Shown: piece after piece, positions 1 to 64,000 of the stretch
How the letters are laid out: every line of letters begins with the position of its first letter
Numbering within the stretch: position 1 is the stretch's first letter
NCBI GenBank assembly: GCA_020137815.1
Contig: CM035354.1
Location: 7,688,001-7,752,000, forward strand
Origin: Hormiphora californensis
Taxonomy: Eukaryota; Animalia; Ctenophora
Direction of reading: 5' to 3'
Length of the DNA stretch: 64,000 nucleotides
Position numbers and translations under genes: made by a program
The notes under the pieces: generated by a model
Databases searched by the model: none
The model's input: only the letters and a program-made list of their open reading frames with translations
Told to the model about the DNA's origin: nothing

Positions 1-1661
1 TTCATCTTGCGAGTCGAGTGTGAGACGTTAGATAAGTAGTTAAGTTGGATTGTCAAAAGCTGGTTAGCAAGTGTCATGTGATTGGGAGTTAGCTAACTCT
101 AATTAGCTATGTGAGAAGTATACTGACAGCTAGATCGTACGCATCTCACATTACATTATGACCAAGCCTTGATCCTGTTGGCAATGTCACTGACATGTGA
201 AACGGCAGCTGTAGGGCAGGGAAACACAGCATTATGAATAAATAATGCAATAATTCTTGTTAATGTATAGGTTAGCCTTCTCATACAAGCTAAGGTGGCC
301 CATAAATTGTGATAGCGGGGGACGAGCCGTACCTCCGAAACGGTGATAGTTGTGCAAAAACGGGAACCAGGTGGAACAATAGTTCCATTTTTTGCAAGTT
401 ATGAGTTTTTTATTCAAAAGTTCATTTTTTATTCATGAACTATTTACACGTTCATATCGTGTGTTATGCCAGTCCAAATTGGCTGGAGGCACCGTCTGCG
501 GCCGATGGAGATGGTTTGTAGTTGGGAGCCGCAGTGGATCTCGCGTGTTCCGGAAATGGGTCGGACATTCAAAACAAGGAGTATTCAGAGCGGCTAACTA
601 ACATTTGGTGTAAGCTAGGTTTACAATGTTCCCCCATATACCATGTCCTAATGGCTAAGATATGCCACGATATTCCCCCTAGTAGATAGTTAAATCAGGG
701 TCCTTGAAGGATCAATGTTGATTCGGTTGCTAATTAGGCAAACCAGTGGCTGGATAAAATCAGTGTAGTGGTGCTAAATTCTTTGGCTGATATCCATTTC
801 AATGGCTGTTACCCAACCTAGTGATCACAGTGTGTATATACATGTAGTGGTTGCCGTAAAGTTGGAATTTACAGACTATCATTTCCACCTCAATCGTAAC
901 TAAGCAACTTGCACCCCGGACCTTTTAATGGGTGAGAGCTGTAGAGTCCGTAGCCACCACCGAATACTAAACATTGACAAAGTAAAACACGGCGCTTTTA
1001 TTTTTTACAGTCCAAACAATTCAACTTCTCAGTCATATCATAGCACTGGCAAGTGCCCCGGGCCCAAAAGGGGGGTGTGGGGGCACAGCCCCCACCATAA
1101 ACGGGGGTGTGGGGGCAGAGCCCCCACCTTAGAAATACCCTCTAACTCAAAAAACAAAAGAGAGAGCACACGCAACACTTCTACACACAAGCGCGTGAAA
1201 ACCTGCCAGTGCTACTATATACCATTGCAGATTTCGGGGTTTTTGATGCTTTAAAAAAGCATGTTCCAGATGAAGTAGAGAGCTGAAATTTTGTACTCTG
1301 AGGGCCCTCATATAGGAGAAGAGGCATACAAATTTTCAGAACGATCGGATGGAAGGTAAAAATTTGCCAGAGGGGTCCCAAAATGCAAAAATGTAAGGAG
1401 GGGGAGGGGAGGGGAGGGGGAGGAGGACGCTTTTTTATCTTTGAGTGTTCTCCTAAACCACAAATAGTAGAGACTTGCCGTTTGGAACAGTGGTTCCTTA
1501 CATCATTGCGCTCGGTAATAGCTGTGTGAGAACTTCGAAATCGCTATAGTTCATTAATTATTCATTAATTAGTCATTAAATATTCATTTTAACTATGGTT
1601 GCGATATGACACGACTCGAAGGTCATAAAGACTTGAAACTGGTCTTATTCGACGCGGAACG

Positions 1662-2062
1662 GTCGATTTATGGGGGGTCTTACTCGGGACAAAAATCTCT
1701 ATCTCGCACCGTTAAGCCGTTATTTGCATATTTATGCACCGATTCACGATTTTATGCATATTTTCAACATTTTCACTTCGGCTGGTCCTAGAACGTTTTC
1801 ATGGACATATTTCGACGCAAAATAGTCGATTTATGGGGGGTCGTCCCCCGGACAAAAAGTCGTATCTCGCACCGTTAAGCCGTTATTTGCATATTTATGC
1901 ACCGATTCATGATTTAATGCATATTCTTAATATTTCCACTTCGGCTGGTCCTAAAACGTTTTCATGGACATATTCCGGTGCAGAATAGTCGATTTATGGG
2001 GGGTCGTCCCCCTGACAAAAAGTCGTATCTCTCACTGTTTAGTCGTTATTCGCATATTTATG
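1662..2062. repeat. Tandem repeat, ~163-bp unit x ~2.5, probably internal to a non-autonomous element starting near 1040
   Basis: 'gtcgatttatggggggtc...gccgttatttgcatatttatgcaccgattca' recurs at ~1662, ~1825 and ~1988. Confidence 0.8.
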
Positions 2063-2138
2063 AACTATGTATTTAAATTCGAAAATATGCAGAAATCAGA
2101 AAAAATAGCTTTTTCTATTTAACACCAAAAAGAACAGA

Positions 2139-2559
2139 AATTAAGTCCAAAAACCAATTAAATAAATTAGTTTGGATGCCCGGGCCCATGTGGTGTCACG
2201 GGGGTAACACCTTTGGGCTATACTGTCATAAATGATGGATATCGAGAGAGATAAAGGCAAAGGAAATTAGGATAGAAAGAGTGAGATATAATCGAGAAAG
2301 ACGGAGAGATAAATAAGAGGAGAGAGAGAGAAAAAGAGAGATATAGTGAAAAAAACAGTGAGAGAGAAATAGTGTGAGAGAGAGAGAGAGAGTGAGAGAG
2401 AGAGAGAGACATATAGAGATAGAAAGATTGAAGGATAACAATTAACAATTAACGAGATATGCCGTTAATTTTGGCAGTAGCCTAAAGGTGTTACCCCCGT
2501 GACACCACATGGGCCCGGGCATCCAAACTAATTTATTTAATTGGTTTTTGGACTTAATT
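2139..2559. mobile_element. Small foldback/MITE: ~82-bp inverted arms around a GA-rich core
   Basis: 2139-2220 (aattaagtccaaaaacc...aacacctttgggcta) is the near-perfect reverse complement of 2478-2559; TTAA at both ends. Confidence 0.8.
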
Positions 2560-2629
2560 AACCTATAAACAAACCTATAAACAGTTCATTCGAAGTCAAG
2601 TTCAGATCCAATTCCAAAAGGCCGCCTCA

Positions 2630-3052
2630 TTACAGTTGCATTACAGTTGCAACTAGTATCCATACCATAGCAACTGCCCAGTTAATGAGGAGCTGGCCGG
2701 TTCCGTTAACACCAGTAGTGTTTGTGCCTGCCAAGTTGGTCTGGGAGGTTTTGTTTCCAGTCCCTTCTGGGGTAGTAGTAGTGTTGGTAGTAGTACTGGG
2801 TGTATCTCCATTACACAACGGCTCGAAGCACTGGGTACAGTTCTCGTACCAATCTCGGCAGGGTCCACACTGCCAGTTCCAGAACTCCGATGCTATGAAC
2901 CGTTTTGCACATCCTTCGTCGTCCGTGCAGGGCCCGATTTCAGTGGGCGTGTCTGAAGGACCAGTAAATGATTGGCCACCGTAACATTGCAGTGCCAACA
3001 CTGTTGTACCAACTAGGGCACTTGCAACCAGGATCTTACTGAAGGTCTGCAT
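2630..3052 (-). CDS. Secreted/GPI-anchored Ly6/uPAR (three-finger)-like protein, 140 aa
   Basis: Signal peptide, LQCY start, 8 Cys ending in the CN motif, Thr-rich stalk, hydrophobic C-terminal GPI-type signal; acceptor-like 'tttctag' plus Kozak 'ccaccATG'. Confidence 0.7.
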   Translation of the reverse strand: MQTFSKILVASALVGTTVLALQCYGGQSFTGPSDTPTEIGPCTDDEGCAKRFIASEFWNWQCGPCRDWYENCTQCFEPLCNGDTPSTTTNTTTTPEGTGNKTSQTNLAGTNTTGVNGTGQLLINWAVAMVWILVATVMQL

Positions 3053-3127
3053 GGTGGCTAGAAAGGGAATAATATTTGGTTAATATTTTCAAATATAATA
3101 TGTTAAAATGAGAATAGACAAAACAGA

Positions 3128-3382
3128 ATTGGACATTATTGTTGGAGTTATTAGAGCGTAGCTCTCTGAGCATTTTGTCTTTCTCCAGTTTATCTCAGAG
3201 ATATATACTGACTGTGAGTAAACTTCTCTCTGCAATGTCTGTGTGGACAATGCCTAAACTTTCCCGTGCTTCTACAGTCTACAGAGAGAGAATTTTACCC
3301 ATGGGTATATTTAGAGCGGGAAAATTCAAAATGCTCAGATAGACTCTCTGATAGAGCTATCTCCCCAACAATCTGATCCAAT
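3128..3382. mobile_element. Degenerate palindromic MITE-like element
   Basis: Imperfect inverted repeat: 'ttggacattattgttgg...ctgagcattttg' vs 'caaaatgctcag...ccaacaatctgatccaa'. Confidence 0.5.
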
Positions 3383-3556
3383 CCTATTTCTATCTACCCT
3401 AACTATACTATATATGTCTTAGGAAAAAGTCATTGCAACAGTTTTAGGCATGCCTAAATTCCAAAAGGAAGTAAAAAGGATTTTAGATCACAATGTTAAG
3501 TAAATAATATAACCTGACAACTGGGATAAATCAAAACGATCGATAGGGATCCCTAT

Positions 3557-3801
3557 TCCCTAAAAAAGTTCAGTATTTACACAGCGTTTACACAGACTTA
3601 ACACCCAGAGCGCCCGCACCGCTGCGTCTTTTTTGCACTATTTGCAGCGTTTTTGGAAACTTTTTTCGCCGCAGCGGGGCCGCAGCATACAATCCAATAT
3701 TTTCTTGAAAAAAGCCGCAAAACGCAGCATGCGCCGCTCTGGGTGTAACTACTGCGTAAAGACTGTGTAAGCGCTGTGTAAATACTGAACCTTTTTAGGG
3801 A
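3557..3801. mobile_element. MITE with ~30-60 bp TIRs
   Basis: 'tccctaaaaaagttcagtatttacacagcg' vs 'cgctgtgtaaatactgaacctttttaggga'. Confidence 0.8.
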
Positions 3802-3854
3802 TCCTTATAATATGATAATTTAAAATCTTTGGTTTCAAGTCCCTTACAAGCATA

Positions 3855-4286
3855 ATGTCCATTTTTTTCAACTGTTCACCCCCCAAAGTCGTGTGCGGAA
3901 TTGTTTTGCGCGTTTATCACATGTTAACGTGTAGCGCGCACAGCGCAAATTAAAATATCGCACGCGCACGAGTTGAGGGGTGAACAGTTGAATAAAAATG
4001 GACTTTAATATAAACATATATGATAGGAGACGCTGCGTCATCGATGCGACGTTTTGTACTGTAAAGTCGGCGTGTTACAGTAAATGCATTTGAAATGGTG
4101 TGGGTTTGCGCTGCGTCCATTATTATAAACTATCCACAGGTTTTTCTATAACTAAAGACCAATTTTTTCAACTATTCAGGCTCAAACTTGTGCGTATGCG
4201 ATATTTTAATTTCTTACATTTTTACATGTGATAGGCACGCAAAACAAATCTGCACACGAAATTGGGGAGTTGAAAAAAAGACTTAA
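3855..4286. mobile_element. Cluster of MITEs of the 'taaagtc(c/g)...gacttta' family
   Basis: 'gtccattttttt caactgttcacccc...ggggtgaacagttgaataaaaatggacttta' (3857-4007) plus a degenerate copy at ~4153-4286; same family at 8994-9309 and 37251-37290. Confidence 0.65.
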
Positions 4287-4734
4287 AGCCCGACCGTTTT
4301 TTTTATTAACAATTACCCCCCCCCCCCCTAATACAGGTTCGATCATTCAAAGGCAAGCCCCTGATAGACATTAGGGAGTTGTATATGGGCCCAAAAGGTC
4401 CGGCGCCCGGCAAGAAGGGGATATCTCTATCGGTAACGGAGTGGAGGGAGCTATGTGATCTAATGGAAAATATTGACGAGGAAATTCAGAAAATCACATG
4501 ATATGTTGATTCGCATGTCACCAATAACTACCATTTAGATGACCAAGTCTTCTAAAAACGCCTTGTTTTTTTAACTTATTTTGTCATTCGATAAATTTAT
4601 TTTTCTCAACATGTTTACACTTTACAAGTGTTGTTTATTCTGATTGCTCCCTTTCCGACTAAAAGTGTCCCCAATTGATCGACTCTCCACAAGATCTCTA
4701 TAGTAGTTTCACATGTAACTCTCCCCTTAGTACC

Positions 4735-10572
<5,838 letters not shown>

Positions 10573-11044
10573 ATTCAACGAACTGTAACGTCATACTAAC
10601 TGTACTTCTACGTTGTACTGATACTCTTATATAAGTTTGGACTATTTTAAAAAGAGGGAACTGTCTTGTTTTTAAGAATGATTTAGACTGAAATACTGCA
10701 ACACTTCTGTTCTTCTCAATTGCTGTAGCGAACTGTAAATATATGATATTTGTACTCCGTAATCTGTACTTGTTTTGCCGTGTATCAGTTCACGTCACTC
10801 GTGACGTCATTTGAAGCGTTACAAAGCAGCGCGAAATATTTAAAACTTCACCGCGTATACCGCCGCGCGTTAGAAAGTTACAAGTTGAAATACTTTTCCT
10901 CCGCAAACAACCCTGTGCGGGGTCTTCGTCAGCAAGTGTGACAGGCGTCAGCGTTGTTGTGTCCCGTCTTCTTGCTCAACCCCAGATAGTGTTCAGTATC
11001 TGTTTGTTCAGGTGTAGTTCACCAATCCCCTCTCTCTCTTTAGC

Positions 11045-13085
11045 ATGGCCGCTCCCAACACCTACTACCGTGGATTCATCAAGCAGATCAACTCTGGAGA
11101 TACTGTTGTAATCCGAGGAAAGCCCCGGGGCGGACCACCTCAGGAGCAGACCATTATTCTGAGTCACATCACTGCCCCAAAACTTGGCAGGAGGCCAATT
11201 GGAAATGATGATGCCACTATTGACGAAGTAATTATATTCGCCTTTTTTATGTCTTCATCGTTCCTATATCTGTCACTATATTTCCCTGTTTAGTCCTCTC
11301 CTCTTGTTAACCAATATTCGCCTAAAGTAGATAATTCTGGCTAGTTACACATTTGTTTATTGTTAACCTCTCTCTTCTTCAGCCCTACGCATGGGAGAGC
11401 CGTGAGTTCCTCCGAAAGTTGACTGTGGGAAAGGAAGTCAGTTATGTTGTGGAATATGTCATCCCTAAAAGTGACAGAAAGTGCTGCCTCGTCTACCTGG
11501 GTAAGTGTTGCTGTTAAAATTTAATGATATTTGCACAGCAGATAGCATTTTGGTGTGTTTCTAAGCACTGCCCCCTGATGTATGTGTGTAACACACAGTG
11601 TGTTTGTGTGTGACTGTGTGGGGTACCCGGTCAACCACCACTGATCACTGACCATGAAGTCCCGCCGGGGGTTCCAGTTGAACATTCGGTGGTGGTGACA
11701 TTAGGCAGGGTGATAGGTTTGTTCAGATTGTGGGTTCGTCACCCAGGAAATCTCAAAACACAGGGGTTTACCGGGTTCCTAACTGTAGTCTCAGGGGGGT
11801 AATCACAGGGGTTTACCGGGTTCCTAACTGTAGTCTCAGGGGGGGGGGGGGTAATCTCGCACACTTCAATCTTCACTGGTCACAGAAACTCTGGTCGCAT
11901 ATGGAACCCAAAGTACTTAATTGCTCACAGATACCGTCACGAAATACGGGCAAGTTCTTCCTCAACTAATGATGGTAGGCCGTAGGTGCTCTCGGGCAAT
12001 AAAATGCACACCTCTATCAAAACTTTTTTGGCTACCTCAGTATTGGTAGTCTTCTTATAAAAACCCGGCATTGGTGATAGACTAGAAAGAGTTTCACATC
12101 TTCTCTATTTTGTACCTTTGGCTTGATCTTGGTCTCCAGCAGCCGTTCCATCAAAGGTGTCATGTGGGGGGAAACGGTTTTGCATGTTTTGTTTGGCGAA
12201 GAATCCACTAACTACTTTCCTATTTATTGAATATTGCCCACGACTGGCTGTTGCCCGTAACTATTGTAACTCTTGTAATATTACTGAATATCACACTGTG
12301 TAATGTGTGTATGTGTGTGTTCCAGGTAACGGGGTCGAGGGTCCCTGTATCAACGAGGAGATGGTGAAAGCAGGATGGGCTGGTGTCAGATCTGGACAGA
12401 ACAAAAACTCTGAGTAAGTTGTTAACCTTCAACCAATATCCCCCTTTTTTAACAGAGTTGGGAACTTTCAACTCCTATCTCCCCTATACTACCTCCCCCT
12501 CTTCAGTATCCTCCCCGTCTCTAGTCTCCTCCCCCTCTCGACCCCCTTTCTCTAGTCTCCTCCCCCTCTCCACTCCCTCCCCCTCAGAGAGATGGGAAAG
12601 TACGAGGGTCTGCTGGCTGAGGCTGTTGCCGCTGGACTGGGCATCCATAACGAGGAGGGGCGGGAAGCTGCAGTGAGGAATGTGACCTGGACCCACGAGG
12701 ACCCCAGGGCTCTCTTTGACGAGATGAAGGGGAAACCTGTTGCTGGTTAGTTAGAATCTTTTGGAAGTTTTCTAGTTTGCTGTTTTTAGGGGTTGCATTG
12801 TTTCCAGTCAGTTATAGTACACGTCACCCCCTCATGTTTGGTGGACCCAATTATCATGGTGGTACATAACTGGTGTTGAGTTGCGATGTACTTGAGTTCC
12901 CATGTACTTGCCACGTGGTTACTCTCACAGCAGTCTCTAACAGCTGATATTATCTTCTTTTCTCTAACAACTGATATACCCGGTCTCTTTCTTTCCATCC
13001 AGTCCTTAGGTTCACTCCTAACTTCTAACAACAACTGGGATGAACAAAGACATGCTCACACACCTCAACTCTCTCTCTCTCTCGC

Positions 13086-13134
<49 letters not shown>

Positions 13135-13189
13135 ATCTCTCTCGCTCTGTCTCTCTCTCTCTCTCTCTATCTCTATCTCTCTCGCTCTG

Positions 13190-13220
<31 letters not shown>

Positions 13221-16200
13221 ATCTCTCTCTCTCTCTCTCTCTCACTCTCTATCTCTCTCTCTCTCTCTCACTCACAGCTCACTTACCCCTCACACACCCA
13301 CATATGGCACACTGCTTCTCTTTGTGTACACTCGCCGGAAGTGTAAAGCAGAGAGATAGAGAGAGACGGAGAGAGGGAGAGAGAGAAGGTTAAAGGAGAG
13401 ATAGAGAGAGAAGGAGAGAGGGGGAAGAGGTACTACGAATAATTTTGTGTGTGTGGTGCTGTTATCACAAGCTAAACCTCCTCCAATGAAAGAGGTTTTC
13501 ACCCCTTCTCTCCTCCCTCTCTTTTCCCCTCATTCCCTCCTTAGTCCTTTCCTGTCGGTAACCCTATACACAACCTCTATTATCATACTACATGATTACA
13601 TACTAATACTGGTTTTATAGCACTCGTTTTTCTTGGAACCCTGTTTCCAAACCCCCTCCCTTTATCACCCCTCCTTCTCTCACCAACCTCCCGTTATCAC
13701 CCCCTCCTTCTCTCACCTCCCTTCCTTTACCAGGTGTTGTTGAGTCAGTTCGAGATGGCAGCACGATAAGGTTGCTCCTCCTTCCCTCCATGAACTATAT
13801 CACCCTCATGCTGACTGGTGTCCGGTGTGCTGCTATCAAACCTGATGGAACCACCGAGGAACACGCTGAAGAGGTAATGAGGGGGGGGGGGCAGGGAGGG
13901 GGATGAGGAGGGCTAGAGATCAGGGGGGCAGTGATCTATCTTTGGGAAGGGGGTGATGTGTGCCATTGAGGGGGGTGATGGTAATGAAGTGGGGAGAAAA
14001 TGAGAAATTAAGTTCAACATGGGGGTTGAGTAATATATGGGAAATATTACCGGATGTGGAGTAATGATTTACATACCGAGACACCTTACCATTAATATTT
14101 CAGGCTAGGTATGCTGTTGAAAGTCGCCTACTGAATAGAGATGTAGAGATTATGCTTGAAGGTATATATGTATACATTCTACATTTCTCTCTTCTTTGAT
14201 CTACTGCCACACCTTTCATGAACATATGATATGATACATGTCTGTTTAACTCTTCACATCCCTTTAATTTGCAGGTACCTCTGGCAACATTGGCAATGCA
14301 CGAAATCAGAACTTTGTTGGCACTGTTGTTAAGCCTGTAAGTTTACCAATAATTGTATAATCATGTACACAGTAAATACCGGGCGGTGTGACCCCAAGGT
14401 TGTATTGCTGCAGAGCCGGTGTGTTGTCGTGACTGTAACGCGCCAAGGTTCGCTAGTGTGGAGTGATTCGCGCTGTCATTCGCAACTGTGACGCAGCACT
14501 GCGCGCCTCTTCTCCTGTTTGAATTGAAGGGCTCCTCCTCCCCTGCAGCAGCCGACACGCTCGCCACTCACTAACAAGCTAACACCCTCTGTTTCTCTCC
14601 CTCAGGGCAATATCTCACTGTTCCTTCTGAAGGAGGGCCTCGCTAAATGCGTGGATTGGAGTATGAAGCTCCTTCCTGAGACAGAGACATACAGGGCTGC
14701 TGTCAAATCTGCCAAACTCGCCAAGAAGAGACTTTGGAAAAACTGGGAAGGTGCGAGATCTTCACACACACACTTCACACACTACTCTCGGTATCTTTCA
14801 ATCAAACACCTTTCAATCACACCCCCACTGTCTCCCTGCATTACCTTTTTTTAATACCCCCTCTTTCAGGTCATATCAGCTCAGTGCCAAAGGACCAGAA
14901 GGAGTTCTCTGGCAAGGTCACCGAGGTTGTCAACGGAGAGGTGATCATTGTGAAGAACGGACCTATTTCTAAGAGGGTCACATTCAGTTCTATCAGACAA
15001 CCCAGACCTGCCGAGGGGCAAGACGCTGGTCCTCCCTCCAAGGCCCTCTACGAGGTTCCTTACCTATTCGAGGCTCGAGAGTTCCTTCGAAAACGTCTCA
15101 TTGGAAAGAAGGTGTCAGTGTCAGTTGACTACGTAAAACCAGCTAATAACGGATATCCAGAGAGGCAGTATGCTAGTGTGTTCCTGGGTGCCCAAAACAT
15201 TCAGGAGGCGCTGGTTAGCAAGGGTCTTGCTACTGTTGTGATGCACAGACAGGATGACGATGAGAGGGCCGCTAACTATGATGTACTTAATGCTGCCATC
15301 GACAAGGCCAAGAAGGTAATTATACACATAGACACAGTGCTGGAACTGAGTTCTCTATTCCAATAACTCAACTTTTCCTTCCTCTCCCACACGTTGTGCA
15401 GGAGCCCTTGGTCTGCAACGGATTACTAGGGGTTATTTCATAACCAAGTCATAACCTACTTCTAGGAACTAATCATCTCTCACCCCAGAACAGGGTTGGA
15501 ATTCACAAGGGAGGGGAGCCTCCAGTACACAAGGTTGCAGATCTAGCCGGGAACCCTGCCAAGGCCAAGGGATTCCTCCCCTTCCTGCAGAGGGCTGAGA
15601 GAGTCATGGCAGTTGTTGAATTTGTTTCCAGTGGCAGCCGAGCCAGGGTGTACATTCCCAGGGAGACGTGTCTAGCTACCATCCTACTCAGTGGTATCTC
15701 GTAAGTATTGGGGGTGGTGGTGCACATTGTAATGGGGGACATGGTGTTTCAAGTCGATATTTTACAAAACAAGGTTTACTAATTTATCTCTTTTCTCCTC
15801 CAGATGCCCCAAAGCTGCCCGTCCGTCCATTAAGGGCATGCCTGCAGTTGCAGCCGAGCCATTTGGAGATGAAGCCCTAGAATTTATCCGGGAACACATC
15901 ATGCAAAGAGAGGTTGAGATCGAGGTAGAAGCATGCGATAAGGCTGGAAACTTCATCGGTTACCTCTTCGCTGACGATAAGAACATGTCAGTTGAACTTG
16001 TTAAGGAGGGACTTGCCTCAGTTCACTCCTCAGCTGAGAGGGGCAAATACTACGATCAGTTGAGCCGAGCAGAGGCTGAGTGCCGGGCTGCCCGCAAGAA
16101 GATCTGGAAGGATTATGTGGAGACAATTGTGGAGAAGGATGAGGGTCAGGATGCCACAGACAGTAACACCACCGCGACCAAGGAGGCTTCTGAAACGGTA

Positions 16201-17447
16201 AGAATGGAAAGAGAGATGTGGGCAGTGGCAACTTATATCATGATAGGTGCAATCCCCTGTCCCCTTATCCCCATCCCATCTCCCCTTGTCCCCTAATCCC
16301 CATGCACCCTAATCCCCATACCCCCTAATGACCCCTTGCTCCCTCAGGAAGTTGTTGTTACTCACATGGACAACTGCTCTAAACTATGGGTGCAGAGGTG
16401 TAGTGAGGGACCCGCCCTGGTATCACTGATGAACCAAATGCGAGCAGATCTGATCTCCAACCCTCCCCTTGCTGGCAGTTTCACACCCAAAACAAACGAG
16501 ATCTGTGCAGCTATCTTCCCTGTCGACAACAACTGGTAAGAGATACATATATTCCACATCCAGTAACACCATCGCATGTCCCAAGACGTCGATCCCTTAC
16601 CCCCCTCTATCATCTATAAATTGTATTGCGTGATCCAGTGACCAGTATTAACAATCTCTAACCAGGTACCGAGCTAAGGTAGTAAAGGTTCACCGTGATA
16701 CTGGCCTGTACGATGTGTTGTTTATTGACTATGGAAACCAAGCTAACGTGTCGACAGTGGCCCCTATTGCCCACCAGTACAGTTCACCAGCAGGAGCAGC
16801 AGCAGAGTGCCAGTTGGCCTTCATTGTACCACCTGAGGATGAGGAATGGGCTGCTGACAGTATGCGGGAACTTGGAGTAAGTGTGGCCTTGTCTCATCCC
16901 GTGATCTAGTCGGTCTAGGCTGTAGCATTGTTAAATGTTCTCTGACACTCACACTGCCCCCTTCTTCTTCTTTGTCGAGGGTGTCTTAACTACTTTGTCC
17001 CCTGTGACCCACGGATCCTACCTCACTCCTAACCCCTTGTCCCCTGCAGTCACTGCTGAACAGTAAGCTGGTCCTCAAGACAGTAGCAAAGATTGCTGGT
17101 GTCGAACAAGTGTCAGTGAGTGCCGGAGGAACTGATCTTGCTACTCATCTTCTCTCCAATGGTCTTGTCGAGTTCGAGAAACAGAAAAACAGGACACGAT
17201 TCGGAACACTGGTAGGTGCTGTTGTTTACACTCTCTTGTTCTGTCTGACTACCTGGCCACCAGCTTAGTTATTATACAACTGGAGATCTTTCTATCTCGT
17301 CAAAAAACACAAACTAACTCTCGCTATTTATTCCAGATGTCCAAGTATGAAGCTGCTATGACAGATGCCCGGAAAAACAGGAGGAACCGATTCCGATACG
17401 GAGACTTCACCTCTGATGACGCTAAAGAGTTTGGATACTCGAAATAA
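11045..17447 (+). CDS. SND1: Staphylococcal nuclease and Tudor domain-containing protein 1 (Tudor-SN/p100), multi-exon
   Basis: MAAPNTYYRGFIKQINSGDTVVIRGKPRGGPPQEQTIILSHITAPKLGRR; EPYAWESREFLRK; LFEAREFLRKRLIGKKVSVSVDY; AEPFGDEALEFIREHIMQREVEIEVEACDKAGNFIG; Tudor segment CAAIFPVDNNWYRAKV...VLFIDYGN; C-terminal RYGDFTSDDAKEFG. Confidence 0.97.
13068..13272. repeat. (CT)n-type microsatellite, SND1 intron
   Basis: Direct inspection. Confidence 0.95.
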
Positions 17448-18616
17448 TTCCACAGTGTGTTTTTGTGAATCAGGGTGTGTGTGACGAACTGTGCCCTCTC
17501 GTTTTAAACGTGACACGTATTTATTACAATATTGAATACAAATGCGGGAATAATAGCTTGATTTTTACTAACACACAACGACACACACGAATACTGTTTC
17601 CCCACCCAATTACCTTTTTACCCCCTAATCCTAATTATATAATGGGGCAATTTATTGTGGCATTTTGAACTGGTCTGTGTTGTTCTGTGTATCATACAGT
17701 GTGTTTGAGCAAAAGTGATTTGTTAAAAAGATTTAGGTATTTTCAACAGACTGAAAGAAGCTCGTTTTACTTATTTTTCCTCAGCGATATAATACCATTG
17801 AAACACTTTACGCGCCATAATTTTATTCTTGCGCTGCCTTTAAAGCCGCGCAGTTTGACTTCCAGCAACAACGCGCGGCGCCTTAAATAAAATTTTAACT
17901 TTTCTCAACTTCGTTTTTTAAACGGTTTTTAATTGGCATGCGCTGCAGACCCCAAGTGCGCGCGTTTTCCACGGCTTCTAGGGCCTGTAGCATAGGCCAA
18001 GGTTTTTAATTTTTAAAGCCGGATTTTTTCCCCGCCCGGGTGAATGCCGAAGGCATTCACCCGGATGCCTTTTGTAAAAAGGCATAGGGGTTTAGGATTC
18101 GACAATTTTAGTTTTACATACTAGTGAGGTGTCACGCTTTGATGTAACGTAACCTCCTGAGTTGCTGTTGGCAACTATCCAGTGCGGAATGCTGTCACTT
18201 ACTGACTGAACACAACAGGAAATTCGCGCGCATGTGCGCGGCGCCTTTATGTTGCACTTGCGATTACAATTGTTCATAGATTTGTCATCGCGCCCTACGT
18301 CATTGTGCAATGAACATTGTTCTGCATTTGTGATCGGAACTGCGACTTATTATTACTAGGATATCACATAGCTCAGGCAACCCATCAGCTATACCGGCTC
18401 ACGTATCAGTGCCCAATTAGAAGCAGGTGTGGCAACTGGCACATGCCAGATCACATGGTTGGCGGGGAAACCAGGCGATATGACATCATATCGCAATTAT
18501 TCTTGTTTTAAGTTGTCTTCTCGCGGTCGTCTTAAATTTGTTCGGATTCACCATTGGTGTTCGATGTATTAAATAATACTAGATTAAACATGAATCTGAT
18601 ATTTTTCGGTAGGGAG

Positions 18617-42682: not shown

Positions 42683-45409
42683 ATGACAAAGGTAGGAGCT
42701 GTAGGGGCTCAAGTGGAACGTGGGGAGAGTGATGATGAGATTCGACTGGTATGTAGATATCAACCCCTCCTAGACCCTACCTACAGACCCTACCTCCAGA
42801 CCCTATAATAGCCCTAACTCTAGACCCTACCTCATCTCCCCTTCCTCTGTATAAACTAACCCCCCCCCAGATAAACAACAGATTGTTTGCTGATGGTGAT
42901 ACAAGTATGGAGGTGGAGGATGAACAGAAGATAAATGTAGAATACGATGAAACAACTGCTAGCAAGTTAGTACACCCACTCCCCCCTTGGGGGTTGATCT
43001 CTTGTAGATCAGGTTCGCATCTGGTTTTAATCCTATACATCTACAACTGACACACCACTGATATAACCCCTCCCCTCTTCCATTCCACTTGTACTCTTTT
43101 CACCCTCCTCCCTAATCGACCCCTTGACACCAGCTCCACTTCCTTGCTGAGTTACTCAACAACCACTTCCTGTAGGTTCAGCTGGAGGAAGCTAGCAGTG
43201 TACATGGGGCCTGGGTTCCTCATGTCTATAGCCTACCTGGACCCAGGTAATATAGAGTCGGACCTACAGGCGGGTGTAGTGGCTGGGTACAACCTTCTGT
43301 GGCTCCTGCTTGTAGCACACTGCCTGGGATTTCTCTTACAGTGCTTAGCAATCAGGTAACTACACTTGTACCAAACTAACAAACCTTTCATCAAGTGCAG
43401 AGTATCCTGTCTGGCGCCGCGACCCCATCTGAGCGCACACATTTGAGAATCAAATCGGGGTCTAGTACCGCCTGACAGAGAGTATCTGTTCTATCCTAAC
43501 CCCATTATATTATCTCTCAGGTTGGGAGTGGTTACAGGTAACCACTTGGCTGAAGTGGCACGTGCACAATACCATGTGGTTCCCCGTGTTGTTCTCTGGC
43601 TCATGATCGAGATAGCCATTATTGGATCTGACATGCAGGAGGTTATTGGTAAGTTCACACTCTAAACATTAGTTTAGTTAGACAGCACTTGACTAGACTA
43701 GATTGATTTTTTGATTGATTGAAGAAAGTTAATATTGAACAAAATATAGATATCAATGATGAGATCTTGTTCAGGATTAAATAGGGAGGAAAATTAGAAA
43801 AATATCTGGCGAGGGCCGGGCTCGAACCGACAACCTCTGGGTTTCGCGTCCATTGCTCTACCTATTGAGCTACCCCGTAGTGAAATTAGCAGCCAGAGAA
43901 GATATTAAAAATCTTGTTCCGACAAAATATAGAAAATTGGAAAATAAACACACTATAAAACAGTCCGTAATTTAGTCCGTCCCCGTGCGAGGAAAATCGC
44001 TAGTCACACTCAAAACAAAAGGCACGCAAAACAGTTTCTCGAAAATCCACAGGCTTGTGGGGAAGATAGTTCCGCAGGAATTTGAAGCTGGAGGATGGAT
44101 ATGTGTGTAGGAAAACAGGAACGTTGAAAGGATCTAAAATGGGATAAGCTAGAAGGGAAGTAGGTGCCACCTCATCCCGAGGGGAGCACCGCTCACACCA
44201 GGCCCTCCCCAAGCGAAAGGGCCGTGGTTGTTAGGGTTAGAGCTAGAAGGGAAAGAGATCCCATCCTTCTCAAGGGGAGCACCCAGGGCGAACGAGTTCG
44301 CCCGGCAAGGTCAATTGACTGTAGTTCGATCAGACCGGGCGACCCACTCAAACCAGGCCCTCCCCAAGCGAAAGGGGGTGTTTTTGTTAGATATCAAGCT
44401 ATAAGCATATCTCAATTGTGTTAAGGAAAATTTAATAATCTGTTAATAAAGGTATATAAGCAGTATATATATACTGACCGGGGGGGGGGGGGGGGGGCAG
44501 GTGGAACATGAGCCGGTCTATTATTCGTGTTGGTATGTGTGTGTGTGTCATGTCAGGAGGTATTTTGTGTCATAATAGTTACCTATTACACGTCCTGGTC
44601 CATTATTATAAACCATCACTTCTCCCACGTTCATCACAGTCTGATTCTTCTCCCTGTCATTAGTCAACTCTCTCACGTGATCATACAGAACTACACCATT
44701 AATTGTCTCCGATAGAGGACGATCACAGATTATGGTATAAGTCTGGTCTTGCAGGGAGTCCCCCTTAGGACCCACTGAGTAGATAGTTCCACAGTAGAGG
44801 TATGTACTGTGTGATTTTAAATGACTGAGACTGGTATATTGCAAATTGCGTGAAAACTATGGCATCTTTCGACTTCAAATTTTGGGACATGATAAAACTA
44901 GGTTGTAGCAATTTTCTCCTAGTTTTACAGCAAATTTCAATGTTCCTGAATGAATCTATTGCCCAAAAACCTCATCCAACTTTACACAGCCATATCTCTA
45001 GAGTCTAATGAGATAGAGTGTTCAAATTTTTAGGAGAGACAGATAAGACGATTTCGAATGTTTTGTCTGCTTTACGAGTTGCTACATTTTACCATTTGTT
45101 CACAGGAACTGTTTAAAGTGATGTAACACGCTCTAATTAGGCCAAATTTAGGTCATTTTACCCCTCAAAGATCACATGTCCAGCTGCATCTAGTGGGCTA
45201 ATGAGGCCTTGAACACGCATACGTCACGTGTTACTATAGGGCTACAGCTCTCCTTTTCCATCTTGAACCAGCAGACATGATCATGGTGTCTGGAAGTGGT
45301 AACAAGCTGTAGAAAACCAGACAGACTAGATGCTCTCTACTTCAACGTATCACTCTCTCCCTTTCTCGTTATAAGGTCACGTGACTGGAATTGGGATCTC
45401 GACATGAGA

Positions 45410-45472
<63 letters not shown>

Positions 45473-48400
45473 TGTGTGTGAGAGAGAGAACGCTTTGTAG
45501 ACATTGTGGTCATGTCGAGATCCCAATTCCAGTCACGTGACCTTATAACGAGAAAGAGAGAGAGAGTGATACGTTGAAGTAGAGAGCATCTAGTCTGTCT
45601 GGTTTTTTCTACAGCTTGTTACCACTTCCAGACACCATGATCATGACTGCTGGTTCAAGCTGGAAAAGGAGAGCTGTAGCCCTACTGGCCTACTGCAGTA
45701 ACACGTGACGTATGCGTGTTCAAGGCCTCATTAGCCCACTAGATGCAGCTGGACATGTGATCTTTGAGGGGTAAAATGACCTAAATATAGCCTAATTAGA
45801 GCGTGTTACATCACTTTAAACAGTTCCTGTGAACAAATGGTAAAATGTAGCAACTCGTAAAGCAGACAAAACATTCGAAATCGTCTTATCTGTCTCTCCT
45901 AAAAATTTGAACACTCTATCTCATTAGACTCCAGAGATATGGTTGTGTAAAGTTGGAGGAGGTTTTTGGGCAATATATTCATTCAGGAACATTGAAATTT
46001 GCTGTAAAACTAGGAGAAAATTGCTACAACCTAGTTTTATCATGTCCCAAAATTTGAAGTCGAAAGATGCCATAGTTTTCACGCAATTTGCAATATACCA
46101 GTCTCAGTCATTTAAAATCACACAGTATATCTTAGGGAGGTGCTGGAAGATTCATTGAACTCCCCTGAACCGGGGATTAGTCTGACTTCAGTTCCTAGTA
46201 TACGATCAGTAGCGGATGAAGTTTCGCCTGCATCTTCCAATCTAAACAGAAATTGTGGTAATAGCACTGATCACAGGAAGGCCTTCAAACATCAGAATTA
46301 ATATTAAGAGATAATTAAACTGCTGCTTCTCACCTGTTCACAATTACAACTGCTATATTGTTAAATGGTCTGATGTTTGTAGCAAATATCACGTTTAACC
46401 ATTGTGGATCCCCTCTTCTTGGCTCGGAATGAAAACGTGTATAGTTATCACCATCTATAGCTTTATCTGCTGTTTCTCCGTCTACAGCATTCACACTGCT
46501 TGCACGTGCTGAACTGATATCCACTTGAGTAGTACCAATGAACGCTGGTAGAAGAAGAAGGAGTAGGGCTGAGACTCTCCCTCTCATTATATCAATCAAA
46601 CTACATGCCTATAAGATGTGATTTTAACTCATTGAAGTTTATCGATGTTGGTATCTAACTAAGATAATATTTTCTAAGTTTACCCTACACACTAGGGGGT
46701 GCTATTTGAAATTTGCATCACTGAAATCCATAAGTTAAGACGGATTCTGGTAGAGTAGGCCCTAATTAGCAAGTGTACGAAAGGGGAAGGTCTAGATCTT
46801 TGTAATCTCTGTGTTCAGGGGGATTTTGTAGATAAGAAAAAGTTTAGAACTTATCCCCTAAAAACGACTGTTCCCGATATCTTAGAGCTCTAAAACTTTG
46901 CAGATCGGCTTTATATGATAAAATACAAAGTTGGTAAAAATTTCAGACCTTTAGCTCAAAATTCATTTTCATGACCGGAATGAACTTTGTTCATTCTCTC
47001 AATCAGGAGTCCATTTGACTTCAGAATTTTATTAGAAATGTTTGGCAATCGATTATCTGCAAAATGCGACCAACGAGAGCCAAAACGGACCACCACAAGA
47101 CACGCGGTGATCTGATCTCCAAAGTCGGTCAGGACATTCATAATCCTTGCCAAATATGACCTAGTTTTGCACGGTTGCCGACATCGGATAGGTCTAAAAT
47201 TTAGCACAGTGGCTCTAAACAATGTGTAGATGAGATTAGCAAAGTTTCAGGCTTAAAGCTCAAAATTCATTTTTATGACTGGAATGAACTTCGTTCATTC
47301 TCTCAATCAGGAGGTCATTTGACTCCAGAATTTCAATAAATGTGTTTGGCAATCAATAAACTGCCAAATGGGATCGGATCACATTGGAGAATCTGACCCA
47401 GCACCCGATGGATCAGATCACATTATAGAAATCTGGTCCACCAGCCCATGGATCAGATCACATTATAAGGATCTGGTCCACCACCCATGGATCAGATCAC
47501 ATTTTAGGGATCTGGTCCACCAAACCATGGATCAGATCACATAACAGGGATCTTATCCACCAACCCATGGATCAGATCACATAACAGGTATCTTATCCAA
47601 CACCCCATGGATCAGATCAAATTAAAGGGATCTGATCTACCACCCATGGATCAGATCACATTATAGATATCTGATCCACCACCCCATGGATCAGATCATA
47701 TTATAGGGATCTGGTCCACCAACCCATGGATCAGATCACATAACAGGGATCTTATCCATCACCCCATGGATCAGATCACATTTTAGGGATCTGGTCCGCC
47801 AACCCATGGATCAGATCACATTATAAGGATCTGGTCCACCACCCATGGATCAGATCACATTTTAGGGATCTGGTCCGCCAACCCATGGATCAGATCACAT
47901 TATAAGGATCTAGTCCGCCAACCCATGGATCAGATCACATTATAAGGATCTAGTCCACCACCCATGGATCAGATCACATTTTAGGGATCTTATCCACCAA
48001 CCCATGGATCAGATATCATGTTAGGGATCTGGTCCACCACCCATGGATCAGATCACATTACAGGGATATGATCCACGAACTCATGGATCAGATCTCATTT
48101 TAGGGATCTGATCTACCACCCATGGATCAGATCACATTATAGATGGGTTGGTGGACCAGATCCCTAAAATGTGATCTGATCCATGGGGTGATGGATAAGA
48201 TCCCTGTTATGTGATCTAATACATGAGTTAGTGGACCAGATCCCTATAATATGATCTGATCCATGGGGTGGTGGATCAGATATATAATGTGATCTGATCC
48301 ATGGGTGGTAGATCAGATCCCTAAAATGAGATCTGATCCATGGGGTGGTGGATCAGCTCTCTTTAATTTGATCTGATCCATGGGGTGATGTTATGTGATC

Positions 48401-51400
48401 TGTTATGTGATCTGATCCATGGGTTGGCGGATCAGATCCCTATAATGTGATCTGATCCATGGGTGGTGGACCAGATCCTTATAATGTGATCTGATCCATG
48501 GGTTGGCGGACCAGATCCCTAAAATGTGATCTGATCCATGGGGTGATGGATAAGATCCCTATTATGTGATCTGATCCATGGGTTGGTGGACCAGATCCCT
48601 AAAATGTGATCTGATCCATGGGGTAGTGGATCAGATCCCTATAATGTGATCTGATCCATGGGTGGTGGACCAGATCCTTATAATGTGATCTGATCCATGG
48701 GTTGGCGGACTAGATCCCTAAAATGTGATCTGATCCATGGGGTGATGGATAAGATCCCTATTATGTGATCTGATCCATGGGTGGTAGATCAGATCCCTAA
48801 AATGAAATCTGATCCATGGGGTGGTGGATCAGCTCCCTTTAATTTGATCTGATCCATGGGGTGATGGATAAGATATCTATAATGTGATCTGATCCATGGG
48901 TGGTGGACCAGATCCTTATAATGTGATCTGATCCATCGGGTGCCGGGTCAGATTCTCCAATGTGATCCGATCCCATTTGGCAGTTTATTGATTGCCAAAC
49001 ACATTTATTGAAATTCTGAAGTCAAATGACCTTCCTGATTGAGAGAATTAACAAAGTTCATTCCAGTCATAAAAATGAATTTTGAGCTTTAAGCCTGAAA
49101 CTTTGCTAATCTCATCTACCAGATCCCTAAAATGTGATCTGATCCATGGGTGGTGGACCAGATCCTTATAATGTGATCTGATCCATGGGTTGGCGGACCA
49201 GATCCCTAAAATGTGATCTGATCCATGGGGTGATGGATAAGATCCCTGTTATGTGATCTGATCCATGGGTTGGTGGACCAGATCCCTATAATATGATCTG
49301 ATCCATGGGGTGGTGGATCAGATATCTATAATGTGATCTGATCCATGGGTGGTAGATCAGATCCCTTTAATTTGATCTGATCCATGGGGTGTTGGATAAG
49401 ATACCTGTTATGTGATCTGATCCATGGGTTGGTGGATAAGATCCCTGTTATGTGATCTGATCCATGGGTGGTGAATCAAATCCCTAAAATGTGATCTGAT
49501 CCATGGGTGGTGGACCAGATCCTTATAATGTGATCTGATCCATGGGCTGGTGGACCAGATTTCTATAATGTGATCTGATCCATCGGGTGCTGGGTCAGAT
49601 TCTCGAATGTGAATCAATCCCATTTGGCAGTTTATTGATTGCCAAACACATTTATTGAAATTCTGGAGTCAAATGACCTCCTGATTGAGAGAATGAACGA
49701 AGTTCATTCCAGTCATAAAAATGAATTTTGAGCTTTAAGCCTGAAACTTTGCTAATCTCATCTACACATTGTTTAGAGCCACTGTGCTAAATTTTAGACC
49801 TATCCGATGTCGGCAACCGTGCAAAACTAGGTCATATTTGGCAAGGATTATGAATGTCCTGACCGACTTTGGAGATCAGATCACCGCGTGTCTTGTGGTG
49901 GTCCGTTTTGGCTCTCGTTGGTCGCATTTTGCAGATAATCGATTGCCAAACATTTCTAATAAAATTCTGAAGTCAAATGGACTCCTGATTGAGAGAATGA
50001 ACAAAGTTCATTCCGGTCATGAAAATGAATTTTGAGCTAAAGGTCTGAAATTTTTACCAACTTTGTATTTTATCATATAAAGCCGATCTGCAAAGTTTTA
50101 GAGCTCTAAGATATCGGGAACAGTCGTTTTTAGGGGATAAGTTCTAAACTTTTTCTTATCTACAAAAACCCCCTGAACACAGAGATCACAAAGGTCTAGA
50201 CCTTCCCCTTTCGTACACTTGCTAATTAGGGCCTACTCTACCAGAATCCGTCTTAACTTTTGGGATATCTGCAAAAAAATTTCCCCCAAATAGCACCCCC
50301 TGTGTACACACACTTGTATTACTCATTTGACAGGGATCTAACACTAAGAGTCGTACTAAGCACAAGCAGAGTTCACATTGTATGCTCCTGCTTCTCTGTG
50401 TACTCCACATACCACTCAGGGAAACAGAGCAGCAGCCCTGGGCGATGTGTCCCTTTCTTTCCGCTCACTACCTATCTCTCTCTGATTAGAGATACCATCG
50501 TGGCCTGGTATAGCACCAGCTCCCCAACCAGTGCATTGGGCCAAAGCAGCTAGGCAATATACCGACCATTTTTCTTACCCGCCCGAGGCTAACGCCGAGG
50601 ATCCGCCCAGCAATGGGATGATGCCCTGCAAAGGGATGGTGCCCAGAAATGGGATGATGCCCTGCGAAGGAATGATGCCCAGCAATGGGATGCTGCCCAG
50701 AAATGGGACGATATCTGACAAATTACTTTACTTTATAAAAGCGCCAGATAATATTCTCTCACTCTCTCTCTAATTCAGTACTCTCTATCTCCCCGCAAAT
50801 CCGTGCTCCATATAATATCCCCTATTCTCTCACTCTCTCTCTAATTCAGTACTCTCTATCTCCCCGCAAATCCGTGCTCCATATAATATCCCCTATTCTC
50901 TCATTCTCTCTCTAATTCAGTGCTCTCTAACTCCCTGCTTATCTCCTTCTTTAAACAGTTGGAAACATAAAAAACCCGCCACCCCGCCCCGCCGCCCCAC
51001 CCCGCCCACCCTAACTTTAATATTAGAGGGATTCATAATGATTGACACTTGGCTATTATCCCCCGAATTACGAGTCAGGACCAAATAAAACATGCTCTAC
51101 CATTTAGTATGGAAATTTTGCGATCGGAAAACAGTTTTTATATGTATTCCAGTTGAAGATATATTGCCACCTTGACACCAGAAATAGCTTAGTGTTGTTA
51201 CTCGCAGACACCCAAAATTCATATGAAACAAGGACGGAACAGCACATGATAACAGACACACAAACATACAACAGAATAACAAAGCAAACGAAGGACCTTA
51301 TGAAAACTCGACAAAGTACCAGAACAGCCACTCACATAATAACCCAGCATGGAGAAAACAACCACCATCTAGGCAAAATAGGAAAAACACAAAACGGCTT

Positions 51401-54400
51401 ATGCACATTATGCCAACAGGAGGAAGAAACGGTAGAACATATTATTTGCAAGTGTCCAGCGATAGCACAAAAAAGGGAAGAGCTCTCAGGAAGTGCGTAC
51501 CTTAGTGATATATATTCAACACTGAGAAACAACCCACTAAAAGAAGCAATCGACATAATGCTGTTGTTCCTGAAACGAAAGAAATTAATCATAAACGACA
51601 CAGCAGACTAGAGATCCAAACTACCAACACAACCAGAACACACAAATTAAACAACAATCAAACAAAAATTAACAAACAAATACCTAGAAACCAGTACAAC
51701 AAAAATCAAAAGGAAGGACTGCAATGTGTACAACGACATAGAAGCACGCAATGCAGCGCATCTCAAAGACGACTGCTGCAACCCCCCTCACCTCCCCCGC
51801 AGCAGTCGACTTTCCCCACCAGGGATATGCCCCCCCATAACCCTTCCCATTTCTAGTCGGCCCCACAAATGGGAACTCCCCCCCCCCCCCATACCTTACG
51901 GCCATCATTAGCGGTGCTGGTATCACTAAGTGATTGGCCCTGTGCGTAGGGTCCCCAACAGGGGTTCACGCCCATGGCAACCGCTCCTATCAAATCAAAA
52001 AAATAAGCACAAGCACAGTAAATAAAAGGAGGAAGGCAGCCTTTAGTAATGAGGAAAAGGATGGAGTTTATATAGCTCTCGCATTCCCTTCTATAGAGAA
52101 TTCATCCCTCTCTGTCTTGATAATGGGGGGGATTGTGATCATTGAAAAGAACCATTGGGTTAGAGCATCCATTGTGTTCTTATAATATTAATAGAGATGA
52201 TAGAGAGGAACACAATAGATTTTACACTGACAGAGAAGCAAGCAGGAGATCATGTCCCTGAATCTAAGCTAAGCGATGTGTCTATCTCTCAACACCTGTC
52301 TATTATAGTGAGCTATCCACAAGCATTCAGATTCAATAGGGTACTAAGAAAACTTAGTATACCAAGAATTGAAGACCGGGACCCGGTTAAGTTGGCCCTT
52401 ATAAATGAACTAAAAACCCCATCAAGTAGGCCCCGTCAACTATAAACCCCCACCCCGTTTAATATTTATAAAGGTGGGGGGGGGGTGCAACCCAAAAAAA
52501 AACCAACCGTACCCTGGATTTTCAAAATTTTGATTTTTTGATTTTTTATCTTTTTTGATTTTTTTTATCTTTTTTGATTTTTTTTTTATTTTTTTAAATT
52601 TTTTTGGGGAGTTTCAAGACCCCAAAAGGGGTCCTGGTTGTTGTGTGGATGCTGGCCTGGTGCTGGGGATCAATGTGTATTTGGTTGTTCAAACTGTTAT
52701 TGGACTGGAGTTATCCGCTGCAGTTATTGGACTTGTTGTAGTGTTTTATTGTATGTATAGTTTGGTGGTGGTATATTTCTTATTGCTAGCTATCGGGGTT
52801 AGGATTCCATTTGATTTTTTTAAATTTTTTTTATCGTTTTTTATTTTTTTATCGTTTTTGATTTTATTTGATCGTTTTTGATCTTTTTTGAACTTTTTTG
52901 TTCAACATTAAACATTTAAAAAAAAATCGAAAACGATCAAAAAAGTTCAAAAAAAATCAAAAACGATCAAAAAAATCAAAAACGATAAAAAAATCAAAAA
53001 CGACCAAAAAAATCAAAAACGACCAAAAAAAAATCAAAAACGACCAAAAAAATCAAAGAAATTTCAATCAAAAACGACCAAAAAAACCAACCATACCCTG
53101 GGTTTCGGAAAAAGTTTGATTTTTTTTGGGGTTGCACCCCCCCCCCCAAGGTGAAATACAACTAATTCTCACTTCTATCCCCAGGCACGGCTATAGCCCT
53201 GTATATCCTCTCTAACAAGGCTATACCGCTATGGGGAGGCGTCCTAGTCACCGTTATAGACACCTTCACTTTCCTATTCCTTGACAAGTACGGACTCCGA
53301 AAGCTGGAGGCCTTCTTTGCCTTTCTCATTGCTGTGATGGCCGCTATGTTTGGATATGAGTACTTTAATCACCTGCCAGACCAGGTACACTATCTATTAG
53401 ATCAAGTGCTATGACGTGTCTATTTCTGTGTGTTTCACTGCTTTACAGCCCCCCCCCACTGCACCACACACCGCCCCAATATCCACACATCTGCAGGTGG
53501 AAGTGCTGAAGGGGTTTATACCAGGGTTCGGGGATGGCAAATGGACACCTGATGTGACGGTCCAAGCTGTGGGCATGATAGGGGCTGTTATCATGCCTCA
53601 TAACTTCTACCTTCACTCTGCACTGGTCCGCTCAAGAGAGGTACGTATCTCCCAAACCTACCCGGACCCCTATTTGTTACACAAGCCATACAGCAGAGAC
53701 CTCGGCCAGATTCGTCTCGATTAGGCACATTATATTGCGTCACAATATTAGCAGATTGATCTTACTTTTGTGAAAGCTGAACTTTTCACCCAAGGACCTT
53801 AGTTAAGAAATCTGACGTGGCGTTTCTTTCTCGTAGCTCATGGCTCTTCTCTCTAGCAGTAAATCTCCTTGTCTATAATTGTTTTCCTCCTCTCCTCCCT
53901 GCTCTCTTTTCCCCGCCTCCGCCACAGTCCACGGTGGTGGTTAGAGGAGGGGTGGGTGTTCGAGGCGTACCCTCCAGCTAACAGCTAGATCATTGCTCTC
54001 AGATACATCACCACGTACAATAAAAAATATCAATTTATAGCGCACCCGCCGGGTGTACCTCAAGTAAGGGCTTTTATAGATGATATTATAGAGACTAACA
54101 GTAACAACTAAAAACGCGTGTTTGCAGGTAAACAGGAGCAGTAAAGGGGCAGTGAAGGAAGCAACATTCTACAACTCTATTGAGTCAGGGCTGGCCCTTA
54201 TTTGCTCCTTTGTTATCAATCTGTTCGTAGTGTGTGTATTTGCCAACTCATTCTACTTTGATCATGATACCCAGCAACGATGTTCAAGTTAGTACGGGCG
54301 TTAGTACAATATACATTGTACATATACCCTGAATATTTAGTACACACTGACAATTTCAACTTTCCTCTCTCATCATCCTTTCAAAGCTATTGTGTCCCTA

Positions 54401-55426
54401 CATTCCACCCTCTTCCATATAACCTCCACTCCTTTAGATGAGACATCTCTGGATCTGTACTCTGCTGGAGAGTATCTGGGGTGTGCATTTGGTGGTCCTT
54501 CCAAGTACATCTGGGCGGTGGGGATCTTGGCAGCCGGCCAGAGTTCAACTATGACAGGAACATACTCTGGTAAGTACAGGGTGGTTACTAAAAAGTCACC
54601 AGGACTCATGCTAAAAACAAAATTCGACTGCTAGTAGTCCCACTACTCTAATAAGCCCAATGGAAGGGAAAGGGAAAAGAAATGCTAGAAGAGGGGGATG
54701 GGGAAGTACAATTATTATACGAGTTTCCCAGAAACCTGATGACGACACACCTATGTCCTATATAATCTGTACGAGCTGTCTAGTGGTACCGACCCCATTT
54801 TGATTCTCAGATCGGGTTGGCGCCGCCAGACAGTGTACAAGTACAGCCTTCACAGCTACTAACACCTCTCTCTCTCTTTCTCAGGCCAGTTTGTTATGGA
54901 GGGGTTTGTTAAGATTCACCTTCCAAGGTGGCAGAGAGTCCTGATAACTCGATCTATAGCCATCCTTCCTACTGTGATCCTGGCTGCGTTCTCTTCAAAC
55001 AACATGACCAAGCTGAGCCACATGAACGACATTCTGAATATCCTGCAAAGTATAATGCTACCCTTCGCTCTCCTCCCTATCATACAGTTCACTAATGATA
55101 AGAAGATCATGGGGAGTTTCAAGACCCCAAAAGGGGTTCTAGTTGTTGTGTGGATGCTGGCCTTCCTGGTGCTGGGGATCAATGTGTATTTGGTTGTTCA
55201 AACAGTTATTGGACTGGAGTTATCCGCTGCAGTTATTGGACTTGTTGTAGTGTTTTATTGTATGTATAGTTTGGTAGTGGTATATTTCTTATTGCTAGCT
55301 ATCGGGGTTAGGATTCCATTTTTTCAGCGGTATTTCCCAGACCCAGTCCATTCAACTAGGGCCGGAACTCCTGACGAGAGGACGGCTCTTGTTGCAGGCA
55401 CGTCTGGGACTGTAAATCCAAAATAA
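42683..55426 (+). CDS. SLC11A2: NRAMP/DMT1 (SLC11) divalent metal transporter, multi-exon, with a ~9.5-kb intron (43629-53185)
   Basis: [33 protein letters not shown]; [14 protein letters not shown]; [13 protein letters not shown]; [28 protein letters not shown]; [14 protein letters not shown]11A1 vs A2 orthology cannot be resolved. Confidence 0.95.
43407..43478. mobile_element. Short palindromic MITE family (CTGTCTGGCGG...CCGCCAGACAG), several copies
   Basis: Related copies at 54776-54833, ~56022-56092, ~56292-56412 and 58755-58805. Confidence 0.7.
43807..43880 (-). ncRNA. tRNA-like sequence (tRNA-derived SINE head or tRNA pseudogene)
   Basis: Minus strand ggggTAGCTCAATAGGtagagc...GGTTCGAGCCcgg..cgcca has A and B boxes followed by TTTTT, but the acceptor and anticodon stems are mismatched and position 33 is G. 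Confidence 0.65.
44548..46587 (-). CDS. Nested antisense gene: secreted F5/8-type C / fucolectin(FTP)-like galactose-binding-domain protein, exon 2 interrupted by a foldback element
   Basis: Exon 46587-46334: signal peptide + [20 protein letters not shown]...PQWL.V...VVIVNR. Exon from ~46241: [22 protein letters not shown]|[27 protein letters not shown]. Confidence 0.75.
44807..46125. mobile_element. 1.3-kb foldback element with TA TSD and (GA)n loop
   Basis: Arms 44807-45406 and 45510-46125 are near-perfect reverse complements; TA at 44805-06 and 46126-27. Confidence 0.93.
46688..50304. mobile_element. 3.6-kb foldback (FB/Galileo-like architecture) element with internal ~40-bp tandem arrays
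   Basis: Termini TA-cac(act)agggggtgctatttg / caaatagcaccccctgtg-TA; ~650-bp inverted arms 46733-47395 / 49605-50259; ~40-bp arrays inverted about ~48142; partial arm duplicate 48940-49119. Confidence 0.9.
50752..50935. repeat. ~71-bp tandem repeat x2.5
   Basis: 'attctctcactctctctctaattcagtactctctatctccccgcaaatccgtgctccatataatatcccct' repeated. Confidence 0.85.
51153..52003 (+). mobile_element. 5'-truncated non-LTR retrotransposon (C-terminal zinc knuckle of ORF2 plus 3' UTR)
   Basis: [40 protein letters not shown] is the CCHC motif ending LINE ORF2; A-rich 'tcaaa' tail; second tail copy at 37592-37655. Confidence 0.8.
52476..53147. mobile_element. G-run-terminated TIR element containing a copy of part of the NRAMP last exon
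   Basis: TIR G(n)tgcaaccc(c)aaaaaaa / tttttttggggttgcaC(n), flanked by 'aaggt' on both sides; 52606-52811 is nearly identical to 55111-55321. Confidence 0.65.
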
Positions 55427-57004
55427 ATATAATTATTCTATCTGATTTTTATAATTTCTGGGTATTATACCCGACTCGTTGACCCGACTAGAATTAGCCC
55501 AGAGAGAGTATTTGGCAAGGTTATTGTATTGTGTGTGTGTGTGTAGAAAGTGTGTTAAAATTATTTGTTGTGTAGATAGTATTCTGCCACAATTGTTAAA
55601 TAATTATTGTTACCGTCTCGTTCATACTATCAAATCAGGAGATGTCTACTCTAGCGGCACCAGCCCGACCTGAGCTGAGAAAACCAGAGGCAGTGGCGCT
55701 AGACAGCTCAAGAATATTAAACTTATTGATTCTGTTCACTTTGAAATATCACGTGTCAAATGTTAAAATGTTAAAATCGGTGCTGTGGAAATGCGTTTTT
55801 TAATTTTGTTGTGTTTCAGTCAGTCGACTGAAAAGATTTATAAATGCCTTTTCCTTTTTACAAAATGAAACCAATCGTGTTTAATTTTGATCACAAAAAG
55901 CGATAAAACTTGAAATATCCGTTCTATGGACAGTGTTGTGACATTGTACACGCACATAGTTCTACGTTTTATCGCTTTGACAAGTGGCAGTCCCAGTCCC
56001 ACAAACTCTCAATGACTCCATCCTGTCCTCCTGGCTGCAGACCCCATCTGAGCGCACTGAGAATCAGATCGGGGTCCAGTGCCGCCAAACAGGTCCCTAT
56101 TGTTTCCTGTCGCCCGTGAGAATGCACTCACTGCTCAGATATACCTGGGCTGACCTGATCTGAACGCCCTGTAGGCTGGTAACAGTGCAGCTCGTTCTTT
56201 AAGGATCAAAACTGTTTTGATCCTCAAAGAGCGAGGTGCATTGTAAAACAGGGTTGGCAGGCGCCGCCAGGCAAATTCTAGCAGTAGCCGTCCTGTTTGG
56301 CGAATGGCGGCGCCAGGCTTCGTTTTGATTTTCAGATCGGATCGGCTTATCCTTTCTGGCGGGGCCGGCCACATTTCGATTCTCACAGTCAGATCGGGTC
56401 CGGTCGCCGCCAGATTTGTTGGGTTGTCATTGTATTCCACCCATTGGTTCACCCAACACTACACAGTACACACTGTGTGTTCCACGCCCACTTCTACCTT
56501 GTCTCAACAACTTCTACCCGGGTACCCAAAACCAATCTCGGGATTGGGAACAACTATGTATAAGTCTTGCAACTATAAGTCTTGCAATTATACGCCTGTC
56601 AAAAAGGCAATTATTTTAAATGCAATTGCAGATCAATATCATTTGGACACTTTATTAGACGTTTATAAAGGTCGCCAGCCTGTGAATTGGACTGGCAGAA
56701 AGATAATTGAAACCATAATTGCACAAGAATATCTATTTCAAAACTCCAGCTTTTAAATACCAAAATAAAATAATATCAATCTCTTTTCAAAAGAAGCACG
56801 TACGTAGAGATCTTTTCCAAAACAAAAAGAAAAATACACAAATTGTCTGTTAGACAGGAGGCAGAGTCACCAGTTGTTGAGTGGTGACTGGTGACTCACC
56901 TCAAGTTGCAGTGTAGGCAAATGAAAGGTGGGACCTGCCCTCAATAACTCTCTATACATCTCTGAAGTGCATCTCCCTGCCCCAACAGAACAAACATAGT
57001 CTTT

Positions 57005-58538
57005 CTAAATCCCGAACAGACTAAACCTAAACCTCATTGCTTTGAAATGAGGCAACATAGCAGCAAGACACACAGTCCAGATAAACACCACACTATCACA
57101 GCGAGATATGGCCGCTCTAAACCCTTTAGCTAGTAGCTCCAGCTGGCCTGGAGTGTTGGGTGAGGGAGGGGGTGAGGTGAGGAAACCATGGTACTCCAAG
57201 AATTCCTTCAGAGTTGGTTGGTAGAGGGCAATGGGAGGGAAGTATTCCTCTGGACTATCCCGTGTCCACCAGTCTGCTTCACCCAGCTTGGTGTAGTGGT
57301 ACCTGGGGAGAAGTGAGGGGGTTGTGAGGGTTGATATTTAGAGGTTATCATCATGGAAATATCACTGAAAGTTAAAACAGATCTACTTTTTCTTCCCACC
57401 CTAGCTTTGGGACTCACGTGTATTTGACGGCTCGGATGAATTTGGGAGGTCGATCAGGGAATGGGTTGTGTTTTATAAGTGAGAGTGTATCGGTACTGTT
57501 ACTAAGCATCTGGTAAGCCATGTGAATAATCCAGGGGTTGTAATCGTAGGAGCCCAGGGCAGCGAACCACATCTGCCAGTCAAGTCGGGGCTGGTGGGGA
57601 ATAACAACCTGGGAAGGAGGGGGTATGTTAGGATGGGGCTGGTGGGGAATAACGACCTGGGAAGGAGGGGGGTATGTTAGGATGGGGCTGGTGGGGAATA
57701 ACGACCTGGGAAGGAGGGGGGTATGTTAGGATGGGGCTGGTGGGGAATAACGACCTGGGAAGGAGGGGGGTATGTTAGGATGGGGCTGGTGGGGAATAAC
57801 AACCTGGGAAGGAGGGGGTATGATAGGATGGGGCTGGTGGGGAATAACAACCTGGGAAGGAGGGGGTATGTTAGTTATATGTACTGTGTATCACAGCTGT
57901 GGTCCAAAGTGCCCAGTTGGACATGAGGTAAGTAGATAACTCAAGGTCCCCCTAGAACTTACAGGTGGAGCTCGTTTGAGGTTGCCAGGTTTGTAGAAGA
58001 ACTCGTACTCTTTCCAGCCCCCTTTAGAAACATCCGATCCCTCAATTACAACCTGAGAAGAAGGAGGATATCTGTTATGGGATACCAATGAAACATAATC
58101 ATCTTGTGGGTTGAAAAGGATCAGATGGCTGATGATTTCTCTCATTCTATTGCAGAAGGTATGGAAATTCCATGCACTATTGTGTTGTTATACATCATGT
58201 ACATCATGTAGTACATCATGTAGTTAGCTAGTTACCTCTGGTCTCCCTCCAACACCCGTCATACTTCTAAACAGTCCGTAGCTATTCGTGAGATGGTAAG
58301 GTTGGGACCTGGGAATGTACTTGTTGTGAGAACTCTAAGAAGACGTGAAAAGTGAAATACTGAGAAAAGAAAGAATGATGAAGAAGAGAAGGAGAGAAAC
58401 ACACAGACAGAGATGGAAGATTTCAGATTGCAATTGCTCATTCTCTAGTGTTTTGCTTGCGTATGTGTTCTCCGTCCGATTGTGCGTGCGAATATCTTTC
58501 TATTCTTCATCATCCCTCTCTCTCTCTCTCTCTCTCTC

Positions 58539-58578
<40 letters not shown>

Positions 58579-61500
58579 TCTCTCTCTCTCTTCCAGGCAC
58601 CATGTCCAACTGGTCAGCTAGACCGTACAACAGCACCCCTAACCGCCGTTCTACACCTCATCACCTTAGTAAACTACCAAGGAACGGGAGTCGTGGCGGA
58701 GAGGAAAATATCGCACATTTTGATGTATGAATTTTTTGTACTTTTAGTTAGCACCTGTCTGGCGGCCCCAGACCCCGTTTTGATCGGGTCGGTGCCGCCT
58801 GACAGGTTAGCACCAAGGAGTTGTATCACGATGGAACCATACTTCACTAGGTTCATTGTTTTGTTTGATCAGTCTCCCCGGTCTATAACAGGTGAAAGAT
58901 GAGAGGATTCTAGAGGTGATACAGCGAACTGCCGAGGAGATCTCACCATCTTATGGATTCTATGGGAAGGACCAACTGAGAAAAGCCATCAAGAAACGGT
59001 TACAGGTACATATATTGGTAAAGTAGCTGGTTTAACCGGTCTTATTATCGGGGGTGTAACATAGAATTCAGCAAGTTAAGTAAATACCCCTTGTAATATC
59101 CCTCCCTCCCTAGAGGTTTGATGTGGGTCTGGCTAAAGAGGAGATGGGTAGTGCTGTGGAGAAAGCAATGGAGAGTCTTCAATCTAAATCCCGCTCTATA
59201 ACGGGACAACTTTATAGAGATCGGATCTTCAACACACTTACTAAAGTCACACTAAAGCAGTATGAAGGGATGACTCAGGCGAACAATGATCTCTCGGTGG
59301 CTATAGACAACCTTGAATCATGTCATGTGAGTTGATATCTACACACTACCATCCCAGTGGGATTCCTACAACTTCAAACTGACACTCGCCCTGGCAGAGC
59401 ATTGACCTGACAGCTCTCACCACTCAACTGAGAGTTGTTCACAACATGTAACTGAGAGTATCATGTACCACTACAAACCACTAACCCACTAACTCACTAC
59501 CCACAGGTTAATGAGCTGGAGATAGAAACAGATCGAGACCCAAAGCGCCGCTACAAGCGCTCCGAGTTCCAGGACGATTTAGGGAAGTTGGACGCTATGA
59601 GCAGTGAATCAGAGAAAGTAGGGTTACAGCTGAGACAGTTGACTGATACAATGGAGCAATGCGTGTTTGATCTTGAACGGAACCTACACCAGCAGAATCT
59701 TTATCTCTCCCTACCGTGATGTTGTGTACACTCAGACAGACAATACAATACAGTTCTACTCAGGTGTCCTGTGTATTAACTTTGAATTATCCGGAGCACG
59801 GACACAGTGTCAAGCGACTCAAGTATGAACTATATACAACAACTCTAAGAAACCAACAGTGTAATTGAGTGAGGTAATTAAGATGTGGATCCCAACCTGT
59901 GATAAAGGGTCTGAACGCTGAGAGGTAGTTTGTTCTGGGTCTCCTTGTCTAGCTCAGTGAGCGGGTTGAGGGAGATAGCGAACAGAGATATAGCAACACA
60001 TGATACAAGGTACACTTGAACCAACTCTCCCAACTTTCTCCACCTGACAGGGATTGGAGGGGTGTTATAACAAGTTTTAGTTGAGAGAGAGAATGAACCC
60101 GAATGAACGCTGAAGTTGCTTTACATTTGAAGTTGAACCTTATTATAAGTTATAAGGTCCTTATAACTTCCTTTATTATTTGAGTTCATCTATTTGAGAG
60201 TGTATAATGTGACCCCTAGTTACCTTGTTGTGTTTGTATTGGTAACGACAGTAACCATGGCAACCACCACTGTTCCACATAGTGACGTCACGCCCAGCAC
60301 AATAGAACACGGCACGGCATGACTGAGGAACCATTGTAACTCAGAGTACCCAAATGTAATGCTGGCACATCTCCCATCCTGACCCAGATTGAAGAGGGTC
60401 CTCAGGAGGTACCCACTTCCAACTAGTGTCAACAGAACTGACAATGTGGGGAGGACACCTGTAATAGTTGAAGGGAGAGTTAGAGAGGGGTGGAAAAAAT
60501 AATAAGTTAGAGGTAGGGTGAACCCCAAAATCATCTAAATTTACCAGCATACCCCATTTCTTACCCTCTTAGGGTTGCATCCAAGTATTCTTCACAAACT
60601 TCACGGGAGCCATGAACAACCGATTTGAGGATTCTCCATGGCAACTTGATCAGTACAGCCAGGGCACCTAGGCCCCCGTTAGAGATGGGAGATAGGTACT
60701 TTATAAGGGTTGATGCAGGCAGGTAGATAGGCGATCATCGAGAGGATGTTATACACAGGGCACATGTTAGAATGTTAAAGAAGTTGTAGTTACCAGTTAA
60801 CATGATGGCCATCATTAGAAACACCTGATATGGGAGGGTAGTGTTCAGAATTGTTAAGATGTTACACGAATTCCTATTATAATAGTGATGGAGCACAAAA
60901 TCAGGGGAAATGAGTTTCAAATATTGAATGAGAACAGTACCTGAGCGTAAACACCGAGGGCCCTAATAGCAGGGACTGGAACAAAGAATAGGAAAGGAAA
61001 GATGATCTCTATAAGGTAGGCTCCCACAGTTTCCAGTTGATGTAATACAGTCAGGGGTCTGATGTGCATACCACGCTAGCGGGGTCGGTACACACTGAGA
61101 GAAGGTTGGGAGTTAGTAAATTACACTGATAGATGGAGATTTGGGGTAAAATTTATTTCTGGTAATAATGTTACGGTCTGATTCCCACAGATATAACATG
61201 TCTCCATGGCCCACGTGTATCAATCTGTCTGTTCAATTCTGTCTGATTGACTCTCCTACCTGACTCTCGTAATGCCAGTTCATGGCGGTAAGGCCCCACC
61301 AAGCAGGACAGTTACTGGTCAACTTGACTACACCAGATGCAAACATGAGCCTGAATGATAGCCATCGGACCACCCACAGAGATATGAAATCTTGGGGGCT
61401 TCTGTAGGAGGGGAGACAAGGGTCAATAGGGAATATGTAGGAGGGGAGACAAGGATTAATAGGGAATATGTAGGAGGGGAGACAAGGGTCAATAGGGAAT

Positions 61501-63098
61501 ATGGGGAGACAAGGATTAATACAGGGCATATATGTAGGTGGGGAGACAAGGGTCAATATGTAGGTGGGGAGACAAGGGTCAATATGTAGGTGGGGAGACA
61601 AGGGTCAATAGGGAAGGTGGGGAGACAAGGGTTAATAGGGAATATGTAGGTGGGGAGACAGGGGTCAATAGGGAAGGTGGGGAGACAAGGGTTAATAGGG
61701 AATATGTAGGTGGGGAGACAAGGGTTAGTAGGGAAGGTGGGGAGACAAGGATTAATATGTAGGTGGGGAGACAAGGATTAATACAGGGCATATATGTAGG
61801 TGGGGAGACAAGGGTCAATAAGGAATATGTAGGTGGGGAGACAAGGGTTAATAGGGAATATGTAGGAGGGGAGACAAGGGTTAATAGGGAATATGTAGGA
61901 GGGGAGACAAGGGTTAATATGGAATATGTAGGAGGGGAGACAAGGGTCAATAGGGAAGGAGGGGAGACATGGGCGAATAGAGAATATGTAGGAGGGGAGA
62001 CCCGAGACAAGGGTCAATAGGGAATCAGCATGCGAGATGGGTGTTTGAAATAGGGCTCTGTTTTCTATACTAACCCAGATTTGTTGGGGAAGAGTGGTGC
62101 AACTAGGACACTAAGAAAGGTCGCCTCCAGAAGCAGGATATCCCATTGGAACCACATGAACGTTCTACCAACCTGGGAGAGGGAGGGTTAGAGTTTGTGG
62201 CTCACAAACTTGTTTGAGAGTTAGGGGTTAGGTACATGTTTGTGTGTGAAAGGAAGGGGACGCAAACTTGTGTGAGAGAGGTAGAGGTCTGCTAATCTGA
62301 GCATTGTGAAATCTATTGGTCAAGATCTATCAAAAGAGAGTGCTACCTGGTAGACACTGAAATACAGTCCACCAAGAAGAGCGTATGCAGGGCTAACTCG
62401 CATAGCGGGGAAGGCAGTCAATAACCCAGCTACCACAATCCCTAGTACACATACCATCTCTGAAGTGGGTATAGTGGGTGTTATATTGATAGATTGAAGT
62501 TTCTTTAGAGACAGGTGCCACAAGGGTCCCTCTAATCGGTAACAATAACAAGGTTCTTCCTTCTCTCGCATCCATGTAGAAGGTCAAACAACTTTACGTC
62601 ATGACTCATACAATGGGTGTACCAGGTACACACTACACAGTGTGCCATACTGTACTCACCTGCAGTTGCCTGTAAGGGTGTATCCAGAACCTGTGCTATC
62701 GTCTTCACACTAAAGCCCCGGGGGGAGGCCTGGTGAGCGGGCATTACTCCACCAATACCATACAACCCTGCAAATAGTAGAGGGAGTCAGTTTAGTATTG
62801 TACAACCACCGGACCATTTTCACTTTTCAGTGTAATCTAGTTTGTACAATGATCCTCGCAAGTCTTGTGACATGAAGTTCAATAATCAATCGACAAAATA
62901 AGAGGAAGACACGTTACCTGGCCACTGAGTGTAGAGTGAGGCGAATGCAGCGAGGTGGCATAGAGCCATCAGACAGAGGAACCAGTTCTTAACCCTACTG
63001 CTGCTGGGACATGATGGTGGGGGTTCTACCCTTCGTGTCAGGTCACCCTTTTTAGTCTTCTGAGTCTCTTGAGTCTCATCCATAACTTTGACACCCAT
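57005..63098 (-). CDS. LMF2: Lipase maturation factor (LMF2-like), multi-exon
   Basis: [23 protein letters not shown]; [16 protein letters not shown]; [47 protein letters not shown]; [12 protein letters not shown]; [17 protein letters not shown]; [11 protein letters not shown]; [15 protein letters not shown]. Apparent indels at ~61047 and ~60740. Confidence 0.92.
57587..57874 (-). repeat. 48/49-bp minisatellite x6 spanning an LMF 3' splice site
   Basis: Units start at 57587, 57635, 57684, 57733, 57782, 57830. Confidence 0.92.
58602..59719 (+). CDS. Nested gene inside an LMF intron: unknown coiled-coil protein, 4 exons
   Basis: Exons 58602-58725, 58892-59005, 59114-59326, 59507-59719 (limits +/- a few nt), GT-AG, open frame ending ...[16 protein letters not shown]; Kozak 'gcaccATG'. 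Confidence 0.7.
61405..62025. repeat. ~33-bp minisatellite in an LMF intron
   Basis: 'gtagg(a/t)ggggagacaagggt(c/t)aatagggaatat' about 20 variants. Confidence 0.93.
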
Positions 63099-63435
63099 CC
63101 GCTAGAGAATGGGTGAGGGGTGTTAATTAGAAATGTTTGTGCTAAGATTCAGACTTGATAGTATAGCTGTTAAAATTAATCTCAAATGTACTACTGGAAT
63201 CATAACAAAAAATATTTATTAGTCACACACATACTCACACACATACTCACACTCACACTCACAACCCTTAGAAAACTGAACTATCTTTGAAAGTCTCTGT
63301 GAAGGGACACTGTCAAAGAGAGCCAATATAAAACAGGTACACACAAACACTAGTGAGATGGAAATGATAAACCCTCAAAACCCTTGTTGTGCAAGGGATT
63401 GTCCCACCCTCAACAATACTACAAAACCTATGTTA

Positions 63436-64000
63436 CTAGTAAAGGTTGGTTGGATGCCGAATTGTCACTAAAAACTCGCTAAATGTCGTTATAACGTCAT
63501 GGAGATCAAATGTCTGTAGATTTGTTCTCCACAGTATCTCCTCAGATGTCCTGCCTGTATTGGCATGGGGGAGGACCTTAGCAAAGTTAGTCAGTACAGT
63601 GGCAGGGACGTCCTTCATCTTCAAGGCACGGTTCTGGGAGGGAGACAGATAGTGTTCAAAGTGCTTGTTCTTGATTTCATCCGATATTGGGACCCCTCTA
63701 GTTAGGCTCGGGTAACTGATCTTCCTGTCCTGTTGAGATTGACACATCTCCTGGACAGCACCAGGAGCAGCCGCACACGTGTCATGGGCAGGCTTTATAT
63801 AGACATGGGCAAACAGTTGGACTAGCAACCGTCGTCTTAGCAACCATATAACAATGAGTCGGTAACTGTCAATAGTTTCACGGTCACTAAAACAATCTAA
63901 TATGTCACTGAGGATAGTCCGCTGGGAGAACTTAGCCAGCTCGATGTAGAAATCAAACTTTTTGAATTCCTCCTGAAAGGACCGTGCCATTTCCGGGTAT
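63436..64000 (-). CDS. NPRL3: GATOR1 subunit NPRL3, C-terminal part (5' portion outside the window)
   Basis: ELAKFSQ..LSD...IVIWLLRRRLLVQLFAHVYI and FAKVLPHANTGRTSEEILWRTNL...VITTFSEFLVTIRH resemble the NPRL3 C-terminus (LAKFS, WMLQRRLLIQLHTYV, EEIMY..N). Confidence 0.8.
   Translation of the reverse strand, partial: YPEMARSFQEEFKKFDFYIELAKFSQRTILSDILDCFSDRETIDSYRLIVIWLLRRRLLVQLFAHVYIKPAHDTCAAAPGAVQEMCQSQQDRKISYPSLTRGVPISDEIKNKHFEHYLSPSQNRALKMKDVPATVLTNFAKVLPHANTGRTSEEILWRTNLQTFDLHDVITTFSEFLVTIRHPTNLY

Follow-up and report, generated by a model that had tools for sequence, protein, structure and literature searches.

The second exon of a lectin-like gene in the ctenophore Hormiphora californensis is interrupted by a large palindrome, which raises the question of whether this insert simply inactivates the gene or is removed from the transcript, perhaps as a newly formed intron. 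The window analysed here is a 64,000-nucleotide stretch (GenBank assembly GCA_020137815.1, contig CM035354.1, positions 7,688,001 to 7,752,000 of the forward strand), and all coordinates refer to it (Table 1). The preliminary description of this region identified the insert as a foldback transposon with a TA target duplication within exon 2, noted that its exact removal would restore the frame, and proposed that it is an orientation-independent, introner-like element, with a simple knockout allele as the alternative. The identification of the transposon is borne out by the present analysis whereas the intron-generating role is not. The locus probably represents a recent, still-segregating insertion allele, created by a non-autonomous, TA-targeting cut-and-paste foldback transposon in a redundant discoidin-type lectin-like gene, rather than an intron generator; the simple knockout remains the default reading.

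Table 1. Features of the interrupted lectin-like gene, the inserted element and the surrounding gene (a slash marks a splice border)
Feature	Position	Strand	Evidence
NRAMP-type host gene, upstream exons (DPGN motif)	43144..43665	+	ORFs
Lectin-like gene, exon 1	46334..46599	-	First ATG 46587; ORF; hydrophobic signal-like N-terminus and start of F5/8 type C domain
Intron 1, 92 nt, CAG/GTGAGA ... TTTCTGTTTAG	46242..46333	-	Frame continuity VIVNR-LEDAGE
Exon 2, segment upstream of insertion	46128..46241	-	ORF; alignment with homologues P0001 and P0002
Exon 2, segment downstream of insertion	44548..44804	-	ORF; stop codon 44548-44550
Left TA target-site duplication	44805..44806	.	TA..TA at 33/34 sampled copies
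Foldback (palindromic) DNA transposon, non-autonomous, 1319 bp	44807..46125	.	Inverted repeats, fold, genomic copies
Palindrome left arm	44807..45407	.	Inverted-repeat pairs I1-I4 and fold
Central loop, (GA)n/(GT)n microsatellite	45408..45509	.	Inverted repeats, fold, copy comparison
Palindrome right arm	45510..46125	.	Inverted repeats and fold
Right TA target-site duplication	46126..46127	.	Single TA kept in empty allele
Premature TGA in terminal repeat	46118..46120	-	ORF 46118..46267
Candidate 5' splice site CTGT/GTGATT, first intron base 46121	46116..46125	-	Predicted from sequence
Candidate 3' splice site ..AATCACACAG/TA, last intron base 44807	44807..44828	-	Predicted from sequence

The host gene and the foldback family

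The interrupted gene is encoded on the minus strand and probably specifies an F5/8-type-C (discoidin) lectin-like protein; later exons of the NRAMP-type gene are found at about 53401-55423, so that both the lectin-like gene and the element are nested within an NRAMP intron. Exon 2 spans 46241..44548 and is broken at a TA by the element. In profile searches, for which the exon pieces were used singly (the joined model of exon 1 and both segments of exon 2 served for reading frames only), the exon 1 piece alone matched Pfam PF00754 with an E-value of 0.0028, below the cut-off. The full-length homologues P0009 and P0014 match PF00754/PF22633, the curated cut-offs being cleared by P0009 only, with P0014 slightly under them (27.6 vs 28.2 bits and 25.4 vs 27.8 bits). 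The downstream segment of exon 2 has homologues at 59-61% identity, and its paralogous matches within this genome number at least 54. On the homologue alignment, the insertion point maps to a loop of variable length immediately ahead of the conserved CGTI motif. A small in-frame scar in such a loop might be tolerated, an observation that counts against a plain null.

The element itself is a near-perfect palindrome with a TA duplication on both sides. The inverted-repeat search recovered arms of 434 nt (44802-45235 and 45697-46130) that are 98% complementary, and inner arm segments extend the palindrome up to the 102-nt (GA)n loop. The RNA fold predicted for the element is a single hairpin of -1104 kcal/mol with a stem of about 600 bp. 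The element terminates in CTGTGTGATTTTAAATG, and a 28-nt terminus pattern was found 94 + 88 times genome-wide (182 termini), which corresponds to a family of about 90 copies; the reversed pattern, used as a control, gave 0 matches in the genome, so the occurrence of the family is not due to chance.

The copy-level tests were performed on 34 of the approximately 90 copies. TA duplications flank 33 of these 34, none is longer, and the context of the insertion sites is A/T-rich from -5 to +5. Copy lengths range from 1162 to 1766 bp, with the central microsatellite loop being the source of this variation. Copies agree at 98-99% over their outer 429 nt, as befits a young family, and two subfamilies are apparent, with about 95% and 85% identity across longer spans. 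No transposase was detected in any family copy. Three long copies (L031-L033, with termini 2.9-6.8 kb apart) were considered as potential autonomous elements and rejected because they contain only nested retroelements, one of them with a reverse-transcriptase ORF of 1218 aa. The genome profile search yielded no matches for the transposase domains PF13358 and PF01359; seven PF03184 (DDE_1, pogo-like) loci were identified, with no established tie to this foldback family. The putative assignment to the Tc1/mariner-pogo type is based on the TA duplication and not on a transposase with matching ends.

Despite its 1.3 kb, the element can be tentatively described as MITE-like, with a target duplication of the Tc1/mariner-pogo type. 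It shares with the palindromic or foldback MITE-like transposons that duplicate TA the terminal inverted repeats, the absence of coding capacity, the many near-identical copies and the polymorphic empty site described below; it differs in that the arms make up nearly the whole 1.3 kb, the loop is a microsatellite, and the search for an autonomous partner sharing its ends found none.

Filled and empty alleles of exon 2

In one sample (X1 and X2), unbranched short-read contigs span each of the two filled junctions (44480-44829 on one side, 46102-46233 and 46122-46718 on the other), at a depth equal to that of the flanks. An assembly artefact was accordingly rejected, given that both junctions are crossed by these independent contigs. 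The flanks contain zero heterozygous letters in this sample, which therefore appears to be homozygous or hemizygous for the insertion. That only the interrupted allele is seemingly present would also fit a gene rescued at the RNA level, and this too counts against the plain-null reading.

A contig from another individual (X7) joins 44803 directly to 46125, with 3 ambiguous letters. The 1321 nt skipped are exactly the element and one TA, and the frame is open once they are removed. Hence the empty-site allele that the preliminary description suggested looking for does exist, and the restoration of the frame by exact removal, previously a calculation, is realised in a natural allele. The depth at the joint is 97.8, compared to about 135-150 in the flanks. 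The joint was also considered as a product of RNA splicing and rejected: 0 of the 4 possible cut positions give GT-AG on the gene strand. Furthermore, intron 1 and the non-genic flanks are covered in the same way as the exons, so X7 derives from DNA. Taken together, the filled sites in X1/X2 and the precise empty site in X7 indicate that the insertion is still segregating. The ancestral form of the gene is the one without the insert.

A transposon jump into a TA in exon 2 of one member of the large, secreted discoidin-type lectin-like family would account for these alleles. In an unprocessed mRNA, translation would proceed to ..RYTV and then reach a stop two codons into the element. Unless there is rescue at the RNA level, the protein would be cut off ahead of the conserved C-terminal half of the domain, making the allele effectively null. 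Such a null would be tolerated, apparently even when homozygous, presumably owing to the gene's dozens of paralogues.

Possible removal of the element from the transcript

Doubtful but conceivable is an in vivo repair of the lectin mRNA that carries the insert, with the paired arms of about 600 bp triggering excision either through an SOS-type ligase pathway or through cryptic splicing at the repeat ends. No transcript-derived protein spanning the junction was found: a representative library and a search of 5.8 billion proteins returned only the 59-61% homologues, which resemble genomic ORF calls, and among the listed sequencing runs of any kind matched to the gene there is no RNA run; X9, a presumed RNA run, gave no sequence over the locus.

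The first of these routes, by analogy with SOS splicing, would be independent of the spliceosome: the arms would pair, the RNA would be cut near the repeat ends, and an RtcB-type ligase would rejoin the exon pieces, yielding a mixture of junctions, part of which would keep the frame; the allele would then be hypomorphic instead of null. The exonic DNA transposons Tc1, Tc3, Tc4 and HSMAR2 are removed in this manner from 90-100% of host mRNAs in C. elegans and in human cells; pairing of the repeats is both required and enough there, and the sites, seldom GU-AG, are close to the repeat ends (Zhao et al. 2025, PMC12779559). An older report, as cited in the same paper, already described removal of Tc1 from C. 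elegans pre-mRNAs. The ctenophore locus shares with these cases an exonic cut-and-paste transposon, a TA target, pairable inverted repeats and a premature stop caused by the insertion, and with a duplex over its entire length the element would be an ideal substrate; that the filled allele seems to be the only one in the X1/X2 sample is compatible with this route as well. The present case differs in that it is known from DNA and comes from a non-bilaterian, whereas SOS splicing has been demonstrated in two bilaterians only. Among the factors involved, RtcB is encoded in the genome by a multi-exon gene; in a six-frame, exon-by-exon genome search, for which these domains are short, the CAAP1 domain gave no match and the AKAP17A RNA-binding domain reached a best E-value of only 0.048. 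In addition, a very long perfect duplex may be edited or diced instead. On balance, excision of this kind appears unlikely.

Clearly improbable is the spliceosomal variant, under which the donor CTGT/GTGATT and the acceptor ..CACAG/TA would turn the element into a new intron of 1315 nt. The arithmetic given for these sites in the preliminary description is correct: the GT(46121)..AG(44807) pair adds 6 nt (Val-Thr) in frame, giving ..RYTVTYLYCG.. without a stop; moreover, the donor is the only one upstream of the premature TGA, and the 6-nt scar would fall in the variable-length loop. Precedents cited in reviews are the introners of Micromonas and the MITE-derived introns of Fritillaria (PMC11282704). 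However, the candidate donor agrees with the consensus at 5 of 9 positions, lacking the +5G and the exonic AG, compared to 8 of 9 for the gene's own intron, and the acceptor tract, described as weak in the preliminary description, contains 10 pyrimidines among 19 positions against 13 among 19. Both regions are predicted to be sequestered in one duplex, base-paired with each other in the stem, and a 1.3-kb intron would far exceed the gene's own intron.

A dedicated introner, that is, a family under selection for making introns, in which numerous copies act as introns of genes, is extremely improbable: in its favour are only the splice-like ends and this single exonic copy, whereas just 1 of the 34 sampled copies lies in a host-gene ORF, open frames across insertion sites are not in excess, the insertion is polymorphic and not fixed, and ctenophores are not mentioned in the main text of two introner surveys. 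A literature search for introners in ctenophores likewise returned nothing relevant, only one unrelated paper. The further genomic copies that the preliminary description suggested testing for exonic insertion do exist; among the 34 sampled, apart from the present copy, one other lies in a coding frame, the RT ORF of a retroelement. ORFs across the insertion sites have a median length of 67.5 codons vs 75 at control TA sites, a comparison that is a crude, ORF-based proxy made without annotation, on 34 of about 90 copies and with a control median that is itself already 75 codons. A family with one copy among 34 in a host-gene ORF does not behave as an introner; together with the weak, mutually paired sites, this speaks against the orientation-independent generation of introns. 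This transposon is not specialised for making introns, and its splice-like ends are just terminal inverted repeats.

The element resembles the introners of Micromonas, Aureococcus, dinoflagellates and fungi (PMC9860276, PMC12130899, PMC11282704) in being a short, non-autonomous DNA transposon that has inverted repeats and duplicates its target, and in having an end that, joined to the duplication, could provide splice sites. In contrast to the present single polymorphic exonic copy among 34, which has weak sites and is known from DNA, introner families are defined by many spliced genic copies. Transposon-derived inserts whose paired ends juxtapose the exon borders also include the nonconventional introns of euglenids and, in Fritillaria borealis, non-canonical introns derived from MITEs (reviewed in PMC11282704); these are abundant and fixed, and their excision has been demonstrated, unlike the single young allele described here.

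Implications

As it stands, a segregating foldback insertion of this kind is a routine case of a young transposon allele where the gene family offers redundancy. It is of value as a natural experiment, since one exon occurs in the population both with and without the insert, itself an inverted repeat of an extreme kind. Three outcomes, namely no rescue, spliceosomal intronisation and structure-triggered excision of the SOS type, could thus be distinguished in an early-branching animal. If the mRNA is indeed repaired, RNA-level excision of transposons would be extended to ctenophores, and such a result would bear on both the origin of new introns and the age of RNA-level defence against DNA transposons.

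Insertion in a nested lectin-like gene

The foldback element is a palindrome of 1319 bp, as both the sequence and a repeat finder show, which confirms the palindrome flanked by a TA duplication that had been noticed in the preliminary description. It starts with CTGTGTGATTTTAAATG and ends with the reverse complement, with TA on either side. The outer arms, 434 nt each, show 98% complementarity, and additional arm segments continue inward up to the central loop. The RNA of the gene strand is predicted to fold into one hairpin (-1104 kcal/mol) in which pairing begins at the flanking TA.

Features of the foldback element, the interrupted gene and its surroundings (positions in the window)
Feature	Position	Length	Strand	Description
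Exon 1 ORF	from 46599, first ATG 46587		-	hydrophobic N-terminus and start of F5/8 type C domain
Intron 1		92 nt	-	CAG/GTGAGA ... TTTCTGTTTAG/
Exon 2	46241 to stop 44548-44550		-	interrupted at TA by the foldback element
Foldback element	44807-46125	1319 bp		TA at 44805-44806 and 46126-46127
Central loop	45408-45509	102 nt		(GA)n/(GT)n, repeat finder
NRAMP-type exons	43.1-43.7 kb and 53.4-55.4 kb		+	
Second foldback element	46728-50263			outer arms 795 nt, 99% complementarity; internal arrays of ~40-nt tandem unit
Identical ORFs	46956-47222 and 49769-50035	88 aa	- and +	part of the second foldback element

The homologues P0001 and P0002 (59-61% identity) and the more distant, full-length P0009 and P0014 align across the insertion site, which lies within a variable-length loop before the conserved CGTI motif. 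With the Pfam profiles PF00754 and PF22633, P0009 scores above the cut-offs and P0014 slightly under both. When the exon pieces were searched separately, the downstream piece had at least 54 matches in the same genome (36-52% identity), which makes the lectin-like gene one member of a large family of paralogues. The NRAMP-type exons on both sides imply that this gene is nested in an NRAMP intron, as had been proposed. The second, larger foldback element begins only ~130 bp upstream of the gene start. Summed contig depth reaches thousands in all DNA runs at 43900-44434 and 46682-47100, so that multi-copy repeats bracket the lectin-like gene within the NRAMP intron. About 9% of the sampled words from the 3' region of the gene are found in X5 and X6, sequencing runs labelled viral metagenome; this signal may come from comb-jelly DNA in a marine sample.

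Filled and empty alleles and the reading frame

In the sample represented by runs X1 and X2, contigs 44480-44829, 44326-44829, 46102-46233 and 46122-46718 pass unbranched from the flanks into the element on both sides, with a depth equal to that of the flanks and no alternative letters over ~1.2 kb of flank. The insertion is therefore real, and the X1/X2 sample appears to be homozygous or hemizygous for it. In X7, a run from another sample and another study, a contig with three ambiguous letters joins 44803 to 46125 at a depth of 97.8, versus ~135-150 in the flanks. The 1321 letters skipped correspond exactly to the foldback element plus one TA. Splicing as the source of this joint was rejected: the cut can be placed at four equivalent positions, none of which yields GT-AG on the strand of the gene, and X7 covers intron 1 at exon depth, so that the joint represents an empty-site allele in DNA, for which a search had been suggested. 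X7 has no contig over 44542-44755, and such gaps are uninformative. In another X7 contig, of low depth (2.07), 44094 is followed directly by 46330, so that 2235 letters are missing; this could reflect a chimera, or else a rare deletion allele lacking most of the lectin-like gene.

In the unprocessed mRNA, the frame runs ..SLRYTV and then meets a TGA at 46118-46120 within the terminal repeat, at the cost of the conserved C-terminal 85 residues. The in-frame arithmetic of the preliminary description is correct: a donor with its first intron base at 46121 and an acceptor ending at 44807 would leave 6 additional nt, without a stop (..RYTVTYLYCG..). Two more candidate acceptors, 18 and 24 nt within the element, are in frame with the same donor, and joining the exon 1 donor to the acceptor at the element end would, by inspection, also keep the frame, with the loss of 38 domain residues. 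Judged by the general metazoan splice consensus, which is not trained on this species, the candidate donor matches 5 of 9 positions versus 8 of 9 for the gene's own intron, and the candidate acceptor has 10 pyrimidines in 19 positions versus 13. In the RNA fold, the candidate donor and acceptor are mutually complementary, at the hairpin base; by sequestering the splice sites, this pairing could hinder splicing as readily as help it. The protein collections contained no product of this gene. Among the sequencing runs listed as containing the gene there was no RNA run, and a run presumed to be RNA gave no contig over the region.

The foldback family in the genome

With a single arm as the query, at least 40 scored matches of 98-100% identity were obtained among 201 candidates in the same genome (110.7 Mb, 45 contigs). 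A pattern of the 28-nt terminus has 94 forward and 88 reverse matches, versus none for the reversed control, which corresponds to ~90 copies. About a third of the family, 34 distinct copies, was fetched with flanks. TA flanks both ends in 33 of these, the duplication is never longer and the target context is A/T-rich. The copies range from 1162 to 1766 bp, mainly through variation of the central microsatellite, and include two subfamilies with ~95% and ~85% identity to the window copy over longer spans. Termini 2.9-6.8 kb apart, considered as possible autonomous elements, turned out to be ordinary copies holding nested retroelements. In one locus (L031:2106-5762, G000:C5), a foldback copy encloses an intact ORF of 1218 aa that carries the reverse-transcriptase motifs of a non-LTR retroelement; in another (L045) the nesting is the converse, with a foldback copy inside the RT ORF of a retroelement.

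No match to the Tc1-type DDE_3 or mariner transposase domains was detected in the genome. The only TA-targeting transposase type detected is pogo-like DDE_1, at seven loci (including G000:C11:3907833-3908363) whose open frames reach 757 aa at most and which are candidate mobilisers of the family. The superfamily assignment of the family therefore depends solely on the TA duplication.

Introners, SOS splicing and the fate of the insertion

The element had been compared with introners (PMC9860276, PMC12130899; reviewed in PMC11282704). For the 34 copies, the empty site was rebuilt by script and the longest open frame across it was measured; the median is 67.5 codons, versus 75 for 6060 TA sites of the same flanks that served as controls. 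Among the six longest frames, which were inspected, one lies in a retroelement RT ORF and three look low-complexity or non-coding; the lectin exon is also among them. By this crude ORF-based test, a single copy of the 34 is inserted in the coding ORF of a host gene. Over the third or so of the family that was covered, there is no sign of exon-seeking or intron-forming behaviour, and the window copy is not fixed. The earlier interpretation holds for the insertion, the frame and the empty site but not for the introner function.

SOS splicing is a closer precedent. This apparently spliceosome-independent process frees 90-100% of host mRNAs of exonic DNA transposons in C. elegans and human cells; it is triggered by inverted-repeat pairing, cuts near the repeat ends, seldom at GU-AG, and rescues solely where the scar keeps the frame and can be tolerated (PMC12779559). 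The exonic 600-bp perfect hairpin of the foldback element is the kind of substrate recognised by that system. Among its known factors (AKAP17A, CAAP1, RTCB and SUT-2; PMC12779559), RtcB is encoded by a multi-exon gene in the genome. When short domains were searched exon by exon in six frames, the best E for the AKAP17A RNA-binding domain was 0.048 and the CAAP1 domain had no match, from which absence cannot be inferred.

Some removal of the element from the lectin-like mRNA at the RNA level would seem rather unlikely; if it occurs, the SOS type is more likely than splicing at the proposed GT..AG sites. The element at 44807-46125 is best read as a young and polymorphic insertion that probably disables a redundant gene.
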